Assembly (NCBI GenBank): GCA_965649115.1
Contig: CBFGJN010000014.1
Location: 1-38,165, forward strand
Source of the DNA: a candidate division WOR-3 bacterium
Lineage (GTDB): Bacteria > Hydrothermota > Hydrothermia > LBFQ01 > DSFT01
DNA length: 38,165 nt
Reading direction: 5' to 3'
Made by a program: the position numbers and the translations under genes. Positions 1 to 38,165 of this stretch are shown here, in pieces. Within the stretch, counting starts at the first letter, position 1. Each line of letters begins with the position of its first letter. The notes beneath the pieces were generated by a model, which saw nothing but the letters and a program-made list of their open reading frames with translations, did no database searches and was not told the DNA's origin.

Positions 1-191
1 AGATAAGGAATTTTTAAAGATATTTTCCTTATAGCATAAAAACCCTTATAAACTTTATCGTTTTCAATATAAACAACCTCATCAGTTTTATTATTTGGGT
101 CAAATTGAAAATCTTTTGAAAGAAAACTTATAACTTTTGATGTAATTTTACACAATTTACAATTTCCATCATAAATTATTAAGTTTTTCAT
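1..191 (-). CDS. DCC1-like thiol-disulfide oxidoreductase (DUF393), partial; runs off the window edge
   Basis: Manual translation from ATG at 191: MKNLIIYDGNCKLCKITSKV..., with the N-terminal YDGxCxxC motif. Not in the ORF track. Confidence 0.75.
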   Translation of the reverse strand, partial: MKNLIIYDGNCKLCKITSKVISFLSKDFQFDPNNKTDEVVYIENDKVYKGFYAIRKISLKIPY

Positions 192-228
192 TAGATTGAA
201 ATTTTAAAGTAGAGGTTATTTAAGGCAG

Positions 229-396
229 GGCTTTGTCTAGTAATTCTGAAATATAGATTATTTCTTATTTTTTCCCACCCACCCTATGAATAAGGCTTTG
301 CCCCCCCATTAGATCCCCCATAAAATCAATAGTTTTATTGAAATTTTCGTAAGTCATTGATAATCAAGCATTTAGCAATAATTACTGGACAAAGCA
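229..396. mobile_element. MITE with IS1595-like ends and target-site duplication
   Basis: Imperfect 17-bp TIRs GGCTTTGTCTAGTAATT / AATTACTGGACAAAGCA, flanked by the direct repeat TTAAGGCAG at 220-228 and 397-405. No ORF inside. Confidence 0.8.
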
Positions 397-450
397 TTAA
401 GGCAGTGTTTTCCCACCCACCCTTCTATTCTACTTTAAACTTTTAAAACT

Positions 451-1794
451 ATGGCTAACGTATGGGAGAAAGTTTCATCAAAAGAAAAAGAAGAAATTTT
501 CAAATTAGCAGAAGAATATAAAAAATTCCTAAATTCTTGTAAAACTGAAAGAGAAGTTATAAATTATATAACTAGTGTTGCCCTTGAAAATGGATACAAA
601 GATGGATTTACTTACAATTCTGAAAAGCTAATTTTCTCTGATAAAGAAAGGATTTTAGCATTATATAAAAGTGGAAAAAGAAGTCCTATTGATGGATTAA
701 AAATTATCGTTTCACATGTAGATAGTCCAAGAATTGACCTAAAACCAAAACCAATGTACGAAGACTCGGATTTATTACTACTTGATACTCAATATTATGG
801 AGGTATAAAAAAATATCAGTGGTTTTCAATACCACTATCAATTCACGGTGTAATTGTAAATAAATATAATAGAAAACAATTTATTGTCATAGGTGAAGAT
901 GAAAACGACCCTGTTTTCACCATAGCAGATTTATTACCTCATCTTTCAAGGAAAGTTCAAGGTGATAAAAAGATAGATGAAGCACTTCCAGCAGAAAAAC
1001 TTGATATTTTATTTGGGAGTATTCCATTAGATGGTGAAAAAGAAGAAAAAGTTAAGAAAAATATATTGAAAATTTTGAAAGAAAAATATGAAATTGAAGA
1101 AGAAGATTTCGTTTCAGCTGATATTTCAATAGTCCCTGCATTTAAAGTAAAAGATATTGGAATAGATAGAAGCTTAATCGGAGGTTATGGACAAGATGAT
1201 AGAATTTGTGTTTGGTCATCATTAAAAGCATTAGTTGATTTGGAAAAAAATGAATATCCAATTCTGTTGCTCTTTGTAGATAAGGAAGAAATTGGTTCAG
1301 TGGGTAATACCTCTGCAAGAAGCAAATTTTTGGAAATTGTTATAAAAAGAATTGTTGAAATTGAAAATGGAAATGACTTTAAAAAAGCTTTATATAATTC
1401 AAAAGCTATATCTGCTGATGTTACAAGCGCAACAAATCCTAATTTTAAAGAGGTTGATGACCCTAAAAATAGTGCTAAATTAAATCATGGAGTTGCTATT
1501 ATTAAATATACAGGAAGTGGTGGCAAGTACTTTGCAAGTGAAGCAAGTGCAGAATATACAGGTTATGTAAGAAATCTTTTAAATAATAATAATATCGTTT
1601 GGCAAGTAGGAATAATTGGTAAAGTTGATGAAGGTGGAGGAGGAACTGTCGCTATGTTTTTAGCAGAATATGGAATGGATATTATAGATATGGGTCCTCC
1701 TATCTTAAATATGCATTCACCATTTGAAGTAAGTTCAAAAGCAGACTTATATATGACTTATAAGGCTTATAAAGTATTCTTGGAGAGTGAATAA
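451..1794 (+). CDS. M18 family aminopeptidase
   Basis: Motifs SHVDSPRIDLK, YYGGIKKYQW, GQDDR, DKEEIGS, GGGGT and MHSPFE. Confidence 0.92.
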   Translation: MANVWEKVSSKEKEEIFKLAEEYKKFLNSCKTEREVINYITSVALENGYKDGFTYNSEKLIFSDKERILALYKSGKRSPIDGLKIIVSHVDSPRIDLKPKPMYEDSDLLLLDTQYYGGIKKYQWFSIPLSIHGVIVNKYNRKQFIVIGEDENDPVFTIADLLPHLSRKVQGDKKIDEALPAEKLDILFGSIPLDGEKEEKVKKNILKILKEKYEIEEEDFVSADISIVPAFKVKDIGIDRSLIGGYGQDDRICVWSSLKALVDLEKNEYPILLLFVDKEEIGSVGNTSARSKFLEIVIKRIVEIENGNDFKKALYNSKAISADVTSATNPNFKEVDDPKNSAKLNHGVAIIKYTGSGGKYFASEASAEYTGYVRNLLNNNNIVWQVGIIGKVDEGGGGTVAMFLAEYGMDIIDMGPPILNMHSPFEVSSKADLYMTYKAYKVFLESE

Positions 1795-1837
1795 ATATAA
1801 TTATTTCTACATTTTGTTCACCTAACCCATGTTTAAG

Positions 1838-2074
1838 TGGTGTATCTAGTAATTCTTGAAAATATAATTATTTGGTATTGCGCACAAATCAGTTTATTTT
1901 TAAATTTCTTATTTTTTCCCACCCACCCTATAATTGAGCCTTCGGCTCTTCTTATTCGTCCCCTATAAAAAACCCCCCAATAAAATTATTACCCTGATAT
2001 TTACCGATTAAATCAACAATTTCCTTAAAAATTTTATAAGTTATTGATAATCAAAGACTTAACATTATTTATTG
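1838..2074. mobile_element. Degenerate MITE copy, first of a tandem pair
   Basis: Left end TGGTGTATCTAGTAATT, TCCCACCCACCCT core, GAGCCTTCGGCTC hairpin and TTGATAATCAA palindrome. Confidence 0.65.
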
Positions 2075-2279
2075 TGCTGTGTGTAGTAATTCTGAAAATA
2101 TAATTATTTCTATACTTTCCCACCCTCCCTAAATTTAAGCCTACGGCTTTTAAATTCCCCATCTTCTGCTGTGGGGGGCTAACGCCCCCCTTAATTCCCC
2201 CCATTAAATCAATAATTTCCTTAAAATTTTTATAAGTCGTTGATAATCAATAACTTAACACTAATTACTAGACAAAGCA
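2075..2279. mobile_element. MITE copy, second of the tandem pair
   Basis: TIRs TGCTGTGTGTAGTAATT / AATTACTAGACAAAGCA, with the same internal blocks as 229-396. Confidence 0.75.
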
Positions 2280-2328
2280 AATTCTCACTGCTTTATTTTA
2301 CCCACCCACCCTAAATATAAGGCTTCAA

Positions 2329-5300
2329 TTATTTACTAACCTTCTTGACACCTTTTAATAACTTCTTTTGATTATTACTTTCCTCTTGAACAACGACAGG
2401 TGTTGTAACTGGTTTAATATCAGCTCTAAAAATCCTTATAACCATTTCTTTTTTAAGTCTATTTATAAATTCATTAAATAAATGATAACCTTCCTTTTTA
2501 AACTCTACAAGTGGATCTTTGTTTCCATAAGCTCTTAAATAAACACCTTCCCTCAATTGGTCAAGAGCGTACAAATGCTCCCTCCATAGTTCGTCAAGTG
2601 TAATTAGTGCTACCCATCTTTCCATATTTCTTAAATTTTCGCTACCAATTGCTTCCTCTTTAAGTTTATATAAATTCTTTATTATTTCAAGTGCCCTAAT
2701 TTTAATATCCTCCCTATTTTCAAGGTCTAATAAATTTTTAAAATCACCAATAAAAATATAACTCAACTCATCAACAAGACCCTTCAAATTCCATCTTGAT
2801 TTTGTTTCCTCAACAGGCAAATAATGTTCCAACAATTCATCTAAATAGTCTTCAATAAATTCCATATAAATATCACTCAAATCTTTTCCATTTAAAATAT
2901 CCTCTCTAAATGAATAAACGACTTCTCTCTGCTTATTTATTACATCATCATATTCAAGTAGTCTTTTTCTCATTTGAAAATGCATCATTTCAACTCTTTT
3001 TTGGGCTCCTTCAAGTGCTTTAAGAACCGCCTTTGATTCTACAACATCTTCACCTGCTATTTTTAATGCCTTAAAAATTTTATATTTTCCAAGTTTTTCA
3101 TTCAATTCTATAACTTTGTCAGAACCGAATAATCTTAATAAATCGTCTTCTAATGATAAGAAAAATTTACTTGCACCTGGATCACCTTGTCTTCCACTTC
3201 TTCCTCTTAACTGATTATCTATTCTTCTTGCTTCATGCTTATTTGTTCCTATTACATAAAGTCCATAATATCCCCAAGTTTTTGGATCATTTTCGTCATA
3301 TTTTGGAATATACCCAAGCTTAATAATCTCTTTCCAATGACCTGGAATAACCTCACCTTTTTCTAATCTTTTCTTTAAATCTTCAATAATTTCTTTCACT
3401 ATTTCTTCATCATAAGGATCCAATACACCTTCTCCAAGTTTAATATCTGTTCCTCTACCAGCCATATTCGTAGCAATTGTAACAGCATATTTCTGACCTG
3501 CCTTTGCTACAATTTTTGCTTCTTTTTCGTGATGTTTAGCATTTAAAACTTCGTGTGGAATTCCTCTTAATTTCAATAATCTTGACAACAATTCAGACTC
3601 TTCAATTGATGTTGTTCCTACAAGAATTGGTCTTGAAAGTTTATGCCATCTTTCAATTTCATCAACAACAGCAATATATTTATCTTTTTTTGTCTTAAAA
3701 ATAATATCAACATAATCAATTCTTCTTACAGGTTTATTTGTTGGAATAGCAATAACATCAAGCTTATAAATATCCCAAAATTCTGCTGCTTCCGTCATTG
3801 CAGTTCCAGTCATACCTGCTAATTTTTCGTATAATCTGAAATAGTTTTGTAATGTTATTGTTGCAAGTGTTTGGGTTTGCTCCTGAACTTTAACACCTTC
3901 TTTGGCTTCAATAGCTTCGTGAAGACCATCACTCCATCTCCTCCCTGGCATTAATCTTCCTGTAAATTCATCAACGATAATAACTTGATTATCCTTTACA
4001 ACATAATTCACATCTTTTTCAAATAACATGTAACCTTTTAACATTTGTTGAATTGCATGGATTCTATCAGTTTTTTCAGCATATTCCTTATATAATTCTT
4101 CCCTCAATTTGAATTTTTCAGATGGTAGCAAATCGCTTCTTTCTATCTTATCCAATTCAATTGATAAATCGGGAACTTTAAATAAACCCTTTCTATATCT
4201 ACTTTCAATAAATTCCCTACCCTTTTCAGTAATATCAACAACATTATGCTTTTCATCAACAATAAAGTATAACTCTTTATCGTATTCCCTAAGTTTTTTT
4301 TCTTTTATAAGCTTTAATTCAATTTTATCAACATTTCTTAAAATTCCAGGTTCTTGTAAAATTCTAAATAGTCTTTTATTTTTAGGGTCACCTCTTCTAA
4401 CTTGTAAAAGTCTAATACAAGCTCTTTCAATATCACCTTCTTTTAATAATTTTTCAGCTTCGTCTAAAAATTTCCTAATAATTTCCTTTTGCTTTTCAAC
4501 CATGGCACTTACAACAGGTTTTACTTCATAAAAATGTTCAACAGATGAATGTTCAACAGGACCAGAAATAATCAATGGAGTTCTTGCTTCATCTATTAAA
4601 ATTGAATCGGCTTCATCAATAATAGCATAATAATGAACTCTTTGAACAACATCATCTAAGCTAAAAGCCATATGGTCTCTTAAATAATCAAAACCAAATT
4701 CATTATTCGTTCCATAAGTTATATCAGTTTGATAGACTGATTTTCTATTCGTATAAACAATTTGTGTTTTCCCCTCTTCATTAAATATAATTATCTGATC
4801 ATTTCTATCACTTTGAATAGCAGAAACAGTTAAGCCAAGTTTCAAGTAAAGTGGAGCCATCCATTGTGCATCTCTTCTTGCCAAATAATCATTAACTGTC
4901 ACAATATGAACTGCACCTCTTGGCTCACCATTTACTAAAAACTTAGAATTACCTTTCAAACCCCTCGCCCTACCAATTAATGCATGTAAATAAGCGGGAA
5001 GTGTTGCAACTAATGTTTTACCTTCTCCTGTTTTCATTTCAGCAATTTTCCCTTCAAATAAAACAATACCTCCAATTAATTGAACATCAAAATGAACCAT
5101 ATCCCATTTATAAGGATTTGTTGTCACTTCGTATTCATAACCAACAAGACGCCTTGCAGTTTCTTTAACAAGAGCGAATGCTTCAGGTAAAAGTTCATAG
5201 GGATTTTCTCCATCTGCTAATCTCCTAACAAATTCTTCTGTCTTTTTAGGTATATCTTCATCTTTTAAATTTTTAAATTGCTCAAAAAAGTAATTAATTT

Positions 5301-5379
5301 TTTCAACAATTTTCCATCTTTTTCTAACTTCTCTTTCGTTTCTTGTACCTATAATCTTTGAAAGAATTGAGCTTATCAT
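2329..5379 (-). CDS. secA: Preprotein translocase subunit SecA
   Basis: Motifs EMKTGEGKT, VTVNDYLARRD, YGTNNEFGFDYLRD, DEADSILIDEARTPLIISG, ATNMAGRGTDIKL and QLRGRSGRQGDPG. Confidence 0.98.
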   Translation of the reverse strand: MISSILSKIIGTRNEREVRKRWKIVEKINYFFEQFKNLKDEDIPKKTEEFVRRLADGENPYELLPEAFALVKETARRLVGYEYEVTTNPYKWDMVHFDVQLIGGIVLFEGKIAEMKTGEGKTLVATLPAYLHALIGRARGLKGNSKFLVNGEPRGAVHIVTVNDYLARRDAQWMAPLYLKLGLTVSAIQSDRNDQIIIFNEEGKTQIVYTNRKSVYQTDITYGTNNEFGFDYLRDHMAFSLDDVVQRVHYYAIIDEADSILIDEARTPLIISGPVEHSSVEHFYEVKPVVSAMVEKQKEIIRKFLDEAEKLLKEGDIERACIRLLQVRRGDPKNKRLFRILQEPGILRNVDKIELKLIKEKKLREYDKELYFIVDEKHNVVDITEKGREFIESRYRKGLFKVPDLSIELDKIERSDLLPSEKFKLREELYKEYAEKTDRIHAIQQMLKGYMLFEKDVNYVVKDNQVIIVDEFTGRLMPGRRWSDGLHEAIEAKEGVKVQEQTQTLATITLQNYFRLYEKLAGMTGTAMTEAAEFWDIYKLDVIAIPTNKPVRRIDYVDIIFKTKKDKYIAVVDEIERWHKLSRPILVGTTSIEESELLSRLLKLRGIPHEVLNAKHHEKEAKIVAKAGQKYAVTIATNMAGRGTDIKLGEGVLDPYDEEIVKEIIEDLKKRLEKGEVIPGHWKEIIKLGYIPKYDENDPKTWGYYGLYVIGTNKHEARRIDNQLRGRSGRQGDPGASKFFLSLEDDLLRLFGSDKVIELNEKLGKYKIFKALKIAGEDVVESKAVLKALEGAQKRVEMMHFQMRKRLLEYDDVINKQREVVYSFREDILNGKDLSDIYMEFIEDYLDELLEHYLPVEETKSRWNLKGLVDELSYIFIGDFKNLLDLENREDIKIRALEIIKNLYKLKEEAIGSENLRNMERWVALITLDELWREHLYALDQLREGVYLRAYGNKDPLVEFKKEGYHLFNEFINRLKKEMVIRIFRADIKPVTTPVVVQEESNNQKKLLKGVKKVSK

Positions 5380-5409
5380 AAGATTTAAAATTTTAAAGCT
5401 TTTTTAAAA

Positions 5410-5559
5410 TGCTGTGTCTAATAATTCTGGAAACATATATTTTTCTATATTTTTCCCACCCACCCTGATAATAAGCCTTCGGCTTAAAAATGCCCATATT
5501 TCGGCAAGGGGGCTAATTATTGATTATCAATAACTTAATATCATTTACTAGACAAAACA
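5410..5559. mobile_element. MITE copy
   Basis: TIR-like ends TGCTGTGTCTAATAATT / ATTTACTAGACAAAACA; flanks TTTTTAAAA / TTTTTAAAT; core and CTTCGG hairpin present. Confidence 0.72.
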
Positions 5560-5617
5560 TTTTTAAATTGCCTTGGGGGCTCCGCTTAAATTGTTTTGTA
5601 AGGCAATAAAGAATAAT

Positions 5618-7744
5618 TTAAAATATCATTCTAATTGAAAAATATGGTAAAATTGGAAGTTGATAAATTTCTTCTTTAATTGGTGGATTTTTTGAATAAT
5701 CATAAAAACTTATAAATAAATTCTTGAAATTGAAAACATTTATAATGCCAAAACCATATTCTATTGACTTAAATTTTCCTTCGTAGTAAATATCAATTCT
5801 TTTATAATCAGGAAGTGTCAGTTTATTTCTTGGACTATAAATCTCATACCAAAATGGGAATTCAAGACCACCATCAGGATAAACACTACCAACTAAATAT
5901 CTTGCAATAATGTCAGTATAAGGGGAACCACTCGCATAAGTTAATTTAATTCCTAAATTGCCTTTAAAGATATTCCTCTTTAAAATAACATTTAAGACAT
6001 GCCTTCTATCATAACTCGTCCTATACCATAGCGTTTCGCTTTCAAGCTTACTATAAGAAAAACTTAAGGTCCAAGAAATTTCAAAATTATTATTTTCAAA
6101 CCACAGATCTAAACCATAAGATAATGCCTTTGAATTTTTAAGCAATTCTTTCTCTATATTATTAATATCCGTTCTATATGGATTAAGTTCAACACTGTTT
6201 AAATAAGGCTTAATAAATGCCACAACTTCAAAATTTCCAAACTTTGGAATACCTTCAAAACCAAAAATTAAATGTGGTGTTCTGACAGGTTTCAAATTTT
6301 CAAAAACTGGAACCCAAAAATAAAATGAAGATATTTGAAGATTATTAGTAGAAAAACCAATAGCATACTGATTATATAGTCCAATTGCACTTTTGAAGGC
6401 ATATATATCAGTTAAAAAGTACTTAATTTGAAATCTTGGTTCAAATGAGAAATCTTCTTTATAGTAATAGCCCGTTAATTTATAATAATTAAATCTACTG
6501 CCAAAGTTCAAAGTAAATTTATTAGATTCCTTTTTAATATCAAAAAAAACTGATGATATTATTGGACTTCCTTCTCTATTTATTCTAATACCGAATATAT
6601 TGCTCTTATAGTAGCCACTAATATAAGCAAAATCAAAACCAAAATTAAAATTCCATAAATTTTGAATATATTGAAAATCTAATCTACTTGAAATAATAGA
6701 AAATCTATTCTCAACACCAAAAGCACCTGAAAATAACCCAAAATCAATAAAATTTTGTGAGTAAGATAAATAACTATTTAAAAGATAATTGTTCCAAAAT
6801 GTTTTATAATTTAAGCCTAAACCTCTATTACCCCAGTTTGAGCTAACCAAATTTGAAAATTCCAAATTATCTTCACTATTTATATAGGAAAGACTTAAAT
6901 TCGTTATGTCAGAAAAACTATATGAGATTTTTCCTGCGATATCATAAAAGCCATAAGGAATATCAAAATTAAACAATTTAGCAAATTCCTTAATGAATGT
7001 CCTCCTAAAACTAACTATAAAAGAACTATATTTGCTAAATGGACCTTCAAATAAAAACTTTGTTGTAATAGGACTTATAACGGAAATTGTTTTATATTCA
7101 TTATAATTTCCTTCTCTCATTTTAGCATCAATTATTGAACCAGTAGCATTTCCATACTTTGCACTATATCCACCCTTTAAAAATTGAAAAGAACTCAAAA
7201 CATCTAAATCAAAAATAGAAACAAAACTTCCAAGGTGATAAGGATTATATAAGAATATACCATCTAAAATTGTTAAATTTTCAAATGGTGCAGAACCCCT
7301 AACCGAAAACCTACCTGAAAAATCATTTACAAATACAACTCCACTTTGAATTTGAATGACACGCATCAAATCTTTCTCAAATGGACTAGGAAGTGTTTTA
7401 TATTTATCTATATTTTGAATAGTGTTTATTGAAAAATCTCTTTTAAATGTTTCCTTTTTACCACTAACAATAATTTCAGATAATTTTATACCGACTGGTT
7501 TTAAATAAACTTTAATTTGAACATTTCCTTTCAATTCAATTTCTTTTTGATATTCTTCATAACCAAGTGCAGAAATTTTTAGTTTATATTTTCCTTCTTT
7601 TAATTTTATTTGAAAAAAACCTTTTTCATCACAATAAGTTCCATAATAATTTTCTATTTCAACCGCACAGTAAGGAATACCATCTCTTGTTAATTCATCT
7701 ACAACAATTCCACTTAAAATTTGAGAAAAAATCAAATTGAGCAT
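5618..7744 (-). CDS. TonB-dependent receptor-like outer-membrane protein
   Basis: N-terminal carboxypeptidase-regulatory-like domain, plug (VRGS...LDG...NPYHL...KGGYSAKYG), aromatic beta-strands and C-terminal Phe. Confidence 0.85.
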   Translation of the reverse strand: MLNLIFSQILSGIVVDELTRDGIPYCAVEIENYYGTYCDEKGFFQIKLKEGKYKLKISALGYEEYQKEIELKGNVQIKVYLKPVGIKLSEIIVSGKKETFKRDFSINTIQNIDKYKTLPSPFEKDLMRVIQIQSGVVFVNDFSGRFSVRGSAPFENLTILDGIFLYNPYHLGSFVSIFDLDVLSSFQFLKGGYSAKYGNATGSIIDAKMREGNYNEYKTISVISPITTKFLFEGPFSKYSSFIVSFRRTFIKEFAKLFNFDIPYGFYDIAGKISYSFSDITNLSLSYINSEDNLEFSNLVSSNWGNRGLGLNYKTFWNNYLLNSYLSYSQNFIDFGLFSGAFGVENRFSIISSRLDFQYIQNLWNFNFGFDFAYISGYYKSNIFGIRINREGSPIISSVFFDIKKESNKFTLNFGSRFNYYKLTGYYYKEDFSFEPRFQIKYFLTDIYAFKSAIGLYNQYAIGFSTNNLQISSFYFWVPVFENLKPVRTPHLIFGFEGIPKFGNFEVVAFIKPYLNSVELNPYRTDINNIEKELLKNSKALSYGLDLWFENNNFEISWTLSFSYSKLESETLWYRTSYDRRHVLNVILKRNIFKGNLGIKLTYASGSPYTDIIARYLVGSVYPDGGLEFPFWYEIYSPRNKLTLPDYKRIDIYYEGKFKSIEYGFGIINVFNFKNLFISFYDYSKNPPIKEEIYQLPILPYFSIRMIF

Positions 7745-9102
7745 TAATTTTCATTTATTTTAAAATTCCTTATTTCAACCTTATCAAAACCCTTCAAATT
7801 AAATTTAAACTGACTTGTGTCTGCTAAAACTAATATAACATAATCTTTCGGAAGAAATTTTTTAGCAGTTTCATTAACTTCATTTAAATTCAATTTTTTA
7901 ATTTCTTCAATATCCTTTATCCAATAATCATAAGGCAAATTCCACAATTTAGCATTAAATATAATGTTTGCTACTTGCGAATAGGTTTGACCTTGTCTTG
8001 CTATTGAACCTTCGTAATAACTTTTAGCAGATTTTAGTTCTTCTTCTTTAAAACCTTCATTTATTGCTTTATTTATTTCATCTAATAATAACTCAATAGC
8101 ATGATTACCACTTTCAACTTTTGTTGAAAATCCAGCAATGAATGAACCTTCAAAAATTTTGTTATCTCTTTTATAACCACCATCTATACGACTATAAGCC
8201 CAATATGCATAACCATACTTTACCCTAATTGTCTTTACAATCCTAGAAGAAAATCCAGAACCACCAAGAATATAATTTACTAATCTGAATTTATTAAAGT
8301 CTTTATTATCCCTACTTATTCCTTTTGAACCAAGAAATACAAATGCCTGATTTATTCCAGGAAAGTGATAAATATAAACTTCTTTACCTTTTGGATAATT
8401 AATATCACTAATTTGATTTCTATTTAACGTTTTCTTTTGCCACTTTGAGAAAAACTTTTCAACAATTTCAATTGACTTACTTGGTTCTAAATCTGAAACA
8501 ACAATTAATGTTGAATTATTTGGAATGTAAAATTTATTGTAAAAATCAATAACATCTTCTCTTTTTATATTTAATAGAGAATTTTCATAACCTTCCGTTG
8601 GATGTGCAAGGGGATGGTCTTTATATAGAAGTTGAGAAAGTAATATACTTGAAACATAATCTGGATCGCTTTTTTGAGATATGATATTACTTATTGTTCT
8701 TTTTTTAACTTTTTCAAATTCTTCATTTGGAAATGTTGGATTTAAAATAATCTCACTTAATAATTCTAAGGATTTTTCAGCATTTTGTGTTAAAGATTTT
8801 ATGCTTATATTAGTTGTCCAATCATCTACTGAAATTGATAAATTCGTTCCAAGCTCTTCAAACTTTTCAGCTATTTCAATAGCATTATATTTTTTTGTTC
8901 CTTCATCAATTAAATTGGCTGTTAAATTTGCTAAACCTTCTTTACCTTTTGGATCATCAACCGATCCAGCATTTATAATCAAACTTAACTGAAAAATTGG
9001 TAGCTTCTTTTTCTGAACCGCAACGACATTTAATCCATTTGAAAGAACCTTTTCTTTTATATTATCCATCATCTTTACCTCCATAACTAAAATTAAAATC
9101 AT
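7744..9102 (-). CDS. M16B metallopeptidase, non-catalytic subunit
   Basis: M16-type sequence with HxxEH replaced by NLTAN and an R/Y pair (IRVKYGYAY). An alternative start near 9072 follows GGAGGT. Confidence 0.87.
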   Translation of the reverse strand: MILILVMEVKMMDNIKEKVLSNGLNVVAVQKKKLPIFQLSLIINAGSVDDPKGKEGLANLTANLIDEGTKKYNAIEIAEKFEELGTNLSISVDDWTTNISIKSLTQNAEKSLELLSEIILNPTFPNEEFEKVKKRTISNIISQKSDPDYVSSILLSQLLYKDHPLAHPTEGYENSLLNIKREDVIDFYNKFYIPNNSTLIVVSDLEPSKSIEIVEKFFSKWQKKTLNRNQISDINYPKGKEVYIYHFPGINQAFVFLGSKGISRDNKDFNKFRLVNYILGGSGFSSRIVKTIRVKYGYAYWAYSRIDGGYKRDNKIFEGSFIAGFSTKVESGNHAIELLLDEINKAINEGFKEEELKSAKSYYEGSIARQGQTYSQVANIIFNAKLWNLPYDYWIKDIEEIKKLNLNEVNETAKKFLPKDYVILVLADTSQFKFNLKGFDKVEIRNFKINEN

Positions 9103-9106
9103 TTTT

Positions 9107-10429
9107 TTACCTCCTTATTTCGCTAGCTTTTTTAAGTCCTTCAATATATGCTTGAATATCTGATGGTGGTATTGGATGAACAATAATTGTTGTTTTATTA
9201 TCATCATTTATATATTCATTTATAATTTTTTCAACATCTTGTGTGCTAACTTTTTGAATGAGTTTTGGATATTCATTTATATAATTAGGATTTTCTGTAT
9301 TTATTAATGCTTCACCAAGTTGAAAACCAAGTCTAACAACTGATTCTCTTGAATATACTAAATCAGCTAATTGACTATTTTTTGCTCTCGCTAATTCTTC
9401 TTCTCCAACTTTATTTTTTCTTAAATTTTCAACTTCTTCATTTATAGCTTTTTCAAGTTCATTTATATCTTTTCCTTGCTGTAATGTCGCAAAAATAATT
9501 AATAAACCCTCATCTTTTAATCCATAATAAAAAGCACTAATTGAACTTGCTAATTGCTTTTCATAAACAATAGATTTATATAATTTTGATGTTTTCCCAC
9601 CTCCAAGAATATCAGCAAGTAATGAAACAGCTGGTGAATACTCACTACTAGCTTTCGGAACTCTATAAGCAATAGCTATATATGTTGCAAAACCTTCTTT
9701 CTTGATTTCTGTTCTTCTTGGTCCTCTCTGCTTAGGTTCAGTTGTATAAAACTTAGGAATTTCCTTACTTTCATACTTTCCAAAGTACTTTTCGGCAATT
9801 TTAAAAACTTCTTCCGCCTTAACATCACCAACTACTATTAAATAAGCATTATTTGGTGCATAATATGTTTCATAAAATTGTTTAACTTTTTCTAAATTAA
9901 CATTTTCTAAATCACTTCTCCAACCTATAACTGGATTTCTATATGGATGAGCCCAAAAAATTGTTGAAAATAATGCTTCCCATAATGCACCCCTTTGATC
10001 ATTTTCTGTTCTCCATCTTCTTTCTTCAATAACAACATTTCTCTCTTCATCAAATCCATCAAATGTTATATTTCTCATTCTATCAGCTTCCATATAAAGA
10101 ACTTTTTCAACAGCACTTGAAGGAATTTCACACCAATAAGCGGTTTCATCAAAACTCGTGAAAGCATTATCCATACCACCAAGCTCATCAATGATTTGAG
10201 AGAAATCTTTAATCTCTTTTGTTCCCCTAAACATCATATGTTCTAACAAATGTGCAGAACCTGTAATTCCAACAACTTCATTTTTTGAACCAACCTTGTA
10301 CCAAACTTGGACAGTAGCAACAGGAGAAGAATGTTCTTCAATCACATAAACTTTTAAACCATTTTTTAGTGTTTTTTCTTTTATATCCAACGGTTTAATC
10401 TCTATAAAAGATTGTAGCATAATGAACAT
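9107..10429 (-). CDS. M16B metallopeptidase, catalytic subunit
   Basis: Zinc motif HLLEHMMFRGT, plus NAFTSFDET, EERNVVIEE and HPYRNPVIG. Confidence 0.92.
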   Translation of the reverse strand: MFIMLQSFIEIKPLDIKEKTLKNGLKVYVIEEHSSPVATVQVWYKVGSKNEVVGITGSAHLLEHMMFRGTKEIKDFSQIIDELGGMDNAFTSFDETAYWCEIPSSAVEKVLYMEADRMRNITFDGFDEERNVVIEERRWRTENDQRGALWEALFSTIFWAHPYRNPVIGWRSDLENVNLEKVKQFYETYYAPNNAYLIVVGDVKAEEVFKIAEKYFGKYESKEIPKFYTTEPKQRGPRRTEIKKEGFATYIAIAYRVPKASSEYSPAVSLLADILGGGKTSKLYKSIVYEKQLASSISAFYYGLKDEGLLIIFATLQQGKDINELEKAINEEVENLRKNKVGEEELARAKNSQLADLVYSRESVVRLGFQLGEALINTENPNYINEYPKLIQKVSTQDVEKIINEYINDDNKTTIIVHPIPPSDIQAYIEGLKKASEIRR

Positions 10430-10517
10430 TTTGAAATTTTAAAGGTTAAGGGTTTTTATTAGGTGAAATCATTGGACAAAACAGAAAGGTTTTCATTTAT
10501 CCTTTAAACTTTTGAGC

Positions 10518-10724
10518 ATGCCAAAAGTTAAAACAAAGAAATCCGTAGCTAAAAGATTCAAAATTACAAAGGGAGGAAAAGGTAATAAAATTAAGTGTTT
10601 TCATGCTTATCATAGCCATCTCTCAACAGGAAAATCTCCGAAAAGATTAAGAAGATTAAGAAAACCTAAAATTTTAAATAATGTTAGTAAGGATAAAATT
10701 TTATATGCCCTTGGTGAAAAGTAG
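10518..10724 (+). CDS. rpmI: 50S ribosomal protein L35
   Basis: MPKVKTKKSVAKRFKIT...HSHL...K..KRLRRL. The ATG at 10518 matches the canonical MPK start. Confidence 0.93.
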   Translation: MPKVKTKKSVAKRFKITKGGKGNKIKCFHAYHSHLSTGKSPKRLRRLRKPKILNNVSKDKILYALGEK

Positions 10725-10727
10725 TTT

Positions 10728-13034
10728 TTGATGAATGATATAAGAGTTTTACCTGTTCTTCCTATCAGAGGTGGTATTATATTTCCTCATAGTATTGTAA
10801 ATATAACTGTTTCGTCTGAAAGAGGAAAAATTCTTGTTGAAGAAGCCATAAAACAAGGGATTTCTGAATTATTTTCAGTTGGGTATAAATCTAACGAAAA
10901 AAATGAAGAATTATTTAAAATTGGAACAATAATAAAAATTGATAATTATTCAAAAGATGAAAAAGAAAACTCTATCAAGCTTGTAGTTTTTGGTTTAAAA
11001 AGAGGAAGAATTATTAAATTTATTCAAGAAGAACCATATTATATAGCGGAAATTGAACCTATTGATGATAACGAAATTATTGATAATGAAATGGATATTT
11101 TAATGAAAAGTGTTAAGGAAGCTTTCATTAATTTAATGAATAAAATGCCTATTAGATCTGAAAAACAAATAAAGGAAATTTTAAATATTAAAAGTCCTTC
11201 AATATTTTCCGATGTTTTAGCTTCGTTTTTAGTTGAGGGACTAGAAGAAAAACAAAAATTATTAGAGACAATTGATGTTAAAGAACGATTGAAAAAAATT
11301 TTTGAAATTATTCAAAATCAATTAGAAATACTTAAAGTAAATGAAACTATTCAAGAAAAAGTAAAAGAGGAAATTGAAAAGTCTCAAAGAGAGTACTTTC
11401 TAAGAGAACAACTTAAAGTTATACAAAAAGAATTAGGTATTAGTGAAGAACAAAAAGAAATTGATGAAATTGAAGAAAAAATTAAGCTTCTTCCTGATTA
11501 TGTACAAGAAGTTGCTAAAAGAGAGTTAAATAAATTAAGAAAACTTCAAACAATATCTCCTGAATATCATGTTGTAAGAACTTACTTAGATTGGATTTTG
11601 AATTTACCTTGGAATGAGGAAACAGAGGACAACTTAGATATTTCTCATGCAAGAAAAGTTCTTGATGAAGATCATTATAATTTAGAAAAAGTAAAAAGTA
11701 GAATTTTAGAGTACTTAGCAGTTAAAAAAATAAAACCTAATGCGAAGGGAGCTATTCTTTGTTTTGTAGGACCTCCTGGTGTAGGTAAAACCTCATTAGG
11801 ACAATCCATAGCAAGAGCGTTAAACAGGAAATTTATAAGGATATCACTTGGTGGAATAAGGGATGAGGCAGAGATTAGAGGACATAGAAGAACATATGTT
11901 GGAGCATTGCCTGGAAGAATAATAAGTGCTTTAAGAAAGGTTAAAGTTAAAAATCCCGTTATTGTTCTTGATGAAGTTGATAAAATTGGTGTGGATTTTA
12001 GAGGTGATCCCGCTTCCGCATTATTAGAAGTCTTAGATCCAGAGCAAAATAAGGAATTTGTTGATCATTATTTAGAAATTCCCTTTGACTTATCAAAAGT
12101 TTTATTTATCACAACTGCTAATACGACAATGACAATTCCCCCAGCTTTACTTGATAGAATGGAAGTTATAGAAATACCTGGTTATACACTTGAAGAAAAA
12201 ATAAAAATAGCAAAATTTTATCTTATTCCAAGAGAGATAGAAAATCATGGTTTAAGTAATTATAAAATTGAATTTGAAGATTCTGCTATTGAAGAAATTA
12301 TAAATAAATGGACAAGAGAAGCAGGTGTTCGTCAGCTAGATAGAAAAATATCAGAAATTTTAAGAAAAATAGCAGTTCAAGTAGCTGAAAAGAATATAAG
12401 AAAAAACAAGAATTTTTTAATAAAAAGAACTAATGTTTCCAAATTCTTAGGACCACCACTATTTTATTCAGAAGTTGCTGAAAGGCAAAATGAGGTAGGA
12501 GTTGCTATTGGGCTTGCATGGACACCTTTTGGTGGAGATATTATATTTATAGAAGCTTTAAAGATGCCTGGTAAAGGGCAACTAAAATTAACCGGACATC
12601 TTGGAAATGTTATGAAGGAAAGCGCTCAAGCTGCTTATTCATTATTAAGAGCAAATTTTGAAAAATGGAAGATAAGAGATAATGATTTTGATAAATACGA
12701 TGTTCATATTCACGTTCCCGCAGGAGCAATACCTAAGGATGGTCCATCTGCTGGAATAGCAATTTTAATGGCATTAGTTTCTCTATTTTCAAACAGACCT
12801 ATAAAAAAATTTCTTGCTATGACAGGCGAAATAACTTTAAGAGGAAAAATTTTACCTGTTGGAGGTATTAAGGAAAAAGTTTTGGCAGCAAGAAGAGCTG
12901 GTATTAAAGAAATTATATTGCCTAAATGGAATAAAAAAGATTTGGAAGATATTCCAAAAGATGTTCTTAAAGACTTGATTTTTCACTTCGTTGATAATGT
13001 TCAAGAAGCATATAAAATTTCATTTGAAAACTAA
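10728..13034 (+). CDS. lon: ATP-dependent Lon protease
   Basis: Walker A GPPGVGKTS, RGHRRTYVGA, LDEVDK, catalytic PKDGPSAG and GGIKEK. Confidence 0.97.
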   Translation: MMNDIRVLPVLPIRGGIIFPHSIVNITVSSERGKILVEEAIKQGISELFSVGYKSNEKNEELFKIGTIIKIDNYSKDEKENSIKLVVFGLKRGRIIKFIQEEPYYIAEIEPIDDNEIIDNEMDILMKSVKEAFINLMNKMPIRSEKQIKEILNIKSPSIFSDVLASFLVEGLEEKQKLLETIDVKERLKKIFEIIQNQLEILKVNETIQEKVKEEIEKSQREYFLREQLKVIQKELGISEEQKEIDEIEEKIKLLPDYVQEVAKRELNKLRKLQTISPEYHVVRTYLDWILNLPWNEETEDNLDISHARKVLDEDHYNLEKVKSRILEYLAVKKIKPNAKGAILCFVGPPGVGKTSLGQSIARALNRKFIRISLGGIRDEAEIRGHRRTYVGALPGRIISALRKVKVKNPVIVLDEVDKIGVDFRGDPASALLEVLDPEQNKEFVDHYLEIPFDLSKVLFITTANTTMTIPPALLDRMEVIEIPGYTLEEKIKIAKFYLIPREIENHGLSNYKIEFEDSAIEEIINKWTREAGVRQLDRKISEILRKIAVQVAEKNIRKNKNFLIKRTNVSKFLGPPLFYSEVAERQNEVGVAIGLAWTPFGGDIIFIEALKMPGKGQLKLTGHLGNVMKESAQAAYSLLRANFEKWKIRDNDFDKYDVHIHVPAGAIPKDGPSAGIAILMALVSLFSNRPIKKFLAMTGEITLRGKILPVGGIKEKVLAARRAGIKEIILPKWNKKDLEDIPKDVLKDLIFHFVDNVQEAYKISFEN

Positions 13035-13036
13035 AG

Positions 13037-13145
13037 GCAAGAAATGGGGTATTTTTAAGCAGAAAAGCTTAATTTAAAGGCGAGTGGGAGAAATAAAGAA
13101 TTATTCTAGACACACAATAGGCTTATTTTTGGGTGGGTGGGAAAT
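13037..13145 (-). repeat. Degenerate, rearranged MITE fragment in reverse orientation
   Basis: GGGTGGGTGGGAAA core and AATTATTCTAGACACAC TIR-like segment. Confidence 0.55.
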
Positions 13146-13180
13146 TATAATCATAATTAAAGCACCTTTAAAATTTGATT

Positions 13181-13426
13181 ATGCCTGTTCTTCTATGGAT
13201 AATTATAATAATTTTAGTCATTGGAATTGTTTTTTATATAATTCAAGCAATTTTAAACTTTATATTTTCCGTTATATTATATGGACTTATTTTTGCATTA
13301 GGTTTTTATCTCTTCTACAAAATGATAACCTATGCAGAAAAGAGGGATATGTCATTATCTGAATTAATAAACGATTTCATTGAAAAAAGTAAAAGAGCAA
13401 TTTTAGGAAAGAAAAATAAAGACTGA
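13181..13426 (+). CDS. Small membrane protein, hypothetical
   Basis: Long hydrophobic N-terminal half. The ATG at 13181 lies 6 nt after the CCTTTAAAAT box. Confidence 0.65.
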   Translation: MPVLLWIIIIILVIGIVFYIIQAILNFIFSVILYGLIFALGFYLFYKMITYAEKRDMSLSELINDFIEKSKRAILGKKNKD

Positions 13427-13520
13427 CTATGTTTTCAGGGAAAGTTTATGCTTTAAAAACTATGCGTTTGATTACTTCTTTAATTTTGTTGCTTGTGGGG
13501 TTAGTTAAGGAGGTTAAGCT

Positions 13521-13853
13521 ATGAGAACGTTAATTTTGTTGATCTCTGCGTTGGCTATCATTTCATGTAGCAAAGAGTCAAGCACAACTCAACCATCTAA
13601 ACCATATAGTGTATTCAAAGCAACTCTTTCTCCTCAAAATGAAGTTCCTCAACCTTGCCAAGGTGCTACTGGAAGTGGTTCAGCAACTGCTATACTTCAG
13701 GAAGATATTCTAATACTATCGGGTAGTTTCTCTGGTTTGCATGATACAGTATTTACGGGGTTATTAGGAGGCATACATATTAATGATGATAAAAAATCTG
13801 GTAGTTTTAGTGGTGTTTTTCAACTAATTGGGGAGCTTAATCAATTATGTTAA
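13521..13853 (+). CDS. CHRD-domain lipoprotein, apparently truncated
   Basis: Lipobox AIISC and SD AAGGAGG. The CHRD N-terminal pattern F.A.LS..NEVP....GSG.A is present, but the C-terminal YVNVH...GEIRGQ segment is missing. Confidence 0.65.
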   Translation: MRTLILLISALAIISCSKESSTTQPSKPYSVFKATLSPQNEVPQPCQGATGSGSATAILQEDILILSGSFSGLHDTVFTGLLGGIHINDDKKSGSFSGVFQLIGELNQLC

Positions 13854-14821
13854 TTGTAATTTTATTGCTTCCTGAATTTACAACAATATATGGTGTTGCT
13901 TGCATTAGTTGTCATTTTAATACCCAAGGTTCAGGATTAAGAAATGAAAATGGCTGGGGACAACAGCAAATTTATCTCCCAATACATAACAAGAAAAAGG
14001 AAGATTTAATTGAATACAAAATTAACAATTCTATATTTTATGGTTCAGACGTTAGGATTTTTTATCTAAGAATTAGGGATAGTTCATATATCTTTCCTAT
14101 GCAAACAAATTTATATATAAACTATAAGCCATCAAGCTCTATTGATATTTATGCCAAGTTAGGTTTGAGAGGATTATATGAAGCTTTTGCTGTTCTTTGG
14201 AATATACTCTTTTTAAACACATATATAAAAGGAGGCTTATTTCTTCCTAACTATGGATTAAGATATGAAGACCACACATATTTTACAAGAGATTATCTTG
14301 ATAATAGAATTATTGATAGATATTTTAATAGGTTTGAAAATGGCGGGTTTGAAATTGGTTATGCCTATGAAACTTATCAAATTTCATTCAGTATTATGAA
14401 TAGTTGGGGAAATTTTCCACTTTATCTATCACAAAATCAAATTATTACAACTAACAATTTTAGAATTTTTCATATTAAAGAAAAATATAATGTTCTTTTG
14501 GGATTAACGGGAATTTATAAAGATGAAAATAATTATGTTTTTGGAGGATATGGGGGATTTGGTTTAAGCAATAAAATTTCAACGATTTTAGAATATTCAA
14601 AATATCCTAATTTTAATGTTTTGACAAGTGTTGTAAGATATATTTTCAAAAGAGGTATTCATGTTGTTCTTTCATACGATTTTTCAAGTGAAAATAATCA
14701 AAGTAGAATTGGTGGTGGTGTTTCTTTGTTTTACATACCAAATCTTGAAATTATGACAAGATACTATTATTATTTTAATAGTTTTGGATTTTTAGCGTTT
14801 TCATTGCATTTTGGATTTTAG
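13847..14821 (+). CDS. Outer-membrane beta-barrel with N-terminal CxxCH motif
   Basis: CISCHFNTQGSGLRN near the N-terminus, alternating aromatic strands and C-terminal FSLHFGF. Confidence 0.7.
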   Translation: MLIVILLLPEFTTIYGVACISCHFNTQGSGLRNENGWGQQQIYLPIHNKKKEDLIEYKINNSIFYGSDVRIFYLRIRDSSYIFPMQTNLYINYKPSSSIDIYAKLGLRGLYEAFAVLWNILFLNTYIKGGLFLPNYGLRYEDHTYFTRDYLDNRIIDRYFNRFENGGFEIGYAYETYQISFSIMNSWGNFPLYLSQNQIITTNNFRIFHIKEKYNVLLGLTGIYKDENNYVFGGYGGFGLSNKISTILEYSKYPNFNVLTSVVRYIFKRGIHVVLSYDFSSENNQSRIGGGVSLFYIPNLEIMTRYYYYFNSFGFLAFSLHFGF

Positions 14822-14825
14822 TCTT

Positions 14826-15953
14826 ATGTCAAATGTAGTAGATTTTGAAAAATTTTTAAAGGATGCTATAAAAAAGAAGTACACAGGAAGACTAATTTTC
14901 ACAGGACCTGAGGGTGGTGTTGTTAGAGTTGTTCTTGTTAAAGGAAGAATAAAGGATGTAGATAGCACATGGGATTATACACCAAAGGAACTTGAAAGGC
15001 TTAAAGTTTGGAAAAAAGGTTCTGTAATTGCAAGGAGCTTATCAGAAGCTGAATTAAAGAAGTACGAAAATGCTCCTGATATAGTTCAAATAAAAGAAAA
15101 TCCACTCCCAAAAATTATTTTATTTTCCTCTTTTGTTTTTATTACTCTAATAACTTCAATCTTCGTATTTTTGAATTTAGCTAAGAAGCCTAAAACTAAT
15201 TTAATTAATCAAGAACCTAAGGTTATTGTTAAAAAAGAAACTGTTTTGGTAAAGATTGCAGATACTAATCAAAGAAAAGAGGTTCAAAGAAAGGAAACTA
15301 CAATTTTACAATTAAGTAAAGAAGAAAAAAGGAAAGAGAACAAAGATACTAATTTGAATGAATTTAAAACTAATTTGCCGAGTGTAGAAGAGAAGGAGAA
15401 AAAGAATAATGTTTTTCAATGTAATATAGACTTTGTAAAAACATATAATTTTAAGCTTGAAAGCTTTGAAATAGTTGATTTAAAGCCAGAATTAGATTAC
15501 TCAAAATATGTTAAAATGTTTTATGCAGGACCATTCTTCTTAGATGAAAATGACACAATAATAGGTAAATTAACCCTTGAAGAAGATTTATTTAAAAATT
15601 CAAATGCTATGCTATATATTACAAATGCTGGTGGTCTTATGAGTATAAGTATGGGTTCAATTTTCTTAAATCCTTTAAATAATTCAAAAGGTGATTTTGA
15701 AAAGTTTGTAAGTTTATTTAAGTTAGGAAGTGGAGTAAATGGATATAAAGTTTTTATCTCAGGTTATGGTAATTTTTCATTTACTCCATCTAAATCAGAT
15801 AACTATTTTGTTATTGTTTTGAATTCACCAGAGTTTAAGAAAGTTGAGGTTATTTCTGGTTCTCAAAATTATAAAATAACTGCTAAGGCTTATAAGATGT
15901 CTGGTAAGCTTGAAGTAGGAATTAAAAGATGTCAATTATTATCATCTTCTTAG
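14826..15953 (+). CDS. Single-pass membrane protein with DUF4388/PATAN-like N-terminus
   Basis: KKYTGRL..G..G.V....GRI N-terminal pattern, one TM helix, a charged linker and a beta-rich C-terminus. Confidence 0.55.
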   Translation: MSNVVDFEKFLKDAIKKKYTGRLIFTGPEGGVVRVVLVKGRIKDVDSTWDYTPKELERLKVWKKGSVIARSLSEAELKKYENAPDIVQIKENPLPKIILFSSFVFITLITSIFVFLNLAKKPKTNLINQEPKVIVKKETVLVKIADTNQRKEVQRKETTILQLSKEEKRKENKDTNLNEFKTNLPSVEEKEKKNNVFQCNIDFVKTYNFKLESFEIVDLKPELDYSKYVKMFYAGPFFLDENDTIIGKLTLEEDLFKNSNAMLYITNAGGLMSISMGSIFLNPLNNSKGDFEKFVSLFKLGSGVNGYKVFISGYGNFSFTPSKSDNYFVIVLNSPEFKKVEVISGSQNYKITAKAYKMSGKLEVGIKRCQLLSSS

Positions 15954-16048
15954 CCTAAAAATGGGCATTTATAAGCCGAAGGCTTATTATTAGGGTAGGC
16001 AGGGAAAATATAGAAATAATCACATTTTTAGAACTACTGGACACAGCA
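15954..16048 (-). repeat. Half MITE in reverse orientation
   Basis: ATAAGCCGAAGGCTTAT hairpin, AGGGTAGGCAGGGAAAA core and terminal AACTACTGGACACAGCA. Confidence 0.65.
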
Positions 16049-16104
16049 GTTTTAAATAGATTTTCATAAGTCATTTTAAAATCAGCTTATAAATCTTCGC
16101 CCCC

Positions 16105-16587
16105 TTATTTCTTTTGATAAATTAAATTAAACTCAATGTAGATTGTATCGGAAACTTGAAGAAAGCCAAAAGTGGGTCTTTCAAGCTTAAAATCTGAAAG
16201 CAATATAAAAAATGAGCCATTTACATAAGCATTATTTTCATTAATTTTTAATGATATAGGAACAGATATATTTTTTTGATGACCTGAAAGTTTAAATTTA
16301 CCAAATATCCATTCATTTCTAATACTTTCAGGAATAAATTCTATGAATTCGTACTTATCAGCATCTATAGTTCTATATATTTGAGCATCTCTAACAGCAT
16401 TATCAGTTTTTAGTGATTTTGATAGAACTTTTATATAGCCTCCTATTGAATTACCATCGTATTTTATAGTTGAATATATTTCTTCTGCTCTACCAATTAC
16501 CTTATGAAAAGTCGCATTTGTCCAAAAAGTTATTTTTGATTTCTGATTCACAATTTCAAATATATCTAAAAGTAAGGTCAGTATCAT
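16105..16587 (-). CDS. YceI family protein
   Basis: KSKITF...FHKVIG, SLKTDNAVRD, G.F.LSG..K, GSF.ILLSDF.L. The likely start is ATG 16587 (MILTLLL), which overlaps the upstream stop. Confidence 0.8.
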   Translation of the reverse strand: MILTLLLDIFEIVNQKSKITFWTNATFHKVIGRAEEIYSTIKYDGNSIGGYIKVLSKSLKTDNAVRDAQIYRTIDADKYEFIEFIPESIRNEWIFGKFKLSGHQKNISVPISLKINENNAYVNGSFFILLSDFKLERPTFGFLQVSDTIYIEFNLIYQKK

Positions 16588-16959
16588 GGCAGTAAGTAAA
16601 TATATGCTCCTGCTGGACCTCCTGGATAATGACACTTTTTACAACCTTCTATCTCTGAACCACTTGCTTGCATTTCAATAAACTTCGTCCAATGTCTCAA
16701 CCCTTCCATGATAAGGAAAGCATATATTACCAGTTATATTAAATCTTCCAAGTGTATCAGTTGTGTCAGAAAGCACTTTATTCTTGCTATCTATGACCTT
16801 AACGATAACATTTTTTGCTCTTAAATTATATGATGAATCAGTAGGATTTGTGGAAACGAAATAACTAAAATTTATATCATAACAGCTATCAGATGAACCA
16901 TAAGGAGATTTTGAACAAAACAATAAACCCAGTAATACAATTACCCAAGGATACTTCAT
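16584..16959 (-). pseudogene. Frameshifted lipoprotein with C-terminal CxxCH heme motif
   Basis: ORF 16959-16675 (lipobox-like LLFC) stops at TGA. The +1 frame continues MQASGSEIEGCKKCHYPGGPAGAYIYLLP* to 16584. Confidence 0.6.
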
Positions 16960-16980
16960 ACTTTTGAAATTTTAAAGGAT

Positions 16981-17006
16981 AAAATAGGGGGGTGTCCCCC
17001 CATTTT
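16981..17006 (-). terminator. Rho-independent terminator
   Basis: GGGGGG-ACA-CCCCCC stem followed by TATTTT on the minus strand, just after the stop at 17014. Confidence 0.6.
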
Positions 17007-17013
17007 CTTGAAA

Positions 17014-18987
17014 CTATTTAATTATCAATTTACCTTTCTGATCGTTAATTATGTAAAAGTAAATGCCTGGTTTTAAAGTAATTTCCTTATTTTCATATAA
17101 AATCCCATCAAATTTATAATTAACTGAACCATTTATTGAATATATTCTTATGCTAATTTTTCCTTTTTGTTTAACTTCTAATATAATTTTTTTCTGTTTA
17201 ATAGCAATATCTACAATTCCATTATTATTTTCAGATATTTCGGTTGGTGTTGTTCCCGAGCATGTTGCATATAACCTGTAATTGGAAGGTGTATTTTCTA
17301 ATGTTGTCCCATCATCTCTAAATACTACAAGCCCGTATTGTTCGTTATAGCCATCAACAGGACCACTTGCAGGGATAGTTATTGTGGCAGTAGGATTAGC
17401 AGTTCCTGATAAGTAATAAGCAGCAGCTCTTGTTTGAAAAACATAATCGTTTTGTGTTCCTCTTTTAGGTGCAAATATAGCCATTCTAACATTGCTAAGT
17501 GTTCCACTTGTCCTCTCTAAGGTAATTACCCACCCATTTGAACATGTTTTATCAAATACTAAATCCCATGCCCTTATTAAATCTCCATTATTGAATGTAA
17601 AGGTTATAGGAGAGCCAATCGGAGAACAACTTGTTGAAGTACAAATTTGACTAATTGTTATTGAATCACCATCCCAAGCTTGTGCATAACCTGTAAAGTT
17701 ATTTGGAACAGCCCATGTTCCAAACATAGGAACCCTTGCCCACCACCAAGCAGTATAATAGGAAGGATAAGCTAAATAAAGTTTATTAAAATCAATTAGG
17801 ACAAAATCTGTTAGAGGTCTATTCTGAGCAGAAACAACCCATATACCATCATAACCACCATTAGAACCATTACATATATCTGCTCTTGTTAAACTAGCTA
17901 AATCTTTATGTAAATCCGTTAAATATATATTAGGATTTTGGTCAGTTGGAGAGTTATTGGCAAAGGCAAAAACTGTCCATCTATAAGCATTATTGTGCTG
18001 CCATCTGAAAACTCCTCCAAATGGATATTTATAAAATAGTCTATATTGAATAGGTGAATTTACTTTTTCTACTTGGAAGTAAATTGTGTCAGTATCTCTA
18101 CCAACATTCAATCCAGCCCATGCAATAGCCCTTCTTAAACTTGTTCCTGTTGGTGGATAGATTACCCTACCTTCACATCCATTATATCCTGTTCCAGAAC
18201 CAACATCATTTATAAGAGCAAAACCTTCACCTCTTTGATAAGTAGGATTATTAGGGTCATCAGTTCTAAACAATTCAATTGCTAAGTCCTTGTTTGTTGT
18301 TTGAGAATTAAGAGCATAAACAATATATGGTGTGTCTGAGTACATAGGACTATCCCATCCCCAAAGTCCCCATTTTCTTTGATTTATAAAGATCCAACCT
18401 TCCCAGACAATACCTTTTGCAAATGTATCTATATATGCTGTTCCCCATCTTGGACTTGAACGAGAAGCAAGACAGTTATTAGCATTTGGGTTATTCGGAA
18501 CAGGAACACCTGCTAAGCAAACATCATATAATATATTTGTCGTATCACAAGTAGGACCTCCATTATAATAAAATCTATGGTCCCAGCATTTATTTTGATT
18601 TATTATTTGATAAGTGCTCGCAATAGCCCACCAAGTGTAATTATTGGAATTACTCACAAGAACTTCTGGATAGGTTATAGGTGTTGTGCAAGTGTTTCCT
18701 TGAAGTGTCCATCTTCTAACACTATCTGCCTGCCATGTCGTATTGTTGATAGTTTTTGACCATATAAAACCAACACCATTACTACCAAAACTGTATAAGG
18801 TTGTTGAGAAATTGCTATAATCACACACTGTTTGAATATAAAAGCCTCCTCCTTTGTCTCTAAATAAACCAGGTTCATAAATTTTAGGATAACTCTTTAA
18901 AAATATATTGGGAATAGCAGAAAAGGTTATAGATTTTGGACTTTGAGATGCTATTGCTCTTGGAAGTTCATAAACTTTACCTTCCAT
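17014..18987 (-). CDS. Secreted Cys/Trp-rich protein with T9SS type A-like CTD
   Basis: C-terminus I.IYSING...LKPGIYF....KLIIK. The reading frame stays open upstream to about 19032 (WLITFIS signal-like). Confidence 0.75.
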   Translation of the reverse strand: MEGKVYELPRAIASQSPKSITFSAIPNIFLKSYPKIYEPGLFRDKGGGFYIQTVCDYSNFSTTLYSFGSNGVGFIWSKTINNTTWQADSVRRWTLQGNTCTTPITYPEVLVSNSNNYTWWAIASTYQIINQNKCWDHRFYYNGGPTCDTTNILYDVCLAGVPVPNNPNANNCLASRSSPRWGTAYIDTFAKGIVWEGWIFINQRKWGLWGWDSPMYSDTPYIVYALNSQTTNKDLAIELFRTDDPNNPTYQRGEGFALINDVGSGTGYNGCEGRVIYPPTGTSLRRAIAWAGLNVGRDTDTIYFQVEKVNSPIQYRLFYKYPFGGVFRWQHNNAYRWTVFAFANNSPTDQNPNIYLTDLHKDLASLTRADICNGSNGGYDGIWVVSAQNRPLTDFVLIDFNKLYLAYPSYYTAWWWARVPMFGTWAVPNNFTGYAQAWDGDSITISQICTSTSCSPIGSPITFTFNNGDLIRAWDLVFDKTCSNGWVITLERTSGTLSNVRMAIFAPKRGTQNDYVFQTRAAAYYLSGTANPTATITIPASGPVDGYNEQYGLVVFRDDGTTLENTPSNYRLYATCSGTTPTEISENNNGIVDIAIKQKKIILEVKQKGKISIRIYSINGSVNYKFDGILYENKEITLKPGIYFYIINDQKGKLIIK

Positions 18988-19126
18988 TCTATCAGTTTTT
19001 TGAACATCTGATATAAAGGTTATTAACCATATACTCTCTCCTCCTTCATTTTTAAATTTTAAAGCATAATAAGTAACCCATCTTTTGCCTTGGGGGGCTT
19101 AATAAGATATCCTTTAAAATATAGTT

Positions 19127-21037
19127 ATGAACGACAGAACCTTCGTTATAGCAGGTCATATAGGAAGTGGTAAAACTACACTCCTATCACAAATTCTAAA
19201 AATCACAAATGTTATTCAAAGAGCAGAAAAGTCAATTCTTGATTATGACCCTATTGAACAATCTAAAAATATGACAATAAATTTAAAAGTTTTCAAAACA
19301 AAATATAAAAACTATGATTTTCAATTTATTGATACACCAGGATTTATTGAACTTGAAGGTGAGCTTATGAGTGCAACAAGAGTTGCTGATAATATGCTAA
19401 TAGTTGTTGATATTTCTATGGGACTTGAAGTTGGAATAGAAAGAGCATTTGAAGAAGCAAAAAAATATAATTTACCTATTTTCTTTGCAATAAACAAATG
19501 TAAAAGCTATGAAAAGGATCCAGAAGAAATTGTTAATTTATTAAAGAAGAAATTTGGAAAGCAAGTCCATCCAATTCAAGTTCCTATTGGAATTGGAAAC
19601 AATTTTAGTGGTGTTTTCAATATCACTGATGGTAATTTTGAAAATCTTGAAGAAAATTTAAGAAAAAGAGCAGTTGAAGAATATAATGAATTTATTGAAG
19701 CAGTTGTTGAAACAGATGATGAATTACTTGAAAAATATATGGAAGGAAAGGAAATAACAAAAGAAGAAATACATTTAGCATTTAGAAAAGCAATTGATAA
19801 TAGTTTGTTTTATCCTGTTTTATTTGTTGATGCATTAAGTGGTATTGGAATTGCTGAACTTTTAGATTTTATAGGAGAATATGGATTATCATTTGAGGAA
19901 AGATTTGATGATAAAAACTTTACATCAATTTTAATTTTCAAAACTTATTCCGAAGCTCACTTAGGAGAAATGTTTTTATTTAGAGTTTTTACGGGGAAGG
20001 TTTATAACGGAATTGAACTAAAAAACAAAAGAACCGAAACTATTGAAAAAATATCACATTTATTTATACCATTTGGTAAGGAAAGAAAGGAAGTTAATGA
20101 ACTAAAAAGAGGTGAAATTGGTTTATTTTTAAAATTGAAAGATAGCAAAACAGGAGATACACTTTCTAATGACAGTGTAGTTTATGAATGGGTTAAATAT
20201 CCAGAACCATTATATGTTATTGGAATTAAACCAAAAACAAAAAAAGATGAAGAAAAACTTTCTGAATCATTACAAAAAATTATGGCTGAAGACCCAACAT
20301 TTACATTTAAATATGACCCCCAATTAAAACAAACATTACTTTATAGTCAAGGAGAAGTTCATGTAAATATCATATTTGAAAAATTAAAACAAAGGTTTAA
20401 TGTAGAAGTAGAAAAAGAAAGAGCAAAAGTTCCTTATAGAGAAACAATTAGAAAGAGTGCAGAAGGGCTTGGAAAATATATTAAGCAAACAGGTGGAAGA
20501 GGTCAATATGGTGTCGCTAATATAAGAATTGAACCACTTGAAAGAGGTAAAGGTTATGAATGGGTAGATAAAATTTTTGGAGGTGCTATTCCAAAAGAAT
20601 ATAGACCATATGTAGAACAAGGTGTTAAAAAAGCTATGGAAGAAGGTTTTGTTCTTGGTTATCCAATGATAGACATAAGAGTTACATTATTTGATGGTAA
20701 GTATCACGAAGTAGATTCCTCAAACTTAGCATTTGAAATAGCAGGAAGTTTGGCATTTAAAGATGCTGTAAGTAAAGCAGAACCTTATGTTTTAGAGCCA
20801 ATTTACAATGTTGAAATTTATTCCCCTGAAGAGTACATAAGTGATGTAATTTCTGAAATTAATAGTAGAAGAGGTAAAATTTTAGGAATAGAAACAAATA
20901 AAATTATCAGTCAAATGCCACTTGCTGAATTATATGATTTTTTACCTGCATTAAGAGCAAAAACAAAAGGAAGAGGTAGATTTAAAATGGAATTTTCACA
21001 TTATCAAGAAGTTCCTATAAATCTTGTTAAGCAGTGA
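19127..21037 (+). CDS. Elongation factor G paralogue (EF-G2-like)
   Basis: GHIGSGKTT, DTPGF, EDPT, QGEVH, VPYRETI, KQTGGRGQYG and YHEVDSS. The GTPase motifs are degenerate. Confidence 0.88.
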   Translation: MNDRTFVIAGHIGSGKTTLLSQILKITNVIQRAEKSILDYDPIEQSKNMTINLKVFKTKYKNYDFQFIDTPGFIELEGELMSATRVADNMLIVVDISMGLEVGIERAFEEAKKYNLPIFFAINKCKSYEKDPEEIVNLLKKKFGKQVHPIQVPIGIGNNFSGVFNITDGNFENLEENLRKRAVEEYNEFIEAVVETDDELLEKYMEGKEITKEEIHLAFRKAIDNSLFYPVLFVDALSGIGIAELLDFIGEYGLSFEERFDDKNFTSILIFKTYSEAHLGEMFLFRVFTGKVYNGIELKNKRTETIEKISHLFIPFGKERKEVNELKRGEIGLFLKLKDSKTGDTLSNDSVVYEWVKYPEPLYVIGIKPKTKKDEEKLSESLQKIMAEDPTFTFKYDPQLKQTLLYSQGEVHVNIIFEKLKQRFNVEVEKERAKVPYRETIRKSAEGLGKYIKQTGGRGQYGVANIRIEPLERGKGYEWVDKIFGGAIPKEYRPYVEQGVKKAMEEGFVLGYPMIDIRVTLFDGKYHEVDSSNLAFEIAGSLAFKDAVSKAEPYVLEPIYNVEIYSPEEYISDVISEINSRRGKILGIETNKIISQMPLAELYDFLPALRAKTKGRGRFKMEFSHYQEVPINLVKQ

Positions 21038-21849
21038 AAATTTTATTAGTTGGTAAAAATGGATTACTTGGAAGTGAATTTGATAGAATTATTGAGAGTA
21101 ATAAATTATCGCTTTCAAGAAATGAACTTGATATAACGAAATTAAGTGATGTTTTAAAAGTTGTTAAGGAATATAAACCTAATGTGATAATAAATTGTTC
21201 AGCAATTAGTAATGTTGATTATTGTGAAGAAAATATAGAACAAGCAATTTTAGTAAATACAATTGGTGTTGAAAATTTACTTATTTCAGCTATTGAAACA
21301 AAAGCATTAATCGTTCATTTCAGCACAGATTATGTATTTGATGGAAATAAGAATAATCCCTATACAATTTACGATATTCCAAATCCCATAAATATCTATG
21401 GTATTAGTAAGCTTTTAAGTGAAAAAGTTATTTTAAATAGTGGTTATGAAAATTATTTAATTATTAGAACAAGTTGGTTATTCGGCAAAGGTAGAAGTTC
21501 ATTTATAACGAAAATTTTAAATTTATTAAATCAAGATGTTATTTATATGACAGGACAAATTTCAAATCCAACTTATGTCAAAGACTTAGCTCAAAGAGTA
21601 ATGAAAATGATATTTAGAGATTATAGAGGACTTTTCCACTTAACAGGTAGTTTAAGCGTTTCAAGATATGAACTTACAAAATTTATCCTTGGAAAATTTA
21701 ATTATAGAGGAAAAATTATTTTAGTTGATGATTTTCCTTCAAAAGCAAAGAGACCAAAATTTTCTTCCTTAGATAATTACCCATTAGAGCCATTAAGAGA
21801 TTACAAAAGTGCCATTGAAGAGTTTTTAAGTGATATTATTTCTACTTAA
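21034..21849 (+). CDS. rfbD: dTDP-4-dehydrorhamnose reductase
   Basis: GKNGLLG, STDYVFDG, P.NIYGISK, IRTSWLFG and AKRP.FS.L. GTG start. Confidence 0.9.
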   Translation: MKILLVGKNGLLGSEFDRIIESNKLSLSRNELDITKLSDVLKVVKEYKPNVIINCSAISNVDYCEENIEQAILVNTIGVENLLISAIETKALIVHFSTDYVFDGNKNNPYTIYDIPNPINIYGISKLLSEKVILNSGYENYLIIRTSWLFGKGRSSFITKILNLLNQDVIYMTGQISNPTYVKDLAQRVMKMIFRDYRGLFHLTGSLSVSRYELTKFILGKFNYRGKIILVDDFPSKAKRPKFSSLDNYPLEPLRDYKSAIEEFLSDIIST

Positions 21850-24028
21850 TTTTTCTTAAAATTTCATCAACCTTATCAGGTGTTATACGAACTTCTCTTG
21901 GTTTTGGACCATCAGCAGGACCAACAATTCCAAGCTCTTCAAGTTGATCAATTATCCTTGCTGCTCTTGCAAAACCAACTTTTAATTTCCTTTGTAAAAA
22001 TGTTGCAGATGTTGTTTTCCTACCCGCAATTAATTTAATAGCTTCTTTCAATAGTGGGTCATAACTACCAGAAAACTCTAAAATTTCACTTTCTTCCTCC
22101 TCCTCAACATAAGCAGAAAATTCTTCTATTGGTTGATAATAATCACTTCTAATTTCTTCAATTGATTGAATAATCTCTTCGTCTTTCATATTCAAATTCA
22201 AATAATTTTTAATTAAATTAGAAACAATAGCTTGTTTTTCTTCAAGAGCGATATCATCATCTCTACAAAAAACACTAACATATCCATCATTGATAATTTT
22301 ATAAATAAGTTCTTCATTTGTTTTTGAAAACTTTTCTAAAAACTTTTGATTTAAATAATCAAATGTAATTTTATTAACCATTCTAATAATTTCATCTTCT
22401 GAAATAAAAGCACCATGTAATCTTTGAGGTTCAGATGAACCAGGAGGAATATAAAGCATATCACCTTTACCGAGTAATTTTTCAGCTCCCGTCGTATCAA
22501 GAATAACTCTTGAATCAACTTTTGAAGGAACTTTAAAAGCAATTCTAACAGGAAAATTAGCTTTAATTATTCCTGTAATAACATCAACTGATGGTCTTTG
22601 CGTTGCAACAATTAAATGTATTCCAACAGCTCTTGCCATTTGAGCAAGTCTTGCTATTGGTCCTTCAACCTCTTTCCCTTGCGTTAAAATTAAATCAGCA
22701 AATTCATCAATAATTATAACAATATATGGTTTATAATCACCAGTTTTATTATTATAGCTTTCAAGACTTTTAGCGCCAACTTTTGATAATAATTTATATC
22801 TATATTCCATCCAAGCAACAGCCATTTTTAGAACTTTAACAGCCATTTTTCTATCTCTTACAACAGGCATAAGCAAATGTGGAATTCCTTCATAAAGTGA
22901 TAATTCAACCATCTTAGGGTCTATTAATAAAAATCTAAGTGTTTTTGGAGTGTTTTTAAGGATTAAACTTGCTATAATTGTGTTTATACAAACTGACTTT
23001 CCTGAACCTGTTGAGCCTGCTATTAATAGATGAGGCATTTTAGATAAATCTTCATACCTTGGTTTTCCATCAACTTCAACACCAAGAGCAAATAATAATG
23101 GTTTCTTTGAATTTATAAATTCTTCATTTTCTATAAGTTTTTTGAAATAGACAATTTTTCTTTTCTTATTTGGAACTTCAATACCAATTAAACCTTTATT
23201 CGGAAGTGGAGGAGTAATTCTAACATCAGATGATTTTAATCTTAATGTTAAATCATCAGCTAAGGATTGAATTTTTGAAAGTTTTATACCAGCAGCGGGT
23301 TCAAATTCGTACCTTGTAATAACAGGTCCTATTGTCCAACTTATAACCCTACCTTTTATATTAAATTCTAAAAATTTTTCCTCTATAAGTTTTGATAAAT
23401 TTTCAAATTCAAGCTCTGAATTATCTTCTTCAAACTGAAAACTTTCAACAATATCTTTTCTAAAAACAAGTTGAGGTTTTGATTTTTCCTCTTTTACCTC
23501 CTCAAAAACAAAGTTGCTTTTATTCTCTTCAACAACAACATCATAATTTTCTTCTTTTTCTTGGATTTGTTCATTATTAGTTGATTTTTTAGATTTCATT
23601 AAAAACGGTTTTGTGCTTAAATACAAAATAGCTAAACCAATAAAGAAAAAAACTGGATATTTGAAAAATCCAATATATTCATCAATAAAATTTGGAGATT
23701 TAAAAGGAAGTTGAAGGAAAAATAGAGAAGCTAAAACACTAAAAAATAATCTCATATAATTTTGATGAACTATCGGAAACACAGCTAATGAAAGAATAAT
23801 AATAATGCTAAAAAATTTTGTAAAGAATGTATTTAAAAATTTTGAAACTTCATATCCAATAATTCCCGAAAAATTCAAATAAGGCTCTTGGTTTGGATTA
23901 TAAGAAAAAATCCCTAAAATTGACAAAATCAAAACGAAAACAAATAAATAATATAAAATCCTACTTCGGTTTATAAATCTCAAATAGTAAGAGATAAAAA
24001 CAAAAGATAAAAAAATTAAGATGCCCAC
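21842..24028 (-). CDS. ftsK: DNA translocase FtsK
   Basis: N-terminal TM segments, MPHLLIAGSTGSGKS, IDPKMVEL, IDEFADL, ATQRPSVDVITG and gamma domain LQRKLKVGFARAARIID. Confidence 0.96.
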   Translation of the reverse strand: MGILIFLSFVFISYYLRFINRSRILYYLFVFVLILSILGIFSYNPNQEPYLNFSGIIGYEVSKFLNTFFTKFFSIIIILSLAVFPIVHQNYMRLFFSVLASLFFLQLPFKSPNFIDEYIGFFKYPVFFFIGLAILYLSTKPFLMKSKKSTNNEQIQEKEENYDVVVEENKSNFVFEEVKEEKSKPQLVFRKDIVESFQFEEDNSELEFENLSKLIEEKFLEFNIKGRVISWTIGPVITRYEFEPAAGIKLSKIQSLADDLTLRLKSSDVRITPPLPNKGLIGIEVPNKKRKIVYFKKLIENEEFINSKKPLLFALGVEVDGKPRYEDLSKMPHLLIAGSTGSGKSVCINTIIASLILKNTPKTLRFLLIDPKMVELSLYEGIPHLLMPVVRDRKMAVKVLKMAVAWMEYRYKLLSKVGAKSLESYNNKTGDYKPYIVIIIDEFADLILTQGKEVEGPIARLAQMARAVGIHLIVATQRPSVDVITGIIKANFPVRIAFKVPSKVDSRVILDTTGAEKLLGKGDMLYIPPGSSEPQRLHGAFISEDEIIRMVNKITFDYLNQKFLEKFSKTNEELIYKIINDGYVSVFCRDDDIALEEKQAIVSNLIKNYLNLNMKDEEIIQSIEEIRSDYYQPIEEFSAYVEEEEESEILEFSGSYDPLLKEAIKLIAGRKTTSATFLQRKLKVGFARAARIIDQLEELGIVGPADGPKPREVRITPDKVDEILRKIK

Positions 24029-24606
24029 TACTTCTTCATCTTATATCTTGTTATGTACCTCTTTTCAAGTTTATTATCATTTATTCCAATTGGAAATAGA
24101 AATCTATAACCTTCTGAATAATCAGGTTTATCAGTCAGATAAACTACAAAATGTGGAAGCTTCGTCCAATTATCCTTACTGCCTTCCAATCTTATACTAT
24201 GTTCAGCAATACCAATGCTAATTACTGGTTTATTACCTTTATATTCAAGAAGATTATAACAACCCACTTGATTACCATTAAATAAAAACACTGCATTATC
24301 TATAACGAGAATTTCAGCATTATTATAAGAATAATAAACTGCATTAAAATCGTCCTTATTTTCAAATGCACAACCTGTAAATTTACCTTTATAATAAACC
24401 TTTATAAGTTTTGAGTATTCTAAATGAATATTCCCGAAATCCGTTTTCTTTTTCTTTATATCATCAGTTATATTTATTTTATCAATGACAGAAAAAATTT
24501 TCTTTATATCATCTTGACTATATGCAACAACTTGAAGCTCATCATCATTATAAACTTCCCTTTCATCAGCTATTTTATATATTTGAGAAAGGATAAAAAA
24601 TAACAT
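24028..24606 (-). CDS. Hypothetical exported protein
   Basis: 192-aa ORF with a short hydrophobic N-terminus (MLFFILSQ). Its stop overlaps the ftsK start. Confidence 0.65.
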   Translation of the reverse strand: MLFFILSQIYKIADEREVYNDDELQVVAYSQDDIKKIFSVIDKINITDDIKKKKTDFGNIHLEYSKLIKVYYKGKFTGCAFENKDDFNAVYYSYNNAEILVIDNAVFLFNGNQVGCYNLLEYKGNKPVISIGIAEHSIRLEGSKDNWTKLPHFVVYLTDKPDYSEGYRFLFPIGINDNKLEKRYITRYKMKK

Positions 24607-24790
24607 ATGAAAATTTTAAAGGATTTTAATTATTTACTCGTGTTGTGTCCAATAATTATGTCTAACCCTAATTTAGCAAAATTTTAATTAAATTTTAGGC
24701 TAACCTAAAAAATAATTTTTTATGCTTTAAAATTTTAAATCTAAATTTTAAAAACTTATGCTTTAAACTTTAAAAGGAGGTTAAAAAACT

Positions 24791-26635
24791 ATGATAATTC
24801 TTCTAATTGGACAAATTCAAAACCCTGATTTTGAAAATTGGAGTTATATAACAAGAGATATTCCTTTTGCGTGGGATACAATAAAAAATACAAATGCTAA
24901 TTGTTTTTGGGAAAAAGATAATACAACTTATAGAATCGGAAGTTCTTCTATAAAAATTACAATAAATAATCCATCTATTAGCGGTTATTCGTGTGCTATT
25001 GGACAAGCAAAAGGTATAACACCCAACACTACTTATAATATATCTACTTGGATTTACGATAATGACCCTAATGTATATGCAAGATTATATGTTGCCTGTT
25101 ATGACAATAATCAAAATCAGGTTGATTGGAGTTTTATAGGTTCAAATTCAAGTGATAATCCATTTTGGCAGCAAATTTCAGGAACTTATACAACACCTGC
25201 TAATTGTAATTATATAGATATTCAAATAAGAACTTATGGAAATAGTGGAAGCATAAATGTAGATGGAGTTAGCTTAACAACAGGTAGCCCTCCATCTGAA
25301 TTAAATGAAAGTTTTAATAGTTATCCACCAAGTCAATGGATTGAAGTGGATTTAGGAAATTTATTACAAATGAGAGCAAGTGCTTGTCCATTTTCAAGTG
25401 ATAATAATTGCTTTGGAATAAAATTCAGACAACAAGACCAAGACTCATCAAAATCAGGATTATCTTATTTAATGACAGATACACTTGATTTCAGTTCAAT
25501 TCAACCTGAAACACTATTATTCTATTGGAGAGTAAATACTAATAGTCCTGCTCAAACTATACCCTCTACTGATTCTATTAAAGTTGAAATATCAACGGAT
25601 TTAGGTAATAGTTGGAATAGTTTGTGGAAATGGAATGGAAGTCTATTAACAACTGCTCAATTAGTTTCAATTCCACTTGATAGTTATAATGGACTTGAAC
25701 AAGTTTTAATTAGATTTTCATTTTATAAAAATTCAACAAGTGGAAGTTCAACAACATCAAATAGATATTTTAATGTAGATTCAGTTAAGGTTAAAAATTC
25801 TTATATTTCAAGATTTAACAGACTTACAAATAGCTCTTTTGAAACTTGGCTTTATACAACAAATGATATGTTTCCCAATTATTGGAGAAAGTGGAATAAT
25901 ACTGCACCAGAAGATAATGGAAGAACTGCTCAACTTTGGATAAAAAGAGACACATTTAGATATAGTGGAAATTACTCTTTAAGAGCATTCTTTACAACAA
26001 TTTTAAACCCATTTATTGAACAAAAATTTTCAAATCCATTTAACAATTGTTCAAATTATCCAATAAGTGAGGTTGATAGTTTTGTAGTTATTTCAAATGT
26101 AAGATTTTATGATAATGATACAAAAGCAAAAGCAAGAACAGGAATTGTATGGTACTATTTAAATAATACCCAATCAGATTATCCTAATAATTATACAACA
26201 AATCAAACAAATTGGCAATTATATCAAAATAATTCAAAATTCATAGGTCCTAAACTTGGTGGAAATAACTTTGATTCAATTGCTTTTAGAATAAGATTTT
26301 ATAATGAAGGTTCATTACCAAATGCGGAAGATGGTGGTTTAATTTATGTTGATAGTGTTAATTTTAAAATTTATTGTTATGTAGGAAATATAACACCTAT
26401 TGATGTTGTTGAATATCAATTTAACGAATTTATTAACTACATTAGGATAAATATAAATGGTGTTGAAATTTCAGCTAAAAAACCAATTAAAATTTCAATT
26501 TATTCAATAAATGGCACAAAAATTTATCAATCAGATATAGAAAATAAGAAATTTATAAACCTTAAAAAGGGTGTTTATGTTTTGCTAATATATAACCAAA
26601 ACAAAATGATATTAAAAAGGAGGTTGGTGATATGA
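24791..26635 (+). CDS. Secreted protein with CBM-like/jelly-roll domains and T9SS-like CTD
   Basis: Two NxxFExW...W carbohydrate-binding-like modules, a central adhesin-like module, C-terminal IYSING...LKKGVY and a strong SD. Confidence 0.75.
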   Translation: MIILLIGQIQNPDFENWSYITRDIPFAWDTIKNTNANCFWEKDNTTYRIGSSSIKITINNPSISGYSCAIGQAKGITPNTTYNISTWIYDNDPNVYARLYVACYDNNQNQVDWSFIGSNSSDNPFWQQISGTYTTPANCNYIDIQIRTYGNSGSINVDGVSLTTGSPPSELNESFNSYPPSQWIEVDLGNLLQMRASACPFSSDNNCFGIKFRQQDQDSSKSGLSYLMTDTLDFSSIQPETLLFYWRVNTNSPAQTIPSTDSIKVEISTDLGNSWNSLWKWNGSLLTTAQLVSIPLDSYNGLEQVLIRFSFYKNSTSGSSTTSNRYFNVDSVKVKNSYISRFNRLTNSSFETWLYTTNDMFPNYWRKWNNTAPEDNGRTAQLWIKRDTFRYSGNYSLRAFFTTILNPFIEQKFSNPFNNCSNYPISEVDSFVVISNVRFYDNDTKAKARTGIVWYYLNNTQSDYPNNYTTNQTNWQLYQNNSKFIGPKLGGNNFDSIAFRIRFYNEGSLPNAEDGGLIYVDSVNFKIYCYVGNITPIDVVEYQFNEFINYIRININGVEISAKKPIKISIYSINGTKIYQSDIENKKFINLKKGVYVLLIYNQNKMILKRRLVI

Positions 26636-27402
26636 TGCTCTTTATAATATCACAAATTTTCTATGAAGGTTTTGAAGGGACTCAATTTCCACCCAGTGGA
26701 TGGACAAATACGGGAACAAGGAACTTCAAATGGGTAAGAAGGACAAGTGGTGTGGTTTTTGGAACTGCTTCCGCTGGTGTTTCAGTTGCTCAAACTTCAA
26801 GAGACAGTGGAACTGCAATTCTTCAAACACCACTTATAAACCTTCCATCAATAAACCCAAATGATACAATAATTTTCTCATTTTATTATAAACTTCCATC
26901 TGTTGGAGGTGCTTTTGATACAAGATTTAGATCAACAGATACCTTAAAAGTTCAAATATCAAATGATGGCAATAATTGGACAAATTTAATTGTTTGGGAT
27001 TCAACAAGTTTATATACAGGAGCAAATAATCAACCAAAAAAAGTTCAATTTAATATATCCTCCTATCAAAATACAAATATCTATATTAGATGGATTTTTA
27101 TAGATAAAACTTATGATACAGTTAATTACAATTCATATTTCAATATAGATTCGGTTTTTGTAGGTGTGAAAACTACTAAATCCCTTGAAAGTAAAAATAA
27201 TTTTATAAAAATTATGAAAAACACAATAGAAATAAATCCAACTGAAAAACCATTAAAATTAGAAATATATTCGCCAGATGGCAAAATCATTTATTCCACC
27301 TATACTAATCAGAAGAAATTATTATCTTTAAGGAAAGGGATATATTTCATTATTGTTTATGATAATAAGAAAGTTGTTTTAAGAAAGAAAATTGGTTTAT
27401 GA
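26632..27402 (+). CDS. Cleaved-adhesin/choice-of-anchor J-like protein with T9SS-like CTD
   Basis: FYEGFEG..FPPSGWT, LQTP.I.L, L.VQIS.DG.NW, IYIRW; C-terminus IYSPDGK...LRKGIYF. Confidence 0.72.
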   Translation: MMLFIISQIFYEGFEGTQFPPSGWTNTGTRNFKWVRRTSGVVFGTASAGVSVAQTSRDSGTAILQTPLINLPSINPNDTIIFSFYYKLPSVGGAFDTRFRSTDTLKVQISNDGNNWTNLIVWDSTSLYTGANNQPKKVQFNISSYQNTNIYIRWIFIDKTYDTVNYNSYFNIDSVFVGVKTTKSLESKNNFIKIMKNTIEINPTEKPLKLEIYSPDGKIIYSTYTNQKKLLSLRKGIYFIIVYDNKKVVLRKKIGL

Positions 27403-28589
27403 TAATTGAAGTTTATTTTAGTGGGGGCTTTATGCCCCCTGAAAGTGTAATAATAAATGCAATAAATAATGCTCAAAAAACCATAGATGTTAGTATATAT
27501 AGTTTTTGGGGAAGTCCAACAGCTGATAACATAAAAAATGCTCTAATAAATGCTAAAAACAGAAATGTAAGAATAAGAGTAATAGCAGAAAATAATACTT
27601 CAAATCCAAATTCCCAAAGTTATCCTTATATATTGTCTTTAATAAATAATAACATTCCGGTTCTTTTTGATAGTTTATCTTCTATCGGTTATGGATGTCC
27701 AAATAATAGTGGTTATCTAAATCATCAAAAATTTATAGTTATTGATAGTCAAATTGTTTTAGTTGGTTCATTTAACTTAACTTATAATGCATTAAACATA
27801 GATGCTAATGATTTATTAAAAATTAATGATAGAAATTTAGCTATTAGATTTATAAAACAATTTGAAATGATGTGGGGAAGTAATGGAAATCTTCCAAATT
27901 TATCAAATTGTAAATTTCAAAATTATAAATATGACTTAATGGAACATACATTTTATTATAATAACCAAATTTTAGATTCAATAAAGATTTTTTTCTCTCC
28001 AAAAGATGGAACATATAATGTTATTTCAAATCTCATTCATAATTCACAAGGTTCAATATATTTAGCTATGAATAAATTTACTTTATGTGATTATAGAGAT
28101 TCATTATTTCCAAAGAAAAATTACACTTTCATTTTAGTTGATAATGGCACATGGAATGATAAACCCGTTTTGAATATAAGAGGACAAAATATAACGCCTG
28201 ATGCTTATTGCCAAAATAAACCTTGGAATCCTCCCGGAAATATATTAAAAGATAATATCCCAAATAATGGTATTCTTCATTATAAATTTGCCATTTTTGA
28301 TAAATATATTGTTCTTACAGGTTCAATGAATTGGACATATAGTGGAGCAAATTACAACGATGAAGTTATTATAATCATATATTCTAAATTTTTAGCTAAT
28401 GCTTATTTTGATGAATTTAATAAAAGATGGATACAAGCGGGAGGCTCTTCTAATAAGAATGAAAATATTACTTTTAATGATAATGAAGTGGAAATTTATA
28501 GTATTGATGGTAAGTTAGTTAAAAAGCTTAAAAAAGGTGTTTATATTATCAGATTTAAAAATGGAAGTTATAAGGTTATTGTAAATTAA
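27399..28589 (+). CDS. Phospholipase D/nuclease family protein with T9SS-like CTD
   Basis: Two HKD motifs (HQKFIVID...GSFN and HYKFAIFD...GSMN); C-terminus IYSIDGKLV..LKKGVY. Confidence 0.85.
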   Translation: MIIEVYFSGGFMPPESVIINAINNAQKTIDVSIYSFWGSPTADNIKNALINAKNRNVRIRVIAENNTSNPNSQSYPYILSLINNNIPVLFDSLSSIGYGCPNNSGYLNHQKFIVIDSQIVLVGSFNLTYNALNIDANDLLKINDRNLAIRFIKQFEMMWGSNGNLPNLSNCKFQNYKYDLMEHTFYYNNQILDSIKIFFSPKDGTYNVISNLIHNSQGSIYLAMNKFTLCDYRDSLFPKKNYTFILVDNGTWNDKPVLNIRGQNITPDAYCQNKPWNPPGNILKDNIPNNGILHYKFAIFDKYIVLTGSMNWTYSGANYNDEVIIIIYSKFLANAYFDEFNKRWIQAGGSSNKNENITFNDNEVEIYSIDGKLVKKLKKGVYIIRFKNGSYKVIVN

Positions 28590-28590
28590 A

Positions 28591-28992
28591 ATGGCTATGA
28601 AAAAGCGTGTAATTTTTATATGTACCCATAACTCGGCAAGGTCAATAATGTGCGAAGCAATTTTAAAACATTTATATGGAGATTATTATGAGGTTTATTC
28701 TGCTGGAACTAATCCAACAGGTATAAAAGAATTTACAAAAGTGGTTTTGAAAGAAATAGGAATAGATATTTCTGATTTATATTCTAAAAGTATTGATGAA
28801 TTTCATAGAAAAAAATTTGATTTTGTTATAACTGTTTGTGATAGTGCTAAGGAAACTTGTCCATTCCTTCCAGTTGGAAAAAATTATATTCACAAAAGTT
28901 TTAAAGACCCTTTAACTCTTGAAGATTTTAGGGAAGTTAGAGATGAGATTTATGAATGGATTAAGGAATTTTTTAAGGTAGAGGGGGCTTAA
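28591..28992 (+). CDS. arsC: ArsC-like arsenate reductase (LMW-PTP fold)
   Basis: CTHNSARS P-loop, SAGT, ITVCDSAKETCP and DP. Confidence 0.82.
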   Translation: MAMKKRVIFICTHNSARSIMCEAILKHLYGDYYEVYSAGTNPTGIKEFTKVVLKEIGIDISDLYSKSIDEFHRKKFDFVITVCDSAKETCPFLPVGKNYIHKSFKDPLTLEDFREVRDEIYEWIKEFFKVEGA

Positions 28993-29127
28993 TAACTACC
29001 TGGCATTACGCACATATCAGTTTAGGGGTAGAAGGATATGGATTATGAGTGATAAGCTAACTTTTATGCCCCTTCCTCTTTAAACGAGCGTTGTATATTA
29101 TTCCATCATAAGCCTTGTTTTATTATA

Positions 29128-29250
29128 TTTTCTCCACCCACCCTGAAATAAAGGCTATACCTTTAAAATGCCCATTTTTCGGCTATGGGGGGCGGAGCCC
29201 CCTATAAAAAACCCGCAATAAAATTATTACACTGATATCTACTGAATACC
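29128..29250. repeat. MITE-related fragment
   Basis: CCACCCACCCT core, AAAATGCCCAT and CCCCTATAAAAAACCC.CAATAAAATTATTAC.CTGATAT, matching 1960-2000. Confidence 0.65.
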
Positions 29251-29252
29251 AA

Positions 29253-31499
29253 CTACCTTAACATTCTTCTACCTGTACTTTCAATTTCAGTTTCTCTCTT
29301 AGAAGGAGGTTTAAATTGCTTACTAAAATTATATTGTAAAACAAAATTTAAATTTACACGTTCAAAATTATTGTACTTATAGGTAGAGTAATTATTTCCT
29401 TTGATATTTATTTCATACTTATAAATTCTAAAAGGGTCTTGTGCCATAAGGATTAATGAAAAGTTTTTTAATTGTGTCATAAAAGCTATTTCGCTATACA
29501 TTTGAGGTCCATATGTTCCCCAAACTGCCTCTTGAGGAGAAACATAATCAAATCTTGCTTGTATAAATCCTAAAAGAGCAAAAATTGTTAATGATAATGA
29601 GCTACCATATTCACTTGAATTTATATTACTATAAGAATATCTTCTGTAATATGGACTTAAAGCAAGGTTCAACTTTCCATTAAATAAATTAGCTTCAATA
29701 CCTATTGAAGTTCCATAATCATAACCTTTTCCTGCATTTATAAATCTTTTCAAATTAGTCTTGCTTGTACTATCATATGGATATTCCTCTATGTCTATAA
29801 TATTTTCTCTTAATGATGTGTAAATTTCAGGATTTAATGATATATTCCCTAATAATAAATTAGCTCCAAATTCAAGAGCATTTGAATATTCTGGAAGAAC
29901 ATTTATATTACCTTCAACTATTTCAGTTCTCGATTCAATACTTTTCACAGGTAAAAACATAGTTTCATTTGGTCTAAAAATACGACGAGATAAACCAAAA
30001 TAAAAACTATTATTACCATATGGTAAGGATAGGTTAAGTGTTGGGAAAAGAGATAAATATCTAATTTCTATGGGTTGATTTTGTGTGCTAACATTGAAAA
30101 TTCGGTTTATATACTCTAAGCGAAGACCAATTTTATAATTTACATTTCTAAAACTTGAAGACAAAGTGCTATAAAATGCATGAACTTGGTCATTACCTTC
30201 ATAAGTATAGTTTGGAATTTGCGGGAAGTAAGATAAGTTTCTTTCAAATTCGTTTTGAGATTTAGAAGAGAAGATTGATAATTTATAACCTGTATTTAGT
30301 TCAAAATTTCCAAAATTAGTTATATATTTAATCTCACCATATCCATAACCTTGATTGAAGTTTCCAATTGAACGAATATATCCATCAGAAGCACTATCAG
30401 AAGTATTTAGATTTCTTGGAAAATAATAACTATAAAATGTAAGTGAAACTTTATTATTTTCATCAATTTTTCTATCATAACCAAGAAGAAAATTACCCAT
30501 CAAGTAAGATGATTGAAAGTTATTTATAACATTAAAATTATTGTCATTTAAAGTATAAATGTACGAAGAAATAGGTTTGAGATTTTTATAAGTTCCTCCT
30601 AATTCAAATGTAATCTCATCACTTTGAGATGGCAAAAACTTAAAACCTATATTAGTCATTCCTATAATTGCTTGATTCTTAGAGTATCCATTTATAATAA
30701 CACTATCACTTTGAAAAACATATTTACCATAAAGCATCATTTTTAAAATTTGTCTTGTCAATTGTAGTCTTATATATGGTTGAAATTTGCCTGTATTTAA
30801 GCCTATAAGGGCGTTTATATCACCACCAAGATAGGAGTTCAAAGTTCCTTGCAAATTTATACCATATCCACTTTCCTTCCTGCGTTTTAATATAACATTT
30901 ATTATAGCATTTCCTTCTGCATCGTATTCAGCACTTGGATTTGTAATAACTTCTATTCTCTCTATTTGAGATGCTGGTATATCTTTAAGAGTTAGATTTG
31001 TAGGACGTCCATCAACAAGCAAAAGGTACTTATTACTACCTCTAACTTTAACATTACCTTGGGGGTCAACTTCAACGCCTGGAACACCTTTTAAAACATC
31101 AGAGGCACTTCCAGCCTTACCTACAATATCAGCATTTGGTTGAACAACTTTCTTATCCAACTCGTAGCGCACTTTTGAAGGCTTAGCTTCAACTACTACT
31201 TCCTTTGTGGTTATAGGTTTAGGAGATAAAATTATATCCCCTAAATTTGTATCAGCTTTTATTACAAGAGGTCCAATAACCTTCTTCTGATAACCTATGA
31301 ATTCCACAGATAATAGGTATTCGCCAGGTTTGATATCCTTTATTGTGAAGATGCCATCTTCATTAGTATAAGTTCCTCCAATTTGTGAAGAATCTGGAAG
31401 CTTTTGAACAATAACCACTGCATAGGCCATAGGCTTAGCGCTTTCTTCATCAACAACCTTTCCAGAAATTGTCAAACTTATTAGAATCGTCAATGCCAT
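29253..31499 (-). CDS. TonB-dependent receptor-like outer-membrane beta-barrel in the lanthipeptide cluster
   Basis: Carboxypeptidase-regulatory-like N-terminus, plug LKGVPGVEVD...IERIEVITNPSAEYDAEG and barrel motifs LFPTLNL and GN..V.PEYS. Confidence 0.85.
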   Translation of the reverse strand: MALTILISLTISGKVVDEESAKPMAYAVVIVQKLPDSSQIGGTYTNEDGIFTIKDIKPGEYLLSVEFIGYQKKVIGPLVIKADTNLGDIILSPKPITTKEVVVEAKPSKVRYELDKKVVQPNADIVGKAGSASDVLKGVPGVEVDPQGNVKVRGSNKYLLLVDGRPTNLTLKDIPASQIERIEVITNPSAEYDAEGNAIINVILKRRKESGYGINLQGTLNSYLGGDINALIGLNTGKFQPYIRLQLTRQILKMMLYGKYVFQSDSVIINGYSKNQAIIGMTNIGFKFLPSQSDEITFELGGTYKNLKPISSYIYTLNDNNFNVINNFQSSYLMGNFLLGYDRKIDENNKVSLTFYSYYFPRNLNTSDSASDGYIRSIGNFNQGYGYGEIKYITNFGNFELNTGYKLSIFSSKSQNEFERNLSYFPQIPNYTYEGNDQVHAFYSTLSSSFRNVNYKIGLRLEYINRIFNVSTQNQPIEIRYLSLFPTLNLSLPYGNNSFYFGLSRRIFRPNETMFLPVKSIESRTEIVEGNINVLPEYSNALEFGANLLLGNISLNPEIYTSLRENIIDIEEYPYDSTSKTNLKRFINAGKGYDYGTSIGIEANLFNGKLNLALSPYYRRYSYSNINSSEYGSSLSLTIFALLGFIQARFDYVSPQEAVWGTYGPQMYSEIAFMTQLKNFSLILMAQDPFRIYKYEINIKGNNYSTYKYNNFERVNLNFVLQYNFSKQFKPPSKRETEIESTGRRMLR

Positions 31500-31534
31500 A
31501 CCTAATAATTAACGAAAAAGACTATAAAAAAGTT

Positions 31535-33073
31535 TCAAGTTAAATTCCATAACTTTCCTTCTTTTATTTCAAAAATTTTATCAAAATCTTTAAATAAACT
31601 TTCATAACTGTGAGTCACTACAATAATTGTTTTCTCTCTTAAAAGGGATAAAATTTTATTAGCAACTTTTGGAACGCTTTCCTTATCAATATTTTCAAAA
31701 GGTTCGTCAAAAATGTAGCAATCAGCTGGTTTTGAGAGTGTTAAAGCAATAGAAAATTTCTTATATTGACCAGCAGATAATTGTGAAGGTTTTCTATCCG
31801 TAGGCAATTCAAAATACTTTAAAAGTTCTAATAAAACCTCCTTGTTAAAAATTTCAATAATATTCAGATATTCAAAGATGGGAATGTCTGGTATATATTT
31901 AGGCAATAGAGATATATCATTAAATGTAATAACTTCACCATGCTTAGGCTCTAATAAACCTGCAATTATTTTAAGTAAAGTGCTTTTACCTGAACCATTT
32001 GGACCTACTATTAAAATTTTTTCTCCTTTGTAAATTTCTAAATTTATTCCTTTAATTATTTCTTGGGAATCATAAGAGAAATAAACATTTTTCAAAATTA
32101 TTAAATTCCCTCTTTTTACTCCATCTGTTTTGGAAATTTCCAAAACTTCATCAATCCTTCTTAATTGAGAAAATCTACTTATTGCCTCTGAAACTGAATC
32201 GAAAATTACACCAAGAGAAGAATAAAAAGGATAATATGCAGAGAAGAAACCAAAGAAATCACCAGCTGTTATCTTTCCAATAAACAAGAGGTAAATGTTT
32301 ATGCCAATAAAAGTTATTTGAACAATAACATTAGCAATTCTACTTAAAAGTTCATAGTTTTGGTTAATTTTTGTGAATTTATATAAGGTATTTAAAAATT
32401 CAGAGGCATACAAAAGAATATGATAAGTAATAAACTTAATGAGATTAAATATGTTTATAAATTCAAAGGATTTTAATGCATCAGCTAAAACTCCCCTAAG
32501 TTGTGCCTCCGTTTCCATCCTTTTTACTGACAAACTGGCAACTTTATTTTGAAAGCTTAATGTTATAACGAAGGATATTATAAGCATAGGAATAATTACA
32601 ATTGTTGAAATTGGTGATAGAATAATCATAGCTATTAAACGGGATATTAAGCTCATAATAGAGCTTGAAATTGTAAAAATCAATGATAATATAGATATTA
32701 TAATCTCTTGTGGCTCTTCATATATACGACTTAAATAATAACCTGTGTCCCTTTTAGAAACTTCCAAGTATGGCAAGCGATAATAATATGGTAGTAATTT
32801 TTCTAAAATATAAAACCTAATTTTGTTTTCAAATTTAGTTCTAAAAAGCATATAAAAATATTCTACTATTAATACAAAAAATCCCAAAATAACAAATATA
32901 GAGAAAAATACTAAAAATTTATAAAAATTCTTCTCCTGTAATGCAATATCAAAAAGGTACTTTTGAATGATAGGCTCAAAAAAGCCAATTGTTGGAAATA
33001 ATATAACTAATAGGAAGAGAATAAAAAGTATAGATAAAATAAATTTTTTAATAACTTCCTTTAAAAGTCCCAT
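31535..33073 (-). CDS. ABC exporter (fused permease/ATPase), LanT-like without a peptidase domain
   Basis: TM domain plus GPNGSGKST, LSAGQ, DEP and VTH. Overlaps the lanKC 3' end. Confidence 0.9.
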   Translation of the reverse strand: MGLLKEVIKKFILSILFILFLLVILFPTIGFFEPIIQKYLFDIALQEKNFYKFLVFFSIFVILGFFVLIVEYFYMLFRTKFENKIRFYILEKLLPYYYRLPYLEVSKRDTGYYLSRIYEEPQEIIISILSLIFTISSSIMSLISRLIAMIILSPISTIVIIPMLIISFVITLSFQNKVASLSVKRMETEAQLRGVLADALKSFEFINIFNLIKFITYHILLYASEFLNTLYKFTKINQNYELLSRIANVIVQITFIGINIYLLFIGKITAGDFFGFFSAYYPFYSSLGVIFDSVSEAISRFSQLRRIDEVLEISKTDGVKRGNLIILKNVYFSYDSQEIIKGINLEIYKGEKILIVGPNGSGKSTLLKIIAGLLEPKHGEVITFNDISLLPKYIPDIPIFEYLNIIEIFNKEVLLELLKYFELPTDRKPSQLSAGQYKKFSIALTLSKPADCYIFDEPFENIDKESVPKVANKILSLLREKTIIVVTHSYESLFKDFDKIFEIKEGKLWNLT

Positions 33074-35583
33074 AGTGTTCGTGATTCTCTTCTATCCTTA
33101 AATCTAAGTAGGAAATCCAATACACCAGCAGAACCTGTACCCCAATCGTCTGTAAAATCTTGATAATTATCCGTAGGATATAATATTTCCCCATTTTCAC
33201 TTTCAAAAGCAAACAACCTTAATCCATCCAATACCTTACTTATTCTTGTTCTCTTTCCAAGAAATAGTTCAACATCTAAAAGACTTTCGCCTAATCCTGC
33301 TAACCCCAAAAGTTGCCCACTAAAAATTGTAAATTTTCTCTCTAAATCGGGTAAAGCCCTGTTTATATAATCCAAAATCCAATTTTCTTTAAATATCTTA
33401 TATAATCTAACTAAAACCCCTACAACCCCAGCACTACCATATTCAACATATGGTAATAGCGTAGTGCGACCCTCTTCACTTGGCCAGCTTAGGTATCCAT
33501 TTACTTCTCTTCCTGCTTTTAAAGTGTGTTTTAGGAACTTAAAGGATGCTTCTTTTACCCTTTCATCTCTAACAATTTCGTACAATTTTCCAAGAAATAG
33601 AGATATACCTGCTCCACCATGACCATAACCAAACTTTATTGAACCATCAAATGAAGGCAAGAAAAGCGTACCATTATCTTCCTTAGCATTTCTCAAAAGC
33701 CATTCATAACATTTCATAGCCTCTTTAAGAAAAATTTCTTCTTTTGTCCCATAATAAAACTTTAAGTTAGTAAATCCATATCCAGCGACACCGTAGAATA
33801 TACCTCCATCCCCGTAAATTAATTTATGTTCCCAAGCCTTTTTTAGAATACTTATTGACTCCTCAAACATTCCCATGTCCCACAAAGTCCAAGCCAATCC
33901 ACATAAACCAACATACAAACCTGGCGGTGTCTCATCCTTCTCAAGTTTCAAAATCATATCAAGCCAATCTTTTGGGGGTGAAATATTTAAGCGTTTGAGA
34001 ACATAGTAAATACCTGTATAACCATAAGCAAATCCAAAAGGAACTAAACCATTCAAATCAGCATAAATTTTAAGATTGTTATTTTTTAATCGTTTAATTA
34101 GTCCGCTTATCAAATTATTAATCTCAATATCAATTTTGGGTTTTCTTGGTCTTTTTAAAACTTTGGCAGTCCCTATTATACGCTTAACTAAAATAGTTGG
34201 TTTATTACGAACATTTGGATTATTAGACAAATTTTTTTTGACAATCTCCTTTATAGTCTTAGGCAATTTATATTCGTAAAGTAAGTTTTCAAAAAATTGG
34301 TCCCAAAGTTTTGGTGCCAAATGGAATAGATGATTATTTGTAAAAAGAAGTGAATGAATGATCATTGCAAAGGCATAATAATCGTCTTCGTATCTCGGTT
34401 TTTCACCTTTGACAACTTGTGGGGAAGCCATGCCAGGTGTGAAAACATTGTAATAATTATCACTTCCTATAATATAAGCTCCTTCAAAGTCTATAAACTT
34501 AACTTTAAGCGTTTGCAGGTTCAAAAGGATATTATTGGGTGATATATCAACTACCACTATTTTATTAGAATGAAATGTTTCTAAGGCTATTGCAATGTTT
34601 TCAATTATTTTCAAAAACTTATTAAGCCATTCCTCTCTATCCTTATCAGTAGCATTCGTATTTAAAACTGGAGCATATAAAGCCACAAAAGAGCGCAAAT
34701 CTATACCATCAACAAATTCTTCAACCAAAAACCAATGCTCCCATTCTTGAAATAGTTCATAAGGTTTTGGAACTATATCCGTATCTTTCATTCTATTTAA
34801 AATTTCATATTCTTTTTTAAGAAGCATCACAGCATCTGTTCCTTTTTCGTCCATACTTACATATGGTCTTGCCTCTTTTATAACAACCCTGTTTCCACCA
34901 ATTATATCCAAAGCCTCATATACTCCACCATTATTTGAGAATTGTATTGCAGATATAACTTTGTATTTCCCTTTTAGAATAATCTCACGAGGTGGCTTTA
35001 TAGGTTCGTTTCCAAATGGGTCCTCAACCCATGGTGGAATGGAATAATATGGAAGGCGAATGTCATCATAAGGTTTACCATCAGGTGTTAATATAATTGG
35101 AACTTTTGTTCCATCTACTTTTATTCTTTCCCTTAAAACAAATCCTCCATATCTATAATATAACACCCTACAATCCTTGTATCTCATATCAGAAAGAATA
35201 TATGGTCCAACCATATCTTTCAAATTCTCATAAAGTCTTTCCAATAATTCTTTAAATGTTTTATCATCAGGAGGATAAATAGTTATAAATTTACCACTTC
35301 CACCCCTCTGGAATATACGAGAATTACGAAGAGCTAATGTTGATTTATCCTTTAAGAACTTGAAATTTACGCTAAAAGAACATATAATTGGAACCGAAAT
35401 ACGAAGTATCTCCTCTGCATTTAAGACTGTTGCACTTATATGGATTTTCCAACCCTGCTCTGGAAAGTTGTTTTCTTCACTATAACAAAAAATCCAATCA
35501 TTTATAGGACTTAACTTCCAATCTTTCGGAATAATATTTTTAACTAATTCAATAAAATCGTCTACTTCTTCTTTACGAAACAT
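33061..35583 (-). CDS. lanKC: Class III lanthipeptide synthetase (lyase-kinase-cyclase)
   Basis: Lyase QGWKIHIS, SGKFITIYP, GPYILSD, YYRYGGF. Kinase GGVY, VVIKEARP, DISPNN, IDFE. The cyclase lacks Zn ligands (PYVEYGSAG, GQLLGLAG). Confidence 0.93.
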   Translation of the reverse strand: MFRKEEVDDFIELVKNIIPKDWKLSPINDWIFCYSEENNFPEQGWKIHISATVLNAEEILRISVPIICSFSVNFKFLKDKSTLALRNSRIFQRGGSGKFITIYPPDDKTFKELLERLYENLKDMVGPYILSDMRYKDCRVLYYRYGGFVLRERIKVDGTKVPIILTPDGKPYDDIRLPYYSIPPWVEDPFGNEPIKPPREIILKGKYKVISAIQFSNNGGVYEALDIIGGNRVVIKEARPYVSMDEKGTDAVMLLKKEYEILNRMKDTDIVPKPYELFQEWEHWFLVEEFVDGIDLRSFVALYAPVLNTNATDKDREEWLNKFLKIIENIAIALETFHSNKIVVVDISPNNILLNLQTLKVKFIDFEGAYIIGSDNYYNVFTPGMASPQVVKGEKPRYEDDYYAFAMIIHSLLFTNNHLFHLAPKLWDQFFENLLYEYKLPKTIKEIVKKNLSNNPNVRNKPTILVKRIIGTAKVLKRPRKPKIDIEINNLISGLIKRLKNNNLKIYADLNGLVPFGFAYGYTGIYYVLKRLNISPPKDWLDMILKLEKDETPPGLYVGLCGLAWTLWDMGMFEESISILKKAWEHKLIYGDGGIFYGVAGYGFTNLKFYYGTKEEIFLKEAMKCYEWLLRNAKEDNGTLFLPSFDGSIKFGYGHGGAGISLFLGKLYEIVRDERVKEASFKFLKHTLKAGREVNGYLSWPSEEGRTTLLPYVEYGSAGVVGVLVRLYKIFKENWILDYINRALPDLERKFTIFSGQLLGLAGLGESLLDVELFLGKRTRISKVLDGLRLFAFESENGEILYPTDNYQDFTDDWGTGSAGVLDFLLRFKDRRESRTLWDF

Positions 35584-35756
35584 TCAAGACTTAGGGAAGA
35601 TTTAAGGTTTAATCTTCCACGCTTTTTCTTTCCACAACCCGTTCCAAATATGCTTATAGTTGAACAAAAAGAAGCACTCATAGTACTTGTATTATTGCTT
35701 TTTCCATTTTTATCTCCACCTTCAATTAAAGCTTGTAAAGAAAGTACCAAAAACAT
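35562..35756 (-). CDS. Class III lanthipeptide precursor A2 (64 aa, three SxxSx(n)C motifs)
   Basis: Leader VLSLQAL; cores STMSASFC, STISIFGTGC and SSLSLEC; SD AAGGAG. Confidence 0.88.
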   Translation of the reverse strand: MFLVLSLQALIEGGDKNGKSNNTSTMSASFCSTISIFGTGCGKKKRGRLNLKSSLSLECFVKKK

Positions 35757-35794
35757 CCTTTAAACTCCTTTTTTATAAATTTTATTATTTATAA

Positions 35795-35816
35795 TGTGGG
35801 GCATATCCACCCCACA
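35795..35816 (-). promoter_or_regulatory. Stem-loop between the two precursor genes
   Basis: TGTGGGG-N8-CCCCACA about 10 nt after the A1 stop, with only a weak U tract. Confidence 0.55.
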
Positions 35817-35825
35817 ACTTAGGCC

Positions 35826-35954
35826 TCATAGACAAATGAGACTTAGACTTGAACAAAAGGAGTAGCTTGCACTGCTAGGAGCAGGGGGTTTGTTTAGATT
35901 CAACCCATCATCCCCATTTGCCTTTAGTGTTTGTAATGCCAAAACACTACTCAT
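35826..35954 (-). CDS. Class III lanthipeptide precursor A1 (42 aa)
   Basis: Manual translation MSSVLALQTLKANGDDGLNLNKPPAPSSASYSFCSSLSLICL*, with SD AAGGAGG. Not in the ORF track. Confidence 0.9.
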   Translation of the reverse strand: MSSVLALQTLKANGDDGLNLNKPPAPSSASYSFCSSLSLICL

Positions 35955-35969
35955 CTTTTAACCTCCTTT

Positions 35970-36527
35970 TCAACTCGTAATTATTATAATACACTCACAA
36001 TAAGTAAAGTTCTGCGTTATTATACAATTACATATAGCTATAACTCTATTTAACTCTTTTGTATATTTCTTTGAAATCTCAGATAATTTTGATATTGTGC
36101 TTTTAAGTGAAGAACTATCATATATCTTGCTTTCAAGGACAGCTAATTTTTCACTTACAAAAACATCTTTACTTATTGATTTGAGTTCCTTTTCAAAGCT
36201 TTTTACATCCTTTATATTTTCTTTGGGTTTTATAATAATTTCTTCAATTTCTGTAAAGTCGGACTTAAAAAGTTCTTCCAAACCCTTTAAATCATTTATA
36301 TTATATTCTCTAACTATCTGAACTTTTGAAACATTTGAAGTTTGAGTAATTTTCTTTAGAATTTCTTCTATATTACCTGTATCAGAAAGAATTATTGTAA
36401 ATTGTGAAGGCTGAGATTGAAGCTGAGAAAGAATTTGAGAAAGATTTTGAAAATTACCCTCAATTATAAATGTCTTTCTTTGAACTTTCAAAGTATCATC
36501 TAACAAAAATAAAATTAAACTTATCAT
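35970..36527 (-). CDS. Hypothetical exported protein
   Basis: 185-aa ORF with a short hydrophobic N-terminus and two CxC near the C-terminus, tightly packed in the operon. Confidence 0.6.
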   Translation of the reverse strand: MISLILFLLDDTLKVQRKTFIIEGNFQNLSQILSQLQSQPSQFTIILSDTGNIEEILKKITQTSNVSKVQIVREYNINDLKGLEELFKSDFTEIEEIIIKPKENIKDVKSFEKELKSISKDVFVSEKLAVLESKIYDSSSLKSTISKLSEISKKYTKELNRVIAICNCIITQNFTYCECIIIITS

Positions 36528-36542
36528 AATTATAACCTACTT

Positions 36543-37052
36543 TTAAGGTAATTTACAGCAAACACCACATGTGCTACAACCCATACATTCACCCCCACCA
36601 GGACAACAAACAGTTCTATCACTACAAACACAACAACCTGGCAAAACACTCATAATAGTATCTTTTACTGATAAACTATATGAACCAATTTTGATTTGAT
36701 GTAAGTTATTAAAATTTAAGGAAGCTTCTGAGATAGACGCTTTCTCATTCCATAAGCTCTTTATCATATCACAAGATAATTTATTCAAGTTAGAAATGTC
36801 AGATTTTTGAAAAAGCTTAAATTTAATCTCCTTATTTTCTATTTTGGAAAGTAGAATTTCATTGTTTAAATAAATAAGCGAAACAACGCCTTCACTTATA
36901 GCCATTTTCTTATCATTTACCTCTATCCAAAAAAGTTTCTGAAGCTTTGGTTTTGGAAAATTTTGATTTATCTCATCAGACGGTTCGGTTGATTTTTTAG
37001 AACAAGAAATTAGAGCAAGCACTATGAATATACTAGGTATAATATTTTTCAT
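36543..37052 (-). CDS. Lipoprotein with 10-Cys C-terminal domain
   Basis: Lipobox LALISC, SD AAGGAGG and tail CCVCSDRTVCCPGGGECMGCSTCGVCC. Confidence 0.75.
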   Translation of the reverse strand: MKNIIPSIFIVLALISCSKKSTEPSDEINQNFPKPKLQKLFWIEVNDKKMAISEGVVSLIYLNNEILLSKIENKEIKFKLFQKSDISNLNKLSCDMIKSLWNEKASISEASLNFNNLHQIKIGSYSLSVKDTIMSVLPGCCVCSDRTVCCPGGGECMGCSTCGVCCKLP

Positions 37053-37080
37053 AGTTTTAACCTCCTTTTATTATTTAAAA

Positions 37081-37200
37081 GCCCGGGCTACGACCTACTC
37101 TCCCACCCCCTTGCGAGGGTAGTACCATCGGCCCTGGTGGGCTTAACGACCGGGTTCGGAATGGAACCGGGTGTTTCCCCACCGGCATGGTAGCCCGGGT
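37081..37200 (-). rRNA. rrf: 5S rRNA
   Basis: Reverse complement contains CCATTCCGAACCCGGTCGTTAAG, GCCGATGGTACT and GGGAGAGTAGG, with terminal helix CCCGGGCTAC/GTAGCCCGGG. Confidence 0.96.
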
Positions 37201-37209
37201 AAATAAAAA

Positions 37210-37809
37210 TTAGTAAATTATTAGCTTCTTAAAATTACCATTTTCGGTCTTTATCAAATAAACACCATTTTTTAGCTTTAAGGTTTTTAGATTTTCAGTT
37301 TTTCCCTTAAATAAAACCTTTCCTGATAAGTCGTATAGTATAACTTCACTATTTGATAACTTTTCAACTTCAGGTTTGGCAAGAAATGAACGAGAATTAT
37401 CTTTTGTCTTTAAAATAGCCCAACAAGTTCCATCAGAATTGCATTTACAGAATATACCACTACAAGTTGATTTTTCACACTGGCAAGTCGCCTTATCCTG
37501 CTTATTAGGCGATATTACAAAAGCCAAAAATGGAACACATTTGGAGAGAATTAAACCTTTTATATTTTCAAGTTCATTGCTTATTTTTTCTAAGTTAGCT
37601 ATATTAGACTGAATATAATTCTCTATAAAGGAGGTATCTTTAAGCATCACATTTTCATCTATTTCCTTAATCATAAGCTCTAAATATGAATTTAATTTAT
37701 CAAGTGTTTCATTAGAAGGACAGGTATTGGAGGTTTGAATTTCATCCTTCAAGTTCAAAAGCTTATAATATATATCTTCCAAAGATGTTATTATAATGAG
37801 GTTTAACAT
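37210..37809 (-). CDS. Secreted protein with Cys-rich module and T9SS-like CTD, inside the 23S-5S spacer
   Basis: SD AAGGAGG plus ATG 37809 (MLNLIIITS), CQCEKSTCSGIFCKCNSDGTC and C-terminus LYDLSGK...LKNGVYL...KKLII. Confidence 0.8.
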   Translation of the reverse strand: MLNLIIITSLEDIYYKLLNLKDEIQTSNTCPSNETLDKLNSYLELMIKEIDENVMLKDTSFIENYIQSNIANLEKISNELENIKGLILSKCVPFLAFVISPNKQDKATCQCEKSTCSGIFCKCNSDGTCWAILKTKDNSRSFLAKPEVEKLSNSEVILYDLSGKVLFKGKTENLKTLKLKNGVYLIKTENGNFKKLIIY

Positions 37810-37899
37810 AGTTTTACCTCCTTTTTTCAAGTTCAAAAGCTTATAATATATATCTTCCAGATGTTATTATAATGAGATTTAACATAGTTTTACCTCCTT
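37748..37899. repeat. Tandem direct duplication of RBS plus gene start (76/74 bp)
   Basis: 37748-37823 and 37826-37899 differ by a 2-bp deletion and one substitution. Confidence 0.9.
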
Positions 37900-37921
37900 C
37901 TTTTTTATTTTTTTATAAAGA

Positions 37922-38165
<244 letters not shown>

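Follow-up and report, generated by a model that had tools for sequence, protein, structure and literature searches.

A class III lanthipeptide operon with a TonB-dependent-transporter-like barrel gene in a probably thermophilic WOR-3 bacterium

Results and discussion

The window analysed here, a stretch of 38,165 nt from a candidate division WOR-3 bacterium (GCA_965649115.1 CBFGJN010000014.1:1-38165), carries five co-oriented genes that we read, with a probability of about 0.8, as an intact accessory class III lanthipeptide operon of a thermophilic diderm host, acting through the whole pathway proposed below. What is observed, and carries this reading, is the set of genes, the families they belong to, their catalytic motifs and the conservation of both the cluster and its precursor architecture. 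The cluster is of the ordinary class III kind except for its outer-membrane transporter gene and its three-part precursor, and the family to which it belongs offers a LanKC with its substrates, a new precursor architecture and a testable transport question.

All five frames are open at full length on translation (Table 1). The 3′ end of A2 overlaps the LanKC start by 22 nt, a further overlap of 13 nt joins LanKC to the ABC gene, and the barrel gene follows after a gap of 35 nt. An earlier sequence-only reading had described a co-oriented block of A1, A2, lanKC, ABC exporter and outer-membrane barrel as a class III lanthipeptide cluster; the five genes are indeed there, and Pfam domains, the NF038151 score and alignment to a solved LanKC bear out the class.

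Table 1 Features of the lanthipeptide cluster and of an unlinked peptidase pair in the window
Feature	Coordinates	Strand	Description
Precursor A1	35826-35954	-	42 aa; VLALQ leader, two SxxSx(2-3)C core motifs
G+C-rich stem-loop, 9-bp	35795-35816	-	A1/A2 intergenic
Precursor A2, 'tailed' type	35562-35756	-	64 aa; VLSLQ leader, three ring motifs
Class III lanthionine synthetase LanKC	33061-35583	-	840 aa; pSer/pThr lyase, Ser/Thr kinase, zinc-free LanC-like cyclase
ABC half-transporter	31535-33073	-	512 aa; 6-TM exporter-type domain and NBD, without C39 peptidase
TonB-dependent-transporter-like outer-membrane barrel	29253-31499	-	748 aa; CarboxypepD_reg, linker, plug, beta-barrel
M16B pair, unlinked leader-peptidase candidate	7744-10429	-	Pfam and motif check

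Precursor peptides

The LxLQ-type leaders and SxxSx(2-5)C cores anticipated from sequence are found in both small genes directly upstream of LanKC, which fall within the generic class III precursor definition: A1 combines VLALQ with two motifs (SSASYSFC and SSLSLIC), and A2 combines VLSLQ with three. The A1 ATG has a ribosome-binding site, AAAGGAGG, just upstream. Both peptides score under the curated cut-offs of NF038154, NF038159 and RamS (PF19402) and are not members of these models, A1 reaching 17.4 bits against RamS (cut-off 24.3), 18.9 against lanthi_III_b (30) and 17.5 against lanthi_III_a (22), and A2 19.4 bits (cut-off 30), which weighs against the reading. As a control, small ORFs of 25-130 aa from the whole genome were searched for a [LIVMF]x[LIVM]Q leader-type motif together with two or more copies of SxxSx(2-5)C. 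Only 3 of 11,154 match, two of the three are A1 and A2, and these adjoin the sole LanKC of the genome, so their position beside it is more than chance would give. A1-type genes also adjoin LanKC in L001, L002, L012, G075 and G035.

A2 is built of two adjacent SxxSxnC motifs, a basic linker (GKKKRGR) and a third motif, KSSLSLEC. Invariant in an alignment of seven homologues are L5, S6, L7 and Q8, S24, S27 and C31, S32 and S35, and, in the tail, K52, S53, S54, L55, S56 and C59. A profile search of 5.8 billion proteins returned 13 clusters of this type, none with a Pfam family or a functional name, and KSSLS and the Cys are kept in all 12 clusters other than that of A2 itself. We refer to the pattern of two SxxSxnC rings, a mostly basic linker and KSSLSxxC as 'tailed'; among 156 candidate precursors at 143 loci, three motifs combined with a cationic linker and KSSLSxxC tail were seen nowhere but in the clade of the window LanKC. 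This layout, in which a cationic linker joins a ring pair to a third ring, recurs across lineages and is a new precursor architecture.

Folding of 35757-35835 gives -19.1 kcal/mol (z = -2.1; 6 of 200 shuffles equal it), with a stem-loop between the two genes that is not called a terminator by a consensus scan because no T-run follows the stem. It is possibly a transcript attenuator or stabiliser.

The LanKC enzyme

LanKC scores 647.4 bits against the class III model NF038151 (cut-off 575) and 478.2 bits, under the cut-off of 650, against the class IV (LanL) model NF038150. Its domains are ordered RamC_N (residues 14-195, 202.6 bits), Pkinase (217-461, 69.1) and LANC_like (595-835, 58.4), and among solved structures it is closest to the class III LanKC of entries 8sao, 8sap and 8sam (E 6e-75, residues 29-825). 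The catalytic lyase residues that PMC10604976 gives for that enzyme, ThurKC (K65, H67, K94, K108, K117, D152, R163 and R191), were mapped by alignment to the ThurKC chain, numbered as the published number minus 3, and correspond to K46, H48, K75, R89, K98, D132, R144 and R176 of the window enzyme. Seven of these eight are identical to ThurKC and invariant in a 10-sequence clade alignment, and the eighth is a conservative change (K108 to R89). The kinase residues K236, E258, D346, N351 and D365-F366-E367 are likewise kept. In the cyclase domain, the positions of the NisC zinc ligands, which according to the same source are S726, F770 and D771 in ThurKC, align to E714, L759 and G760, and neither of the two cysteines present is conserved (one recurs in 2 of 9 clade members, the other in 2 of 10), as in the LanKC enzymes without zinc ligands that the earlier reading described. 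Weighing against the reading, D771, the ThurKC general base, is unmatched pairwise, G760 being the aligned residue, with E766 and D770 nearby. LanKC is predicted both to dehydrate and to cyclise the precursors.

A LanKC phylogeny, the check that had been suggested alongside the first assignment, places the window enzyme with 12 others in a separate, well-supported clade, whose members with a placed genome (G000, G057, G040 and G065) all belong to the WOR-3 phylum. Actinomycete LanKCs fall apart from it in a clade of their own (100* support) and are ~29-31% identical to the window LanKC. The locus holds a compact 840-aa enzyme together with its natural substrates, in a host whose sequence features point to growth at ~70 °C.

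Host and distribution

The sequence-only reading had pictured an AT-rich, probably thermophilic diderm of an FCB-associated lineage, a description that the genome supports. At 1.85 Mb and 27.6% GC, it is congeneric with a 'Candidatus Hydrothermia' MAG within phylum WOR-3 (Caldifarciminota at NCBI), and its T9SS sorting domains fit an FCB-like placement. Two membranes are indicated by TonB_C (three matches), OEP/TolC and TBDT-family matches in the genome, and by the sole cultured member of the phylum, which has both inner and outer membranes. An rRNA GC content of 62-66% in the fragments recovered, against 27.6% for the genome, a proteome IVYWREL of 0.435 and near-identical DNA in runs labelled hot springs metagenome mark the host as probably thermophilic.

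LanKC is found in 15 of the 272 species genomes of the phylum. Six of these 15 have the TBDT-like barrel family beside their LanKC/ABC genes, in three of those without an adjoining barrel the contig breaks off before this can be seen, and the tailed precursor is likewise present in six, tail and barrel occurring together in 5 of the 6 tail-bearing genomes. L001 (G057) repeats the full five-gene order, with a LanKC 51% identical to that of the window; four lineages place A2 after the ABC gene and before the barrel, the order KC-ABC-A2-barrel being seen in L003 (G040), G035, G075 and L012, and G062 has precursors-KC-ABC-barrel.

The rarity outside Actinomycetota and Bacillota that had been implied was overstated, because a scan of 185,579 species genomes for LanKC relatives returned 509 stretches, with many Acidobacteriota and other diderm phyla among the best 80, and earlier work has dealt with LanKCs from thermophilic hosts. 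In MAGs of diderm phyla, LanKC genes are common and widely annotated, which tempers the value of this cluster.

Proposed pathway and leader removal

The ABC protein contains ABC_membrane (PF00664, 16-278) and ABC_tran (PF00005, 341-459) domains, an exporter-type membrane domain and an NBD, and it is probably a LanT-like exporter. Its alignments to peptidase-containing bacteriocin models start at about position 150, past the peptidase domain, and since C39 is absent it is not of the peptidase-containing AMS/PCAT subtype; against NCBIfam models it scores far under all equivalog cut-offs (e.g. 152 vs 500). Homologues (E<1e-40) occur in 24 of 143 LanKC loci, from several phyla, and directly follow the LanKC ORF in the seven loci listed in detail.

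We infer from this gene set all of the chemical steps, the direction of transport and any bioactivity, as follows. A1 and A2 would be translated from strong ribosome-binding sites and bound by LanKC through their (V)L(A/S)LQ leader helices, whereupon the kinase would phosphorylate core Ser residues and the lyase eliminate phosphate to leave dehydroalanines. Addition of Cys thiols by the zinc-free cyclase would then close a pair of rings in A1 and three rings in A2, either lanthionine or the labionin named in the sequence-only reading, and the A2 product would comprise a hydrophobic two-ring head, a cationic linker and the conserved KSSLSxxC third ring. The peptidase-less ABC half-transporter would move the peptide across the inner membrane, the leader would be cut off by a protease encoded elsewhere, for which the M16B pair of the window is one candidate, and the TonB-dependent-transporter-like barrel would take the peptide across the outer membrane.

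M16B heterodimers that remove class III leaders have been described (PMC8960859, PMC10604976), and by analogy the window pair, one member with HLLEH (9107-10429) and one without it (7744-9102), is a speculative leader peptidase. It lies outside the conserved cluster, and a specific link is weakened by its presence in congeners that have no LanKC (G055 and G056).

Direction of transport at the outer membrane

That the fifth gene encodes an outer-membrane barrel, as first proposed, is supported by plug and barrel domains (CarboxypepD_reg; Plug, 38.5 bits, cut-off 23.9; OMP_b-brl_3, 124 bits) and by the TBDT fold of its AlphaFold model (mean pLDDT 86.2, pTM 0.75; the low-confidence stretches are 1-6, 98-106 and 732-748). 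The top Foldseek matches are all TBDTs (FyuA, PhuR, Cir, FecA, FhuA, OprC and others; E ~1e-20, probability 1.00). EVVVEA, in the disordered linker 98-106, is a possible TonB box. About 10 hydrophobic residues precede the first domain, a very short signal peptide that the paralogues share.

Most likely, the barrel, which is probably co-transcribed, carries the peptide outward across the outer membrane. This is supported by the exporter type of the ABC protein and its homologues in LanKC loci of several phyla, by the presence of TonB in the genome and by the cluster itself, in which domain calls recognised no membrane-fusion or TolC gene; by the overlap of ABC and barrel genes in L001, G069 and G071; and by the secretion role of Oar and the exporters predicted at graspetide loci, discussed below. 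Weighing against it are the structural matches, all of them importers, and the closest homologues (53% identity, ~880 bits, from another genus), none of which lies next to LanKC: two are accompanied by the ABC gene only (G069 and G071) and two stand alone (G070 and G072), in genomes without a LanKC match. So too do the barrel tree, on whose 18 rows LanKC-linked and unlinked members interleave with at least four changes of state, the TolC-family genes of the host, which might provide another way out, and the very short signal peptide. The stronger proposal, that ABC protein and barrel form a dedicated two-step secretion route, driven by ATP at the inner membrane and by TonB at the outer, with the cationic linker and KSSLSxxC tail of A2 as the element recognised by the barrel, is tentative, and we would put it well short of even odds.

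Methanobactin and siderophore clusters contain genes for dedicated TonB-dependent uptake receptors, and some ABC proteins of exporter fold import. It is conceivable, if doubtful, that the lanthipeptides are made but that the barrel returns the mature peptide, alone or in a complex, to the periplasm, in signalling, recycling or as a cargo carrier, much as TonB-dependent receptors do for siderophores and for some RiPP metallophores; uptake receptors supply all the top structural matches, a paralogue in the same genome sits among sugar kinases, as nutrient-uptake receptors do, the nearest homologues occur without LanKC, and the genome has TonB. However, ring formation would use up the free thiols and His is absent from A1 and A2, leaving no obvious metal ligands, the ABC type is found in LanKC loci of barrel-less phyla, which fits an exporter, and domain calls recognised no periplasmic binding protein or sensor gene in the cluster.

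Improbable, in our view, is that the barrel is a general-purpose TBDT and a mere neighbour of a true A1-A2-LanKC-ABC cluster. The family is indeed widespread (120 of 272 phylum genomes, against 15 for LanKC), its linked and unlinked members mix on the tree, and homologues stand alone by unrelated housekeeping genes, but the direct adjoining of LanKC/ABC genes in 6 of the 15 LanKC genomes spans LanKCs 28-51% alike and two gene orders, including that with A2 between ABC and barrel, and genus g1 has the cluster-type barrel in its two LanKC-bearing genomes and in no others. Since a genome has only ~1-3 such genes, repeated adjacency by chance is very unlikely. Least credible of all is a silent or decaying relic that yields no mature peptide, for which the patchy distribution and the split LanKC genes of two other phylum genomes (G003 and G114) might speak, but against which stand the five open, full-length frames, the invariant catalytic residues, leaders and ring residues conserved across lineages, and a single 8,546-nt contig, assembled in a separate study (run X5), that spans 29257-36584 with 271 differences (~96% identity) and the cluster intact. 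Export by the barrel stays our preferred reading, and the recurrent link between exporter and TonB-type barrel genes makes small-peptide export by such barrels testable.

Comparison with known systems

Class III systems with SxxSxxxC cores in actinomycetes include labyrinthopeptin/LabKC, curvopeptin/CurKC and SapB/RamC. Their enzymes share the RamC_N, kinase and LanC-like domains of the window LanKC, and their clusters, like that of the window, are without a protease gene. The SxxSxxxC motif of their precursors (PMC7268733, PMC13504147) occurs twice per core, as in A1; they differ in their separate LanKC clade, at the low identity given above, and in having no A2-type three-motif precursor among the 143 loci.

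The ThurKC/ThurA1 system of Bacillus thuringiensis NRRL B-23139 (subclass III-a; 8sao, 8sap, 8sam) has the same three-domain enzyme and recognition of the leader by an LxLQ-type helix; its lyase and kinase share their catalytic residues with the window enzyme, and its cyclase is also zinc-free. There a zinc peptidase of two components, whose genes lie away from that of the synthetase, removes the leader (PMC10604976). ThurA-type cores are Ser/Thr-rich (STxSNxC; PMC13504147), whereas the window cores repeat SxxSx(2-5)C, and B. thuringiensis, unlike the window host, is a monoderm, so that its system has no outer-membrane part. TherKC of Thermoactinomyces sp. DSM 45892 (subclass III-c) is likewise of class III, with a host of thermophile type (PMC13504147), and genes for an ABC transporter and an M16B peptidase accompany it; it differs in its monoderm Bacillota host and STxSNxC-type substrate, and it forms a cyclase-mediated dimer. 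The sequence-only reading had placed characterised examples mostly in Actinomycetota and Bacillota; all those named as such in the cited literature come from these two groups, both monoderm, and we found no literature description of an outer-membrane route for a class III peptide in a diderm producer.

For the barrel, parallels come from elsewhere. PF14905/TonB-linked outer-membrane proteins at Bacteroidetes graspetide loci are predicted exporters (PMC8939145): the Pfam family is the same, the neighbourhood is again that of a RiPP and the organism of FCB type, but the RiPP class differs (ATP-grasp) and export is a prediction only. Oar of Myxococcus xanthus is a TBDT needed for secretion of the PopC protease (PMC6434023). 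It is likened to the window barrel by architecture, sharing the CarboxypepD_reg extension, the plug (with a TonB box in Oar and a possible one here) and the TBDT barrel, an arrangement that is also common in uptake receptors of FCB-type bacteria. If the two-step ABC/TBDT route is true, it would be the first by which a RiPP is exported via a TBDT, and the barrel would be a second outward-working TBDT after Oar/PopC, in a form simple enough that E. coli could serve for rebuilding it. A two-step route, across the inner membrane and then through a TBDT, is proposed for both systems; the Oar cargo is a folded protein and its export experimental, whereas the window barrel would carry a small modified peptide.

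Organisation of the lanthipeptide cluster

Two conserved features that the literature covered does not describe mark this otherwise canonical class III cluster: a tailed precursor (two SxxSxnC rings, a mostly basic linker and a KSSLSxxC end) and a TonB-dependent-transporter-like (TBDT-like) outer-membrane partner. Its five genes form a close array on the minus strand (29253-35954), with overlaps of 22 nt between A2 and LanKC and of 13 nt between LanKC and the ABC half-transporter gene, followed by a gap of 35 nt before the gene of the outer-membrane protein, hereafter the barrel. An AAAGGAG-type ribosome-binding site lies ahead of A1 and of A2. The A1-A2 intergenic region contains a 9-bp, G+C-rich hairpin (z = -2.1) that received no terminator call in the promoter/terminator scan; promoter-like sites numbered 54 against 43.3 ± 6.5 in shuffles, an uninformative difference.

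Genes of the lanthipeptide cluster, in order of transcription
Gene	Position	Strand	Product
A1	35826-35954	-	42 aa, MSSVLALQTLKANGDDGLNLNKPPAPSSASYSFCSSLSLICL
A2	35562-35756	-	64 aa, MFLVLSLQALIEGGDKNGKSNNTSTMSASFCSTISIFGTGCGKKKRGRLNLKSSLSLECFVKKK
LanKC	33061-35583	-	840 aa
ABC half-transporter	31535-33073	-	512 aa
Outer-membrane protein (barrel)	29253-31499	-	748 aa

Upstream of A1, a 185-aa ORF (35970-36527) was considered as a further member and excluded, because it matches neither Pfam nor NCBIfam and does not resemble the ORF that precedes A1 in L001, the corresponding locus of the congeneric genome G057. Two genes upstream of A1, and co-oriented with it, is a 169-aa ORF (36543-37052, minus strand) with a lipoprotein-like N-terminus and 11 Cys in its final 30 residues, which has no match to Pfam or NCBIfam. 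The spacer between the 23S (3' end at 37925) and 5S (37082-37198) genes holds a 208-aa ORF (37210-37836, minus strand) whose product ends in a T9SS sorting domain (TIGR04183, 29.2 bits against a cut-off of 23); no full-length homologue was found in the six other genomes of the family, the sorting domain alone matching other proteins.

The class III synthetase

LanKC is composed of RamC_N (lyase), Pkinase and LANC_like domains (Pfam). It scores 647.4 bits with the curated NCBI class III model (cut-off 575) and 478.2 bits, under the cut-off of 650, with the class IV model, and its closest solved structure is a class III LanKC (8sao/8sap/8sam, E 6e-75, residues 29-825). The catalytic lyase residues of ThurKC are reported as K65, H67, K94, K108, K117, D152, R163 and R191 (PMC10604976). 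Pairwise alignment, in which the chain numbering is that of the paper minus 3, gives K46, H48, K75, R89, K98, D132, R144 and R176 as their LanKC counterparts, seven of them identical, and these seven are invariant in an alignment of the ten closest relatives. The kinase domain retains K236, E258, D346, N351 and DFE at 365-367. In ThurKC the NisC zinc ligands are replaced by S726, F770 and D771 (PMC10604976); LanKC has E714, L759 and G760 at these positions, and its cyclase domain contains two Cys in all, both unconserved. The proposed ThurKC base, D771, is unmatched in the pairwise alignment, with E766 and D770 conserved close by in LanKC, and alignments of the cyclase domain are themselves described as unreliable in the ThurKC paper (PMC10604976). 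On every testable point (model scores, domains, retained catalytic residues and zinc-ligand positions without ligands) LanKC is thus, as judged from its sequence, a class III synthetase, and the sequence-only reading of a class III enzyme devoid of Zn ligands stands. Leader binding by such enzymes is textbook knowledge. Labionin and lanthionine products cannot be told apart from sequence alone (PMC7268733).

Precursor peptides and leader removal

Genome-wide, only 3 of 11,154 small ORFs join a leader-type motif to two or more SxxSx(2-5)C motifs; A1 and A2 account for two of these and adjoin the sole LanKC of the genome, in line with the earlier claim of two precursors beside the synthetase. 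Both fall under the cut-offs of three existing precursor HMMs, and are assigned by motif and context as predicted class III precursors outside existing models. The alignment of seven A2-type members keeps the leader LSLQ, S24/S27/C31, S32/S35, and K52-S-S-L-S with C59, the second ring and the tail being separated by a linker that varies and is mostly basic. Searching 5.8 billion proteins with a profile gave 13 clusters, none with a Pfam family or functional name, and the KSSLS-Cys tail is kept in all 12 of the others. A set of 143 LanKC loci supplied 156 candidate precursors, and four of these, from three lineages of the clade to which the window's LanKC belongs, show the KSSLSxxC pattern, which misses the variant KSSLSYCYC of L002 (the locus of G065). 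Within the WOR-3 phylum, six of the 15 genomes with LanKC have the tailed type (the window's own genome G000, G057, G065, G040, G035 and G075), and two-motif precursors of the A1 type occur alongside it in the window, L001, L002, L012, G075 and G035. L012 is a contig with the order LanKC-ABC-A2-TBDT and the record title uncultured Candidatus Saccharibacteria bacterium, whose A2 shows few differences over 58 residues from that of G075; since Saccharibacteria would not be expected to have an outer-membrane TBDT, this contig may be mis-binned.

A contig from X7, a sequencing run with DNA near-identical to the window, has 35827-35891 (63 bases, A1 core region) swapped for 82 other letters between flanks matching at ~91-97%, which hints at variation of the A1 core between strains. 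Another LanKC subfamily, from the same taxonomic order of the phylum, has tandem precursors in L168 (G071:C54, 11852-12652) and L169 (G069:C68, 3163-3315), with VL(R/K)LQKV leaders and His/Tyr/Ser-rich cores containing a single Cys (e.g. ...GSTYHAGSTLATRNCRME); the SxxSxnC motif is absent from these cores, which may undergo other cross-links.

The cluster contains no protease gene. Class III leaders in Bacillota are removed by M16B heterodimers, some of them encoded outside the cluster (PMC8960859, PMC10604976), and the window has a pair of M16B subunits, of which one carries HLLEH and the other lacks it, followed by a TBDT-like gene (run 5618-10429, minus strand). As congeners that have no LanKC share this pair, a dedicated leader peptidase was rejected, and by analogy the pair is retained as a candidate for leader removal. 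The run itself, operon-like and 22 kb from the lanthipeptide cluster, with a TBDT-like gene of CarboxypepD_reg/Plug composition, is possibly a peptide-processing and transport module.

The host

The genome (1.85 Mb, 99 contigs, 94.5% complete) has a GC content of 27.6%, so the host is indeed AT-rich, and the further proposal of a thermophilic diderm also gains support. The GC content of its rRNA rises to 61.8% in a 23S fragment and 65.8% in the 5S gene, and the proteome has an IVYWREL fraction of 0.435 and an (E+K)/(Q+H) ratio of 5.1. The formula of Zeldovich and colleagues, which reportedly relates IVYWREL to growth temperature, gives about 73 °C, a figure to be read with care because AT bias raises the share of Ile, Tyr and Lys. 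Six runs from five studies, X2-X7, each labelled hot springs metagenome, contain near-identical DNA; X1 was not counted, being possibly the source, and no RNA run was listed. Together these data make a thermophilic host probable. Candidatus Hydrothermia, the group of the congener G057, is placed by NCBI in the phylum Caldifarciminota, the WOR-3 of the literature, whose sole member in culture, strain sy37, is a thermophile with inner and outer membranes (PMC12285271). Consistent with a diderm envelope, the genome has three matches to TonB_C, five to OEP (TolC-family) in three open reading frames, and three to OMP_b-brl_3, and T9SS sorting domains are found in genes neighbouring the cluster.

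Distribution, probable exchange and novelty

In a protein search with LanKC, 1,990 of the 7,997 candidates scored proved to be relatives at E ≤ 0.001, and a species-genome scan found 509 stretches encoding relatives. The best 80 of the 509 include many from Acidobacteriota, as well as Elusimicrobiota, Chloroflexota, Pseudomonadota, Deinococcota and further phyla. The range of LanKC thus reaches well beyond Actinomycetota and Bacillota. In an 86-row FastTree phylogeny the window's LanKC falls, apart from the Actinomycetota and Bacillus clades, in a 13-row clade with support of 100, subject to a compositional-bias warning for these AT-rich rows; identities to the window's LanKC are 95% for protein P0001, 60% for P0002, 51% for the L001 group, 47% for L002 and 41% for L003 (the locus of G040), and P0007 and L012 also belong to the clade.

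Within the phylum a LanKC match occurs in 15 of 272 species genomes (12 above cut-off) and 9 of 110 genera, and in two of the five genomes of the window's own genus. Between these two, G000 and G057, SecA, an EF-G-family GTPase and the M16B peptidase are 94-97% identical, as against 51% for LanKC and 41% for the barrel, and the flanking genes differ, which points to an accessory cluster and to exchange of cluster variants, not simple vertical descent. In a comparison of congeners for an empty site, the flanking PLD gene was found in G055 alone, within a different gene order.

Literature searches that paired lanthipeptides with WOR-3, or with newer names of the phylum, found no description of such a cluster. 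PMC11390488 has both 'WOR-3' and 'lanthipeptide', the terms being unrelated in the passages covered; a WOR-3 genomics paper (PMC12542636) contains no 'lanthi', 'secondary metabolite' or 'biosynthetic gene cluster', and an isolation paper (PMC12285271) no 'lanthi', 'secondary metabolite' or 'bacteriocin'. The passages covered in PMC8939145 and PMC7440613 do not describe a lanthipeptide cluster with a TBDT. LanKCs of thermophile origin have already been studied (TherKC, PMC13504147), and LanKC genes in diderm MAGs are annotated routinely; what is new here is the precursor with its tail, together with the outer-membrane partner of TBDT type.

The transporter and the outer-membrane barrel

An exporter-type half-transporter, the ABC protein lacks a peptidase domain. 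Homologues (E < 1e-40) occur in 24 of the 143 LanKC loci, from several phyla, and lie immediately downstream of LanKC in the seven loci with order displayed. Three domains make up the barrel: CarboxypepD_reg, Plug and OMP_b-brl_3. An AlphaFold model built from an 18-sequence alignment (mean pLDDT 86.2, pTM 0.75) shows residues 98-106, which contain EVVVEA, as a disordered linker, and the top PDB matches of the model are exclusively TonB-dependent transporters (E about 1e-20). All TBDT-like proteins of the lineage, linked to LanKC or unlinked (the barrel, the product of 5618-7744, the G000:C6 paralogue and those of L159-L167) have ~8-16 hydrophobic residues before CarboxypepD_reg, with no longer upstream frame possible; if these are signal peptides, they are unusually short.

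Of the 272 genomes of the phylum, 120 have a member of the barrel family. The nearest homologues of the window's barrel, from another genus at 53% identity, do not adjoin a LanKC, and a paralogue in the window's genome lies amid sugar kinases. In G069 and G071 these homologues follow the ABC gene most closely related to that of the window (580-590 bits), with LanKC on a separate contig beside a second ABC; G070 and G072 lack a LanKC match, and their barrel genes are isolated amid housekeeping genes. Linked and unlinked members interleave in an 18-row tree, requiring at least four changes, which together with the stand-alone homologues refutes a monophyletic barrel dedicated to LanKC. Given its spread, its unlinked nearest homologues and the interleaved tree, the barrel is a member of a general family in which linkage to LanKC clusters has arisen or been lost repeatedly. 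In the L002 locus no TBDT-family gene was found; it encodes, between precursors and LanKC, where other clusters have the barrel, a 659-aa protein (G065:C38, 7278-9257) whose sole family match is DUF5916 (27.4 bits, residues 217-278), too weak to claim a barrel replacement. A DUF5916/CBM9 protein also adjoins an unlinked barrel in G069:C7.

The barrel family directly adjoins LanKC/ABC in 6 of the 15 LanKC genomes (G000, G057, G062, G040, G035 and G075), a count in which the contigs of three others end too early to judge, and wider scans place it in 6 of 143 LanKC loci, representing three lineages; the A2 gene lies between the ABC and barrel genes in four lineages. This repeated adjacency argues for a functional tie to the cluster. 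By analogy with known systems the barrel would export the peptide, a reading to which we assign a probability of about 0.5. Uptake of the peptide, a role that the structural matches to TonB-dependent transporters would suit, is somewhat less probable. That the barrel plays no part in the peptide's life, as its homologues amid housekeeping genes might suggest, is improbable beside its recurrence next to LanKC/ABC. Export has a precedent in the PF14905/TonB-linked proteins of Bacteroidetes graspetide loci, which were predicted to act as exporters (PMC8939145). A second precedent is Oar, which shares the domain architecture of the barrel and is required for secretion of PopC (PMC6434023).

Follow-up and report, generated by a model that had tools for sequence, protein, structure and literature searches.

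Does the short open reading frame A2, found in a window of 38,165 nucleotides (the whole stretch of DNA analysed), encode a class III lanthipeptide precursor with three ring motifs, and does it give rise to one peptide, to one half of a pair or to several peptides? According to a review (PMC8341899), class III cores are defined by Sx2Sx2-5C motifs and carry two of them side by side, stackepeptin being the three-motif exception. A2 is an ORF of 64 aa on the minus strand (MFLVLSLQALIEGGDKNGKSNNTSTMSASFCSTISIFGTGCGKKKRGRLNLKSSLSLECFVKKK), with its two-motif paralogue A1 on one side and a gene for a LanKC lanthionine synthetase on the other. The three motifs, the GKKKRGRLNL(K) linker and the KKK tail of the original prediction are all present, arranged as follows.

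35562..35756, minus strand: A2 class III lanthipeptide precursor (leader residues 1-23, core residues 24-64, stop codon 35562-35564)
35765..35770, minus strand: ribosome-binding site AAGGAG, 8 nt 5' of the A2 ATG
35733..35747, minus strand: leader motif V-L-S-L-Q, residues 4-8, the recognition motif
35664..35687, minus strand: ring motif 1, S24-TM-S27-ASF-C31 (Sx2Sx3C), with S24, S27 and C31 invariant
35634..35663, minus strand: ring motif 2, S32-TI-S35-IFGTG-C41 (Sx2Sx5C), abutting motif 1, with S32 and S35 invariant
35604..35633, minus strand: polybasic linker GKKKRGRLNL, residues 42-51, with K or R at 5 of 10 positions
35580..35603, minus strand: ring motif 3 with the preceding Lys, K52-S53-S-L-S56-LE-C59 (Sx2Sx2C), with K52, S53, S54, L55, S56 and C59 invariant
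35565..35579, minus strand: cationic tail FVKKK, inside the overlap with the LanKC start

The start codon is ATG (35756-35754), and the AAAAAAGGAG...ATG arrangement in front of it is also kept in the related genome G002 and in metagenome copies. At its 3' end A2 overlaps the ATG of the LanKC gene (35583) by 22 nt in a different frame. Between the second Ser and the Cys, the motifs have x3, x5 and x2 in turn, all within the Sx2Sx2-5C definition, and the third motif stands 45 residues from the leader motif. VLSLQ is an ILELQ-like leader motif with Ser in place of the acidic third residue. In the account given by the same review, such a motif is essential for processing by LabKC, and its acidic third residue is dispensable in LabA2 (PMC8341899).

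Three further genes on the same strand follow A2 in the window.

33061..35583, minus strand: LanKC class III lanthionine synthetase, 840 aa (lyase, kinase and cyclase domains; Pfam RamC_N 5e-60, Pkinase 5e-19, LANC_like 6e-16)
31535..33073, minus strand: ABC exporter, 512 aa (membrane and ATPase domains; Pfam ABC_membrane, ABC_tran)
29253..31499, minus strand: TonB-dependent-receptor-like outer-membrane barrel, 748 aa (CarboxypepD_reg, Plug, OMP_b-brl_3)

With 647.4 bits the synthetase exceeds the cut-off of the NCBIfam model lanthi_synth_III (575), whereas its 478.2 bits against the class IV model lanthi_synth_IV stay below the 650 required; among solved structures its best match is the class III LanKC 8sao (E 6e-75). 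With this enzyme alongside, a VLSLQ leader and motifs that are conserved among relatives, the proposal that A2 is a class III precursor with three ring motifs holds. A Pfam search of A2 matched no family, and against NCBIfam lanthi_III_b it remained sub-threshold (E 8e-4, 19.4 bits, cut-off 30), aligning over residues 4-37 only. As A2 is not captured by the curated models for such precursors (NCBIfam lanthi_III_a/b, Pfam RamS), it belongs to a precursor family of its own and not to those subfamilies.

We considered whether A2 could be a chance ORF. The genome of the stretch studied (G000) has 7,601 ORFs between 30 and 120 aa long; three Ser-only Sx2Sx2-5C motifs ending in distinct Cys residues occur in A2 alone, and two in 14 ORFs, A1 included. 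Shuffling of the A2 residues produced three motifs in 42 of 200,000 trials. On the rarity of the motifs, their invariant residues and the synonymous turnover of their codons, we rejected a chance ORF. Four sequencing runs compared at the locus showed zero variant letters, so no population-level dN/dS could be derived. None of the runs holding the locus is on record as RNA; short identical contigs are present in two that were guessed to be 'RNA?' (one spans 257 nt, 35527-35783), and this guess says nothing about expression. A promoter scan found 16 promoter-like sites where 8.7 were expected; none is convincingly placed for A2.

Three-motif relatives of A2 occur in seven species genomes, all of one class (G000, G002, G011, G042, G048, G052 and G058), which amounts to 7 of the 64 genomes of the class and 7 of the 272 genomes searched in the phylum. 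Further relatives are P0002, genes in eight of nine G002-like metagenome loci and six short A2-like representatives in a library of 1.84 billion proteins. These counts leave aside genome matches at E 0.001-0.1 with stops or without leaders, as well as two long proteins, P0009 (1,068 aa) and P0011 (691 aa), which contain 10 and 7 short matched stretches, respectively. Three proteobacterial three-motif candidates from a scan of 113 loci (L110, L125 and L130) were also set aside, their motifs being of an overlapping CC type in short cores and not of the spaced architecture. In a quick tree a single clade (SH-aLRT 100) unites all LanKCs adjoining A2-type genes and excludes the four remaining LanKCs of the class.

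Leader residues L5, S6, L7 and Q8 are invariant in all nine aligned family members. The most conserved block of the family is K-S-S-L-S-x-x-C, likewise invariant in 9 of 9, so that homologues stopping after the second Cys or losing the third motif, which the original prediction had named as evidence against itself, were not what the alignment contained. In one further member, P0008, the sole changes in this block are R for K and A for L. The codons of motif 3 vary synonymously between lineages, TCN/AGY switches included, and the same combination of conservation and synonymous turnover is seen where the gene does not overlap LanKC (G042, G048 and G052, in which A2 comes after the ABC gene). Motif 2 is looser in its Ser-to-Cys spacing, which ranges from 2 to 5 residues across lineages. 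Purifying selection acts on all three motifs and, judged by this pattern of substitution, the third motif is no accident.

The gene neighbourhood is also shared. The ABC exporter follows LanKC in G002, G011, G042, G048 and G052, and barrel orthologues are found in the clusters of G002, G042, G048, G052 and G058, the copy in G042 being 30% identical to that of the window over the full length (E 2e-71). The conserved cluster thus consists of precursor, LanKC, ABC exporter and TonB-receptor-like outer-membrane barrel. The barrel gene is the next one downstream of A2 in G042, G048, G052 and G058. The last of these has lost A1, LanKC and the ABC gene and has kept an intact A2 together with the barrel, a loss pattern suggesting that unmodified A2 is tolerated or perhaps useful by itself. 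TonB-receptor-like barrels with a plug are known importers, not exporters. The exporter aligns only to positions 152-667 of the peptidase-containing ABC model and is without a peptidase domain, and no peptidase domain was detected in the cluster ORFs of G000, G002, G011, G042, G048 and G052. Two Peptidase_M1 and two Peptidase_S9 genes lie on other contigs of the genome; these are widespread housekeeping families, present in 8 and 13 of 14 control genomes, respectively, and the genes are leader peptidase candidates only. The cluster in G000 contains no methyltransferase or other tailoring gene. Two ORFs upstream (35970-36527 and 36543-37052) were considered as cluster parts and rejected, both having zero Pfam or NCBIfam matches and the first showing no similarity to the ORF upstream of the G002 A1.

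How A2 relates to its paralogue bears directly on the nature of the product. Two features upstream of A2 are relevant here.

35826..35954, minus strand: A1, two-motif paralogue of 42 aa (VLALQ leader; motifs SSASYSFC and SSLSLIC)
35795..35816, minus strand: GC-rich hairpin between A1 and A2 with a 9-bp stem, from the fold of 35757-35830

A1 is sub-threshold for Pfam RamS (E 0.0063, 17.4 bits, cut-off 24.3) and also for NCBIfam lanthi_III_a/b. The resemblance proposed between its last motif and the third motif of A2 stands at the amino acid level (SSLSLIC and SSLSLEC), and the second motifs of A1-type peptides share the Sx2Sx2C geometry of A2 motif 3 (SSLSLIC, STLSWHC, STLSIGC), but at the DNA level A1 motif 2 is collinear with motif 2 of A2, not with motif 3. 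The idea that A2 is A1 plus an inserted ring finds no support: A2-type genes are the universal members of this cluster family, A1-type genes occur in some clusters only, and A1 aligns as an A2 cut short after ring 2, the G042 copy ending in ...STLSIGCGRGRGK.

It had been suggested that the two precursors form a two-component product, hydrophobic plus cationic. On this view a two-ring A1 would act together with a three-ring A2, both being made by the single LanKC. A1-type and A2-type genes do occur together in G000, G002, G042 and G048, a co-occurrence spanning two families of the class and two gene orders, as well as in the metagenome loci L024 and L025, and G011 carries a second, different precursor beside A2. 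The hairpin after A1 would fit separately tuned transcript levels: the fold has an energy of -17.7 kcal/mol (z -2.33; 2 of 200 shuffles as good), and G002 has a G/C hairpin in the same place, although a weaker one (z -1.32). The terminator scan did not call this hairpin, since a T-run is missing. An obligate pair does not agree with the distribution of the genes, since in the flanking DNA available A2 stands without an A1-type gene in G052, on the G058 contig and in five G002-like metagenome loci (L023, L026, L028, L030 and L031). In G002, moreover, A1 and A2 have an identical 5' region and leader, which points to a recent duplication or conversion and not to an old specialised pair. Two-component lanthipeptide families are assigned to class II in the mining study PMC7268733, and the titles and abstract openings that a literature search brought up described no class III example. 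We therefore regard joint action of the two peptides as unlikely.

The second suggestion, a multi-core precursor cut in the basic linker to release a peptide with two rings, like A1, and a small C-terminal one with a single ring, draws on K/R-rich linkers in seven of the nine aligned members, on the likeness of the N-terminal two-ring block to A1 and on a comparison of motif multiplication with cyanobactin cassettes made in PMC8341899. Yet the linker ranges from 5 aa (GKWNL, P0010) to 33 aa (G011, with an extra Cys), is weakly basic in P0006 (NGKDGIRGHVNL), P0008 (GKSKEGFNL) and P0010, and is conserved only in the N-L-K/R directly before ring 3. With such variation in length and basicity, and with no protease in the clusters examined, there is no conserved polybasic cleavage site. 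The modules of A2 are also dissimilar and without repeated flanking recognition sites, and, by the chemistry of lanthipeptides, a cut after K52 would expose an N-terminal dehydro-residue; cleavage at the linker is accordingly quite improbable. A different possibility is that K-S-S-L-S-x-x-C is not a ring at all but a recognition tag, either of follower type for LanKC or for the barrel, so that motifs 1 and 2 alone would be cyclised. The block, with five invariant residues that include Lys and Leu, is conserved beyond what ring chemistry demands, and a partnership with the barrel might be read from the adjacency of the two genes and from the survival of the pair after the loss of LanKC in G058. 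Against this, the block has the exact Sx2Sx2C geometry of class III motifs with an invariant Cys, and A1-type second motifs combine this geometry with similar residues; we think a tag highly improbable.

The reading that we favour, with a probability of roughly 0.6, is that A2 gives one uncleaved class III lanthipeptide, tricyclic and mostly cationic, in which the motif multiplication of stackepeptin recurs in a spaced form. The same estimate covers two joint propositions, namely that A2 marks, as its signature precursor, a small class III family passed on by vertical inheritance within a single class of uncultured hot-spring bacteria, and that A1 is an accessory paralogue lacking the tether and the third ring. 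'Mostly' is needed here: the net charge of the core is +5 to +8 in eight of the nine aligned members, but the core of G011 is near-neutral (+1), and a cationic character is thus not universal in the family. Nor is the C-terminal tail of A2 conserved elsewhere, where it reads KL, G, R, CGND and others.

The steps of the pathway, including ring formation, the type and order of the rings, the absence of cleavage and the activity, we infer from established class III biochemistry. The leader motif VLSLQ would dock on the neighbouring LanKC, which would phosphorylate the motif serines, then eliminate the phosphates and close three ring systems through thioether links (lanthionine or labionin). Two of them (S24/S27/C31 and S32/S35/C41) would lie next to each other in a hydrophobic block on the N-terminal side, and the third (S53/S56/C59) would sit apart at the C-terminus on a flexible, usually cationic tether. 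By analogy with stackepeptin, the C-terminal ring is probably formed first, a rationale that connects the invariant C-terminal motif of A2 with the ring governing stackepeptin processing. The product may then be exported via the co-encoded ABC transporter and its leader trimmed by unlinked peptidases, and the barrel may serve to pass it across the outer membrane or to take it up. The predicted mature peptide has about 41 residues and a net charge of about +8, and would be amphipathic and membrane- or envelope-active.

Stackepeptin (StaA/StaKC; Jungmann et al. 2016), the closest parallel, was compared with A2 by the motif architecture described in PMC8341899. That review presents it as a class III peptide with 'motif multiplication' whose further processing depends on the C-terminal ring, and A2 is likewise a predicted LanKC substrate with a third Sx2Sx2-5C iteration. 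The motifs of StaA are contiguous, with core Cys10, Cys19 and Cys30 (PMC8341899), whereas the third motif of the A2 family stands 5-33 residues off, usually on a polybasic tether. Stackepeptin also comes from an actinomycete, in contrast to the diderm hot-spring host of A2 with an outer-membrane barrel in the cluster. Labyrinthopeptin (LabA2-LabKC), the labionin prototype, has in common with A2 an ILELQ-type leader, two adjacent Sx2Sx3C-type motifs and a single three-domain LanKC, but has two motifs only, without cationic tether or third ring. The morphogenetic peptide type SapB/RamS shares the hydrophobic two-ring core with A1, which has a weak sub-threshold match to RamS; A2, unlike A1, has no Pfam match, is strongly cationic and has three motifs, and the host is not a sporulating actinomycete. 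As in G000, two dissimilar precursors share one cluster in lichenicidin, haloduracin and roseocin; those systems are listed as class II (LanM) in PMC7268733, whereas here one LanKC would serve both precursors and A1 is dispensable in several relatives. The andalusicin-type class III lantibiotics of Firmicutes are a non-actinomycete precedent with a proposed antibacterial action, according to PMC8169954, but belong to another precursor family, and the A2 cluster differs in being without a methyltransferase or other tailoring gene.

Nearly all characterised class III lanthipeptides come from actinomycetes and Firmicutes in the survey of PMC7268733. Our search found no literature linking lanthipeptides with Hydrothermae, Hydrothermia, Hydrothermota or Caldifarciminota, although co-mentions of WOR-3 and lanthipeptides exist. 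The A2 family is distinct in its conserved three-ring design, with one ring set apart on a cationic tether, and in its origin from an uncultured thermophilic diderm lineage, where it is accompanied by a dedicated outer-membrane barrel. If the prediction holds for the product, the family would offer a natural test of the reach of LanKC from the leader and of the order of processing, a thermostable polycationic labionin or lanthionine scaffold, and a first handle on the transit of class III lanthipeptides across the diderm outer membrane.

The co-inheritance of the barrel allows a further speculation, which we consider decidedly unlikely: the motif-3 ring on its tether (N-L-K-S-S-L-S-x-x-C) could be the ligand of the barrel, making the two a peptide-receptor pair of a diderm thermophile, and the peptide something other than a plain antibiotic. 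It might then be, for example, a secreted lanthipeptide that acts as a signal or carrier and is imported again, or else a peptide that leaves the cell through a barrel with a plug, and G058, which has only A2 and the barrel, would be a listener or a cheater, or would use the unmodified peptide.

All the elements that the original prediction read from the precursor A2, three Ser-x2-Ser-x(2-5)-Cys motifs, the basic linker GKKKRGRLNL(K) and the KKK tail, were found in its 64-aa translation, which confirms that observation. The gene and its neighbours are as follows.

35826-35954, minus strand: A1, 42 aa, two motifs, 70 nt upstream of A2
8 nt upstream of A2, minus strand: ribosome-binding site AAGGAG, from the sequence
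35562-35756, minus strand: A2, ORF of 64 codons with ATG start, translation MFLVLSLQALIEGGDKNGKSNNTSTMSASFCSTISIFGTGCGKKKRGRLNLKSSLSLECFVKKK
A2 residues S24/S27/C31: motif 1
A2 residues S32/S35/C41: motif 2
A2 residues S53/S56/C59: motif 3
33061-35583, minus strand: LanKC (class III lanthionine synthetase), 840 aa, with RamC_N (lyase), Pkinase and LANC_like domains
31535-33073, minus strand: ABC transporter, 512 aa
29253-31499, minus strand: outer-membrane barrel (TonB-receptor-like), 748 aa

The 3′ end of A2 (22 nt) overlaps the LanKC start codon (ATG, 35583) in another frame. Of the 7,601 ORFs of 30-120 aa that the 1.85-Mb genome contains, A2 alone has three Ser-only motifs with distinct Cys residues, and 14, A1 included, have two; shuffling the residues of A2 produced three motifs in 42 of 200,000 trials. 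Directly 3′ of A1, before the A2 ribosome-binding site, lies a GC-rich hairpin (35795-35816, minus strand; z -2.33; genome 29% GC), and a comparable G/C hairpin follows A1 in the congeneric genome G002 (locus L153, 1045-1064; z -1.32). This hairpin may set the ratio of A1 to A2-LanKC transcript.

All the features tested place this system among the class III lanthipeptides, with one exception: curated precursor models are not matched. LanKC exceeds the threshold of the NCBIfam class III LanKC model (647.4 bits; cut-off 575) but not that of the class IV model (478.2 bits; cut-off 650), and its closest solved structures are class III LanKCs (8sao, E 6e-75). The leader motif, VLSLQ in A2 and VLALQ in A1, is the counterpart of ILELQ, whose hydrophobic residues are described as essential for LabKC in PMC8341899. 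Both precursors fall below threshold on the curated class III precursor models (A2 reaches 19.4 bits where 30 are required, with residues 4-37 aligned), and A2 has no Pfam family match.

The A2 precursor family is genuine, though it has few members. In a word-indexed search, 5.8 billion proteins yielded a single relative (P0002, 62 aa, 87% identical), in which the three motifs are present. Among 1.84 billion representatives, searched exhaustively with a profile, nine matched at E 0.001 or better: six short three-motif peptides, one A1-type peptide and two long repetitive proteins. The family profile has strong full-length matches in seven of the 64 genomes of the class, and in the same seven among 272 genomes of the phylum; the remaining matches (E 0.001 or worse) were dropped on inspection. 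Of 60 other genomes queried with LanKC, nine have a full-length match at E 1e-118 or better. G002, whose LanKC is 54% identical, has A1-type and three-motif A2-type genes in the gene order of the window. The three-motif gene follows the ABC gene in G042 and G048, where A1 precedes LanKC, and in G052, where it is the only precursor gene of the two types; in G011 it lies about 2 kb upstream of LanKC. Unrelated short precursors occur in the other four (G012, G013, G016 and G036). Among nine metagenome loci with a G002-like LanKC, eight show either the entire three-motif gene or the third motif of it, counting L029, which runs into a contig end; no precursor was seen in the ninth, L027.

In an alignment of nine family sequences the invariant positions are M1, L5, S6, L7 and Q8 in the leader, S24, S27, C31, S32 and S35 in motifs 1 and 2, and K52, S53, S54, L55, S56 and C59 in the third motif, which is thus the longest invariant block; its sole departures, R for K and A for L, are both in P0008 (RSSASIKC). 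Across lineages these residues are encoded by differing codons (S53 by TCT, TCC, AGT or TCA; S54 by TCC, TCG, TCT or TCA; L55 by CTA, CTT or TTA; S56 by AGT or AGC), a pattern that marks selection acting on the peptide. Conservation of the motif as a by-product of the overlapping LanKC frame is ruled out, because the A2-type gene does not overlap LanKC in G042, G048 and G052, and because the overlapped LanKC N-terminus of G002 is unlike that of the window. The overlap in G002 is 53 nt vs 22 nt in the window, the only in-frame LanKC start there being an ATG within the A2 linker codons (L004, 1240-1292). No homologue stopping after the second Cys was seen, and the third motif thus withstands the refutation that the original prediction set for it. 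That A2 is a true class III precursor, all three of whose motifs are under selection, is very probable.

Two further proposals, that A2 is A1 with an inserted ring and that it is a multi-core precursor cut at the basic linker, fared less well. At the DNA level the second motif of A1 aligns collinearly with that of A2, and in G002 the two genes have an identical 5′ region and leader. Within the family the A2-type gene is constant and A1 is optional, no A1-type gene being seen in the DNA examined from G052, the G058 contig, L023, L026, L028, L030 and L031. The A1 of G042 stops soon after ring 2, in a short basic stub. Taken together, these features make A1 look like a duplicated A2 shortened after ring 2 rather than a template for ring insertion. 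The identical stretch in G002 (L004/L153, 860-915 and 1070-1125), which spans the 5′ region, the ribosome-binding site and the first ~13 codons, indicates tandem duplication or gene conversion between the precursor genes. Two-component action of A1 and A2 is possible where both genes occur; the family does not require pairing.

Cleavage at the linker would accord with its polybasic character in most members (4-7 K/R per 9-14 residues). Its length and charge vary, however, from only GKWNL in P0010, GKSKEGFNL in P0008 and NGKDGIRGHVNL in P0006 to 33 mixed residues with an extra Cys in G011, and only N-L-K/R directly before the third ring is conserved. The linker therefore resembles a flexible tether rather than a protease site. 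P0008 has its polybasic run in the leader (DEKKKARKGKNKK), with a linker that is only weakly basic. The original interpretation is partly supported: the class III precursor with three conserved motifs finds support; ring insertion into A1 and linker cleavage are not supported.

A quick maximum-likelihood LanKC tree (midpoint root) comprised 26 rows: ten LanKCs of this class, three G002-like metagenome loci and 13 outgroups, hand-picked from 113 fetched loci (15 chosen, two removed for ORFs under 700 aa). In it the nine LanKCs of A2-type lineages, including L027, form one clade (SH-aLRT 100), and those of G012, G013, G016 and G036 fall outside it. In the window genome (G000), G002, G011, G042, G048 and G052, the gene after LanKC encodes an ABC exporter that lacks a peptidase domain, and a domain search found no peptidase domain in any cluster ORF examined. 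A barrel with CarboxypepD_reg and OMP_b-brl_3/TonB_dep_Rec domains is encoded in G000, G002, G042, G048, G052 and G058 (G000 vs G042: 30% identity, full length, E 2e-71); in G011 its place is taken by a 659-aa protein with a weak DUF5916 match.

Established class III biochemistry and the anatomy of gene and cluster suggest the following scheme. LanKC would recognise the A2 leader, Ser residues would undergo phosphorylation and then elimination, and three thioether ring systems would form; the ABC transporter would export the product, and leader removal would fall to unlinked peptidases, the usual case in class III clusters without a protease (PMC8341899). M1 and S9 peptidases are encoded elsewhere in the genome, which is in itself no evidence for leader trimming. 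The predicted product is one tricyclic peptide, a hydrophobic double ring joined by a cationic tether to a third ring, with a net charge of +8 in G000 and +5 to +8 in eight of nine members. We infer the type and order of its rings, that it is left uncleaved, and its biological activity. To the whole chain, ending in a mostly cationic class III lanthipeptide with three rings in a conserved, spaced arrangement, we assign a probability of about 0.6. Barrels of this plug-containing type are known for import, and the role of the barrel is the least understood part of the scheme.

Stackepeptin, according to PMC8341899 the only three-motif class III peptide described, shares the multiplied motif; its C-terminal ring must precede other processing, which would explain why the C-terminal motif is so strictly conserved in the A2 family. 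The motifs of stackepeptin are contiguous, whereas those of the A2 family are not, and this sets the family apart from the stackepeptin type. Most reports of class III systems concern Actinobacteria and Firmicutes (PMC7268733). Candidatus Hydrothermia is placed by NCBI in the class Caldifarciminia, and the abstract of PMC12285271 gives the lineage as candidate phylum WOR-3. Searches combining lanthipeptide with Hydrothermae, Hydrothermia, Hydrothermota or Caldifarciminota found no linking literature, though WOR-3 and lanthipeptide are co-mentioned in two papers, and titles and abstract openings on tricyclic or three-ring class III peptides, or on LanKC in hot-spring MAGs, held nothing similar. 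A2 falls in a well-known RiPP class but clearly represents a new precursor family, unusual both in its architecture and in its cluster partner.

Further features were noted at other loci. In L027 the LanKC lies at 2340; the 2.3 kb upstream of it contain no precursor but a 345-aa ORF on the opposite strand (1056-2093, minus). G058 (L158, G058:C71, 5700-6200) is collinear with G042 (L154, G042:C78, 2156-2357 and 7039-7326) to the end of a 647-aa gene, from where the sequence continues directly with the final ~40 nt of the ABC gene. The deletion, about 4.7 kb vs G042, takes out A1, LanKC and almost the whole of ABC; the barrel and an intact A2, one residue different from that of G042, are retained, and no full-length LanKC was found elsewhere in this genome (89% complete). 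G012 (L010, 4028-4407) has a tandem array of three unrelated short precursor genes ending ...SS..CC..., G016 (L011, 4457-5300) three precursor copies sharing a long repeated upstream segment ...GEGEGRRGTKEGNMKKVL(K/R)LQKV..., and G011 (L138/L157, G011:C38, about 1301-1746 of L138) a second, different precursor (…SSQSFFACSSCSFNNCC…) directly before the three-motif gene. In the window, a PLD-type phospholipase and a low-molecular-weight phosphatase are encoded at 27399-28992, and three ORFs at 24791-27402 and 37210-37836 have type IX secretion C-terminal sorting tails (Por_Secre_tail; one above the NCBIfam cut-off, the others sub-threshold), which fits an FCB-like diderm host. Metagenome runs labelled as hot spring contain the stretch.
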